Origin: Podarcis melisellensis
Taxonomy: Eukaryota
Strand: one strand, 5' to 3'
Assembly (NCBI GenBank): GCA_964234715.1
Contig: OZ174276.1
DNA length: 64,000 bases
Shown here: in pieces, positions 1 to 64,000 of the stretch
How positions within the stretch are numbered: the stretch's first letter is position 1
How the letters are laid out: each line of letters starts with the position of its first letter
Position numbers and translations under genes: made by a program
The notes under the pieces: model-generated
Told to the model about the DNA's origin: nothing
Database searches by the model: none
What the model saw: the letters and a program-made list of their open reading frames with translations, nothing else

Positions 1-2817
1 GTGCTGGGGTGGGTAGGGGATGTTCATTAAAAAATCTCCATTGAATAGCACTGAGGATAAGCAAATGAAACCCAACTAGGATGGTTTGCAGCCCGTTACA
101 TGGCAACTCTACTGCTTTGCTGGTGGTGGTTTCAAGGTTTGGGTGATAGATGGGAATAAATTACACCGTGGCTTTAATGGCAGGGGAAAACTGGAATTGT
201 TGAGTGATTGGGAGCACTGCCACATCTGACACAAATGAACAGCTTTTGCACATTTGCATGTTCATTTAAATATATGCAAATTGCCATTGATCAACATTTA
301 GATGCAAATACTGATACTTAGATGTGTCAATCCTACGCTTTTTCCTCTTTTTAATGGAATCTGGAATCTTGCAAAATTCTGTCTAGATTTGCCACTTTGA
401 AGGGAAAGTTTAGGTGCTTAGTTGTGAAAGGTTGTGCTGGCATCTAAATTTTAAGTGACAATGCCACACTCACCCATCTAGCTCATTGTGCATATATACT
501 TGTCCTTAATTTAGCTAGTATGCATGTACTAGGGTGGCTATTAATTAATTTATTTTTAAAGCTCTTTGTAAATAATTGGAAGGCTGTTTTTAAAATCTTG
601 TTCTGCTGGGTAATTGTTCTTGGCAGCCCACTTGGCCTAAATGGACGTGTCAGGTGATTATGTATTGATCAACAGGAATTAAAGTACATCTCCACAGTCT
701 GACAAAGCTTATCAATAAATGTGAGCTGCAGTGGAAGCCTCATAGGATTCTATGATCATTCATAACTTGTCTCGTTCTTTGGGTATGAAAGGATGTGTGA
801 GTTTGTGTGAGGGGGGGATCAAAGCCAGTTTAAGAAGTCAAAAGAGGGCATAAATTTTTGCCCAGCCTACAGGTCAGCCTTCTTCAGAGCATGAGATCAA
901 ATAACTGAGCATATTAAAGAATCTTAAGTGACCTATAACTTTGTTGTTGTCTTTGGAGTAGATGAGAAATTGGTCTGGATCCATGACTTAGCAGGCAATC
1001 TTACAAACAAGACTAATGTGAGAAGGTCAAAACCTAGATTTGCAATTTTAAGTAGATCCATTCTCTAACTGTAAACATGCCTCAGTCGTGAGGCTCTTGC
1101 AGAGCGAAATATGTTGTATGTATGTCTCTTCTGGTGACAGGTCACCAATTCACAGATCTATATAGCATTCTCAAGTCCAATATTTGTTCATAGAATCCAT
1201 TTGTTTCTTGGTCAAGTTGAGTCTACTTCACACAGGCATGTTCATTGCTTGGTATCTAATCTTTTGGTGATTTCCAACCATAAGTGTGATCTGTCATCAC
1301 TGAGGTTGTTGGGTGATATGAAAGTCCCATCTGTTGTGAATTGTGATCAAACGGCAATCCTGGCTCCTGTTACCTTCTCTCAGGAGGCTAAAAAAAGCAG
1401 TGCTACTTTTAAGAGCTCATGTTTGTCCCAAAGAAGGCCACTTTTCTTGTTAACTCAGCCTCACAGCTTAGTGGTTGAGAATAATTGTCCTGAGAGGGAA
1501 TCAGCTGAAAATAATCCTCACCTTTTCCGCTCAGTGCTGTTTACTGCATTGTGTTGCTGTTTTAATAGGTAGTTTGGAGGTGCCAGAGTTGCTTGTTGAA
1601 GCTGCAAATAGCCCAAGAACACTATGAGTAATTATATAGGGGGGGTTGGGGTCCGGAAAAGGGTTCCTTTCTCTTCATCCTGTGGTTGTTTTCCTATTAT
1701 GGTCAAGTCATTCTGTGCTTGGGTCTAGTCAGTGTGGTAGTTGGCCTCAGACAGGAGGTGGGACCTACAGTCCTACAGCGCATTATTTTCTCAAAGTTAT
1801 ATTTGTTTCTTCCTGGCAACATATTCCAATACACTTCACTGTATTGGGAGCTTTAATTAGTAGTAAGTAGGGCTTTGCATTGCTCACCTGGAATGCTGAG
1901 GGAAGTTGGTTTGGATCTAACATAGTAGAAAATGCCCTTTTATTCCTTACAGTGGACATTCCTTTTATTCCTTACAGTTCTTTTTTCAAGTCTCATGTAA
2001 AACTGACTTTCCTAGAAATTGAATTGTTCGGCAAGCTTAGAATCCAATAAACTAAAAGCTGCTACAACCTTGCCAAAATCCTTTGATCCTTTGGCTGTGC
2101 CACACGGTGCTGTTCTTTCTGCAAGGCTGCCATCTCTTTCTCTGCTGCAGTTTTCATTGTGGAGTTTCCCGTCTGTTTTCTCCAGTCAAACCAGTCCATT
2201 TTGATAAAACTAGCTTTGTTGCCCTCATTTGAGCATTGACTATTTTCACTGCCCTCCAGGATCCCTGTTGCTCAGTTTTCTTTAACCCTTGAAATGTTTG
2301 AGGCCCCCTTTAGGTCATTTCAGAAACTTCTGAGGGCTTTGGGCTCTCTGGCTTTTATTACATGAGAGTGCTTTGCTATCTTCAGGAGCCCAGAGAACCA
2401 AGAAATAGTGTTTCATGGGAAAGCTCTGCTTCAATCAACATGGGTTTTTAAATACTCACCTCAAATTTCCTCTGTGCTGAAGGTGCAAGTGGGAACTAAT
2501 TATGGAAGTCTTGGCTTTCTAAATGATACCTTTTAAGTGTTGCCTTTAAATCTTTAGATAGTCTACAAGCCAAAGAAAAGTATCAGGGTTCTGGGTCATA
2601 AGTCCAGAGCTTGATTGGGATTTGCATGCAGGTCTCTGAGTGACTTACTGTAGAACTGCAAGGTTGCACACTCCCAGTTGCTTTACAGTAGCAACAACTG
2701 AGAAACTTTCACCTAGATTAAGTCGCTTAAAAAAAGGTGGGGTCAGGAATGGATTTTTGTGTTAAAGGACATGTGAGCTTGGTTCTGGTACTGATCACAC
2801 CTTTCTTTTGCCTAGAG

Positions 2818-2953
2818 CAGTAATGGCGAAAGTTGGCCCTCCACCTGTTTTGGGACTACAATTCCCACCATCCCTGACCACTGGTCCTGTTAGCTAGGGA
2901 TGATGGGAGTTGTAGTCCCCAAACAGCTGGAGGGCCAAGTTTGGCCATCACTA
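2818..2953. mobile_element. Palindromic non-autonomous hAT-type MITE
   Basis: Self-complementary body (ggactacaattcccaccatcc / ggatgatgggagttgtagtcc); 8-bp TSD gcctagag/gcctaaag. Confidence 0.8.
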
Positions 2954-3579
2954 GCCTAAAGTATAGAGGAGGGAAGAAACTTTTGCAGCTCCCCTTAACC
3001 CAGCAAAACTTTATTTGTTAAGAGGTGGACAAGTTATATAGGAAATGCACCCAAACTATGAAAAGAGATCAAAGGTTTAGAAGAAAAGGTGATTTCTAAC
3101 TCTCCCACCATCAAGCACCATCTAATTAAATGTTTCCCCCCTTTCCTTTGCTGTTAAGATGGGGGGTCAAACTTAAAAAAGAATTTGCGTGCATGTAGGT
3201 TAACCAGATAGTAAATGTGGTGTAAAATAAAACACATAAGAACAAGAATCAGTGTGTGATCAGTTTACTTCGTGTCTTCTGAACAGAAACATTTCATAGG
3301 TGAAAGGAACGGCGCAGGAACATGTTAAAAGCAAAAGTGACTTATGGTATTTGCAGCCAAGAATAGCATTGCCCTTGAGACTGCAGTCGGGTACTTTTAT
3401 GAGAGAGCAAGTCCCCTTGAACTCAGTGGGATTTACTTCTAAGGAAACATGCATAAAATTGGGCTGTTACTTAGAGTGTATGGGATTAAAGTTCCTCCTT
3501 GGTGCATGTGACATTGCACAGAAACAGAAGGGTTTGATGGCCATAAGAAATGGTCCTCTAAGGGAGCATGTTTTGTTGC

Positions 3580-3581
<2 letters not shown>

Positions 3582-3626
<45 letters not shown>
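3582..3626. repeat. (CT)n microsatellite
   Basis: Perfect CT run. Confidence 0.95.
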
Positions 3627-3629
<3 letters not shown>

Positions 3630-4454
3630 CCTCTTAACATTCGGTTTCGGATACATTTATCTTTGTGAGTAAACACTGCTGCCCCTTAGTGGCTCTGAAT
3701 TTATTTGTTTTATTTTTAAGCAAACCACAGATTTCTTAAAGAGTTTATTTTCCCCTAGCTTCTTTCTTTGCATGGATAAGCTGAAAACATTTTCTGGGCC
3801 TTACAGGTTTTCCTTTTTCGTTTCTTTTCCTTTCCTTTATCTCCTCTGCATCTGCCCTACAAACAGCAGCCAGGATGATGATCTGGAATACAAAGGAAGA
3901 GCCATGTGTTAAACTGCAAAGAGCAGCTGAATTCTTGAGGTCTGTGGTCCTTGTAGCCCAAAACCACATCCTCCGGAAGTACAAAGCTTGAGTTCTTGCT
4001 GGGCCAGATGGAATGACCACAGGAAATGACTCCAGATAGTCATCTTTGGCAAAAAGCCATGCAATACCCTAATGTAAGGGGAGAGTTACTCTCCCTTGCA
4101 ATTAATGTAGATTTCCCCACCACCAGTTGAAATTAAGCTCTCTAGATAGGCTAGCTGTGCTTAATTGGAAATATCCTAATTGCAACATAGATTTGAAAAA
4201 AGGCTTTTGAATTACCATCCTCCTTCTTAAACATTTCATCATTTTTAAACAACCAAGTTAAGAGTGAGGTCTTGCAAGTTTATTAGCGTAATCAGATTTT
4301 TGCCCCAACAACCGTATACTGTAGCCTAATCCTGCAAAGTTTTGAGTTAGTGGAATTTTTGCCGAAGACTTTGCTCAGGACTCTGCTCTGAAAGTAATTC
4401 TTCCTACATCTTATTTTGACTACAATACCCAGTCACTTTCCTTGCATGCCCTGA

Positions 4455-4735
4455 TGTGACTACACTGGCTACCAATTAGTTTCCAATTCAAAGTGCTGGT
4501 TTTGGTCTATAAAGTATTGTGCTGTTTGTACCCAAATATCGCAAGGACCACTTTTCACATGAATCAACATGGGCATCTGATACCCATCTCTATGCTCTCC
4601 CCTGAGGGAGGATGTGGAGGGTGGTGGCATGAGAATGAGTCTTCTCAGTGGCAGCTCCCTGTTTATGGAATGCTTTCCCCAGAGGGCATGCCTGGCGCCA
4701 TCACATTTTAAGTTTATTAGACATTCATAGGGTGT
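4455..4735 (+). mobile_element. Degenerate L2-type LINE 3' fragment
   Basis: ctacactggctaccaatt...caattcaaagtgctggttttggtctataaag gives the LHWLPI...QFKVLVLVYK motif of the L2 ORF2 C-terminus. Boundaries approximate. Confidence 0.65.
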
Positions 4736-4972
4736 GGTGTGTGGTATCGTAATTGCTTCTCTAGCTCAGAGCATGCGACAATGGTATCAAGTAAGTATCA
4801 AGAAGGACCTATCTGCACCAATCTCAATTGTCACCTGTTTCCATCTCTCCATCACCTTGCCTCTTAAAGCTCACATTGGGCTCTTAAGATGTTGTCATGA
4901 TCACGAGAAAAGCACATTATAGTCTGTAGCACATGTGGAGACCTAATGTTTGTCTTGTTCCCTATGACACAG

Positions 4973-5107
4973 GTGGAGATTTGGCATCTGCAGATCCCAT
5001 GTTCCTGGAGCAGTATGTGGTGGTGGCAGATTACCAGAAGCAAGAGAGCTCTGAGATTAGCTTGTGTGCTGGCCAAGTGGTGGACATAATTGAGAAGAAT
5101 GAATCTG
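4973..5107 (+). CDS. SH3PXD2B: SH3PXD2B (Tks4) coding exon, N-terminal part of SH3 domain 1 (probably orthologous to human exon 7)
   Basis: gacacag|GT acceptor and TCTG|gtaagg donor; 135 nt, phase 1-1. Encodes [46 protein letters not shown], which matches the Tks4 first SH3 domain. Confidence 0.96.
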
Positions 5108-5136
5108 GTAAGGAGAGTGCAATGGAAGCTTTAAAT

Positions 5137-5330
5137 TAGATATATGCCTTGAGATTTCAATAAGGCTTTTGACAAAGCCCCCTTTATAGACTTGCAGAGA
5201 AACTGGTAAAATGTGTACTGGACAAGATAATTGTTAGGTGGATTTGTAGCTGGTTCACTGACTCCTCGGGAGGTGGAGGACTCTCCTTCATTGGAGATTT
5301 TTAAGCAGAGGTTGGATGGCCATCTGTCAT
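5137..5330 (+). mobile_element. CR1 LINE fragment (RT remnant joined to 3'-end remnant), left part
   Basis: Encodes DFNKAFDKAP and LAEKLVKCVLDKIIVRWICSW (CR1 RT-like), followed by the CR1 3' motif ctccttcattggagatttttaagcagaggttggatggccatctgtc. Confidence 0.75.
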
Positions 5331-5712
5331 GTAAAGCTAAAAATGTAAAGGACCCCAAGGTGGTTAAGACCAGTCAAAGGCGACTATGGGGTGTGGCACT
5401 CATCTCCGCTTTCAGGCCGAGGGAGCCAGCATTTGTCCACAGCTTTCCGGGTCATATGGCCAGCATGACTAAACCACTTCTGGCACAACAGACACCGTGA
5501 TGGAAGCCAGAGTGCATGGAAACGCTGTTTACCTTCCCGCTGCAGCGGTACCTATTTATCTACTTACACTGGTGTGATTTCGAACTGCTAAGTTCGCAGA
5601 AGCTGGGAGAGAGCAACAGAAGCTCACCCCGTCGTGCAGATTTGAACTGCTGACCTTCTGATCAGCAAGCCCAAGAGGCTCAGTGGTTTAGACCACATCA
5701 CCACCCGCATCC
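5331..5712 (-). mobile_element. Sauria SINE, antisense, nested in CR1
   Basis: Characteristic body (tttccgggtcatatggccagcatgact...ggaaacgctgtttaccttcccgctgcagcggtacctatttatctact), tRNA-like head at the right end and a degenerate (AAAGGT)n tail at the left. Confidence 0.85.
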
Positions 5713-5730
5713 TTTCTTTTACCTTTACCC

Positions 5731-5822
5731 GTCATATACAATCTAGCTGAGATTCCTGCTTTGCAAGGGGTTGAACTAGATGACCCTCGGGGTCCCAAAT
5801 CTACAATTCTGTGATTCTATGA
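5731..5822 (+). mobile_element. CR1 3' terminus, right part
   Basis: gattcctgctttgcaaggggttgaactagatgaccctcggggtccc...attctgtgattctatga, the CR1 terminal (ATTCTRTG)n repeat. Confidence 0.8.
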
Positions 5823-7903
5823 AAAGAGCTTGTAAACGGGATCTCCTGTTCCTTGTAGGCTTCAAATGAGATCTGAAGCCCAGTGCCTGTTTTGTGGAGG
5901 TGGATGAGACATTTAAGCAGGCTAGCATCTATCTATATAGGAGGGTCATGCATCTATCAGCTTGTGATGACTAACATCTACATGCAATAAATGCCAAGGT
6001 TTAAGGGCTTCTATTGCAGCCTCTGATACACAAATCACTCAGCTATATGCTTTAGGTGGTATTGTCCTTGGCAACAAGTTACACAGGCACAAAGCTCCCA
6101 TTTCAGAGTCAACATATTACATTAATAAAAGGACCATGCCATTCTTAGTTGCCAGTCCAGCTTTTTTGATGGGAAAGTAATGTGCTCACCTTCTTACAAT
6201 TATCTTAGTTTATTTAGTAACATGACCCATTGTAGAAGGAGCTATGCTTAGAATTAAATTAATGTCTTTCTTTCCCCACCCAAGGAAATAATATATACAA
6301 TACTTTTGCCTTCCTTATTTAAGTAAAATAAGAAGTCGCCTTGAAAAATAGCTTTGGACTTGCATTTTGACAACAGAGAAACTTCTACTATAGGATTATA
6401 ATAGTAGGCGATTTGTTTTTTTCAGCACAATGAAGCAAATTACTTACTGCTCAATTTCTATCCACCAGCCATCCATTGTGAAGCAGTGACACCAACGTTG
6501 TTGCTGTTTCAAAGCACACTGTGCTGAATTTTTATGGATAATTTTAAACTTCACACTATTCTCTTATTGAATAGCTTTCTATAAATTACCATCTTGATTT
6601 GCTTCGATGTCATATAGAGGTCAAACCATTTCATAGTTATTCCCTGAATACCTTGTGTTACCATTCAGAATAGGGTTTTTTTATGAATTCTGAATTCACA
6701 TAAAAAGACAAGTGCACAATAAATTGAATTACTGTATTAATTAAGCTGGGTTTATTGTCCGAGCTCAACAACATAAAGAGAATGATAAAGAAATAAAATT
6801 ATCTATGTGTAAAAGTCAACTCCCAACGTTCTGTCATTCTCCCCAAACATTGTGTTATGCTTAGTGCGACTAAGAAAGTCTTAAGGCAGAGCTATGCAAA
6901 CACAGTCTTGCTTGTTTCTCTGCAGCTTCCATTGGGTTCTGTGGAACATTATGGGCTGCTGTCTAGGACCTAGTTGAGAGGGTTGTTGACTGTTTTACTC
7001 TCCAGAATCAGCAGCAGGTTTAGCTGGTGTCTCTTCACCCCTGAAATGGCTTCCATTTTCATATAACAAAAACTACTACCTGAAGACAATATTGTGGAGG
7101 AGGCAAAATAATGCCAATCTCCCCTGCTCCTGACAGGCTAAATAATATCCCTTCTCCCCTTTCTGAAGGCTCTTCCAGTGCTGATCTACTTTCTAGCAGG
7201 TGACATAAAACTTTATAAGCTTATTGGAGACTTTCCAGAAGAACTGAGCTCTTTTTATATAGACCAAGTGATTTAGCGTTTAAGGACATCCTGCCAATTT
7301 GATGTAACGTTTGCGATTGGGAAGCAGTATAGGGTATAGCTATGATTATGTCAATGATTTTAAAATATGTGATCATTTTAATAAAAAAATATTCAAACAT
7401 TGTGTGACCTTCTAAAGATTTAGTGTCTGTAGTAGTGTGGGAGCAGCTGAGATGTGATAACTCTGAGAACGTTTTCTCCCATAGCCTAAAATAAAAGAAG
7501 AGCCAATTCCTTGGAGGTTGGTTTTATTTATTTGTGGGTTAGAACATGTATTTTAGTGTAAACACAGAATTCCAGGATCTTACAACAGATGAAAGTACAA
7601 TTTTATGAAAACATTTCCAAAATAGTAAGTTCTTTTTTTAAAAAAAAATCATTGCTTCGTGAAATAGAACATTGACAGATTAAAAAGATATTCAGTAACG
7701 AGTGGAAAGCCATGAAGGAGGGAGACAATTGCACTTCACAGTGTAAGGTAATACATTATCTTGGTCCAGCCACTGAGAAAGTGTTCTCCTTCTCTTGTCC
7801 CACCCAGCTGTTTCTCCACAGCTGGAATGGATGGAATGGGTTCAGTTCCAAAGTGAGAACTTAATGTGGCTTTTCAGCTAATGCTATTTCCCTTTCCCTT
7901 TAG

Positions 7904-8008
7904 GCTGGTGGTTTGTGAGCACATCAGATGAACAAGGATGGGTCCCAGCTACATGCTTAGAAGTTCAGGATGGAGCCCAGGATGAATTTTCAATGCAACC
8001 TGAAGAAG
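7904..8008 (+). CDS. SH3PXD2B: SH3PXD2B coding exon, C-terminal part of SH3 domain 1
   Basis: ccctttag|GC acceptor and GAAG|gtgaga donor; 105 nt, phase 1-1. Encodes [34 protein letters not shown]. Not in the ORF track; found by reading the sequence. Confidence 0.96.
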
Positions 8009-8900
8009 GTGAGAAAATGGCTTAAGAGAAGCTCCCCAATAATTCCTGGGTTTATTATTTGAACTGCTCTAGTCCAGCTAAATTTTTCAGGCTGTTGTCC
8101 AGGGAGCAAAAACTCCAGTTTGGTTTGCATTTTAAAAAGTCCTAACATCTCTCCTCTCTAGCAAGCTCCCATGAAGGCTGAACTGGATATCACTGACAGA
8201 GAAGGTGGTGCTAATGAGCTTGCTTGAGCCTTTCCCAGCCTTCAGTATCCAACTTTTCCTCCATCTTTGAGCCACAAGCCACACCAGCCTTTGATATGAA
8301 GAGCACATATTCTGAATTAAGACATCTGAATGGGTGCTTTGTTGGGTAATTTATTTTTTTTATGACAGCTGCTGTTATCCTATTGCATTGCACCTGAATA
8401 ATATTTGATACAGCTGTCCACACTGGAAAGTCCCAAGTGGTTTACATGGACTCCACGGTGGTTTCTCTTCCCCTTTCTGCTCAAGTTCACATGCACTTAT
8501 TTTCAACAATGCGGCAACAGCAGGTGCTCCTGTGACATTTGCTAGGTCCTCCCCATGGTGGCTTCTTGTGATGGAATGAGAAATGCAGAGACAGACATCA
8601 ACAAAACAGGTCTAAAGTGTCAAAAGTGCACAACGCTTTTTGAGGAACTTCTTGAGTTTGTTGTGATTTCTTCGTTCCTTCCTTTTTTAGAAGGTGCAGA
8701 TACTTCTCATTTCTAATATGACGCCTTTGTTAAGCAAAGCATCCAAGTCTTTCATATGAGCTGTGGAGGGATCAAGGTGCATTGTCTGGTTGTGGAATTG
8801 TCTGCTCTATTAAACAAGGCTGATACTTCCAAGGAGTGAAGAGCTGCCTCCTTACACCCTGTTTTGTCCCTCTCCTGCTTCCCCAACATGCTCCTCCCAG

Positions 8901-8984
8901 TCCCATGGAGATACTGGTCTCTTCCCAGGCACGTGGGCCGCCGTCGGACTCTTGGGGACTTGTACACCAGTGGATGGGGTCAAG
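8901..8984 (+). CDS. SH3PXD2B: Putative alternatively spliced 84-nt cassette exon of SH3PXD2B (SH3-1/SH3-2 linker insert)
   Basis: Long pyrimidine tract ending ctcctcccag|TC and weak donor CAAG|gtggat; 84 nt, phase 1-1, no stop. Encodes VPWRYWSLPRHVGRRRTLGDLYTSGWGQ. Three TGCATG elements follow at 9054, 9079 and 9091. Confidence 0.8.
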
Positions 8985-9053
8985 GTGGATGCCGTGGAGA
9001 TTGCTTTTATTGACCTCCATTTGTGCTTTGGACATTTGTCTACTTCCCGTTTC

Positions 9054-9096
9054 TGCATGTGCTGCCCATTGTGGTGTTTGCATGCGTTGTTGCATG
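9054..9096 (+). promoter_or_regulatory. Cluster of three RBFOX-type intronic splicing elements (TGCATG)
   Basis: TGCATG at 9054-9059, 9079-9084 and 9091-9096, 70-112 nt downstream of the cassette-exon donor. Confidence 0.7.
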
Positions 9097-9550
9097 TAAT
9101 ATATTACTCATTCACTGGGAATCCACCCTTTGTATTTCCTTGTGTGCATTGCTGGTCATATATGTTAAACCCCCACCCACCCCTCTTTCTCCTGCTTCTG
9201 GTACTTACTGTGTCAATGCCTCATGATTTAGGAGTTCTGGTCTTCTGTGCCAGACTAGAGAGGATGTTAAGTGCTCCTTTACATTCAACTTGCAAGTGCT
9301 AAAAAATGCAAATTGCATTGAGTGGGCTGATAATTACTGGGCTACAGCTGGCATGGTGAGAGAATTTTTCTCTTTGTTTCCCCTGTTATGGTCTTAAGGA
9401 AAATCTCAGAAGCCAGTATTTGTTCTAGGAGACATTTCTCCTCCAAAGCAAATACCACCTTTCAAAAGAGGAATTTCCTCAAGACTCCAAGGATATGTGC
9501 ATGCAAAGTTTAAATTCTCCCTCCATAACTGCTGTGAGCCTATAAATTAT

Positions 9551-9580
9551 CACACACACACACACACACACACGCACACA
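9551..9580. repeat. (CA)n microsatellite
   Basis: CA run with one interruption. Confidence 0.9.
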
Positions 9581-10008
9581 CGTCCGGCTGATGCAATTAA
9601 TAAGCACACACTAGCATGTTAAATATGAAGATACATTTAATGTCTTGTCTGGTTGCCCTTAGTTGACTCAGATATTTGCTTCTTGCACAGTGTTTCTAGC
9701 TTATCTTAAATCTAGAAGGAAAACAAAGACTGGCACAGACCTGCTGGATGTAATCGGCCACATCTCAGAGTTTTCGTGCTTTGGCTGTGTTCCTTATAAT
9801 TCCTGTTGCATCCTGATGCCATGACATCTGTTTGATGCTCTGCTGATGTGCTTCTGATTTGTCAGGAAGTACAGCGTGGAGCATGTTGGTTGTGTGCTCA
9901 GGCACTTGGAACACATTTTATGGCTAAACATTTCAGGTGGACACATACATCCACTGAAGTACCTCATCGTGAAGTTGGCAGTTCAAGGTTATGTTAGTCT
10001 AACCAAGT

Positions 10009-10183
10009 GCTTGTCCACACTTTGCTTGTCCCTGAGTGGTTTTCTGCTTGCCCCACCACTTCCCCGGGAAAACCTGCACTGAATGGAAGGAAATATAAGT
10101 CCACGAAAAACCTGCTCCGAATCAGCAGTAAAGAGTGGCTTTTCCTGGAGAATGTGGCAACTCAAACTGAAGTGTGGATGAGC
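10009..10183. mobile_element. Old MITE with inverted termini (PIF/Harbinger-like)
   Basis: Inverted pairs cttgtccacactt ... aagtgtggatgag and ttccccgggaaaa ... ttttcctggagaa. Confidence 0.5.
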
Positions 10184-11248
10184 TCATATACTGCAGTTCT
10201 GTGAGTGGAAAGGACTGTGCATGTTGTTTCAGCTCTTCCTGCCAGAGATATCATTAAACTATCATTAAACTAGCTGTGAAACTGATTCCTGGCTCTGCAC
10301 GAGGCATTTCTAGAAATGGGGACTGCAGATGAGTATTGAATGCCAATGGCAGTCTTGCTGAGGCAGACTAGCTGGCATCACTTTGGCAGCTGTGCATAGG
10401 GAAAGCAGGCCACAAAAGCATTATTTGTTATTTGTCAGTAATGCAGGTGGTGTGTGTGTGCTTGGATTTCTTGCTTCTCTTTCTGTAGAGTTGTCGTGAT
10501 TATGTTTTTAGTGATACCAAGTTCTTCCGCCTAGTCTTAGCTAGCCGTTACTTCCTTTTCCTCTGGATCGTCACTGGAAATTGGTTACAAGCCTTATGGC
10601 TCTGGTGTTGGCATAATGCGCATTCCCCCAGAACTTTACCCACAGTCTGGTACTAGGGAGGATGGAAGGCAGTGGCAGCTAACCTGGAGTTATTGCAGGA
10701 GCTGTGAAATAGCTGCTTATTGGAGTGGTGTGGTTCCTTGAGTGCTATAACTTGGAAGGAGCATGGTCTCTTTAATTGCGCAGGAGAAGCTATCTGTGAG
10801 TCTCTGGTGTTACAGCGCTCATGTGAGTGGAGCACTCAAATGAACACTTGTGCACCCAGATAAAGCTGCTGAAACAACATTGGAACTGATGCTTAAGGTG
10901 TTTAGTATTGGACACTTAGGGCTAATGGAAAAGCAGATTCTTTTTAGAACAGGCCTGTGCAACACCCCACCCCTGACAAGCCCGGCGTACGCAGTCCACC
11001 TCATTTCCACTGACCACCTATTACAGCTGCCTGTCTTCAATTGGAAAAACAGAGAGGTTGTCACGCACCAGGCAGGGGCTGATAGGGTGTATTAGACTTG
11101 CAGGAGGGTATTACAAGTTATGTGACTAGATTTTTGGAAGCTTGTGTCAGGTGGATAGGCTCTCAACCCCGGTGTGTGATGCACCCGATTGCCAACCTTC
11201 CCATGCCGTGTAATCCAGTTCAGAGTGCTAGACTTAAATAAAGTTTGA

Positions 11249-11482
<234 letters not shown>

Positions 11483-13475
11483 TAAGGGACAAGCTACTTT
11501 TATTTTTTTATTACTGCAGTCTTGTGTACTAAAACCCAATGATGTTTATCTCTGTCTCTTGCAAAGCACCCTTAGGAGATGGTAGCTTCCATCCAGGAAG
11601 GGACAGAAGGAAAGATCAGGTTAAGACACACAAAGCTCCAACAATGACTGATGTAGAGGAATGCATTTTGTGGCATTCTGCTCTGTTTCTAGGAGATAAA
11701 AACTAGACAACACAAGCTCTTGGAGGAAGAGGAGTGGACACACAGAGGCAATACTTTAATGTTGAAAGGAATTGCTTCTTGCATTATGAACAGATGGCAA
11801 TGAGATGCCCTGAAAATCTCATTGGCACATTCTGGTATATAAGGTGGTCTCGCCAACATATTTGTGGGGTTCGGAAACATGTGAAGGAAACTATCCAAAA
11901 GGTAACAAGGCATGATGTGCCACTGAAGCTACATTTTCATATCACAAAACGGTGGGTGCAAAGAGGTGCGTCCTTCGGCTATTAAAAAAAAAAACCTTTA
12001 AAGATGCTGTAATGCATAGGGGGAAAAGGTACTCGAATGGTTGAGTTGGGGGAAGAGGTTGTAGAGAATGCCCTGAACCATGCTCCTTTTTTGGCTCAAA
12101 CTGCATGCTGCTGCAGTTGTCTTTGCAGTTAAGGGCACTTACTTCCTTTTAGTGGTAAAATGTGTTTATCACACAGTCTCTGCTTTAAACCAAACCAACA
12201 CACACAGCACTGTCACAATGACTGCAGCTGGAAGTGCTGGATTGTGCACAGGTTGGTTCATTAGATGCAAAAAAAGTGTGTTATTTTAGTACCTACTTTT
12301 CGTAAGAGACCCATTTCTACACTTCTGACTCCAACATAATGAAACTGCAGACTGATGAGTGAAATCCTCCAGCCTCCTTAAATTAAGGGGGGAGGTCTCC
12401 CATCTTTCTGTTCTTTTTGCCTGGTATATTTCTTGCTCCTCAATCAAAGCATCTCTCTCAATTGTCCACTCTGTTTGCTGTTGAACAAGCCATCCATCTA
12501 TCAGATTTTTGCATCTGTGTTGCCTAAAGAGGCTGCTGTTTGGTTTTGGTTTGTTTTTCTTTAATAAAAAAAGATTCTGGCTATAGATTTTTGAAGTGTT
12601 TAGTACAGCTTTGTTCACCACTTGAGAATCAGCTGTATCCACCAGCCTTGTAACGGGACAGCTAAAATATGGTTCACATTTGCAATAGAAAATGGTTGAA
12701 AATGTATGTGTTAATCAGATGGGGCAAAAATACAACACCCTATTTACAAGGCAACTACAGCCATATTGATCAGGGCCATAACAGAACTCAAGCAGAAATA
12801 ATGGGCAAACTAAGCACAAAAAAAGAATGTCTTGATGACTATGCTCTAACCCTTGGTTGGTCAACTAGAGGTCTCTTCTGGCTACATTAGTTGTAAGTCT
12901 TGACACTGGGCTGACGCTGACAAAGTGTGTGTCGAGGTAAAGCAGAAAGCAGGCTTTGATTCCCATAACCTTCCAATGAACCTGCAGCATTGGCAACCAC
13001 TACACCAGGAAAAAAGAATGTGTGTTGACATTTTAAACTGAGGAAATTTGCTTCAAAGAATCTCGAGTCTATTAAAGGCGCAGCAGCTGGCGTCATCTGA
13101 TCCTAGCATCTTTGCCTCTGGCCACTAAGGTGGCATTTTCCTGTGGCTGGCACCAGTCCCTCCTCTCTGGCAGATGTCCTTGGTGGATGTGGTTTCTGAG
13201 TCACGGTAAAGGTTTAGGGCTATTGTTTTGTTTCGGGTTTCTCTTCTTTTAATGGTTTTGATGTAAGAAAAGAAGACATACGGCACACTGGAAAAGTGGC
13301 GACCTTTGTATAAGAACTGGAAACACCAAGAGTTAGACTGCTTTGCATGTGACAGAAAAGTAGATGCACCTGTCTCAGTGTTGTTTCCTGTTATACCTTC
13401 TTTTTTACATTGTGTTTATGTGCCACAGAGAAATGTGATTGGCCCTAGATCTCTATGTATATGCAGTGTATGCAT

Positions 13476-13904
13476 TAGGGATGGGGAACCTCAGGTCCAG
13501 GGGCCAAATGAGGCCCTCAGGGTTTTTCCAAGGTCACACAGCCCTCACCAGTCCTGCTTTGCGCCCTCCTTGAGTGTGTTTTTTGCCTGGCTAGAATGTG
13601 CCTGGATGGAGAGGGATGTGTGAATGTGTAAAAACTAATCTAGTGTACAAACAGCAAATTTCGCATTTGCTGCTCTGTGGTTTCCCAGAAGGGGGTGTAG
13701 GCTGAAAAATTCCGCCCACCCCCAGGTGTCCACATGGTGAGAGTACACAGTTTGCCTCTACACAATATAGCAGAGGTGGGGCAGTCTTTGGCCCCTCCAG
13801 ATGCTCTTAACATCCATCTCTGACCAGCTTCATGGCCAGTAGTCAAGGATTATGGGAACTGTAGGCTAGCAACACCTGGAGGACCACAGGTTCCCTCATC
13901 CTTG
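13476..13904. mobile_element. hAT-type non-autonomous element(s)
   Basis: Inverted ends tagggatggggaacct ... aggttccctcatccttg; the right third resembles the MITE at 2818. Confidence 0.6.
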
Positions 13905-14556
13905 CATTTGAAGGACACAGCTGATACGTATGGTCTACAAACATGTACCTGTCAATTTTGCAATATGCGATGTGGCCCTTAGTCAGGCCCACTAGACTGT
14001 GACATTTGTCATGCTGCTTCAAAATAAGCAGAAATCATTCTGGACTCACTACATTAGAGTAGACCAGTGCATTTCAGGTAACAAATGATCAGAGGGTCTT
14101 TCTCTGTGCCAGTGATGCACCCATAATGGGTTGGAGACTCCTGTGTTCCAGATTAGTCTTGCTGTCCCTGTATGCCATAATCCATTCCACATCTGGAGAC
14201 TGGTTATTACATCACAGCATACTGCCAGTATATAGCCTTTCCCCCCCAATGAGGTACAGTACAGCCACCTTGGGCATCTATGGAAAAATGGGAGATAAAT
14301 TAGTTTAATCAACAATAAGCAAACATTCATAATTGTGAAGCTATGTGGTCTTGAAAGATAATCAAGAGTGTATCTCTCAGATAACGGAAGAATGAAATGG
14401 GGGGGGGGGGAATCTGGATTGATCAGTCTGATTTCTCAGACTGTTGATTCAGAACCCTTTTTGTGCCTCTCAAGAACTGCTATGAATCAGGCTGGCTGTA
14501 GCCGTGATAAGAACGAGACAGAAGTCTAAATAATTTGACTGTTCATATTGCTGCAG

Positions 14557-14783
14557 GTATCAGGGTCAGGAGGGCTGGGCCCCAGCGTCGTACCTGAAAA
14601 AGGGGAGTGGTGACATGCTTGCTCCAAAACTGGGATCTGCCACTTCCGCCCACTCCTATGCACTAGACCTGGATGGAATCTCCCGGCAGCAGAACTCGGC
14701 GGGCCGAGACAAGGATGGGCCGAACAACCAAAGAGATGGAAGGTTTGATGGTCGCCCATTGCCAAATGTGGACCTTAGGCGAA
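14557..14783 (+). CDS. SH3PXD2B: SH3PXD2B coding exon, end of SH3 domain 2 and linker
   Basis: gctgcag|G acceptor and CGAA|gtaagt donor; 227 nt. Encodes [18 protein letters not shown]...[13 protein letters not shown]...DLRR. Confidence 0.95.
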
Positions 14784-15271
14784 GTAAGTTGGGAAGAATG
14801 AACAATAGTTTTGGGTTCTTTGTAGGACATGCTAGCCTGGTGTGGTGCAGGAAGGTCTTCATGGCTCTTGAGTTTTGTGGCTTCTTGAGAATTATAATTG
14901 GAAGAACTGGGGTTATTTAGGTCAGTTCAGCAAAGCTGACGGTAAATTTTGGAATCCTTTCTAGTGTATGTTTGTATTACAATCTACTTCTGCTGCTATT
15001 CCAATGAAGCATATCTCAGACTTGGTGGCAGTTGTTTGGACGTTATGCATCTAGGGGGGAAATGCTGTTCAGGATTTTAGTGTAAGTTTGTTTGTGAAGA
15101 ACCTACCCACCCCCCACCCCATCTCTATAATATATGTACTCAGTCTCTCTTTCCCTCTTGCTCTTTTTTTCTTCAGACTAGACTGGTGGGATCTTGTTAG
15201 TTCTTCTTAAGTATCACTTTTTGAAGCATGTTTTGATATCCTTCAATCACAATGAAATATTTTCTTGGCAG

Positions 15272-15321
15272 AATCACCAAAGATGAGACAGAGACCCCCT
15301 CCTCGTCGAGATCTCACAATA
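15272..15321 (+). CDS. SH3PXD2B: SH3PXD2B 50-nt coding exon (proline-rich PPPRR motif)
   Basis: ttggcag|AA acceptor and AATA|gtaagt donor. Encodes (K)SPKMRQRPPPRRDLTI; phases fit both neighbouring exons. Confidence 0.95.
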
Positions 15322-15926
15322 GTAAGTATTGCCCCCAGTTGCTTTAAGCTGGGGAGTTCTGGTGCATTATTAAATACACAGAACAAAAATAAGCTAGAGC
15401 AGTGGTGGTAGAAAGGGACACAGCTTGTCTTGCCACATTTTGCATTTTGGCATAGATTCCCATGTGCAAACATGTCCGTATATGTAACCTGCTTCTTAAT
15501 GAATGGATGAATATGGAAGTGATAAAATAATGCTCTGGCAAGGATCAGGCCATTGCCGCAATATATAAAGGGGCAAATAGTGCTTTCTACATGCATGCCC
15601 TGTGCAACTGAACCCATGCACAAAATTCATTGCATGAGAAGCTTCCCTAATATTCCTCCTTGTGATCCACATGTACAGTGGTTCTACCTTATATAGCTGG
15701 TGCAGGAGTGAGGCTTAACCCCATCCCCCCAGATCTGCTTCTGTCTGTCAAGGGACTCTTCCCTTACGAATGAGTATATACCATTCTGTTTTGAAGTAGC
15801 TGCACAGGCCTTTTCTGTTGTGTTTATGGCCAGCAGCGACCCACAAAATATACTTCAGTTGTGGCAGTTTCCATAGCACAGGTGCTCTGGAAATAAGCCT
15901 ACTTACCTACCATATGTGACAATGTA

Positions 15927-16152
15927 CAGTGTTACCTCAGGTTAAGTACTTAACTCATTTCGGAGGTCTGTTCTTAACCTGAAACTGTTCTTAACCTGAA
16001 GCACTGCTTTAGCTAATGGGGCCTCCCTTTGCTGCCGTGCCACCAGAGCACAATTTCTGTTCTCATCCTGAAGCAAAGTTCTTAACCCGAGGTAATATTT
16101 CTGGCTTAACGGAGTCTGTAACCTGAAGCATATGTAACCCAAGGTACTACTG
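15927..16152 (+). mobile_element. Tc1/mariner-type MITE, copy 1
   Basis: ta|cagtgttacctcaggtta ... taacccaaggtactactg|ta: TIRs with TA target duplication. Confidence 0.85.
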
Positions 16153-16911
16153 TACACTGCATGCATATAGAGTACATATTCTTAATCCGTCATGGGAGCA
16201 TGGACTAAGGAAAGCTTTGCTTATAAGCTTTATGCATTTGTTTCTCTATGCATACAACTTTCCCCTCAAGTTCAGGGATTGACCGAGGAAACGTTGCCTT
16301 CCCCATGAGGCCCTGGAGCACACACAGCTAGCAGGGTCAGCAGTTGAGATATGTCTGTATAGATGTTCCTGAAATAGATTGTTTTTTAAAGCAAACTTGG
16401 CCCATTTTCCAAGTCATTCCTTTTATAACATAGTATTAGAAAGCGACTATATTCACTGATAAAAGAGTCTACAGAGAGTTGAAAATAAAACCCCACAGAG
16501 GGAACTCTTAGGGTAAGAAGATCCCTTGGGGAAAAGTGAGGGCGTTTTGCTTCTTCAGCGATAGTTTTCCCAAGAGCAGCCATTCAAAGCAGGGCTGAAG
16601 CTGGGAATACTTCTCTGCAGAGCTGAATTTTAATCTGAGCTGCACAAGAATTCATGAGCTTCTAAGGCTCTCCTCCCCTTCCAGGCAAGCAGTATGACGT
16701 CTGGAAGTTCGTTTCCAGGCCCAGACCTGCTAAACATCTCCAGCATCTTTAATCCTGTGTGGCCTCTCTTGAAAGATGAGCTTGTCAGCAGTAACTGTAA
16801 AATCAGTGAAGCCACATGAACCTGCCAGCCAAATGCTACCTTCCTTGTGGGCTAACCTGGAGGGCAGTGGGGTATATTGTCCCTTGTCGTCTTTGGACAG
16901 AAGTAGGCTGA

Positions 16912-17121
<210 letters not shown>

Positions 17122-17170
17122 TAAATCCTTTGTGTTTGCTGTAGTTATGCTGATGATTGACAGGGATGAG

Positions 17171-17344
17171 CAGTGCTATTCCCCCCCCCCCAAAAAAAAA
17201 CAAAGTTTAGGAGTACTCTCATTTTGACTCAAGAAAATCACCATTTTATAGTTCAAAACGGGGAAAATAAATACAGTAAGTGGACAAGGTACAAAGATTC
17301 ACAAAATGTTTAGGGGTATGCATCCGCCCCAGAAAAAAGCACTG
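17171..17344. mobile_element. hAT MITE with perfect 8-bp TSD
   Basis: TIR cagtgct ... agcactg flanked on both sides by gggatgag (17163-17170 and 17345-17352). Confidence 0.85.
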
Positions 17345-17915
17345 GGGATGAGGGTCAAATTTCTGTCCTTATATCGGTGAGTAGGGAAGGATAATCCTCC
17401 CTGGTGTGCTGTGTTCTAGTCTGACTGGTATGTTCGTATTCCGTTTTAAAAGGTGTGTGGAACAGCTCACCTTTCCATCTTCCCTCCACACATGCACAGC
17501 AGCCCCTTTCACTGGGAGAAGGTAGAAGTATAAAAAGGAGGTATTCTCTGCTTCTCCACCATGAATGGAATATGTGCTGAAACTGCAACCATCTTTCAAC
17601 TTCTGGTAATGCAGGCACTGATCTCCTCCAGCCGCCTGCTCACCCTGAACTTTCACTTTTTCCTTCGTCAGATTTTTGCCTTATCAGCTTAAAATATTTG
17701 CATACTGCTTACTATTTATTTATATATTGCATTTCTCTCCCACTTTTTCTTTCCCTATCCCCAATTAAAATTGCATTTTAAAAATATTTTTATTTATTTT
17801 ATATATGCGACCACTATATTCAAGAATCTTTTTTAAAAAATATTTTTATTGATACAACAAGAAAAAAGATTCTTGAAGTGATTCGCTCCATAAAAACACA
17901 CACACAACTACACTC

Positions 17916-17950
17916 TGTGTGTGTGTGTGAGAGAGAGAGCGCGCGCGCGC
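17916..17950. repeat. Compound (TG)n(AG)n(CG)n microsatellite
   Basis: tgtgtgtgtgtgtgagagagagagcgcgcgcgcgc. Confidence 0.9.
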
Positions 17951-18041
17951 ACATTTAGAAATGGGGATGTTAATTAGCTGTATCAGCCTTTAAAAATTTG
18001 GAGTTTAGTATCCTGCTGGCGGTACCTCATCTATGGCTCAT

Positions 18042-18060
18042 TGCTGACACCTAGTGGCCA
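18042..18060 (-). promoter_or_regulatory. CTCF-like motif
   Basis: Reverse strand reads TGGCCACTAGGTGTCAGCA, close to the core CCACYAGRKGGCRS. Confidence 0.5.
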
Positions 18061-18403
18061 AGTAGTTTTCTTGGCCAATTGGATTCTTGTGCTGTGTGTG
18101 TCCACGTTTGCTTGGAGAAGAGAGCTGACGTGAAAGGTGGTCTGCTACTTTTGATGCTCTGAATACATATGCATGGGTGGATGCACCGGTACAAGAGAGT
18201 GGTTCCCATTTAATAGTGCAAACTAGCTAGAAGTACATGATTATATTTTGTATTGCACAAGGGCCTCAGCCACTTCATACATGACACAGAGACAAGCCCA
18301 GTTGTGTTACTGAGTGTTAACGCAACAAGGAGTTGCAGCCAATCTATGACTCCTCTTGCAACAGATGCATGCATGGCATCCACATATTACATTTGTAGGT
18401 GTG

Positions 18404-18639
18404 GTGTAGTGGTTAAGAACAGTAGTCTCGTAATCTGGTGAACCGGGTTCGATTCCCCGCTCCTCCACATGCAGCTGCTGGGTGACCCTGGGCTAGTCAC
18501 ACTTCTGTGAAGTCTCTCAGCCCCACTCACCTCACAGAGTGTTTGTTGTGGGAGAGGAAGGGAAAGGAGAATGTTAGCCGCTTTGAGACTCCTTAAAGGG
18601 AGTGAAAGGCGGGATATCAAATCCAAACTCTTCTTCTTC
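18404..18639 (+). mobile_element. tRNA-derived SINE (Squam3-like), copy 1
   Basis: A/B boxes (gtgtagtggtt; gggttcgattccc), (CTT)n tail, and TSD taggtgtg at 18396-18403 and 18640-18647. Confidence 0.85.
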
Positions 18640-19111
18640 TAGGTGTGCACAAACACAAAATAACTTGTACACCTACGAAATGTCCTTTGTGAAATGATTC
18701 TCGCCTTCAGACAGTTAGATAAATTCAATAACAGAAGATTCTGTTAAGCAGAGTGAAGGGCCAAGGTTAGGACAATATAAGAAGTCTAAAGAGCAATATA
18801 AGGAAGCTACAGCTTTCTGCAGTTCCTTAACTATGAGAGGAAATGCCAAAAGATTCAAGGCTGAAATGAGACTCCATGGCAATTTTAAAAAATGGTTTTG
18901 AAAGTGGAAGCTCTTCCTTAATCTCCACCACCACCTTTGCTCCTAGAATTGGGAGGGAGGCAGAAAAGAAATTGCTGGGGCCTGGCTTCACCCTTGGGCT
19001 GGAGGTTAGCCACCTCTGTTTTTAAGTAACCCCCTCAGCTTTGATGTGAGCAGTTGAAGCTACTGGTGTGGCAAGAGACCTAAGGCATGGTGTTTCTCTT
19101 TCCTTCCGCAG

Positions 19112-20650
19112 GTCATTGAGAAGAACCTGAGTGGTTGGTGGTACATCCAGATAGAGGAGAAGGAAGGCTGGGCACCAGCTACTTTCATTGACAAGTACAA
19201 GAAAACTAGCAATGCATCTAGACCTAACTTCTTGGCACCGCTGCCGAATGAAATGGCGCAGCTCCGGCTTGGTGACAGTGTGGCAGAGAGCAGCTCTAAT
19301 GGAGAAGCCTTTGGGCCATCCAGGCCTCTGCCTGAAGCACCACCCAACGACATAGACAGTGCAGGGAAATGGAAAGCGAAGGAGGTTTCCAAGGGTGCCC
19401 TGCCAGAGAGCAGCGATGCATCTCTCTCCGTGGGGTACGAGGAGATTTGTGATCGGGACGCCGAAGAGAAGCCGAGCCTCCCTCCGAGGAAGGAATCCAT
19501 AATTAAATCCGAAGAGGAGTTGATAGAAAGGCAGCGGTTGGAACAGAGGCCACCTCCGAAGCCTCCTGGCATGATTTTGCCTGCGATTCCCCCCAAGCAG
19601 GCTGTCCCTCCAAGGGACAACAGGAAGCCAGAGCTCAAAACAGAGAAGGGGAAACTGTTCCAGCTGAAAAACGAAATGGGGCTAGAGTGTGGGCACAAGG
19701 TGTCTCCCAAAGAGGTGAAGAAGCCGAACCTTCGGCCCACTGTTAAGCCTGCCAAGCCAAAAGTTGAGCCCCCGGAGGACAAGCCTGAGCTCGGGACCCC
19801 GAACCCTTTCCTGAAATCAAAGCCTCAGGTCAGACCCAAGCCAGCAGCAGCCCCTAGGACAGATCCCCCTCAGGGAGATGACAAACTAGACATTTGCAAC
19901 CTGAGGAGCAAACTCAGGCCTGCCAAAGCGCAAGAGAAGCCTTCTGATCAGGACCCCACGGCTGGCGAGAATGCCTTCAGTAACAACGCACTTCCTGTGG
20001 AATCTTCTGTCCGGTCTCAGGAAAGGCCAGCTGTGGAGATGAGGCCTCCATCCAGACCAGACAGCCAAGTCTTCAAGGAGGCTGCTTCATCCAAAGTTCC
20101 TTTTGGCTCCGCAAAGCTGAGTGAGGCCGATTCCAAGGGTAGCTTTCCAGCTTCCAGGGAACCACCTCAGCGGCCTGTGGTACCACCCAGGAGGCCGCCG
20201 CCTCCCAAGAAAGCCTCCACACCATCGCCTGCATCTTTGTTTGCCCCCTCTCCAGAAAATAAAGCTCCACAGAGGGAAGTGCCTGAACTGAGAGCTGCCT
20301 CTGTGCCTGGCAGGCCGATGCTGGTTCCACCAAAAGCCAAAGGTTTCCTGCCAGCTCCGTGCCAAGATGATGCCAAAGCGAAAAGCGGCCTAGGCCCAAA
20401 AGGAATCCCCAAGCCTGTGGAGAGGGAGAGAGGATCCGTCCCCATCACCAGTTCAGACGTCTCCAGAGAAGCCCTCTATGTGGCTGTGGCAGATTTTGAT
20501 GGCGATGAAGAAACCAGCAGCTTTAAAGAAGGGACCTTGTTTGAAGTCCGAGAGAAGAACAGCAGCGGCTGGTGGTTCTGCAAGGTCCTTGCTGGAGCGC
20601 CATGTTGGGAAGGCTGGATTCCTTCCAATTATCTCAGAAAAAAGCCATAA
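19112..20650 (+). CDS. SH3PXD2B: SH3PXD2B last coding exon: end of SH3-3, long proline-rich region, SH3-4, stop
   Basis: ttccgcag|GTC acceptor; 1539 nt open to TAA at 20648-20650. Runs [13 protein letters not shown]...GYEEI...[36 protein letters not shown]...[13 protein letters not shown]. Confidence 0.97.
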
Positions 20651-22428
20651 GCCCCTCCATTTGTCTTCAGATTAAGCAGCAGCTCAACATTCCCCATTTT
20701 AGTATCAAAATATTTAATTAGTTTATTTATAGTTTTTCATAAGGCTGGCTCTATTATTATTTTTTTAAGTATCTGGGATACCATACATTCCAACTTGTGT
20801 CGTTTCCAAGAAAGAATAGCAAGGGAAACAGGCCTTCCTATTAGTGTAGCTTTGCTACTGTTGCTACTCTTGGCAGCTCATTCCCTAAATGCTTTTTAAT
20901 AGGTTAATTCACAGAGACACACACAATTAATCCCTTCCCCACCCTCCATGTGGTTTAGGTCCACCTGCCTCTCACAGGGCTGGCTGATTAAAAAAAGTGT
21001 TCTTTAAAATTGTCTCTCAAGTTCTGGAACACACAGTAGCAAACAAAAGGCCCGCACACACGTTAGAATGTAAAAACCTGGGAGATAATTTGTTTTCAGC
21101 TTGGTGAGGAAATGGAAGTGAGTCCCGCTAACCAATGAATGGAAATGAGAAATTGAAAAGCCACTGTTTGTGCTGAGTTCCCTTGTTAAATACCACGTGC
21201 CACATTTTGCTGTTATTCAGATGCTAATATGCCTCTGAATAAGTAATTTGATGTTCTAGGATATGCCTAGGTGGAAAGGCCTGTCCAAGTAGCTGCTAAG
21301 AGATTCTTTCTAGCCTTGTATAAGTATCTTTTGCCCCATATTTGAGCAATCCTTCTGCCACTGTAGGTCCCACATTAATGCCTCTTTTGATGTCTGTTGC
21401 GCTGACCTCTTTGTATAGGCTCCCCTCCCAGTATTATAGTCTCCTTTTAGTAAATAAAGCAGATATTATATTAGGTTATCCATACTGTTCCGCTGTAAGG
21501 TTTCAAATAACTCCCAAGACCTCCTGGCAGGAGGATTGCTAGCAGAACAAAGTGCTGCCTCTTCAGGGACAGATTGCACAGCTGCATTCATGCCTGTACG
21601 CAAGTAGATCTCTAGTGCTGTCCTATCATGATTCCTCAGGTCTGGTAGATGACAGCTGCCAGGATGGTAGCCCTCCAGTAGGTGCTAATAATTTATACTG
21701 CAAGGCTTCCCAACCTGGAAGTAGCATCTAGATTTCACAAGGGATGGGGGTTTTGCTGTACCCCTCCCCACTTTATCTATTCCTTACCTATTTCTATTCC
21801 TTACCCTTTCCAAAAAGCATGTTTCTCACCCATAGGTTGATTTGTAGGGTGGAGAGGGGAGAATGTGGATGTTATGCAGCGAGGCTAAAACAATAGTTCT
21901 TGGGGCTGTTCTAACTTATCTAAGTGGGAAGGCATGTGTCTGATTCTGGCCTCTTTAACTATGGACCATGGCAATTTTCTGTGATGCCATAGAAATGGCT
22001 CTCGTGAGAGGAGGGCTGGGTTCAGAGCACAATGTGCTTAATACAACATATGTATATTTTGGAGCAGTGGTCATGAGGTATCAGAGAAAGAAATATCAAA
22101 TGTGCGTTTAGAAATATATATGTCTTCACATACGTTGCCCCCCTTTCATTTAATACATGTGTATGTGTATTCATCTCCAGGGTGTGAAAAAGCCAAGTGA
22201 GCAATGCCTCCTGCTCTCAATCTTACCATTGCTGCAATGGATCAGTGGTTTTATTTTCAGAAATATAAACCTGGATAGATTCACTGCTGATCTAACAGTA
22301 AAAACAAACAAACCATGTTTGCATTGACTAAGAGAGGGTCAATGATTTCCCATGTTTGTATTATTGGTGTGAGTCTGCCTAGTTCGGTCTCCCATGGGCT
22401 GAACATCACTTACCTGCTTTAATCAGGT

Positions 22429-22558
22429 AGTATACAGATTTAATTTAAGCCAACCTTCCCCAATCTAGTGCCTTCCAGATGGGGTGGTGAGAACATGCAA
22501 CTCGACACCTGGAGGATACCAGTTCAAGGAAGGCTGGCTTAAATTAAATCTGCATACT
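22429..22558. repeat. Long inverted repeat (MITE core with extended inverted flanks) in the SH3PXD2B 3'UTR
   Basis: Arms 22429-22459 and 22528-22558 are complementary at 29 of 31 positions. Confidence 0.85.
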
Positions 22559-22758
22559 GTCATAAATCTTCCTATATAATGGTTATTTTTTAAAAAATGG
22601 AGGATTTAGGAGTCCATCTCCTTATTTTGCTTTCTGAAACTCAGCACTTGAAGTTCACATCATGTCATTTTCCCTAAAGACATGTTGCTTTGGTCCCAGC
22701 TTAGATACAGGTACTGTCCTTTTAGTGCTGTAGTGTTTCTTCTGTCCATCCCTTAGAT

Positions 22759-22815
22759 CAGCGGTAGCCAACATGGTACCCTAAATGTTGTTGGGCTACA
22801 ACTCCCATCACCAGC
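22759..22815. mobile_element. Left half of an hAT-type MITE split by an L2 insertion
   Basis: cagcggtagccaacatgg...ctacaactcccatca; the matching half is at 23950-24025; degenerate TSD ccttagat/tgttagat. Confidence 0.65.
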
Positions 22816-22824
22816 TTCAAGCAT

Positions 22825-23948
22825 CCTTTGAGGATGCAGATTATCTAGATCCATTCTAGTCTGGATTCTGGCTTGGTTTGGAGACAGATCAGCCTTGGTT
22901 GCCCTGATAAATTACCATTGTCTAGAGAAGGATAGGGGGAGTGTGTGACTATGTTACTCTTTCTTGATCTCTGTGACTTTTGATACCATCCGCTATGGTG
23001 TTCTTGGACTGGCTCTTAGAGATGGAACCTGGGGGCATGTTCTTCAGTGGTCCGTTCCTACCTTCAGAGCCTGTTTCAAAGACTAGCACTGGAAGATTGC
23101 CTGTTGGCTTCCCAGCAGTTATGTTAAGAGGTCCCATCTTGTCCCCAGTTCTGTTTAATGCCTATATGAAGCCTTTGGGTGAGGCCATTAGAATATTTGG
23201 AGCTAACTGCCATTGATAAACTGATGTCACCCAACTCTTTCTCTTTGGCATTTGAGTCAGGTATGATGCGCAAGCCCAGAGCCAGTGTCTGGACTCAGTG
23301 GTGGGTTGATAAACTGGAGCTGAATCCTGGTAAGACTCAGGGCCCTGTGTGTGTGTGTGCACCTACTGTCCAGGATAGAGGTCAGTTACCTGCTGTGGGT
23401 GGGGTTGCACTTCCTCTGAAGGGACAGGTATGTAGTCTGAGAGTGCTGCTTGATCCATTGTTGTCACGGGGGGCTCCAGTACCTTGGAATGCTTGGTAGT
23501 TTTGGCTGGTGTGCCAGCTATGGCTGTTTCCGGACAGGGATAGCTTAGCTCCAGTGGCCCATGCAGTGGTCCCCTTGCAATGGAATTGCTGCAGTGTGCT
23601 CTGTGTAGAGCTTGTGTTTGGTTGGGAAGCTGCAACGAATGCAGAATGTGGAGTCACAGCTTATGGCCAGGTTGCCTTCTGGAGAGAACTGCACTGGATG
23701 GCAAAATGCTTTACAGGACCAAATTTAAGATTTTACTGTTAAGAGTATAAAGCCCTAAACAACTTGGTACCAGGCTATCTGAGACATCACCTTATCCTCT
23801 ATGTACCTGTATGTTCACTGCAGTATTTTATTCTTTTAAACTGTATTTTTACTTTTTTTGTTGTTGTTGTTTTGTTGTTGTTGTTGTATACTGTTATGGT
23901 ATTTTGTAACATTTAGCAGTTATCAATATTCCAAAATTAATTAATAAA
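22825..23948 (+). mobile_element. Degenerate L2-type LINE (RT to 3' tail) in the SH3PXD2B 3'UTR
   Basis: Broken RT motifs (LDP..SG; ALVAL; LDL..FDTI; GPILSPVLFNAYMKPLGE; ELHW) and an AT-rich tail ending aattaataaa. Confidence 0.75.
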
Positions 23949-23949
23949 T

Positions 23950-24025
23950 CGGCTAAACCAATGATCAGGGTTGATGGGAGTTGTAGTCTGACAACGTCTG
24001 GAAGATACCACGTTTGTTATCTCTA
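23950..24025. mobile_element. Right half of the split MITE
   Basis: tgatgggagttgtag (23972-23986) is the exact reverse complement of 22796-22810. Confidence 0.65.
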
Positions 24026-24602
24026 TGTTAGATAGGTCTCACTCATCTTTGCATGGTCAGTAAGCAAGGTATCCTTTGTGCCATATGGGAGATGAAATTT
24101 GATTATTCACTTTTTGTGCTTGCATCTCCCAGCTCTGAACCTATGATAACTGCTCTAGTGATGTCATCAGATAGGTAAAGAATTTGCTTTCTCTCTCTTC
24201 TCTGTTCGATTATATGTGTGTGGTAGTAAACACTACAACATGATGCCAAAATAGATTGCTTTATACCAAAAAAATGACTATGAAGAGAAGCAACTTGACT
24301 CATTCCCCCACCCACCCCAGTCTCAGTTCCAAGGGCCTTTCTTGTTCCCATTTTGCTAGATCTTGAGGTGCTTCCTCACGAGTCCCAGTGCTCTCCTTCC
24401 ACACACCTCTCTATCCTTGGCAAAACCTTCATAGAAGGGGCCCTGGACTGATAGTGCTGTGTCTGAAAGCAGCCCTTGACACACACACCTCTGTGCCTCA
24501 TTTTTTATTATTGCACAGGATGCAGACAATAATACTGACCTAACTTGCTGGGCATGAGAAGCATTGGTGAGCTAGCCCTTCCCTCAGTACTTTGTCCTAG
24601 GC

Positions 24603-24739
24603 CAGCCTCCCACAACCAGTGCTCTCCGGAAGTGGTTGGACTTCAATTCCCATTAGACCCAGCAAACAAGGTCAGTGGTCAGGGAAGTTGAGAGTTGTAA
24701 TCCAACAACATCTGGAATGGCACAGGCTGCGGAAAGCTG
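24603..24739. mobile_element. Palindromic hAT-type MITE
   Basis: Ends cagcctccc ... ggaaagctg; TSD tcctaggc/tcctatgc; same general family as 2818-2953. Confidence 0.7.
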
Positions 24740-25050
24740 TCCTATGCTGAATTGGGGGGGGGGATCATTCTAATTATTGCCTGTGACACCTAGGTGAAAC
24801 TTGCCCACAGTCACATACTGTGTTTTCCTTCCACCAGGCTCACTAAATCACATCCCAGGGTAACTAACTTTACTATGGGGATAAAGGATATTCAGCCTTT
24901 TGCTTACCAAAGCCAGCTTTGCAGCCCTCTGACTGGGATGTTGGAGGCAGAGGGAGGCTGCCTAAATGGCCTTGCCTTCCTGTGCAAACATTAGAAGCCT
25001 GTTTTAATGTCTCGTATTATGTAAACTTGTATCAATCTGTACTTTACCGT

Positions 25051-25079
25051 GGGTGGGATTTGGGGTGGGGGAGGGAGGG
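25051..25079 (+). other. G-quadruplex-forming motif in the distal 3'UTR
   Basis: GGG T GGG ATTT GGGG T GGGGG A GGG A GGG. Confidence 0.7.
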
Positions 25080-25173
25080 TTTCTGAGGATGATAGATGTA
25101 GCCTGTGTAAAATATCATGTATACTTCCAACATTAAAGGGTGGTGGCTGTTGGGTTTTTTTTTTAGGAAAAGA

Positions 25174-25179
25174 AATAAA
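25174..25179 (+). terminator. Likely distal polyadenylation signal of SH3PXD2B
   Basis: AATAAA preceded by several TGTA (CFIm-type) elements and followed by T-rich sequence at about 25220-25240. Alternative AATAAA hexamers at 21453, 23943 and 25626. Confidence 0.6.
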
Positions 25180-25714
25180 AAAATGAGCTTGACTGGTTTC
25201 AAGCAGAATTGTTACAACACTTTTGCTTTTTTCCTTCTGTCTATCCGACGTGTCAAATGCTGTTTTAACAGAACAAATGCCTCACTTAGGGGGCTGCAAG
25301 GCCCCCCACTCACAGTCCTAGAAAGTGGCCTCTATCTGACTCTCAAAAGAAGCAAGAGTATTGCTTGCTCTTGGTGTAATCTTGCCGGAGCTAAGTTTTT
25401 ACCAAGGTTGTACTGTTTCCTTCTCTGCCATACCTGCTAGAGAAATGGGAATAATGCATTATTTAAAGCGTTAATTTATTAAACACACACAGAGTGGGGG
25501 GGGGGGGCTTCTGCCAAGGCTAGACCTGTTGCAGTAACCTTTTAACATTTTGGAGTAGTTTGAATGCTCAAGCAGCAATGGGGATACAAGTGGTTTGTTA
25601 AACGTTCTATAAAGCTTGCTCGAAAATAAAAAGTCCTTCACCAGAAGTTTTCACAATGAAAGGTAGTAAGCTGTGGTGTCCCATAAGGTCCTCTTTGTTC
25701 ATAAATTACCTGCA

Positions 25715-25812
25715 GCGAGGAATTGTGAAGCGGTCACATGGCGTCAAAGGATCCCAACTGGACTGCAAAGAGCTCCAAAAGTGTTTGTCCAAACTGGGTG
25801 AGTATGCAACAA
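25715..25812 (+). mobile_element. Small CR1 RT fragment
   Basis: Encodes DCKELQKCLSKLGEYAT, resembling the CR1 motif ELQxDLxKLxEWA. Confidence 0.55.
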
Positions 25813-28800
25813 CATTCCTAACTTCGTAGTACACGTGGATGGGATTATCCATGGGTGGTGACACTGCTGGGAAGTTCAGTGAGAATGTGGGGTCAGTGTA
25901 CAGCATCAGGGGTAGCAAACCGCACCATCCACCTCTGCCTGCCATGCGTATAGTGGCTGGGCAGCTGCTGGCCTGTCTGCAGCTGCTGCTCAGCTGCAAT
26001 GGTCCCTTGCTCCTGCTGCTGTTCCCAGCTTATCCTGGGCTGCTCCCCCACACCCAGGCATGGAGTGCAGCTGCTGCAGGGAAGCAGCAGGTGGTGCTTC
26101 ATCAGTTTATTGGAGCATCAGTGGCCTTCCATACGCCACTATGGGCGCACCACTCCTTATTCTGAGGCAAGGGTCCTTCCTTAGCGTGAGGCATTGTCAT
26201 GGTCAAAGCAGTGTTGGTGGAGGCCATTTCTGTGGCTATCTCAGCTTCAAGGTCTCACTCTGGGCCCCTTCCTCAGAGCACAGCAGTGAGGGCAAGGATG
26301 GTTCTACAGCTAGGTGGGGATGGCAAGTCAATCTATTGTGCCAGTGCTGTGATCATATGAAGGTTTGCCAAAATACCCCACCCCTTTCGGGAAGGGGATT
26401 GCTATAGGGTAGAATTCAATGTCATGCTATGGCAAATGTCCCTTCTGAGCCAGTGTGTGCCAATGGAAGCCCTCATGCAAGACTTGTGCTGACAGTACTT
26501 ATTAGGCGAATCCCATCCATTGTGTGTGGGAGGGGGTAGAACTCAGAATCACCCAATGAAGACGGGGCATCTAACTGGGCATGGAGTGTTGATGTGCTGC
26601 TATGGGCAGGGAGAAAAAGAGAATGGAGCATCTTCACTCTACACTGCAACACTTTGCTGCATTTCTCACTTACAGCTGTGTATGTATGTAGATAGATTTT
26701 CCAGTTTATTTGCCCAATAAACAATGCAGTATAGAACAGAAAAAGAATGTTGTGCCACTTAATATCATTTTGCAGGAAGGCAAGCAGTAGGGAGGGTTGT
26801 CATAAGGCCTATAGCTGGAGTCTAGATGTTCCTGCAACAGTGGCATCCAGTATCTTTGCTCCAGGCCAACCTCAAGAACAGGGAGATGAATTCAGGGGTA
26901 AGTACTAAGCCTATTCACCCAGCTCCTCAGAGTCATCCTCCTAGGCTATATTGCTTGTTAAATTTGCCATCCCATGGAGTAGTCCCCCTGCTGCTGAGCA
27001 ATTAAATTACATGCTTGTTTGGAAAAAAATGAAGTCTCTCATATACTTTAGAAATTTGTGCACAGATCAAAAGCTTGTGCGTCTTCCAAGAGAAGTTAAG
27101 TCATTCAGTGGGGATCATTTTGTTTTGCACATCACTCCAGGACCTAACGTTCTGGACTTACCAACAGTAAGAAAGGAGCAACTGTTTTGAGTTCCAGGAG
27201 GGAAAGATAAGGAGCCCCTTTTGTGCTTATGATATGACCTGCTTCTAGCCTTCTTTAGTGCAGTTCTGAGCTTCAAATGACCACTATGTGGTGCTATTAA
27301 TGCAATTACCCAAATCTTGTTTCCCCCATTGCATTAAGCCTTGTAACTGTCGAGTAGCACCTGTTAGCTAGAGGCAGCGGTGGAAGTGAATTTCTGGTCT
27401 TCAGCTGCTGCCTTTGATCTCTTCAGTTAGTCCCTGATAAATTACTCAGAAGCAACGTAGCAGAAATGGAAATGCAGGAAGCTGAGTAGTTTTGCATGTG
27501 CCTTAAGGCTTGGTTATAATTACGTATGGGGTGCCTGGCTCTCAACAATCCTGCCCTTGTGCTGTTAGGAGCCAAAGGAATGGCAGTGCTACTTGGCATT
27601 TAGCAGCCCAGACCCATGTTATATTGTAGGAGCTAAAGGCGGCTTATTGTAGTATATGAGGTGAAAGTCACGGTGAAGACCAGAGGGCTAGTATTATCAA
27701 CTGACTGCAGGATGGCTTCCCATACCAACCCCCACCTTCAGTTGTCCTAGCACTCCAGTTGCAAATTTTACTTGGTTGAATGCCTCTCACTTTTGCCTTG
27801 TTCCTAAATTGTGCTTGGGCTTGACAGACAGCAAAGCACATGGCAAGGAAGTATCTTGGGCTTGAATTGACTGATGGGGAGCCATTGTGTTCTGTTCACC
27901 GTAGTCCAAGCTGCACTGTGGGTGGCAGCCAACCTTACGGTGTTAATAACCCAAAAACCCATCGTCTCAACACTGGCTTCCTTCCTAATGGAGAGGCACA
28001 GGGAGCAGATTGCACCACACCCAGAATTCCCTGGAGCCCTGATAAAGAGAAGGTTGTTGGCAGCAGCTTGAGACTTTTACCTGTTATAATGATTAAACTG
28101 AAATTCAAATGCATTCACCATTTCCATTCCAGACAGCATTAACTGCCATGCTTGTGTCCAAATAACCAAGCAGGTTGCATTAGAAGTGGTTTTAGATTAT
28201 TTACTTCCATTGTTTGTTTGTTTCTCTCTCTGAGAAACTAAGACCTGGAAGGGCCACCTAAATGAGCAACAGCACAGTGGGATGGAAATGATGGAAGTAT
28301 TGTGCTTTTCAAGCCATGTTCTCAATTACATTAATTGTGACAGAGACACACTTTTTCTGGTTGCTTGCCCATCATTGGTCTTTTATTTGCTCCCAAGAGT
28401 TGTTGAAATATGTACAGGAAGTCCAAGTCGCACGTCTCACTTGTTTCCACACATAACTGCTCTTAAAATGGAAGCCTTCCATGATTATCTTAATGTCTGA
28501 AAAGTGTATAAACCCCATAATAGACAGCATGGCGAATTTGTGAAAATTCATTTTGGCAGAGGTGACCATGTGAGTAGCAATTCTATGCTTCAGTTAATGG
28601 GATATAAGGTAGCAAAAGTGTAAACAGAACTCGTGTTACATTCTTATGAGCAATCTCCTCTGATATTAGCATCTAAGATGGTATCCTGCTTTCAGGGCCT
28701 GATTGTTTACGTGTCCTGATAGGGTTGCTTAAATGTTGACATGTTTTTTGTCTGCTGACTTTTCAGTTGTTTTAAAATGCTTTTTATTGATAACTTTAAT

Positions 28801-30254
28801 ATTTCTTGGAAACTGCCTAGTGGTTTTATTACAACCAAGTGGTATATAATTTTATTAAATAAATAAATATTACTTATTAACTGAGGGACAGAAAAGCAAT
28901 ATCAATTAAAAACCTTTTGCACCTTCAGGTAATTAGTTAGCCTAAGATGTTACAGTTAAGTCTTGGTATTTTCACTCTTTGCAAGAAATATGCTAGTGCC
29001 CAGTTATTGAAGTGACTGAATGTCAAGCAAAAATGGTTTGGGAGTTGTCTCTACTGTATGCTTTTTGTAACCTTCCAGGGCCTCTTGCCATCCTTCCATG
29101 TCACAAGCATTAGAATCTGTCAAATTATCTACAGTGAAATGGAAAATGATGTGACAACCTAGCTTAACGTAAGCCTGGGAGGATTTGCCGACAGCTACAG
29201 GTAGGCAAGGGACCATGACTCCTTTTAGAGTTGAAAGATGCTGAATTGATAGCTTCTCTTTTTTTTTTTAAAAAAAAAGGCAAGCTGTCTTGGAAACCCC
29301 TGAACTATCCATTTACAGTAGCTGTCTTGCATTCTGATATTGTTAGTGTCTGTGGCCCCACTGTCTGTGTCATATGTAGAGGAGTTAGGACTCTTGTGCA
29401 GGAGCAGAGTGTAGTGATACAAGTGGTAAAGTCACTCTTGTTAGTGTACTTTGCAGTGGTGGAACCAGAATAGTCTTTTCAGCTCTCGTAGTTGACATGG
29501 TAAATAAACATAGAGTTTGGAGGATATGTTGGATCCCCTTTTGGGGCGAACTCCTGTTAATTTTCCATACTGGCTTTGCACATAACACCTTTGTGCGTGA
29601 GAGTAGAGTGAAAAGGTGGTTTACTCTGCATTGGCGACACTAAGCAGTATGGGTTGCTTCACAAATTTCAGATATTGAACACTAGCCAACATTTTGCTTA
29701 TCACCCTGTGTACATTTCCCAGTAGTCAGTTTATTAGCAGGCTACTGTGTGTCCCTTTGTGCAAGCTGTGGTTAAACTAGGAAGTCTCCAAAACATCAAG
29801 GATCTCAAATCAGCTTCAACCCACATGCTGGGTTGGTCTAAAGCAGGTAACCATATTGTTCCAGTTTGGACAAAAATGGCAAACTGTTTCATTTGTGGCT
29901 TCCTGGTTTAACCACAGCTCACATGAACAGGCAAAAGTCATGAGGCATGGTCATCTGAATGCTGGCCTGGATCCATTGATCTTTTGATTTGTTCTCATTT
30001 TCACCCCAACTTTTAACAAGTCACCTTAACAACAGGACCAATGGTAGTCCTGCATATAGATTGGATTTTTACCAGAGGCAACAAAGGGCACTACAGGTGC
30101 AGGCAAACTTAAGCAGCAAATCCCTGTTTATTGAAGGTGAAAGGTCTGGGCAAGAGCCATCAAAGAAGTTTCAGGTTGCAAGGAGCTGCTTCTAAAGCCT
30201 ATAACAGACATGCTCTCTGCTTTTACCATTTTTTCCCCTTCAGGCCGGTGGGAA

Positions 30255-33200
30255 TATTTTACAAGCCAACATTTTATTTGTTTCATAAAACAGGTAAAAT
30301 TTTATATTAATGTAAAACAGAACAAAATAAAAAACATACACACACACACTACAGATCACAATGCTAGAGAGTATTAACATGTAGAGAAGTGCAAACGTCC
30401 CTCCCCAAAGAATCTGCATTGAAAGTTCTATTACAGAGAGATTAAACTCTGGCTTGTTTGAGAATGTGATATACAGATCACTGTCATGAACCAGAAAAAT
30501 ATCAAGAAGTTTCAGAAATCTCAAAACTTTTTAAAAAGCTTTTATACAAAGAGGAGATGGGGAGGAGGACGGCAGCAAAGTTTCAATTAAAACATAAAAT
30601 TTTCACTCCAATATAAAAAAAGAGCAAAGTTCTTGGTGAACACATAAAATTCTATAAAAACTACCAACCATCGATTAGGGTCTTTTTCTCCCTCCATTTT
30701 TAAAAGTAGCATTAAAAAGGATAAAAAGTGCACAGACACCTTATAAGGCACAAACAGATCTTCTGAACAGATACTTTTCTCAAAACGAAACAAAAAAAGC
30801 AATAGCAAGAACAAGTTGCTAAATAGCCTCTACTTCCTAAAAGTTGTCTGTCAGAGTTTGAGAATTCCTTGTGAGACTGGAATAAGTAAAGCTGCATGTC
30901 CATTAACGCTGCTTCCCCAGCTTGCTTCACAGCAACACTTAGGCTGTGGACTTAACTCTGCCTAATAAAGCCCATGTCAGATGCTGCTCCTTTTGGGCAG
31001 TCTGTTCCCAACAGAAAAGATTAAACACCGTATGTCTTTTCCTCCACTTATTTTGAACTATCATAGGTCTACAAATTTCTTTTTCAAAATACCATTGCAG
31101 TTGGAAGCTAGTAAAGTAAAAAGGCACACCTTTCCAAGATCGCTTGTAGCACAACTTGTCAATGCAGAAGTCAGCTCCGTTGGGACTAATGGGACTTACT
31201 GCCAGGTGTATGTGGTGTATAGGCTTCTGTTTGGAAACTAGTTCTAGCCCAAAGGTATCTAAGGGCAATGCCCAGGGGGTGCTTTGCTATGACACCAAAA
31301 AGGGGATGGGAACAATCCAACTCCAAGTTACCCAGGGAGTTGGGAGTAGAATGGAAGGTAGTGATCAGTACTGATCAGCAAACCCACTGACTACAAAAAT
31401 TGTCACCCTTCTTTAGAATTACATCTCTGCAAAAGTGTAAATTTGTTGACTTCTTTCTGGTAAGCTTCTCCAGAGCTTAACTCTAGCTGCAGTGGTGGCA
31501 GCTGCGACAAATAAATTTCATTCATATTAACTCTGTGATTCATAGTTATGTCGCTCAGTGGCATCTTAGGTAAGCAGGATGGAATTGAGGATGGAATTGA
31601 GATGCTAGGAATATATTCATGCCTTGTCCCCAGCAAACATCTGGCACTGTGGTCATGCGCAGCTAGCAGCACCTGAAATAGAGTGGAAAGACCCCCTTGG
31701 AACACATGTCAGTAAGTGGGCAGCCCCTTCCATGTTGCTGGCTTGACTCAGCTTCATAATAAGAAGGTAAGAAGTTTTGCTTTACACAAGTATCTCTATG
31801 AAGTATTAACAGCAAATAGACAGCAGCATGGTGAAAAATAACTTTTGGAGGATCTGCCTTTCGTGCACAGAGCTTGACAGCAGTGCTAACAATGGCAATT
31901 AACTTAGCAGGTGATTAAATAATTGCAATCAGCTGAGTGGCTTTGCCCTTTCTCTCTGCTTTTTAACGTATTATTGTGCAACTAGTAGCCCAAGTTAAAT
32001 CTGCTCCCTTTCTCAATTCAAGCATCACATCTCCTCTGCCCCCTAAACGTTTCAGCTGTCCATCATTAACATGCACAACAGGGTCAGAAGCTGACACCAG
32101 CAAAAGCTAATTGTGGAGGTCAAGAAATGCAAAGATCCGCTCTTTAAGGTGGATGCAACAACCTGGAATCATCTTGTGATGGGCAGTGTTACTTGCTTTA
32201 ACAATGCTGCTTGCATAATGCCTCCCATGTTGTGCAGTTATAGCATTATCTGCATTATTAATTGTCTCCTCCATGGTTATAGACTACAGCTGACGGTGCA
32301 AAAATTAAATGTAAATGCTCATGGAGATTCTTAATCACTGACTAGGACTCCTGTTTGGTTTTAGGAGGTCTCAGTTACTTATCTCATCACAAAGCAGCTG
32401 CATTCCATGTAGGCAAAAGTTGTTTATAGAGTAACTGATGGCATTTTTAAACTAACCTCGCTGCCCTTCACATTTCCGTATGGTAATTAGGATACTCAAA
32501 ACTATTGTAAAGTTACTGGAAGTCATCATGCACCACAGTGTTGTCCCAAACCACTCTAAAATGGAAAAGAAACAGGCTTTCCTGTTGACAAAGATATTAT
32601 CTGCACCTTTAAAGAAAATGGAAACTTATCTGTCTTGTTTGATGCCTTTCCTTATGCAATATGTAACTGTAGCCAGTGGCAATTTAAGACTGCTAGGATT
32701 GTGTCATTGGCATTCATTGGCTTCCAGTGCAGCCCACAAACGATGCTAGTACAGCAACTTTGCCAGGAGCTAAAGGTTAGAAAAGCATTTAAACTAAAGA
32801 CAGAGGAGAAGAGAGGCTCAGCTACCCAATGAGGTACAGCTACCATGTTGCTCAAAGGACTATGAGAAGCTTAGTCCACACATTTTTTTCTACAAAGCAC
32901 TCCATATTCCCTAAACATAATTTGTCCCTCTAAAGCCATTGCTGTCTTCCACCTTAAACTATGTATTGTTTTCCACACTAAGGGATCCACATGCCTTGTC
33001 ATTTATGGCCAAAATTTGCACTGGCTTACATTTCCCTTATTGGCAGCACAGCATATCAAAATACGCTGTCCAAAAGGAAAACTGCCTTCTTCCTGCTAGA
33101 AGGGCCCCATAGGCTCAGAATAGCTGTTTTATGGGAAAGAATGCAGCCATATATTGGGGCTGAGAATGGCTCCTAGCAGGCTCCCAAGTAAGCATTTCTG

Positions 33201-34736
33201 CCCTGGGAAGACCTACAAGCTGCTCCACCACAGTAGATCCTAGGATCTCGTCATAAATCAGCTAAAACATCAGGATCACAGCTTTAGAGCATCTGTTGCA
33301 CAATGGAATGGAATGCCTCTATTGTGGTGGAAGCAGCAAAAAGCCTGCTCTGAATAAATTCTACTGCTTTTAGATGACAATGGGACAGGTTGCCTATGGG
33401 CAACTACAGTTTGTGTGCATTGTAGTAGGATGCTGCCACACAAAGACTGAGCAAGGAAAGAATTGGCGGATAGGTCAAGCAAAGTTGCTTTATTGCTTGC
33501 ATGGCACCTCTCCCCTAAAGCCCCAAGACATTTCACATCCCATTCAGGCTAGTGTAGAGTTCAGAGGTTCCTATAACCACAATCAAAATGCATTTATCTT
33601 AAAAGCCGGAGCATCTAATAATAGCTTGCAAATTCTTTTTCCAACAAACAATGCCAAGAAAAGGGCTTTTAAATTTCAGTAAGATGCCTCTATTGTGGAG
33701 TAGATGACAACTTCCTGGAGAGGAAGAAATGAGAGATTCCACATGGCTGCATACTTTACTGACAAAATCTCTGGGGAGTAATAGAGGAAAACATCCATCA
33801 GCTGTTTGCACAAATTTCAAGAGAGGGAACTCTGGACATTTGAAACCTAACAGTCCCCATCAGCTTTCTTTCTTTGTAGCTTGGTTCTAAGCATGGTTCT
33901 TGCTGTGACGATTCAGAACCGCCATGCAAGAAGCTGCTTGTGCATGCAGAGGCTTACTCCTACCAATACGTTAACACTCTCCAGCTACAGAAGTGCTTCA
34001 CAGTTGCTCAGTGCAACAGGACGCTTACATCTGTGACTTACAAAGGAGGAAAGTAGGATTGTTTACTTGCTGTGTTCCAAGGACATCGATAGCTTTTTCT
34101 TCACTATTCCTCATACCTGCTTCCCCTGTTGAACCATAAATGAGAAAAAGTGCCTTGAAGGAAGCAAATGTCATCCATTGCCTATTCCCCACAATTTTTA
34201 CAAGATGACAGGAGTAATTTCACTCCACAGTGCCTCTGTTAAATCTTCCCCATATATTCCTCCCTGTTTGAAATTGCCTGAGTGCTGTTTCAGTAATTAA
34301 ACTGCCTAATTCAGTAAATATCCCATGATTATGGTGGGGGGAGGTGCCCAGAATTATTATTATTATTAATTCAAACAATTGTTTTTTTATGTTATTTTCT
34401 TTTGCTGGGTGGGGAGAGACTCCTCATGGCAAAGGTACTTACAGCTCAGCCCCCACCGCTACCTTAACCCTGCAGAGCAGCATCTTGATGAAGCTCTTCC
34501 CACTCAGCAGCTGTACCTTCGGCATCTACAAGGACCAGAGTGTTTCCCAGATCACTTAATTATCCCTGATTGGTTCCTACTGGTCAAAACACAGAAATAT
34601 AGACAAAAGAGCCACTCTGTAACCAGCACAATAACCCATAAGCGGTGACAGTAAGTTGTGGCAATGAGTAACAACATCCTTCCTCCTGCCCCCTCACCCC
34701 CTCCACACACACCCTCAGGACGGCTGGAAATGGGGT
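30255..34736 (-). other. NEURL1B: Probable long 3'UTR of NEURL1B
   Basis: Spans the stop codon (34737) to the AATAAA at 30273; repeat-poor; contains several canonical miRNA seed matches. Confidence 0.6.
30273..30278 (-). terminator. Likely polyadenylation signal of NEURL1B
   Basis: tttatt on + is AATAAA on -. It lies at the end of a U-rich, TGTA-rich 3'UTR-like block (30280-30800). Confidence 0.6.
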
Positions 34737-34981
34737 TTAAGGGCGGTAGATTTTAATAATGTCTTTGATGACCCGTCGGCAGATTGGGCAGCAGGCATTG
34801 AGTTGTTTCTTCAGCTTAAGACCACAGGTGTTGCAGAGGCACATGTGTCCACAGGTGTAGATCACCACGTCCACCTCGTTGTCAAAGCAAACGGTGCACT
34901 CGCCATTCTTGCTGCTTGACGGCTCCGGAGGTGGGAACACGGGAGACACTGGAGGGCTCAGAGGTGAACTTGGAGCAGTCA
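34737..34981 (-). CDS. NEURL1B: NEURL1B last coding exon: C3HC4 RING finger
   Basis: ccttgcag|TG acceptor. Encodes [16 protein letters not shown]...[25 protein letters not shown]...[18 protein letters not shown], a typical Neuralized C-terminus. Confidence 0.97.
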
Positions 34982-36326
34982 CTGCAAGGAATGGGGAACA
35001 GAGAAACCTCGAGTCAGAACCACTTCCCTTTAATCTGAGCCTCTTATGTCAGGCTGCAAAGAAAAATGGGGAACGTAATAGGGTTGCTTCCTTTAGACAA
35101 AAGTGCTATGAACAAAAAGGTTGGGGGGATGTTTTAAAACCAGCAACACTTTGACACAGAGAGGGAACAGCAGAACTCAAGAAATGTTTGCATATATACC
35201 CTTTGTGGGAAGTAAAACCTCTATCAAGCCTGTTTCCACATTTGTCATTTAGGAGGTTTTTAAAGATCAAAAGACATGCAGTATGACTTGCATGGGGTGC
35301 TGCTAGATAGACTTTGTCTATCATGATTTGTCCCTGCTGTGGCTGTTGCAGGAACCACTTATCCATTCTGTTTCGCTGCCTGGCAGTCACGCCGGCTGCA
35401 GCAACTTTCCAAATATGGTATTTGCAAGGGGTGGGGTACTTTCTTTAAAAGTCCATTTCTAAAGTGCATAGCAGAATATTCAGGTGAATTTTATATTAAA
35501 ACTTATCACAGAAACAAGCTGGCTTCTTTAAAAATTATTTACAGTAACTGGTACAGCAGCTCTGCATTTAATGAATGGGATTTGGGGCTGTTCGTAGCTA
35601 CCTGGCGTTAATATTTGTATGGTCGGAGATTTAATAATTCAATAAATAAAAGTACTAAGAAAATGTTTTCAATCATATACTTTGTATTCTAAAGCTCCAT
35701 TAATAGAATCCTATAGCATGAACTTTGAACCAGCAAAGGATGTTTTACCAGCTCTTAATATTTCTGGAGCAGAGTAGCTCATGATGATAGATTAAGCAGT
35801 ATTGGCTTTCATCCAGCTGTGGTTCAGTAGTCCATATTTCACTCATCAATAGGAACTTCAATGACAGTTGAATTTTGGGTTGTTGTTTTTTAATACAAAT
35901 GATTTTGTATTGCATTTCATGTTCTATCTACCCTGGTTCTGCAAAAACCACATGTTACAGCCATAGCATAGGACAGCTCTTCATACACAAGGTCATTTCT
36001 TGTTACAAATGTCACATGGGGACCATATGGCCCCAACCAAAGGAGCCCCTTGTGGAGCAGTTCATGAAACCACTGTGGGAATAGACCAGGGCTGAGGAAC
36101 CTGCGGCCCTCCTGATGTTGGACTCATGACCATTTCCATCATTCCCACCCATTGGCCATGCCTGCTGGGGCTGATGAGAATTGGCATCCACCAAAGATTC
36201 CCCACCTTTGAGATAGACAAACAATGGCTCTGTGGGAGCACTGGGGCAGTACCTTGCTCCCCTTCCCCTAAAACAGGCTGCCATGCAATGGTTTTCCTGT
36301 TCAGGTAAAGTGGGGCATCTACTCTT

Positions 36327-36533
36327 GGGAGCCAGCATGGTGTAGTGGTTAAGAGCAGTGGACTCATAATCTGGTGAACTGGGTTCGCTTCCCCGCACCT
36401 CCACATGCAGCCGCTGGGTGACCTGGGGCTAGTCACACTTATCTGAAGTATCTCAGCCTCACTCACCTCACGGAAGGGAAAAGAAGATTAAGGGGAGTGA
36501 AAGGCGGGATATCAAGTCCAAACTCCTCCTCTT
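36327..36533 (+). mobile_element. tRNA-derived SINE (Squam3-like), copy 2, internally deleted
   Basis: Highly similar to 18404-18639, with intact head gggagccagcatggtgtagtggttaagagc. Confidence 0.85.
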
Positions 36534-36576
36534 ACTCATGACAGGTTTGTAAAGTAGCTTTAGTTTCTCTAGGCTT

Positions 36577-36686
36577 CACAGAATTGTAGAGTTAGAAGGG
36601 ACCATGAGCAATATTTTGCCCTATGCGGGGCTCAAACGCACAACCCTGAGTTTAATAGTCCCATGCTCTACCAACTGAGCCATCCC
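36577..36686 (-). mobile_element. tRNA-Lys-derived SINE or pseudogene with CR1-type 3' tail
   Basis: Minus strand ggatggctcagttggtagagcatgggactattaaactcagggttgtgcgtttgagccccgcataggg resembles tRNA-Lys(CTT), followed by tcccttctaactctacaattctgtg. Confidence 0.7.
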
Positions 36687-36997
36687 TCAGGGAGGAAGAT
36701 ATAACAGATATTTCCTACAGACAGCAACAGGTGTCACCTCATTTGTTACTCTCAGGGTTTCCATCTGCTTGCATTAAAGTCTAACACAACCCCAACAGCA
36801 GCTTTAGGAAATCTGGACGCTCCTCTGTCACAGGAAGAAAGAGGAAGTTCGGCACACACTGCGCAAGTTACGACATGCCTCATTCAGGCAAAGCAAGACT
36901 CAACTTGTAAGGTCTGGCTGATAAGTTTTGGGCAGGGTGAAATGTGTGTATTCAAACAACAAGAGTGCAGGAGGCACAAAGCGAAAGGGTTCCTTAC

Positions 36998-37123
36998 CTA
37001 GGGATGACTCAGAAGCGGAAGAAGACCTGTTCACGCTGAAAGCCATATCTGAGTCACTGTCATATTGGGAGCCTCCAGGGGATCCTGAGGGAGAGACTGT
37101 CACAGGGCTGGACTGCACAGTGC
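36998..37123 (-). CDS. NEURL1B: NEURL1B coding exon, Ser-rich linker
   Basis: ttttcag|GC acceptor and CTAG|gtaagg donor; 126 nt, phase 1-1. Encodes GTVQSSPVTVSPSGSPGGSQYDSDSDMAFSVNRSSSASESSL. Confidence 0.95.
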
Positions 37124-38195
37124 CTGAAAATACAAAATAACAGGTTCCGTCAGATTGAGGGGTGGGGCAGGAATCTCTCAGGCATGCAGTGCGGAACAGA
37201 GTCTACCCTGGGACAACACCATCCATTTCATCTTCACAATAGACTTACTGTGTAATTGGGAACTTGGTATTTTGTAATACCTATTAGCAGGTTGATTTGT
37301 TTAAAGAAAATGAGCTTCCTCTGGTTCCAAGCTTGCCTTAACTGCCTCGTTAAAGCTCATTCTATTCCCACCCAATTCAGATAGGGGCAAAAATCTGACT
37401 GGCAAGATCCAACCAGGAGGTTGAAGACCAGTGGTGGAGAATGTCTAGAACATGGGCCCATGAGGCTGTTTTGACTAAGCCACACCCACCTGCCCCTCCA
37501 CCTGGCATCATACATGTGGGGTATGTGGTTTGGCCCAAAGCAGGGTTTGCAGGCATTACCAGTCTGAAGAAAAGGAAAAGAGGGTCCTGTGAATTCCACT
37601 TACAAAGGACCTTGCAAGCAGGAAATTAGGATCCCAAGAAAGATGTCAAGTTACTAAAATACAGCCTACCCCCACCTAGCCAAAAGGGTGCAGCCAACTG
37701 AGAGTGATGCCTATGAAGTCAGGATAGCTAAATGGAACTTCCCTGCTCAGAAGTGGTACATGTATCCCGACCAGAAGCTGAGAACAAAGTGAGAGTGGAA
37801 TGTAGCCATAATCCTCATGCCCTGCTTGGCTGCTTTTTGGCAAGAGAATGCTGGAGCAGAGGAATCTTGGGCTGGTTGTGCAAGGCAATTTTGATGTTCT
37901 GAATTATGGAACTACAATCAGCCCTCTTTTAAAGCAATGCTAGTTTCAGCCAGGAATATAAAACTCAAGTAGTGATCAGACCTCTATATTGGCAAAATGG
38001 CCCATAAACTGGTATGTGACCAAAAAGGGGCCTGGTGGTGGTACAAGAGGGCAGTCTGCATCTTTGCAACTGTGCTAGGGCCACTGAAGCTGCTTACAGC
38101 ACATTGATCAATACACCAGGGTCTACCTGAGTGTTCTAGTCGAGATCCCTCTCTGCTCCATCGCATGGATCACATAGGCTTGTAGAAACAGTATA

Positions 38196-38419
38196 CAGTA
38201 GTTACGAACTTAATTCATTCCGCAGGTCCGTTCTTAACCTGAAACTGTTCTTAACTAGAGGCGTGCTTTCGCTAATAGGGCCTCTTGCTGCCTCTGGCAC
38301 ACAATTTCTATTCTCATCCTGGGGCAAAGTTTTCAGCTCAAGGTAACTCTTGCAGGTTAGCGGAGTTTGTAACCTGAAGCGTTTGTAACCTGAGGTGTTT
38401 GTAACTCGAGGTACCACTG
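38196..38419 (+). mobile_element. Tc1/mariner-type MITE, copy 2 (left TIR partly deleted)
   Basis: Same family as 15927-16152; right end gaggtaccactg|ta. Confidence 0.85.
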
Positions 38420-38703
38420 TAGAATAGTATGCACATTTACTAGCTTTATGAAAAAGTACATGCAAGTTGCCAGACAAGCGGCAGAGACATCTGGTTTTGA
38501 CCATCTCCCCAAATATAAGATCATGCTTCAGCAATGCCAATGCAAGGCACAGCTGGTGGCAACAAGGGTTTAGTTGGCCTATAAAATGCCACAGAGAGAG
38601 GCAACAGCCCACTGAAGCCAGGTAGAATGTAATGCCGCTCCAAAGCTGTAAAGAAATCTCAGCGTTACACTACACTACACCCATATTTTTGAGCTGCACT
38701 TAC

Positions 38704-39411
38704 CTAATATTTTGAGTTGATTGATTACACCATGGATCGTGAAAAATACCCACAGTGACTGCGAGGTATCAACGCACATCAGCATCCCACGGTTGATCCC
38801 GTTTATTCCATGGTGCACTTCTCCATTTGGCAAGACCACAAAGCTGAGGATGTCCCCATTGTTGAGGACTGGGAAACCTCGGCAAACCACCCAGTATTCC
38901 TTGCGATCCAGAAGGAAGTCTGGATCCGCTGGGAGCTCATTTGTTCGTAAAGTACCAGGATCACAAGAAGTGATGCCAAACGTGAGGGCTCCATAGTACG
39001 GCAGCCCCAGGTGTCCAACTTCCACAAAGAGGCTTTCACCAATGTGCAAAGGCCGGTCGGAAAACACCAAAGTCCTATTGCTCTCTTGCCAGTTGGTGCA
39101 GGCAGACATCCGGTCCTGAGAAAAGTTAATGTCGGGCCCACGAGTAGGGTGGAAACGCAGATCTGTATCGAGAAAGGCAGGCACCACTTGGGCAAGCTGC
39201 CGCCTGCTTGGACAGCAAGGGATGGTGTGATTATCTGTCGGCAGCGCAGGCATACGGCTCAAGTTCAGATTAGCAATTTTGGCCACCACCTGGTTGTTCT
39301 CCAGTTCGTTGTTGTTGAAGTTGGCTGAGTCGTGGCTGCTCTGTGGAAGGCAAGTGCTGAGTCGTGCGTTGCTGAGACGGGTGGAGGTCATCGTCTCGGC
39401 AAACATGCTGT
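38704..39411 (-). CDS. NEURL1B: NEURL1B coding exon, NHR2 domain
   Basis: ctcacag|AC acceptor and TTAG|gtaagt donor; 708 nt, phase 1-1. Encodes DSMFAET...NFNNNELENNQVVAK...LRFHPTRG...FGITSCDP...LDRKEYWVV...QLKIL. Confidence 0.97.
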
Positions 39412-42400
39412 CTGTGAGGCAATGACAAGGAAAAGCTGTATTAGAGGCAAGCTGAAAATGGCAGCCTACCCTGGCTTGATCGTTGCTTTTTGGCTACTCC
39501 ATCATACTTAAAACATCAAATATGATACTTTTCCTAGTCCAATTGTGTTTCCAATTAAAGTGGGCAAAAGGAACATAAAGAAAAATATCTGGAAAAACAG
39601 AATTTTCAAGGCAGTTAGGAATTCTTCCGTCAAACAAAGCTCCACCAGTATTTGCTATTCTACGGGAGCACTGTCCAATGGAACACCATACTACAAGCAC
39701 GTTGCCTGATGCAGGGGCCTCTATTCCTTTCAGCCTTGTATTTGGTGCTCACAAAAAGAGACCTGTTTCTGTTCACTGCCTCACTCAATTGCAGAAAAGC
39801 AGATTCTGCAAACTACACTACCTACTTGAGAGAATAAATATTCCTTCCTCGTCTCATCTCTCTCATACCTCCGCACCCCCACCCTGTCCTTGCCAATTTA
39901 ATTCATGTAAGAGAGACTGGAAAGAGAATGCATTTAATCACTTTAGACCATTAATAATAAATTGTGTGTAATGTACTTGCATGCTAATAGCAGTAGTGCC
40001 CTTTAAAAAAATGTTTCAAAGCACACTACAGACTATTTGTTACTGACAGGCTACGTGAACAAGCGACAAACTCTCTCCCAGCACAACATCCCATCTGATA
40101 GCACCCAATGTAAACAAAAAAACAAAAAACCCACAAACATTTCTAGCCCCAAAACATAAAACTAGAAACACATCACTCCATATGAACCATTCCCCTGTAT
40201 AGTTATTGAGAGTTGATAATGAGAAAAAGAATGCGTATGAGGAAAGCAAAGGGCAAGATACTTCGGCAACTTTTGATTTAGGACATTCAGATTTCTAAAA
40301 GGAAGAATCATCCTAAGATTATTTTCCCAAAGTCTTAGATCTATAATCTGGGGGCCACTACCGGGACGGTAATTCATGCTGAAATCATGGCATGGCTTGT
40401 GGATGTCAGCTTAAGGCTGCAGTACTGTGCGTGCTTATTTAGGAATAAAACACACTGAATTAAGTGGGATTTACTTCTGGGAAAACGTACACAGGTTTAC
40501 ACTGTTAAACTTGATTTTAAGTTACACATAACTGCTGCATTTGCATGCATTTTAGCCTCCTTAAAAGTGGAAATGTATTGAAAATTTATCTGAAGGGCTT
40601 AAAGTTGACTATCAATGCAATATATGGAAAAATCAAACGTATAAAACAGCTTTCAATTTTAATTAGCCACATAGCTTTTCTTGACAGAAGGAATCTGGGA
40701 GGGGGTGTTAAAGTAAAGCCTGTCTTCCTCCTCAGGATCCCAAGTAGCCAGTTCAATATTTCAAAGGAGTGGCTTTCTCTAAGTGCTTAAGTCATAAAAG
40801 CTTCACATCTACAATGTTAAGAGTTGATATAATGAATTTGTACATAGTGCATCCTGCTTTGTGAAACATCTACAGTTCTATATTTGGGACACCCTCTGTT
40901 CCCGTCTTCCAGCCACTCCCCAATTACTGACGCTACAAAAGTGATCCAACTTGGCCCTCACTTTCTCTTACATTTCTACCTGTAAAATGGTAATAATAGT
41001 GAACTGTAAAATGGTAATAATAGTGATCTGAAGGGAAAGAGGCGGCCAAGCACTTTTGAAGGCTCTGATCAAAATTCAGCAAGAGTTAAGTGCTGTTATG
41101 CTCATTTATTTTAATGGGCTTTTGGCACACAGTCCAAATTAATTGACTGTGGCCAACAAATGCTATAGCACATTGTAAACTATAGTCCTACAGACTACAG
41201 GGGGGGAGAGAGAAATGGCCTGGTTTCTACCTGCTGCCTCCACTGACAAGCTAGCCATTGTATAATTCACTTCATAGGAGCTGTGCCCCTTCAACTCTAC
41301 CCAGGGTCATAATGCAGGATCTAACACACCACAGACCATAGCTTTCTGACAAGGCTTAGTAGGGCACAGTGAAAATGTAAAGACAATTTTCAGAATCACA
41401 CTAGGTCTTGGTATGGCATAAATACCCACAAGGCACAGAATAAATTTCAATAGCCTTTTGGCAAGGCACTTAACTATTCCTAGGTGATTGTTTAATTTTA
41501 AGCTGAAAAAGTGTCCCTTGTTTGGGTTGCAGAAGAACATGGAAAGGGGGCTTAAGAATTTGGGGAGGTGGGGAGAGGTTGTGGTTTTCAAAATTTTAAG
41601 CACCCCAATTTAAACCGTGCCTACTTAAGAATGATTTGAACTATTTTCCATTAATGCATTCATTATGTCATTATTGCTGAAGCTACGTTATCTTTAACAA
41701 TCATGTCCACAATTAAGATGACAGGAATGCCAAATCTGTCCTTTGAAGTCAACTGTAGAGCTGGAGATATGTGCAGTAAACCAATACCAGAAAGGGGGGA
41801 GGGGGTTGTGACAGCTTTATTCAGATAACCCCGGAGTACACCAGACACATGTATTAGTGCTCATGTTCTGAGAACACTGGAAGCAGCAGATTACATCACA
41901 GGCAGCATCCAAGATCCCTAGTGCTTTGTAAACACATACTATCAGGCTTGTCTATAAGGACAAAAATAAGTCCACAATCATGGCTCATTGAGCTGTACTT
42001 CTAGGTACGCCAACTGAAGCCAAGCTATCACCTGAACTCTACAGGACAAGGTGATAAATCAAGAGCGAGGAATCTCTTGCCTGGATGGAATAGATTCAAG
42101 AAGAGGAAAAACCCAATGCTTTGGAAAAGCTTCCAAACTCTTGGAAAGAGAATTACGACATTGCTGCCCTCACTGGAGTCCTCTGATAAGCAGAGAAGCT
42201 GGCGTTTCTCTTGTGTCAAGGTGCTGTGCTTTCTAAAAAACCCCGATAGGGCAGGAATGCCACATGAGAGGCTCTAAGTGGCCGTCACAGGAGATAATGG
42301 TTATAAAGCCTGAGCTGGAGAGGGAGGATGAGTCATGGCACTGCATGGTGCACACAGCTGGCAATTTGTGGAGCCAATGCAAGGGGAAGAGGCCTCATGT

Positions 42401-42719
42401 CATTGGATTGGTCTCCTTGGTTGTGGGGCTCACAGATCCAAAAGTTAAAAGCTATCTCACACCAAGGGCACCAGTGCAACAAACACACCTGCACTTTTAT
42501 CAAGCGAGCTTATGTAATAGGAACAGGCTACCAATATAAATACTAAGGGCAGTTTCTGGCGTTGGTTTTAAATTTCTGAAGTGTTGGCGTATTAATTTAG
42601 GCAACTGTAATTGGTGAAAAAATATCTGTTGCCAGCTTATCTGCCCCATGGTGCAATCCAATTTAACCACGATGGAGCAGAACGTCCGCCTGAAGATTTT
42701 CACATTTCCACCATTGCTT

Positions 42720-42885
42720 ATTTCATTTATTTATTACATTTACATTCCACCTTTCCTCCAAGAGCTCATGGTGGCACACCTGGTTCTGTCCTTCTCAGTT
42801 ATTACCCTCACAGCAAGCCTGGGCTTGGCAGAGAGACCGAGAGCTTCATACCTAGGTAGGGATTTGAACCCGAGTCCCAGTAACA
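42720..42885 (-). mobile_element. Degenerate SINE, antisense to + strand
   Basis: AT-rich tail tttattattacattt, body ccacctttcctccaagagctca..., and reversed B-box gggatttgaaccc. Confidence 0.55.
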
Positions 42886-43048
42886 GTGACTGGATGAAAA
42901 TGAAAATGCAAGCTTAGTATCCGGGCTTTACACTTTACAACATAAGCACTGCTACCAACCTCACACAGCTTGTTCTGAGAGAAGGGAGACATGACAAAAG
43001 GGTCTATACAGAAGGAGATTTTTTTTTTAACAGACCATATACACCTAC

Positions 43049-43609
43049 CTAGTATTTGCACTTCATGTGTGATTCCATAGACATCTATCAGTGCCCAGAG
43101 AGGCCCGGAGACTTTGACGCCACAGTGAAACAGAATTGGCTCTTCATCATTAACGCTATAGAAAACTCTCCCATGGCGGTCGACCCAGAACGCCAAGATG
43201 TTGTCTCTTAGTGCAAACCTCTCTGGCAGGGCTTTGGCCCAGAAGCCTGGCCGTGTCACCAGGTCTGGGCAGGCGTATTTTGGTATGTCGTCTGCGCTCA
43301 TCTGCGATGGATCGTGAGTGGTGAAGCCAAAGCGCAGGGCCCCGCTCCACCCGTGGTGCACAGACACCAGCTTGAGACGCACTTTCTCGTAGAGGTGGAT
43401 GGGCCGGTTGGTGAAAGTGACGCCGTTGCAGAAACTGTTCCTCCGAGTGGCTTTGCGGGAATGGGCATCCAGGCGTATGTTTTTTCCTTTGGCCTGGAAA
43501 TGGAATCGCGGAGGTTCAGTAATGGTGAGGACAGACCGCCTCTCATGGCTACTGTTAGGCAGAGTGTAATAAGGCCTGTGGGATACAGAGCGAGCCTGTT
43601 GACTGGTGT
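43049..43609 (-). CDS. NEURL1B: NEURL1B coding exon 2, NHR1 domain
   Basis: atttgcag|AC acceptor and CTAG|gtaggt donor; 561 nt, phase 1-1. Encodes DTSQQ...PPRFHFQAKGKNIRLDAHSRKATRRNSFCNGVTFTNRPI...WSGALRFGFT...PKYACPDLV...LWALIDVYGITHEVQIL. Confidence 0.97.
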
Positions 43610-44089
43610 CTGCAAATAATAATAAAAAAAAAAAACAGGAAGAAGAGGCATTGTTAGGAATTTGCTAATTTAGGTTGCAATGCTAAGAAAACTGCTCCCC
43701 TCCCCCCGCCCCCAGCTACTGATATGTGCAGATTCTAGGCTAGATTTTAACAAACTAATCAGATACAAACACACTCCTTATTTGGACAAAGTTCCTCTGC
43801 TCCCTGTTCTTGTAATCCTAGTAAGAAGGACATTTTTCCAGTGGAAAAAAATTCTGTCTCTCAGCCAGTGTTCAGCTGGAACCAGTTTTTAAATGAATAC
43901 ATTGCTAGATACAACTGACACCTCAACAGATACACAAACAAAAAAAACCTTAGCACACTAGGTTGAGGTGGGGAGATCCAAACTGCAGTAGTCACACTGC
44001 TACTGTTTGAGGCCAAAAGAGGAAGTGACTAGACAATTTCATTGCTGACATAAACAGATTTGCCCAACAACTGCTTCTACAATCTAAAA

Positions 44090-44342
44090 CATGGGTAGGC
44101 AAACTAAGGTCTGGGGAGCCAGAACCGGCCCAATCGCCTTCTAAATCCAGCCCATGGACGGTCTGGGAATCAGCCGGTTTTTACATGATAGATTGTGTCC
44201 TTTTATTTAAAATGCATCTCTGAGTTATTTGTGGGGCGTAGGAATTCATTCATTATTATTTTTTTCAAAATATAGTCCAGCCCCCCACAAGGTCTGTGAG
44301 ACAGTGGGCTGGCCCCCTCCTGAAAAAGTTTGCTGACCCCTG
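44090..44342. mobile_element. hAT MITE with perfect 8-bp TSD
   Basis: catgggtaggcaaact ... agtttgctgacccctg flanked by atctaaaa (44082-44089 and 44343-44350). Confidence 0.85.
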
Positions 44343-45717
44343 ATCTAAAACTTGGAGCAATTGTTAAGTAGGCATCCCAGAAGACAGAGAAAGCAGCCAG
44401 TCTGGAGCTCTGTACCCCAGGCAGCCTATGTGTGCTACGTGAGAGCAGAGAGGAAGACTGACATAAAGAGAAGCTGCCAATATGTGGTAATATTACTTGC
44501 TGCCACCCTTCTGCCTTTTCTTGGTCCCCAATGCATGTCCTGTTGGAAGTGACTTGAAGCAACAGTGCCCTCCTCTACCCATGAACTCTGAAGCAGACAG
44601 GTAGATTGTATGTTTGGAACAATGACCGCATATCAACAAAAGGAGGTGGCAGATTTATCTTAGTGGCACTGAACACCTCCAAGATGACCTGCCCATCATT
44701 TAAAAAGAGAAGTGAGTCACCAAGTTAGTAACTAAACTGCAAGCAACTGTTGGACCACCCCAGGCAACCAAGCATTTAACCATCCCTAAAAGGCCCCTGG
44801 TTCTGAGTTTTAAGTGCTATCTTTGGCCTGCTTAGTATCCATAACATGCTTTGTAGCTCTAAGAACTAGTTTTCAATTGTATGTTGCTTCAAATGTTAGC
44901 TGCTGATGGCTTAAATTCTGAAAATCCATTTGGGGCATCATACAACATGTGTTGTAGCATAAACAGCATGCATTTTCCCTTATCCAATCTTTATTACACT
45001 GAACTACAAGATAAAACAGGGCCATCAGAAACCCCCAAAGCTAAATGAAGCAGCCCTAGGGCGGAGGTGGGGGAAATTGGCTCCTAATGAAACTGTTTTT
45101 GTAAGTCTGTCCTATGACTTCCCCTTATGGCAGGAACAGTGTCATGGCAAATATTCAGTAATCATTTCCCTTATTTTTAATGAACGACACACACACAAAA
45201 TAGCTCAGTGAGACAAGATTAAAGCTCCCACCCTAATAAACCCCAAACACAAAAGTCAAAACAGTTTTATTGTAATTACAAGTAGCCACATGCCGAAATA
45301 TAAACATAGCTGGAAAACAAAACTGCACTAAGGTCCTGCTTGGCACTTTACACTTGGGAGGAATAGGGATTTGTTTAAATATATTTTAAAATACCTTCAC
45401 AGCAGGAGCTTCAATATTTTTGAATTGATACTGTGCAAGTGACAATTGTTTCAAATAATGGCAACACCTCTCCTTAAAAACAAACAACACATTCCTAACA
45501 TTTGTGACTTACTTCTTTTACTTAACAGTAATTAAAATGCATACCAAAAAGTATTAGCTGACCTCAGCAGCCACACACTAAACAGCCCAGAAGAACTCTA
45601 CTTCAGAATTGATTCCTGCCAATTCTCTCCCATTATTTCCCTCCCAACACCCAGACAGGCTCTTTCGGTTGCATAAAGGTGAATTCAGAAAAAACCCAGT
45701 CAGGTATTGCGCTCCTA

Positions 45718-45977
45718 AGCCACGTTCACACCATACATTTAAAGCATGATACCGCTTTAAACAGTCATGGCTTCCTCCAAATAATCCTGGGAATTCACAG
45801 AGCTGCCATTTTCCAGAGTGGTTAAACAATCAATCCCTCTTCACATGAACTCTAGGAAATGTAGCTCTCTGTGGGGAAGAGGGGTCTCCTAACAAACTAC
45901 AGCTCCCAGAATTCTTGGGAAGCCAAGGCTGTTTGAAGTGCATCATAGTGCTTTAAATGTGTGGTATGAATGCAGCC
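45718..45977. mobile_element. MITE with long TIRs (PIF/Harbinger-like)
   Basis: gttcacaccatacatttaaagca ... tgctttaaatgtgtggtatgaatgcagcc|taa. Confidence 0.7.
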
Positions 45978-47455
45978 TAATAGTTGCAGATTCTGAAAGC
46001 ATTTCACAGGGTCTCTCAGTCTCTACAGACCTTTCTATGGAAGCAGCTCAAGAATGCAATCCAACCCATTCCAGCCTGCAAATACATCCCACTGTGTTAA
46101 GTGGTGTTTATGTACAAGTAAACATGCACAGGACAGGGCAGCAAGACAGGCATCCTGTCAGTTTTGGTGAGATTTTTTTTTTTTACCTTCCCCTTAGGAC
46201 TGCCTGACCAGAAAAAAACAGACTGCCCTGCTTTTTATCTGCAGAAATCAGCAGATGGAGGTTTTTATGGAATGGAGCTAAGCATTCTCACCTCCCAGTG
46301 TCTGGAGTACAAGCTTGCAAAGGGTTTAGAAAACGTGCCAGTATAATAATAATGATAAAGGAACAAAGCTGGCAACAATACCTCTTGAATGATATCTTTA
46401 GCAGGCCAAATCCTTAGCAGCAGCAGTGCCTCTCAGGAGGTTATACAAGCCTGTTTGTAATGTAAACATCCTGCCAAAGGATGACAGATATGTTTTAAGA
46501 AAAATTTTCCAAAAGGAGAGAACCAAGATGACTAGCAAATCTAAATAAATAACTGGGAGGGAAGTACTTGCACTTCCCAAGTGAACCACATGGGCCACGA
46601 ACCACTCTCTGGTGCAAGAGATTCAGCTGGAAGAACTGAGAGACTAGCAACTCGCTGAAGGTGAAAATATAGTGTTTCTGGCCAGAGAGTCCTGGGAGCA
46701 TCACTTCTGTTACAGTAACACCTAAGTACGTGGCAGCCATGAAGAGGTGGGAAACATAAGGCGTTTCAGGAGTTACATGGAAGAGCCCATGCAAACAAGT
46801 TTATCTTTATATGAGAACTAGAAACAGAAACTGAACTCTTTAAGATACTTCTTTTCATTACACTTATCTTAAGAATGGAGAGATACGGGAAAGAATGGCG
46901 AGGCACATAATAGTGGTACACATAATGAATAGCGAGTTATAGATAGGCCCAATGGGGTAAACGTTCTCAGGCATTCAGGGCAGCGTCGTTTACACCAATA
47001 GCGGAAGCTTTATCGCCACCTTCAATAAGAGCGTGATAAGGCCAGAGAACAGAATCAAAGACTGCCAGGCACAAATGCATTAAGGCCTGTGACACATACA
47101 CTTATGTGATTAAGCGGCAAACTGCTCCCACTTATCACTATTGGCCTATACACTACACTGTACAACTTGCCTTGTGAACGGGAAAACTCTCCATCTACTT
47201 ATATTCAGTACAATAGCGCAGTTTCTGCACAATCTGATCTAGATATATTGGCACTGACTGCCAAGAAAACCATTCTTAGTATCTGCTTATTGAGTTTTTA
47301 ATGGGTGTCCCTTCCTCTAAAATAGTCATTGTTTCATTCATCTTAGTTGTCTAAGTATATAGATGGCAACGGCCACAGTCAGAGCATAACTCAACTGCCT
47401 TGTCCAGGAATGGCTGCCATAAGGAGTGGTGGAGAGAGGAATATTTCAATAAATA

Positions 47456-47682
47456 CAGCAACCCCACAACGTATGTGCATTTAACTTTTGCACATTCAGC
47501 TTTACGTGCGGACAAAATAAATAAATAAAAATTAAAAGGGTGGAGAAAGGGTGTGAGGTTCTGGGGGAAATGACTTTGGCAATCCCACTTACTATTGAGC
47601 TCAATAGATTTTGACTATGCATAATTTGGCTTTAGGCAAAATCCGCTGGAACATAACCCCTGCATAAACTGCCTGCTTACTG
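47456..47682. mobile_element. Old Tc1/pogo (Tigger-like) non-autonomous element
   Basis: ta|cagcaacccc ... gaacataacccctgcataaactgcctgcttactg|ta. Confidence 0.5.
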
Positions 47683-47775
47683 TACATCCTGTTGTACAGC
47701 AACAAACTGTTTCACTATCACAAACACATTCTTCAGCACACCTTCACATAGTTTATGATCTTAAGGTATAAAAAG

Positions 47776-47798
47776 TGTGTGTGTGTGTGTGTGTGTGT
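47776..47798. repeat. (GT)n microsatellite
   Basis: Perfect run. Confidence 0.9.
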
Positions 47799-47899
47799 AC
47801 ATATACACACACACATAGACACACAGGCATCTACATTTTGTATAATCCCTATCCCATTCCTTGAATGTACAAGCAGAGAAGAATATCAAGGCAAGAAAT

Positions 47900-47952
<53 letters not shown>
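47900..47952. repeat. (TAGA)n tetranucleotide microsatellite
   Basis: About 13 perfect units. Confidence 0.95.
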
Positions 47953-50900
47953 GGATGATAGGAATTTTATTATGCATTGGATAAATCCAGAGAATTTTAA
48001 GAGGTCGATGAGTAATGTCAAAAGATGGAAAAGCAGTTGTATAGCCAAAATGCTACCATCATTCCAAGCTGATGAACAGGAAGTTTAGGCCAGGGGTTAT
48101 TTAAAAAACAAAACAAACAGGAAAGCATGTTGCGATTATACAATAGGGAATTATCCTGAAGGAAATGAATGGGTCATGTTATCCTTTACTAGAACGGACA
48201 CCTGTCAGTTACCCTTTTAAAACATACAGCACTTTTTCTTTAGCGGGATTGGGACAATGAAAGAGCACTGTAAATATAGTTGCCCTATAGCGAGCATCAT
48301 TTTTGACAAGATATTTTGCAAGCGTAAAACCAGCATCTTCCACAAGAGATGCAGAGGAAAGAGTGGCAAAAGCATTTTTCATGCACCAGACATCAACCTA
48401 GTCTGACAACACATTCTCATTCCAGTGGGTGCCTCATTCTCTACCATTCTGAAGTCCACAGCAAAGGATAGCTTCAATTGGTACATAAGTAATCATATCC
48501 TATTTCCAGATTCTTCTGATCATGAAAGTGTTTTGGACAGTGTATGGGGAAATATCTATTGCATTTCAATAACCAGCCTTGTCAATCTGTGAGTGGTGGA
48601 CCAATGGCGTACATGTACACTCCAAAATGACTGTGGTAAAATATTGTCATAAATTGTCATATGATAAGTGAGCATGTTATTGGCTGTAACTACCTCAACT
48701 ATTTTATGTTGATTGGTCAATCTGTGGTGTGGTTGATAGAAATAGAGAATGTGAGATTGAAGAAGCAGCTCGTGGGAAATGAAAGGAGAATATGGACTAT
48801 TCAAAATGGAATACGAGATGTCTCAGCTCACATAATCTCACCATCCTGAGGTTTGAGAAAGTGGTGGCAGGGTTAGCTGTATTGGTAACCAGCAACACAT
48901 CTGTTGCAGTGATTATATTTTTAGCTTTTTTCAAAAGACTAGTTTGCAAACAATCCAAATCATTCCCCACTGATACTTCAGCCCCTCACACAGTTTAAAT
49001 CACACTTATTTATATATCTTTTAATTAAATTTAGTGATTTAATCCAGACACATGAGGATTTGGAGAAACCTGACTGGAATGGAATTGGGGCCCACAGTGT
49101 ATCCCTCACTGCTAGTTTTAGAAAAGCTCTTAACTGCCAATCTCATGGGGATTTCAGTTGATTTTTTAAAAAAAACCTATAATACATCCTTAAATCATGG
49201 GTTTGGTATTCTTTTCAACATGCATTTTTTTTAAAAAAAAAAAAACCCAACACTAGTTATTTCCGGTATTGTTTGGCTTTGTAAATGGAAGGCCACACAA
49301 ACCCTTTTCTTTAATGTACATTAAAATTCCATTTTAGAACAAAACTCTTATTGTGAACAATACTTAAACCAACAAAGATTCCCCAAGACACACACAAACA
49401 CATTACAGTTTGGATCATCTTGTACAAAGCATTATATATTCTGTGTCTTTCTTCTCAGCCACACGTATCAGCATTACAACCACACAATGTTCATCTCTTG
49501 AACACTCCGGCGGCCTAAATTATTTGGTGTCTCTGGAGGATAATGGCAATGATCCAAACTGGAGGAAATGCTGAAATTAAAAGACATGTTTATACAGGAC
49601 ACACTTCTCCTAAAACGTGCACTGGAAGAACGAAAGACTATTTGGCTTCAATGACTCATATGGCTGAAAAGGCCAGAAGATAACATAGCCCAGTGACTTA
49701 CATCAAGGCAGTACTGCTACCTAACAACTCATCTTGAATTGACCTACATAATGCAGACTATAACATCTCACAAGCCGAGGGCAGCAGAGAGGAGAACCGC
49801 TCAAAATGCCCACAGAACAGATAGTACCAGACAATAAAAGAACCACACACTACAGGAAAATGTGGTGGTGGTGGTTTTCAGTACCACTGAGACAAGCAGA
49901 CTTTTAATCTAGGAGAAAACTTCCCAAATTCAAATATGACATTATGTGAGGCCTAAGCCAAGAAGAAAACCATCCACAGACACTCCCCAAAAGTCATTTT
50001 AAACAGGGACACTACATCCAACCTCTTTCAAGATGTAGGAGGACTTGGTACCTCCAAAGAAATGGGGGTGGGGGAGAACCCAACTATACTGAATGTAGAA
50101 AATATTTTTTCTCTCACCACAATGAGTCCACAAGAATAGAGGCACCAGATTAAACAATCTTAAAACACAATTAAAAATCAAACCATGCTTTTTTAAAAAG
50201 TTATAGCTTTGTCCAAGGCCACAGTAATACTTTCCCTAAGCCAACAAAGCCATAACCTAAATCCTAATCAGCTAATGGCTACTTAAAGCCCTGAGGCAGG
50301 CCACCTGGTTTCATTTGCACAGATGGAAAGCAGGAGCAATTGTACTAAAATCTCTAAAGGACATGAGACAAGTACGCCAGAGAGCCATAGCAACAAGTCT
50401 CAGAGCTTGCTCTCACAAATCAATTATTGCTTAATGCTTTTTCATTCAACTTTGTCCTCTCCTGGGCATTTAAAAATTGTGTTTCAAGAGGAAACCCATA
50501 GTCCCTTTGTGAATATGCTGTGAAGGTTTTAATAAAGTCAGAATATATGAGAGTGAGAAGTTTTAATGAGTAAGGTTATCATTACAGAGCCATTCTGAAA
50601 AACAGTGTTGTAAACAGTATCTCCTGCAATGGTCCCCTCTTCCCTGTGACACAAACATCACCACATTAGTATTTTGTCCCATGCACGATGCACCTGCATG
50701 AACCTTTGAAGTGCAGGTGAGAGTTTTTGGCCAATCTAAACAAGAAGAATTGAGAACTGAAGGCTCCCACTTTTGGTGGCAAGCAACTGCTCTAGTTTAA
50801 ACTCAGAAACGCAAACCTGTGAAGATAAGCCCTTAATGATTTAGTATCAGAAACACAGAAAGGTAAAACAAAAACAAACAAAAACCCTCTTAACATTGGA

Positions 50901-51765
50901 GATAGTGTTAGGGCAAACAGTATATGTGTAGATAAGCACTACTTAAAATGTGTTACAAAGCTGCTCCTAATTGTTCATTCTTATCCCACAACAAAGATGC
51001 AACTGTGGAAAAGGGCAATGTAGCAAAATTCCAGACACAGGAAATGCTATGCTATGATTATTCAGAGCAAAATAAGTTAGTAGCTCACAGCTTGGAGCAG
51101 CACATCCCTTGCCTCTGAAAGCACAGCCCTTTTATAGGATGAAACCCAAGATACCTGATGACGAATCAGAATTTGTCCCAACTCTGGGTTGCTGGAATCT
51201 AGCAGACATCAAAACAATGGAGGACTAAAGATAAAGGGGAATGAATTGGGTTGTTGAAAAGATGGCGTTCAAGGCATTTAAGATGGGCCTAAAGGGAATG
51301 ATACATTATTGCAAGAAAAATGTTGATTCCTTCTTCTATTGTGTTCAGGGAGATGTTTTAGACGCTGCACTTCAGCCCTGTCTAGTCACAATACATCAGT
51401 AGGTGTACATGTCCCAGTTGCGAAGACGCAAAGAAAAGGAAGAGATCTTGATATTGGATGCATTACAAAAGCTTCAGCTTTCACACTTTTAAAAGGCCAG
51501 TTTTTAGCCCATAGCTATGAAGACAGACTTCCAAGTGTGGAGCTTGTATGCCCTAAATATTCAGAGAGAATGAACACACAAACTTAGCTGAAACTTTTTC
51601 TAAGGTGGAATAATAGTTCCTTAAATCATCCAGATTTTAAAAATGTCATTAAAAATGCAGAACAACAACAAATATGTTTTACTTACTTAATTCTTATCTG
51701 GGAAACAAGGGATAGAACCTGTCATTATTTTATGTACACTCAACTGTATGGATGTTACTGAAACT

Positions 51766-51776
51766 GGGGGGGGGGG

Positions 51777-51819
<43 letters not shown>
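51766..51819. repeat. poly-G plus (GA)n polypurine tract
   Basis: G run followed by about 20 GA units. Confidence 0.95.
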
Positions 51820-51823
<4 letters not shown>

Positions 51824-54800
51824 TTCAATGAATGCATCCTATAAGTAACCATTTTATTTTGAGATCCTATTGTTCAAATGATGTGAATCCATTGTGAGAG
51901 CTGGGTGGCGGCTGAATTTTTGACCGACCTCCTCCCTATCCAGAAAGCTCTAAAACACTTCAAAAGGACTTCTGAATAGGAAATAGACTAGGCAGTGTTA
52001 GAACAGCCACAAATTCTAATGCAAGCATTTCCTCTGTGTGTGCTGCTGCTGCTGCTTCTAAAAGAGAGACTTCAACTGTCCAGTATAGCAAACAGGGAAC
52101 AGTTTTGTTTTTGCATTTTGAACCCTGATCTATACAGTACTGCAATATGTGAAATGTATGGTTTAGTTGTTTTGAGGGGGCAAGGGGTGTCTTTAATCAG
52201 ACAAGCCACTGGATTTTACTCATAGCCAACTGTCTGGAAGGAAGGATCCCTAAAAGAAAAAGCATAGTTTCATTACCAAATGAGTATGAACTACCGTACA
52301 TTCCCAGAGAAAGTGAATTCCATAGAATCTAGGCCAAGGAACAAAGGGGGGGGGTAAGGAAATTAAACTTTACAAACAGCATAAAGTTCACAGAAACTGC
52401 ACCAAAATTCCTATTACACACAATCTTTCTGCTATTCCCATCCTACAACAACTCGTTATTGTCACTTGAAAACATGTGATTAGGACTAATATTGTTACTA
52501 AATCATTATCAATCTGGCATGGAAAGACAAAGGAGCCCATTTCCTTCTTGTAGATTCATCTCACAGCTACTTTAGAATAGCTGAAACAGTAAACTGTGTT
52601 GTTTCCAGAGAAAATTTCATGACTTTAGCTTGTGACTTGATCCCCACCCCCACCCCGAAAAGCAACTTAATCATCTATCCCATGACATATCCTTAGTGCA
52701 ATGGATCTTTGAGCAGGGCAGTTTCTCTAAAAATAAAATGACTACATTCTCTGAAATGCGAGCGCTTCTACAAAGCCAGAGTTCAGCCACATCATTAAAA
52801 AGCTGCACACAATAGAACTGTTACCTTGAAAGGGAAAATAACCGCAAGGCCATGTCATCCTGGTTAACTGAGCATCCTTTAGCCATGATAGTGTCACAAG
52901 ACAAACCACAAAAAAGAATGAAAAGCCGATTCATTGAGCTAGTCTCAAAGGCCCCTCATGTTTGCTAACAAAAATTCATAATGAGGCAAGCCTTCTTTCA
53001 ACAATGAGTGATAAAAATCCTCACTAAATTAGAGGCAATGGTAGAGATAAAATATTCCATGATAATCATTTCTGCTCCCCACCCACATTGAGTAATGCAG
53101 ATTATTTATAATAAAATGAGTATTTTCAGATGTCTAAGATACAGTCTTGGCAGTGTCCATTCTCAAGGGCTTACATAGGGCTGTTTCAGGCATAATGCTA
53201 TACCAGAGTTTACTGCTACATGAAAAAACAAAAGCAAGACTTAACCCTGTATATTTCTCCTTTCCTTCTGCTCCTCTGGTGCAGCTGCAATGAGATTTCA
53301 TAATTTCTGTTTTAAAAGTAAATAGAATAATTTCTGTTTTTAACCATGAATTATAATTAATTTAAACCTTAAACCAGCCTCTCCCAACCTGGGGACCCCT
53401 AGATGTTTTAGACTACAAGTTCCATCAGTCTGTGACATAATTCTTGATAAGGGAAGGTAACAATTCCTCCCCGCCCATTGCCCATATCAGAGAAAAAGAA
53501 TGTGGGGGTGAGATGCAGCTCTAAGACATGGGTCACCAACACAGCGTTCATGAGCACTAGGGGGTTCCTTTCTGCACCACTTATCAAAATAATGAATTCA
53601 GGGGCTCGGTCGCCAGCTCTGCCTTGTAATCAGTTACCTGGGCAAGTTACTTGTCCTTCATTATTAACCATGATCCCACAGCAGCCATTTTGTGGTGGTG
53701 CCTACAAGAGGTTTTGTGCTGCTTTCCCCCACAAATTATCAGATGTGTGCACGAATTCAAAAAAGTTGTCACTCCCTGCTCTACAAAGCTTTTGGAGTCT
53801 ATCAAACAAAATTGACACTGCAGTAGAGAATAGCTCTAACTTCTGATGAACAGAATATTAGAAACACAAAGCACAGAGGCTGGCTCATCTGCCACTCACT
53901 TAAGCAAGTAATACTTTTTTATAAATAATTTGAATAAAAAACTGCTTGTCCTTCAGCATTTGTTGGTTCCTATTGTTTCCCCACGGCTCTTCCCAGCTCT
54001 CTCACTTCCACCTCACAAGCTACCCCAAACTAACAAGTAAAGTGTAGCTAGCAATAGTGATTATGACATTCCACTTTTATGCGACTATCCGCTGATATTT
54101 GGTTTTAGATTATGTACTTTCACTGGCCGTCAAAGCTAGTCAGTGACAAAATAATATTGTAACGGTACACTATAACTATCAGCGATACAGTTAACAGGAG
54201 AGTTTATAGTATACCGCTTTCTAGCCTGTGCTTCATTTTTCCTCAGCAATATGTACTACGATTCAAGTTCTCTTGGGAGGTAGCTCTTTAATTTAACTGA
54301 AGGTTTTGCTTCTCTCATCTGCAAGTTAAACAGCATTTAAACCAGAACCGCTGACAAGTATTTCCTGTACAGCTATAAGAAGGTCTTTTGCAATGAGTCA
54401 GGCCAATTTCCATCTCAGCCTCCTATGGCTTGCAGTAGCTCGCCAGAGAATTTTAAGATGGCTTTGGGAACAACATAGGATGGATGGAAGAAGGGGCTGT
54501 GCACCCCCAACTGCCATTTTGTGTAACATCCAAACAGTTTGGGAGCATCACATACCATTGGTTATGTTTAGGTGCTGGGGTTTTTTTTAATGAATCTTTT
54601 TAATGTCAGGTGTTTTGCTTTGTTTTTGTTTTTGAAAAAAGAGAGCATCAAGTGGCCTTCAGTTTGGGTCAAGAGGCCTCCATCTTTAATACCATGTTTT
54701 TAGAATCTGGTAGGTGAGAGTTAAAAGATGGATGGGGAAGGCATAGTGTCTAAGTCACGTTTAGTCAGCTACAATTCCCTCTTCGCCCCAAAATAGTATA

Positions 54801-56984
54801 AAAGCTACTGCCTGATAGATAGATGGAAGCCTTGGAAGCTGTTCAGATTGCTGCAATTGATCATAGTCATTTGACACCCAAGTTCCTTTGCCCTTATATT
54901 TACTTCAACAGTAAAGCTTTTTGAAATATCGTCCATGTGCAAGGAATCAGAAGTATGAAAATAAAGGAGGTAGCACTGGGTCACACCTTCAAGCCATAGC
55001 CAAAGAAAAATGTGCTGTCACCAAGCCAGGCAATTAATCTCACTACATTTAAATCTGCCTGTCAGTTTCTAGACTATACTCATTAATATGCTCTGCAAAC
55101 ATGTTGCAGCACTGTGGACCACCTAATGGAGGCTGGTGTGACCCACAATGAATAAATCTGAAGCACACAATTTTCCTGACCACCCCCAATTTTAATCTGA
55201 TTTTATTCCAAGGTGGGGTTTTGGCTTGGACACTAAACTATCCATTTGACATTTAGCCTGCAAGCCTATGAAGGCTTATTTGGGAGTGAGCCCCACTGAA
55301 CGCACGCAGGAGTGGGTTGCTAGTTTTTCATATGAGAAGTGTTCCAAAACAAGAGACGCCCAGTTCATTAGCCACTGTTATGTTGTGCTTTTCCCAAGAG
55401 CCTGCCATAGTCTGAACTCAAAAGTTCAAGGAAAAAATAGTATTCCGAAAACTGTCAGTCTTCTAAAAACTGGCTCTAGTATCAGTTTTCAGTATTCCAC
55501 AACAGAAGTATGTCCAAAGATATTATATTAAGTGCTAAATATGATATTTGTATTAGCATCTAAAAATTATGTGTCAACATATTACACAACACATAATAAA
55601 AAACAGACCTCAGCTCAAATTGCTGATGCTACAATCCTGTTGCCTTACATAAACCTATCTTATCAATTTTTCCTTTCTTGCAGAATGACTAAAACTATAG
55701 GATTCCTCCCCAGTTCTCTCTTACCAGCTAGCATCATACCCAAGTTCTACATTACATTTCTATTATAAAAACTAACCAAAATTATACAGAAATATAATTC
55801 CATCTAGCCTCCATTTCCCAGAATATTAAATATATTTTTCAGAAGGCCATAGTAACACTACAACATTTTAAGGTAGATGAGCAGACAGACTTGTGCTTTT
55901 GCATGTGCAAATACCAAAACAACAGTATAGTGTAATAATTAGCAGTAACATTTTATGTCACTAAGCTTGCAGGAGCATCTACAGAATATCTGGTTTTAAA
56001 TTAGATGCAATTATCTTTTCTCCCCTGCCCCCACCCTGCACTCATAAAAAATATTGGGTAACAACATGTTTCACTCTGTCCCATCACCCAGATGTATTGG
56101 GGTCATGGAAAGGTGTGCTAACTTGAACACTATTCACATGCTGGTTGTTTTCTACATAAGCAGGAACAAGGTGAGGGGTGGAATCGTTGTCTGTGGGAGG
56201 CAGGAAATCCATCCCATCCCCTATAGGCACAAAGGGTCACCGTGTTACACCAGAAGACTAATTGCTAAATAGTTACAAAAAAAGAAAAGGAAAATGAAAG
56301 GCTTTAAAACAAAGCAACTGCAGCTCAGCATGGGTGGCAGTTTTGTCTGACATTCAAAATGGCCATTGAACACCATGTCGAATAACTGAAAGAGATGGGT
56401 TTAAATTCTACTGCGGTTATGGATTCTCCAAGTAGTTCTGGTGAAGTCACTGTCTCTCACCCTTAGTCTCCAACCAGTTAAATGGGTTAATATTTACCAT
56501 TTATACAAAGTGCTTCGGGTACTGTGATTAACAATGACAATGTTGTGTAAATGCAACAAATTCCTGCAGGGAATTTATTAGCTTCCTGCTTGCCGTCTTC
56601 CTAATCACTCCAAGCACCCTAACAAGGGTACATTTCTCAAAGTATACTGAGAAGAAGCTGCCACAGCCATAAGGCTTTTCAGGGGGTTTTGTGTTAACGT
56701 GCCTCCTTTTTGAAGAGCTGGCTCCCATAACACGTGCTGAATTTTGGCTGAGGAAACCAGCGTTGACTGTAGGAGCTCCTGAAGTTTGCTCACGGCCACT
56801 TTTGCTTCTCCCCAGTCTGTTTTTCTTTCTGATGAACTGTGCTGAACTAAGTCATGATTTTGCTTAGCATGTCATCTGAACTGGAACTCATGCTTAAGGT
56901 CATGATTAGCGAGAAGAGAGCTTAATCGCAAGCTCAGGCCGCATAGGCAACACAGTAAGCGAAACCTTTGTTTAACACAGCACA

Positions 56985-57013
<29 letters not shown>
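56985..57013. repeat. (GTT)n microsatellite
   Basis: Accounts for the poly-Q and poly-T chance ORFs at this position. Confidence 0.95.
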
Positions 57014-57015
<2 letters not shown>

Positions 57016-58427
57016 TAAAAAAGAGGAGTAAAAGAAGCTGCACATTCCTTTCCAGGAGCCCACAGTGTTGTGAAAGCCAGGTCAATAGGTCAGTTCCTCC
57101 TTGGTGGGCAATAACTACTTCATGAAAATTCTTCAAGGACAAAGTTAAAGACCACAAAGTAAATGAGATGTTAAGGCTGCAAATCCTATGAACCTTTACC
57201 TCTGAACATAGCGAGAATTACTTCAGAGTAAGAACGCATGGAGTTCAGGCCTAAGGCATTTTGCTGCTTGAGGTCAAGGGCAAGATGAAACTCCCTCCCC
57301 CTTCTACATATTGAAGCCAACTGGACTGACAGCTGAATCACCCTAGTAATGGGATAGCAACCTCCACAACACCTGGGTTGGGGGCTAATTTGCGGTAGGA
57401 TTGGCTTTGTCAGGAGAATGGCCCCAACATCCGCTGCCCAAGGCCTCACTTTGCCTAATGGCAGGGCCGGCCCTGATAGGATTGTACTACAAAATAGTGT
57501 TTATTAACCACCATTGTGCTACAGAAAATTGGGGTGGGGAATGAGAAATCACAGGGATGTTTCAATTCACGTAAGCAAGATGGCAACCCAGTTAGCAGCA
57601 GACTTAACAAGGGCCATGCATTCGGGGCTTCTGGTCTTTTCCGAGACAGCCACAAATCTCAGAGCGAGCAAGAAACTGTGGCTTCTAGGAAGCAGCTGCT
57701 TTCAACATCCCTGCCCCCAGTATGCTGCTGGATTGCAATCTGGTGCTTCACTTTTTATTTACACACAGTTTAAACAAGGCTCTGGCATAAAGGAGAAAAA
57801 TGCTTTGGAAGGAATGCATTGAGTGAGAAAGGTAAATAATGAGTGGCCTGCTCTTCAATTATTTTCTTTTTAACAGCTATCAGGACTGTATATAATTCAA
57901 CTGCACTTCTCAAAGATGAAATCCATGAAATCCAGAGCAGAAGAGAAGGGTGGGGGAGTAGAAACAGTGACTGTTTATAGTTAATTTGGCGAGGGGGTGG
58001 GGAAATACATAGCTTTCCTACTTGTTATGTTAGTTTATTTCTGTGCCACCTTTTGTCCCAAAAGGCTCTCACAAGAACTAACAAAGGCAATCACAAAATT
58101 CAAGCAATAAAATACAGCAAAAGATTAACATCTCAACAACATATCATATTTGTCATATCTATAGTTCAGAAGAGGATTCTTTCCCTAGAAAACGTCCATG
58201 GGTCATAGGATTTCAGGCAGAGATCAAATGGAGTTTAGCAAATGCAATTCAGTACACAATTCAGCTGGGCCTCTCTGCAAAAGCTAAGAAGAAGAAATAA
58301 GTATTGTTATTTAGGCCAAATCACTATGTCCATTTATGGCACCCACGTGAAGAATTAAGAAATAGTACCATATGGTTACACATGCTGCAAGAAACAGCAA
58401 AAGAGGATGCATTGAGAACAAGAACAT

Positions 58428-58590
58428 AAAGTCTTGTTGCACCTTGAAGGCTAACAAATTGTATTGTGCCATAAGCTTTCATGGACTAGAGCCCACTTCA
58501 CCAGATGCTTCAGATGAAAGCTTATGCCATAATAAGCTTTGTCAGTACCACAAGAATTTTGCTGCAACAGACTTGTAACACAGCTATCCT
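58428..58590. mobile_element. Penelope-like element terminal remnant in inverted arrangement
   Basis: agtcttgttgcaccttgaaggctaacaaattgtattgtgccataagctttc...cccacttcaccagatgc followed by its inverted counterpart gaaagcttatgccataataa...gctgcaacagact. Confidence 0.6.
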
Positions 58591-59744
58591 TGCCCTGTCA
58601 AATGGACCAAAAGTGCTCCTTCTCCAGGCTGTCTTGCATCTCACCATATGGCAAATTATAATGGGCATACATTATTCAAGAATGGAATAGTGGTGTCTTT
58701 GTAGCCATACAAACCAGAACTACTGAAATGCAATTTGGAAAGCTGGATCTAGGACAAGGATTAAATGTGTGCAGCCTCAGCTCTGCCAAGTATATGGAGC
58801 AAAACACACACAAAACTACAGCCTCTCCTCCCCAAAAACAAAGTCTTGTGACACTTCAAAGGCAAATAAATACAAGTGGGCTCTAGTTCACAAAAGCTTA
58901 TAACTCAAATTCACCCATAATTTCTCTTACTATACTGAGACTCTTTGGGATTTTTTTGCAACAGAGTGATACAGCTTCTCCTGTTGAATTTATTGCTCTT
59001 GAATTTGCTAGTAGCATACATGGGAATAGTTCAAAATGTGGAATAATCTTAAGCAATTCTTCTTAATTCTTAAGCCCTGCACAAAAGGGATTTCCCTTCG
59101 CTCCTCCCCTGCACCCCCCAAAATTAGCTGGGGGTGGGTCAGGATAACCCCCTGCAGAACAACACACAGCGGGGGGGGGGGGTCATTCCATCCAGCAAGC
59201 TGAAATATTTGTGTTGTTGGAATGTTTGGCATAATGCAAAGTGGAATTCCTCCCACTATAAATAGACTTGTTGGGTGCAATAGTTCTTTTGCAGGAAAAT
59301 CCTATACGTATTTGTTTGGACATAAGTCCCACTGTGTTGAATGGAGCTTTCTTTCATGTAAGGGTGCAAAAGGATTGCAGTTTTAGAATCCTTTATCTTG
59401 CATATAAATAAGCTCAGCTTTTCAGTCTTCAGGGCATGATGCAAAAGTAACTCCTTTTCAGACCTCTATTTGTACAAAATGGAAAAAGATTTCTGGAGGA
59501 TAATGCTATCAGTGGCTACTGATCATGATCACTATACCACAGTATGCGTGCTAAGAGGAAGGCACCTTTGGCAAACCCTCACCATGATCAACTCCCACCC
59601 AGAAACCTATGTCCACACTGTGGAAGGACATGTGGATCCAGAATTGGCCTCCACAGTCACTTACAGACTCACTGTTAAGACCATGTTCATGGAAGACAAT
59701 CTTACTCTGCTACAAGTGGTCACCAAAGAAGAGAAGAAGCTGAA

Positions 59745-59878
59745 TACCAGCAGCTGGGGGGCTACTGTGCTCAAGTCCCATTTTGGGCTTCCCAGAGGCA
59801 TCTGACTGGCTACTGTGGGAACAGAATGCCAAATTAGTTGCGCCTCAAATCCAGCAGGGGTTTTTGTGTGTTCTTATA
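59745..59878 (+). mobile_element. CR1-type 3' end fragment
   Basis: ggcatctgactggctactgtgggaacagaatgc...atccagcagg...tgttcttat terminal motif. Confidence 0.55.
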
Positions 59879-62800
59879 GGAGACGGGGGGGGGGGGAAAT
59901 ACTTCACTTTAATCAAACTCAAAATTAACTAACGTTATTCCAGAGTGCAGGGACAGACAGCCGTCCTTTTGACGTAAAAACAATCATCCTTTGTCACCAG
60001 AAAAAGCAAGCAAACAAAAAAATACAAAAGTTTCAAGCACAAGTTGCGCCTTTGCTAAAGAAAGCAATTCGCTGAAATGGCTCTCTTACAAAACTCCTAT
60101 TAGGAATGCCTACTTTGCCAAAGGGAAAAAAGGTGGCTCGTCTTACACTAGAACCCTGGCCTCATTAAAGCTTAATTGAAAGGAGCAGCAGGGGGAAGAG
60201 GGCAGGCTAGAGTTCTGTAGATGGATGCAAGCAGTGCCTATTCCTCCCCCCCCCCCAGGACGTTTAGAGGTTGTGGAAATACACCCCCATTGTGTCACAA
60301 ATGTCACCTGGAGAAGCCCCATTAAAAGGGCAAGAATCAGACTTAACTTATCTCATTCAGATTCAGCTTTCGGTGGTCAGTGGGCAAGAAATGTGAACAC
60401 AGCTCTACACCCCATCTTTGGCTCTGCTGGTAACCATTGATCCGCTTATGTGTCACAATGTCTTGCTTCTTAAAAACAAAAACAAAAAAACCCTTGTCTA
60501 TCATTTCAGTATCCCCAACGGAACGGTAAAATCTTTGACATATTTCTGCTACATATGAAATATTATAGAGGTTGAAGATTCATATGATCTAAACCTGAAG
60601 CCCGTGGTTAAAATCTCAGTTCAACTATGAAGTTCTCGTGTGAAATTAGCATGCTGCCATATTTCCTCTTTACTGATTAATAATCTTTCTGGGAAACATT
60701 ATATGACTTCCACTCAAATGTTATTTTTAATGACAAATGAAGTTTAAAAATCTAAGCAATTTAAATGATGCTCAATGAGTTCTAATTTTCATTTCTTGGC
60801 TGGGTGCAAACATTTTCCTGTCATGTTCCTATTAATTATTGCCAATACCTACTGATTTATAGCCTGGGTTGGATCCTGAGAAGCACAGCCAGAAGGAGGT
60901 TGGCATAAGATGGGGATTTTCCATCAATTCCTCCCACTGAAAAGCCTCTTTTGAGGATTTAAGGGTCCTCCTGAATGGAGTGGTCTGTGGCATGTGAGGT
61001 GGTAATGGAAAGGGGGAGACAATTAAAAATCAGGTGGAGGAACCTTCTATGAGCAGTTTTGCAGGGGCCTGCAGAAGATAGGAGGGATGGTTAAGTCATC
61101 TTCTGCCAACCCTCTTCCATCGGAGCAACTCAGGATGTAAACCTCTGTTTCTTAGTCCCAATGAGTTAACAGGACTTATTTCCAAGTGAACATGACCAAA
61201 CTGCTGATGCCACAATGGGAGAAAAAGCCAACAGATGTAAAGACCTTTGGGTCAATTTGGCCCAACCGCATATAGTGTCATTTAGGTATGGCAACCCCCA
61301 TTACTTTTGCTTGCATCAAACTGTGGCATGCTGGAAGTCTGATTAACTTTAGAGGGGATTGTTCATGTTTCTACAGCTGGTCTGCATAGCTAAGTAGAAC
61401 CATGCCATGTTTTGTTCTAGCTCCACAATCATGAACAGGCAAGTGCAAGGCTAACAGTCAAAAGACAGAGCACCACACATGGGGTGGTTGTTTTAGATTT
61501 TAGTCAGTTTTAGTACACTTAATACAATAAGACTGCTTCTAAAACATATTCATGCATTAATGAGTCTAAAGATAAGTGCCCAAAGGAAAGGCGTTTCTTG
61601 AGAAAACTGCCAATTTTGAGATGAAGGTTATTAGGCAATAACACACAGCTGTTGCACCTCTGGGACGTGAGAGTTCAGCTGTTCCCTCTTAGAATTAATA
61701 AAACAAACCATGAACTACTGACAAACATTTATACTGTTCAGACAAAATGCATCAGGGCCTCTAAAGGAAAATGAAGTGCCTCTGCTGATCTCAGTAAGGG
61801 AAGAGTCACAGCGCAACAGAACCAGAAGTAACCATTTAGAGGAGCTTGGGAATGTGATTGTTTGTGTCTAACTTTTAGGTACAGAAACCCCGATCTCTGC
61901 TTCTACTGTTACAAACCTCTGAGACCTGTATGTATTATGCAGATTGCTATATATTTTCTTCTCTTAGAAAATATACTCTGCTAGCCAAGCTGTACCCCTT
62001 GAACACTAAAAGCTTTGTTTAATTCCTTCCCTGGGAGTGGAATTTTCCAATGTATTACCTACCGAGTATGGTATTGCTATGCTGCTACCAGGACACAGTG
62101 GTGGATATTTATTTTAATTGTCCCACTCATTTTAAAATGCCAGTGTAGACTATGGGGAAAGGTCATGGCTCAGTGGTAGAGCAGAAGGTCTCAGGTTCAA
62201 TCTTCCTGTCTCAAGGGAGAGAGACAGTCAGTGCAGAGAGGGGGTGTAACGTAAGAGTCCTAGCAGTTTACTTTAAAGGGCTGGATAAAATGTCATGAAT
62301 GATCAATAGGAGATGTTGTTCCTTCTTGAGGTCAGTAACCCTGGTTCTGGTTTCTCAGTGTGATGCTGACAAACCAAGGCATTGATTTTGAAGCTTGTTC
62401 TGTATAGCACTTACAAATCACCCTGTCTTCAACCAGCAGAGGATGCCATTATCATCATCTTCAACAAGGCTTTTATTTACACACCTAATGTATTTATGCC
62501 TTTGACATCAGTGGGTTCAAGCTGTTTAAATGCACCCACACAGGCTTTTCAGCATTGCTTATGTCACATCCTGTGCATTCAGAGCACTTTCCCTGGCAAT
62601 CCCACTGATGTTACTAAGCCTCTTTCCAAGAACTGGCCTTGAGGACTGTGCCTTTATTAGTTTTAGAGGCATGCTTCATCAGATTCATTCATTTATAAGA
62701 TTTCTTGCCACCATAGGTTCCCAGGGCGGGTAGCTGCATGGGAGGGAGAGCTGGGGCAAATAAAGAGGGCTGGGTAAGGATGTCAGAAACTCAAATCTTT

Positions 62801-63004
62801 GCTTGCTCTTCTATGAAGCTCACTGGGTGTGTGGCTTTAGCAAAATTACTCTCACGCCCAAGGATGTTTTCAAACTAGAGTGCTTCTCTGACTTTGCTGG
62901 AAGAAAGGCAGGACACAAATACAACAAATACAAGTTAATCCTGTCAGAAGTCTCCCTGTCATTGAAAGGACAAAGGGCCAAGCTAGAGACACATAAAAAC
63001 TTAC

Positions 63005-63059
63005 CCATACAGAGAGAACGGGAAGATTGAATCAGGTGTTCAAGATTGCCAGTTCCCAT
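63005..63059 (-). CDS. NEURL1B: Candidate alternative first coding exon of NEURL1B (MGTGNLEHLIQSSRSLCM-D...)
   Basis: Strong Kozak context acaATGG at 63059, 18 open codons plus G, then the consensus donor TGG|gtaagt. Phase 1 matches exon 2. Confidence 0.4.
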
Positions 63060-64000
63060 TGTGCATCTGTAATGTTTGGAACCACTAATGAGTCTCCCCA
63101 ATGTGTGGAGAGCTCTCACGCCAACACTGTCTATTCCTAGGGGCTACTGGTGTGGTAAAACACTCCACACAATTAAGGAAAGTCACATAATGAGTTGCTC
63201 CAGTCACAAAGAGGCTATCTCTGGTACCCTCAAACATGCAGTAGGCATAATGTCTACAGTAGTCCTCAAGAAACTGGAGGAGATGGAACTATTGTATGAA
63301 ATTTTTCTACTCCACCGGCCTGTTTTTCCTCTCAGCACTGCACCAGTTCTTCTAAACGATGTACAAATTTATTATTCCTCTGCAGCCAACAGAGTGCATC
63401 TGTTCATAAACAGCATACTATGTAGTCTAAATTAGCACAGCCAATATATAAACTGCTTTTATTTGCTTAATTTCAGTTCTTTTCAATCATCTATTCATCT
63501 TGCAACTCAAAACACCACATCAAACTATTAAAACATAAGCAGAGTGATTTGCCATTTAATATAAAAAAAAGTTAGCTATATGGGGAACTTTATGGAGAAA
63601 CAAGACTTCTACATTACTAATTGTTTTAGAGATTAAATTACTTACTGTAAGCTGGTCTATGTACAGAAAATTATTCAAATTTAGAGCAAAATGCTTCACA
63701 TTTAGGAAACAAACCAAAGCTAATTTTTTTGCCACATTCAACCCACGTGCTAACTTGCTTCTCAGAACCCTATTAGGCAGATGAGCAGAGTCTAATGAGT
63801 CCTGACAGTCATGCAGAAAATTGCATCTCTCTACCTTTGAAAAACACACATACACAAACTGTATGACAAGACTTTTTGGTAAGCACCACACACACAAAAA
63901 CAAAACACCCCAAATGCTCAGTAACTGCAGAAATAAAGTTTAAAGAGCATACAATAAAAATGAATCACACACGACAGTACAACAGTACAAGAAGATCAGG

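What the first reader, a model, noticed from the sequence alone, without database searches (positions are those of the whole stretch)
8901..8984. Hidden 84-nt cassette exon that inserts 28 aa between the tandem SH3-1 and SH3-2 domains of Tks4
Seen in sequence: a strong pyrimidine tract and AG at 8899-8900, an 84-nt stop-free phase 1-1 segment, and a weak donor AAG|gtggat. Spliced in, it gives ...QPEE-VPWRYWSLPRHVGRRRTLGDLYTSGWGQ-EEKY.... The ORF track misses it because its frame closes in the intron. Established: in the p47phox/NOXO1/Tks organiser family, tandem SH3 domains joined by a short linker form a 'super-groove'. From memory, the paralog SH3PXD2A (Tks5) has an optional 28-aa insert at the same position with a similar RRxTLG core. 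Inference: this is an ancient splice switch, older than the gene duplication, that lengthens the linker, changes ligand binding, and adds a basophilic kinase site (RRRT).
Basis: partly seen in the sequence, partly recalled or inferred. Interest (0 to 1): 0.8.

Follow-up and report, generated by a model that had tools for sequence, protein, structure and literature searches.

The report
Conserved Tks4 linker cassette exon
The 84-base segment is a real optional exon of the scaffold gene SH3PXD2B (Tks4), conserved from fish to lizards and already annotated in human as "exon 8a", so the reading is right but the exon is not new.

Summary
An AG sits at 8899-8900, followed by an 84-nt stop-free phase 1-1 segment (8901-8984) and the donor AAG|gtggat. 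The window is from a Podarcis-type wall lizard.

Those features alone are not beyond chance: the intron holds 71 open AG..GT segments. Conservation settles it. The same exon lies in the orthologous intron of a snake, a kiwi, a sea turtle and a bony-tongue fish. Its peptide is 27-28/28 identical among the amniotes. Six of the seven variable exon positions differ only synonymously.

Annotated Tks4 isoforms carry the insert in squamates, turtles, birds, amphibians, a marsupial, a whale and ray-finned fishes. A 2026 preprint names the human form TKS4c (exon 8a, NM_001445599.1).

The Tks5 paralog has an 84-nt, same-phase exon in the same slot, with RRxTLG in the same columns. The switch therefore predates the Tks4/Tks5 duplication.

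GCAUG motifs 60-185 nt downstream are retained from fish to lizard but are absent beside the one Tks5 exon examined (a tinamou). This points to RBFOX-driven inclusion.

Functional effects are inferred only: loss of tandem-SH3 cooperation, as reported for long-linker Tks5, and a possible phosphosite.

The parts
4972..5109 (+). Tks4 exon encoding the first half of SH3-1 (approximate limits, from a protein match)
   Evidence: tblastn of the Lacerta agilis Tks4 protein on the window, with 11390-11429 masked: 100% over residues 154-199
7904..8008 (+). Constitutive exon encoding the second half of SH3-1; ends ...QPEE plus one base (phase 1), donor GAAG|gtgaga
   Evidence: Sequence read; protein match
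8845..8900 (+). Conserved polypyrimidine and branch-point region with the AG acceptor of the cassette exon
   Evidence: About 55 nt upstream of the exon align nearly base for base in lizard, snake, kiwi and turtle, while sequence further upstream does not align. It is the only acceptor in the intron with at least 80% pyrimidines
8901..8984 (+). 84-nt phase 1-1 cassette exon, orthologous to human SH3PXD2B exon 8a (TKS4c). It adds 28 aa between SH3-1 and SH3-2
   Evidence: peptide; alignment; mostly synonymous changes; annotated isoforms with the insert; human exon 8a peptide, 22/28 identical
8985..8990 (+). Weak 5' splice site gtggat (no G at +5)
   Evidence: The same gtggat is present in snake and turtle, gtgcac in kiwi and gtggag in Arapaima
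9054..9096 (+). Cluster of three TGCATG motifs (9054, 9079, 9091), 70-112 nt downstream of the donor; candidate RBFOX binding sites
   Evidence: + strand density in the window is about 0.5 per kb. Two of the motifs are positionally conserved in snake, kiwi and turtle. Arapaima has five GCATG at +81 to +184. First noted in earlier finding s1-489361
11307..11424 (+). Constitutive exon encoding the first half of SH3-2; starts AG-GAG-AAG-TAT (E-EKY)
   Evidence: Only 11307-11389 was used afterwards
15272..15321 (+). Small exon encoding SPKMRQRPPPRRDLTI. The PPPRR motif (15295-15309) is the reported intramolecular ligand of the tandem SH3-1/2 unit
   Evidence: sequence; role of the PPPRR motif from PMC12730246
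19112..20650 (+). Last Tks4 exon (second half of SH3-3, long proline-rich linker, SH3-4, stop codon)
   Evidence: translation; 99% identity to Podarcis SH3PXD2B

Best explanation
The segment 8901-8984 is the lizard ortholog of SH3PXD2B (Tks4) exon 8a. This is an ancient, frame-preserving cassette exon that is skipped in the annotated lacertid gene models listed.

When included, it turns the short acidic SH3-1/SH3-2 linker (QPEE-EEKY) into a linker of about 38 residues. The added 28 residues are basic and predicted to be disordered. Their core, YWSLPRHVGRRRTLGDL, is nearly invariant from sturgeon to lizard.

Shown here:
- The exon is under coding-level purifying selection.
- It is orthologous across bony vertebrates.
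- It is paralogous to the 28-aa linker exon of Tks5 (exon 10 by my reading of the published numbering).

Inferred, regulation (about 0.65): the weak donor is rescued by RBFOX proteins bound to the conserved downstream GCAUG cluster, so inclusion would be highest in brain, heart and skeletal muscle.

Inferred, effect on the protein (about 0.5): as reported for long-linker Tks5, the longer linker stops SH3-1 and SH3-2 from forming the cooperative tandem unit. That would weaken binding to PPPRR-type motifs, including Tks4's own autoinhibitory motif encoded at 15295-15309, and so shift the protein toward an open state or a different partner set.

Inferred, signalling (about 0.3): the invariant hydrophobic-x-R-R-x-T-L-G motif shared by both paralogs may be a basophilic-kinase phosphosite.
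For: Sequence features.

Orthologous exon in snake (L001 5256-5339), kiwi (L002 78319-78402), turtle (L003 47121-47204) and Arapaima (L004 31751-31834).

Conservation is limited to about 55 nt upstream, the exon, and about 110 nt downstream.

Pairwise exon differences among the four amniotes are 2-7 nt of 84. The only amino-acid change is Pro to Ser in the snake.

Insert-bearing annotated isoforms: gecko (28/28 identical), skink, girdled lizard, agamid, anole, snake, turtle, many birds, frogs, axolotl, Tasmanian devil, a whale, teleosts and sturgeon.

Human TKS4c / exon 8a with a 22/28 identical peptide.

Tks5 insert: same slot, same length, 8/28 identical without gaps. Only 125 of 200,000 shuffles reach the observed score. 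MAFFT aligns the two inserts without gaps, with R, RR, T, L and G as invariant columns. The tinamou Tks5 exon is 84 nt in phase 1-1.

GCAUG cluster.

AlphaFold2 gives pLDDT below 50 across residues 55-93, which cover the whole insert. pTM is 0.36 with the insert and 0.46 without.

Literature: in Tks5 only the short-linker isoform forms the tandem SH3 unit, and Tks4's tandem SH3 binds its own PPPRR motif: PMC12730246. Tks5 exons 7 and 10 are alternatively spliced: PMC4178035.
Against: None of the 15 members listed, of 20, in the lacertid protein cluster (Podarcis, Lacerta, Zootoca, plus Rhineura) carries the insert.

A search for short fragments found no RNA-contig-derived Tks4 piece with the insert.

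RBFOX regulation rests on motifs alone. No paper in the library links SH3PXD2B splicing to RBFOX.

The AlphaFold2 models are not confident about domain packing in either form (pTM below 0.5), so they do not test tandem formation.

The one Tks5 paralog exon examined has no GCAUG within 400 nt downstream, so the regulation is not shared by both paralogs.
Confidence: 0.85

Rival explanations
1. It is a chance intronic pseudo-exon: an open AG..GT segment that is never spliced in.
For: The intron holds 71 such phase-compatible open segments. The donor is weak. The listed lacertid gene models skip it.
Against: The peptide is 27-28/28 identical across roughly 280 million years (my estimate), and nearly all changes are synonymous. 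The exon is present in a fish. It is annotated as coding in dozens of species and in human RefSeq.
Confidence: 0.02
2. The conserved block is a non-coding intronic element, such as a splicing silencer or enhancer or a small RNA, and its open frame is incidental.
For: Conservation extends about 55 nt upstream and about 110 nt downstream of the open segment. Nucleotide identity within the segment (92-98%) is higher than coding constraint alone requires.
Against: Substitutions fall almost only on synonymous positions. The fish exon differs at many third positions yet keeps the core peptide. Splice sites sit at the same positions in all five species, with the AG acceptor and the GT donor dinucleotide kept. 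High nucleotide identity with conserved flanks is typical of regulated alternative exons (my general knowledge).
Confidence: 0.03
3. The exon is real in vertebrates generally but has fallen out of use in lacertid lizards, where it persists only because little time has passed or because of linked constraint.
For: No listed Podarcis, Lacerta or Zootoca model includes it. There are no reads for this species.
Against: In the window the exon, both splice sites, the pyrimidine tract and three TGCATG motifs are all intact. The peptide is 28/28 identical to gecko, kiwi and turtle. Gene-model pipelines often miss tissue-restricted minor isoforms (my general knowledge).
Confidence: 0.08
4. The exon is included under the control of factors other than RBFOX, and the downstream GCAUG motifs are not the operative elements.
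For: There is no experimental link. The conserved CU-rich upstream tract could equally bind PTBP-type repressors (inference). The one Tks5 paralog exon examined lacks GCAUG.
Against: Each of five species has 2-5 GCAUG within 200 nt downstream, against about 0.16-0.26 expected from the background densities. Two motifs are positionally conserved in amniotes while neighbouring bases vary. The cluster is also kept in a fish.
Confidence: 0.3

Closest known systems
Human SH3PXD2B exon 8a, isoform TKS4c (RefSeq NM_001445599.1), as described in bioRxiv 10.64898/2026.07.22.740038
   Same: Same gene and same slot between SH3_1 and SH3_2, with a 28-aa insert. The human peptide VSWRYWSLPRPVGRRRTLGDLYAISWRQ is 22/28 identical to the window's.
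   Different: The mammalian peptides (human, whale) have diverged at the C-terminal end and at PRH to PRP or PQP. Sauropsid, amphibian and fish peptides are nearly identical to one another. The preprint calls the isoform functionally uncharacterised. The passages I read mention neither RBFOX motifs nor homology to the Tks5 exon.
SH3PXD2A (Tks5/FISH) alternatively spliced 28-aa linker exon (one of the two alternative exons, 7 and 10, in PMC4178035; exon 10 by my exon count, not checked; present in UniProt Q5TCZ1 canonical, absent in Q5TCZ1-3)
   Same: 84 nt, phase 1-1, between the SH3-1 and SH3-2 exons. It starts with V and is followed by EEKY. RRxTLG sits in the same columns, with a hydrophobic residue at -5 and at +4 of the Thr. 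Only the short-linker form is reported to form the tandem SH3 unit.
   Different: Only 8/28 residues are identical. The Tks5 insert is far more basic (KRRK...RR..RR) and lacks the WRYWSLP part. PMC4178035 says exon 10 is usually present in the main Tks5 forms, whereas the Tks4 exon is absent from the reference Tks4 isoforms. There is no GCAUG within 400 nt downstream in tinamou.
RBFOX-activated cassette exons (downstream (U)GCAUG clusters)
   Same: A weak donor and two to five GCAUG within about 60-185 nt downstream, conserved across vertebrate classes.
   Different: No binding, knock-down or tissue data exist for this exon. Membership rests on motifs only.
p47phox / NOXO1 / Tks 'tandem SH3' (super-SH3) units with short acidic linkers
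   Same: The skipped form has the family's short acidic linker (QPEEEEKY). The window also encodes the PPPRR ligand motif (PMC12730246).
   Different: The included form replaces this with a long, net-basic, disordered linker. PMC12730246 states that such linker variation is known only for Tks5 in this family.

Membership tests
Ortholog of SH3PXD2B exon 8a (TKS4c cassette exon) | Lies in the intron between the exon for the SH3-1 second half and the exon for the SH3-2 first half of SH3PXD2B | tested here: met
   Flanking exons mapped at 7904-8008 and 11307-11424. Gene identity: 99% to Podarcis SH3PXD2B
Ortholog of SH3PXD2B exon 8a (TKS4c cassette exon) | 84 nt, frame-preserving, phase 1-1, with AG and GT splice sites | tested here: met
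   Same structure in four other species
Ortholog of SH3PXD2B exon 8a (TKS4c cassette exon) | Encodes the V[PS]WRYWSLPR..GRRRTLGDLY.. peptide | tested here: met
   22/28 identical to the human peptide quoted in the preprint. 28/28 to the gecko, kiwi and turtle peptides
Ortholog of SH3PXD2B exon 8a (TKS4c cassette exon) | Actually spliced into mRNA in this species, as an alternative to skipping | not testable with these tools
No lacertid model with the insert was listed
Paralog of the Tks5 28-aa linker exon | Same intron position, length and phase in the paralogous gene | tested here: met
   Tinamou Tks5 locus L005 48804-48887: 84 nt, phase 1-1, between the SH3-1 and SH3-2 exons
Paralog of the Tks5 28-aa linker exon | Residual sequence similarity beyond chance | tested here: met
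   8/28 identities without gaps. 125 of 200,000 shuffles reach the BLOSUM62 score. RRxTLG columns are invariant across both paralogs in alignment A1
RBFOX-activated cassette exon | (U)GCAUG motifs within about 300 nt downstream of the exon | tested here: met
   TGCATG at +70, +95 and +107 in the window
RBFOX-activated cassette exon | Motifs conserved across species | tested here: met
   Two motifs are positionally conserved in snake, kiwi and turtle. Arapaima has five GCATG at +81 to +184
RBFOX-activated cassette exon | Inclusion depends on RBFOX and is enriched in brain, heart and muscle | not testable with these tools
   No reads could be laid. No paper in the library links the two
Linker switch that abolishes tandem SH3 cooperation (as in long-linker Tks5) | The long-linker form loses cooperative binding of PPRR-type ligands | tested here: inconclusive
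   AlphaFold2 predicts a disordered insert and lower pTM (0.36 against 0.46). Neither model fixes the relative placement of the domains. The Tks5 precedent comes from the literature only
Basophilic-kinase phosphosite | R at -3 and -2, Thr acceptor, hydrophobic residue at +1, conserved | tested here: met
   RR[RW]TLG is invariant in 30 aligned Tks4 and Tks5 sequences
Basophilic-kinase phosphosite | The Thr is phosphorylated in vivo | not tested
   No phosphoproteomic source was consulted

The most novel reading that the evidence does not exclude
Exon 8a is an RBFOX-driven switch at least as old as bony vertebrates and inherited from the Tks4/Tks5 ancestor. In neurons and muscle it uncouples the SH3-1/SH3-2 tandem unit of Tks4, which relieves PPPRR-mediated autoinhibition and re-wires its partners. 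The invariant RRxTLG threonine adds kinase control on top. After the duplication the two paralogs took opposite defaults: Tks5 mostly includes the exon and Tks4 mostly skips it.
Probability: 0.3. Interest if true: 0.55.

Novelty: already known. Interest (0 to 1): 0.3.

Why it matters
Tks4 and Tks5 organise podosomes and invadopodia. According to the literature read here, Tks4 dysfunction causes a hereditary disease in humans.

A 2025 analysis of tandem SH3 domains states that only Tks5 is known to vary the SH3-1/2 linker (PMC12730246). A 2026 preprint lists the Tks4 counterpart but calls it uncharacterised.

This work adds three points I did not find stated in the papers read:
- The Tks4 exon is conserved almost letter for letter from fish to reptiles.
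- It is the paralog of the Tks5 linker exon.
- It carries a deeply conserved downstream GCAUG cluster that the one Tks5 exon examined lacks.

Together these give a concrete, testable hypothesis for tissue-specific control of Tks4 autoinhibition. For genome annotation, the listed lacertid gene models lack a genuine coding exon.

Tried and rejected
Scripts used only 11307-11389 of that exon or masked the place.
- The look-up of sequencing runs listed probable RNA contig sets and 2026 raw RNA runs for 'organism A', but they stayed unused for the reason above.
- Exons were searched separately or through database proteins.
- The look-up of encoding contigs gave no DNA for gecko Tks4 (gene 174 kb) or for two Tks5 genes (102 and 131 kb). 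It had no record for four non-longest isoforms.
- A search for short fragments carrying the Tks4 insert returned only insert-less Tks4 pieces and Tks5 pieces with their own insert. So there is no independent RNA-contig proof for Tks4.
- AlphaFold2 models with and without the insert show a disordered insert but give no verdict on tandem SH3 packing.
- Looking for the 12-aa alternative segment (FIQRTASFLLRG) of lacertid isoform X1 in the window's first 5 kb found nothing.
- Literature searches for SH3PXD2B or SH3PXD2A together with RBFOX returned only gene-list co-mentions.

Full report
**What is in the window**

The window carries the 3' half of SH3PXD2B (Tks4) on the + strand. The last exon (19112-20650) is 99% identical to Podarcis SH3PXD2B proteins. 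The closest is P. raffonei, with 2 mismatches in 512 aa, so the source is a Podarcis-type lacertid lizard. A protein match places these exons:
- SH3-1 exons at about 4972-5109 and 7904-8008
- the first SH3-2 exon at 11307-11424
- further exons at about 14501-14782, 15272-15321 and about 16933-17061

Two Neuralized-domain ORFs on the minus strand mark a neighbouring neuralized-family gene.

**The observation**

Searches confirm each stated feature at the stated coordinates:
- the upstream exon ends GAAG|gtgaga at 8008
- a pyrimidine tract ends in AG at 8899-8900
- the 84 nt at 8901-8984 are open in phase 1-1
- the donor is AAG|gtggat
- the downstream exon starts at 11307

The encoded peptide is VPWRYWSLPRHVGRRRTLGDLYTSGWGQ.

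These signals alone are not beyond chance. The intron holds 71 stop-free, phase-compatible AG..GT segments of 45-210 nt. Only the acceptor at 8901 has at least 80% pyrimidines in the 20 nt just upstream of its AG.

**Conservation decides the question**

I fetched Tks4 loci of four other species: garter snake (L001), kiwi (L002), green turtle (L003) and the fish Arapaima (L004).
- The exon sits in the orthologous intron in all four.
- The peptide is 28/28 identical in kiwi and turtle and 27/28 in the snake. By comparison, the first 27 residues of the neighbouring constitutive SH3-2 exon are only 85-93% identical.
- Among the four amniotes the exon differs at 2-7 of 84 nt per pair. Six of the seven variable positions differ only synonymously, and the only amino-acid change is Pro to Ser in the snake. 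That is the signature of a translated sequence.
- The nucleotide alignment is nearly perfect for about 55 nt upstream (pyrimidine tract), through the exon, and for about 110 nt downstream. Beyond that it decays to noise. This pattern is typical of a regulated alternative exon.

**Annotation and literature**

Database proteins carrying the insert in exactly this slot come from many groups:
- squamates: a gecko (28/28 identical), a skink, a girdled lizard, an agamid, an anole and a garter snake
- a loggerhead turtle and many birds
- four frogs and the axolotl
- a Tasmanian devil and a whale
- six teleosts and a sturgeon

The core YWSLPRHVGRRRTLGDL is nearly invariant from sturgeon to lizard. Only the anole, the agamid, passerine birds and the two mammals change one to three of its residues.

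A 2026 preprint (10.64898/2026.07.22.740038) reports that human RefSeq lists NM_001445599.1 (TKS4c). That transcript includes 'exon 8a', which adds VSWRYWSLPRPVGRRRTLGDLYAISWRQ between SH3_1 and SH3_2. This is 22/28 identical to the window's peptide. The preprint calls the isoform functionally uncharacterised, and it is the only paper in the library that uses the name.

The exon is therefore real but already annotated. It is 'hidden' only from the ORF track and from the 15 members listed, of 20, in the lacertid protein cluster. None of those carries it.

**The Tks5 parallel**

- Tks5 proteins exist with and without a 28-aa insert, VSKRRKAHLRRLDRRWTLGGMVNRQHSR, between ...TGE and EEKY.
- PMC4178035 reports that Tks5 exons 7 and 10 are alternatively spliced and that exon 10 is usually present in the main forms. 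PMC6991978 places the two alternative sites on either side of SH3-1. From these two statements I take exon 10 to be the linker exon; I did not check the numbering directly.
- In the tinamou Tks5 locus the exon is 84 nt, in phase 1-1, in the same intron position (L005 48804-48887).
- Aligned without gaps to the window's peptide, it shares 8/28 residues, including R-R-x-T-L-G in identical columns. Only 125 of 200,000 shuffles reach the observed score.
- MAFFT aligns the two inserts without gaps.

Same slot, length and phase, plus a shared motif, make these paralogous exons. The cassette therefore predates the Tks4/Tks5 duplication.

**Regulation (inferred)**

The donor is weak: gtggat has no G at +5. 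Three TGCATG lie 70-112 nt downstream of it (9054, 9079, 9091).

I tested its conservation:
- Two of the motifs are positionally conserved in snake, kiwi and turtle, while neighbouring bases vary.
- Arapaima has five GCATG at +81 to +184.
- Background densities of 0.8-1.3 per kb predict about 0.2 per 200 nt.
- None of the five species has GCATG in the 300 nt upstream.
- The tinamou Tks5 exon has none within 400 nt downstream.

Downstream GCAUG clusters are the established signature of RBFOX-enhanced exons. I therefore expect inclusion mainly in brain, heart and skeletal muscle. I found no paper linking SH3PXD2B splicing to RBFOX. This step remains inference.

**Effect on the protein (inferred)**

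The skipped form has the short acidic linker typical of the p47phox family (QPEEEEKY).

PMC12730246 summarises three relevant points:
- Tks4's SH3-1 and SH3-2 act together on its own PPPRR motif to hold a closed state.
- In Tks5 only the short-linker isoform forms the tandem unit (citing Rufer et al. 2009).
- Linker variation is stated there to be known only for Tks5.

The window encodes the PPPRR motif at 15295-15309.

AlphaFold2 on alignments with and without the insert predicts the whole insert to be disordered (pLDDT below 50 for residues 55-93). pTM is 0.36 with the insert and 0.46 without. Neither model is confident about domain packing, so this is no test.

The likeliest effect is loss of tandem SH3 cooperation, and with it a more open or re-partnered Tks4. 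The invariant hydrophobic-x-R-R-x-T-L-G motif fits basophilic kinases but is untested.

**What could not be done**

A search for short fragments found no RNA-contig-derived Tks4 piece with the insert.

**Verdict**

The exon is a genuine, ancient cassette exon but an already annotated one (human exon 8a / TKS4c). The additions here are the depth of conservation, the genomic proof of paralogy with the Tks5 linker exon, and a conserved RBFOX-type motif cluster found beside the Tks4 copy but not beside the one Tks5 copy examined.

Noticed in passing
window 38675-39406 (-) and 42852-43382 (-): Two ORFs each match the Pfam Neuralized (NHR) domain (E 2e-42 and 2e-28). They are exons of a neuralized-family E3 ligase gene lying tail to tail downstream of SH3PXD2B. 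It is probably the NEURL1B ortholog, going by my memory of the human gene order.
   Followed up: partly
L005 48804-48887 (Tinamus guttatus SH3PXD2A): The paralogous Tks5 linker exon has a pyrimidine-rich acceptor region and no GCATG within 400 nt downstream. This contrasts with the Tks4 exon in five species and suggests the two paralogs took opposite splicing defaults after duplication.
   Followed up: partly
P0137 (Tiliqua scincoides isoform X1), compared with window 8985-9000: The skink model extends the insert by five residues (GGCGG), which implies a donor 15 nt further downstream. The window has no GT at that position (gag|attgct), so this longer form is not available here. The window does have in-frame GTs that would give 69-, 78- and 93-nt versions.
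   Followed up: partly
Lacertid Tks4 isoforms P0132 and P0122 (outside the window, or not detected in 1-5000): A second alternative segment of 12 aa (FIQRTASFLLRG) lies just upstream of SH3-1 in the 919-aa isoforms and is absent from the 907-aa ones. This mirrors the second Tks5 alternative exon (exon 7), so both Tks5 alternative exons may have Tks4 counterparts.
   Followed up: partly
P0362, P0285, P0287 (RNA-contig-derived Tks5 fragments): Three Logan-derived protein fragments join the Tks5 SH3-1 exon to the 28-aa exon and then read on into intron sequence after ...HSR. These look like partly processed transcripts that retain the downstream intron.
   Followed up: no
window 18366-18375: An overlapping TGCATGCATG sits about 740 nt upstream of the last Tks4 exon. 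Its significance is unknown.
   Followed up: no
P0354 (Esox lucius), P0355 (Umbra pygmaea): The insert in these pike-family fishes is two residues longer (…DLFSTSTGFGQ / …DLFNTGTGFGQ). Length variation is therefore tolerated only at the C-terminal end of the insert.
   Followed up: no
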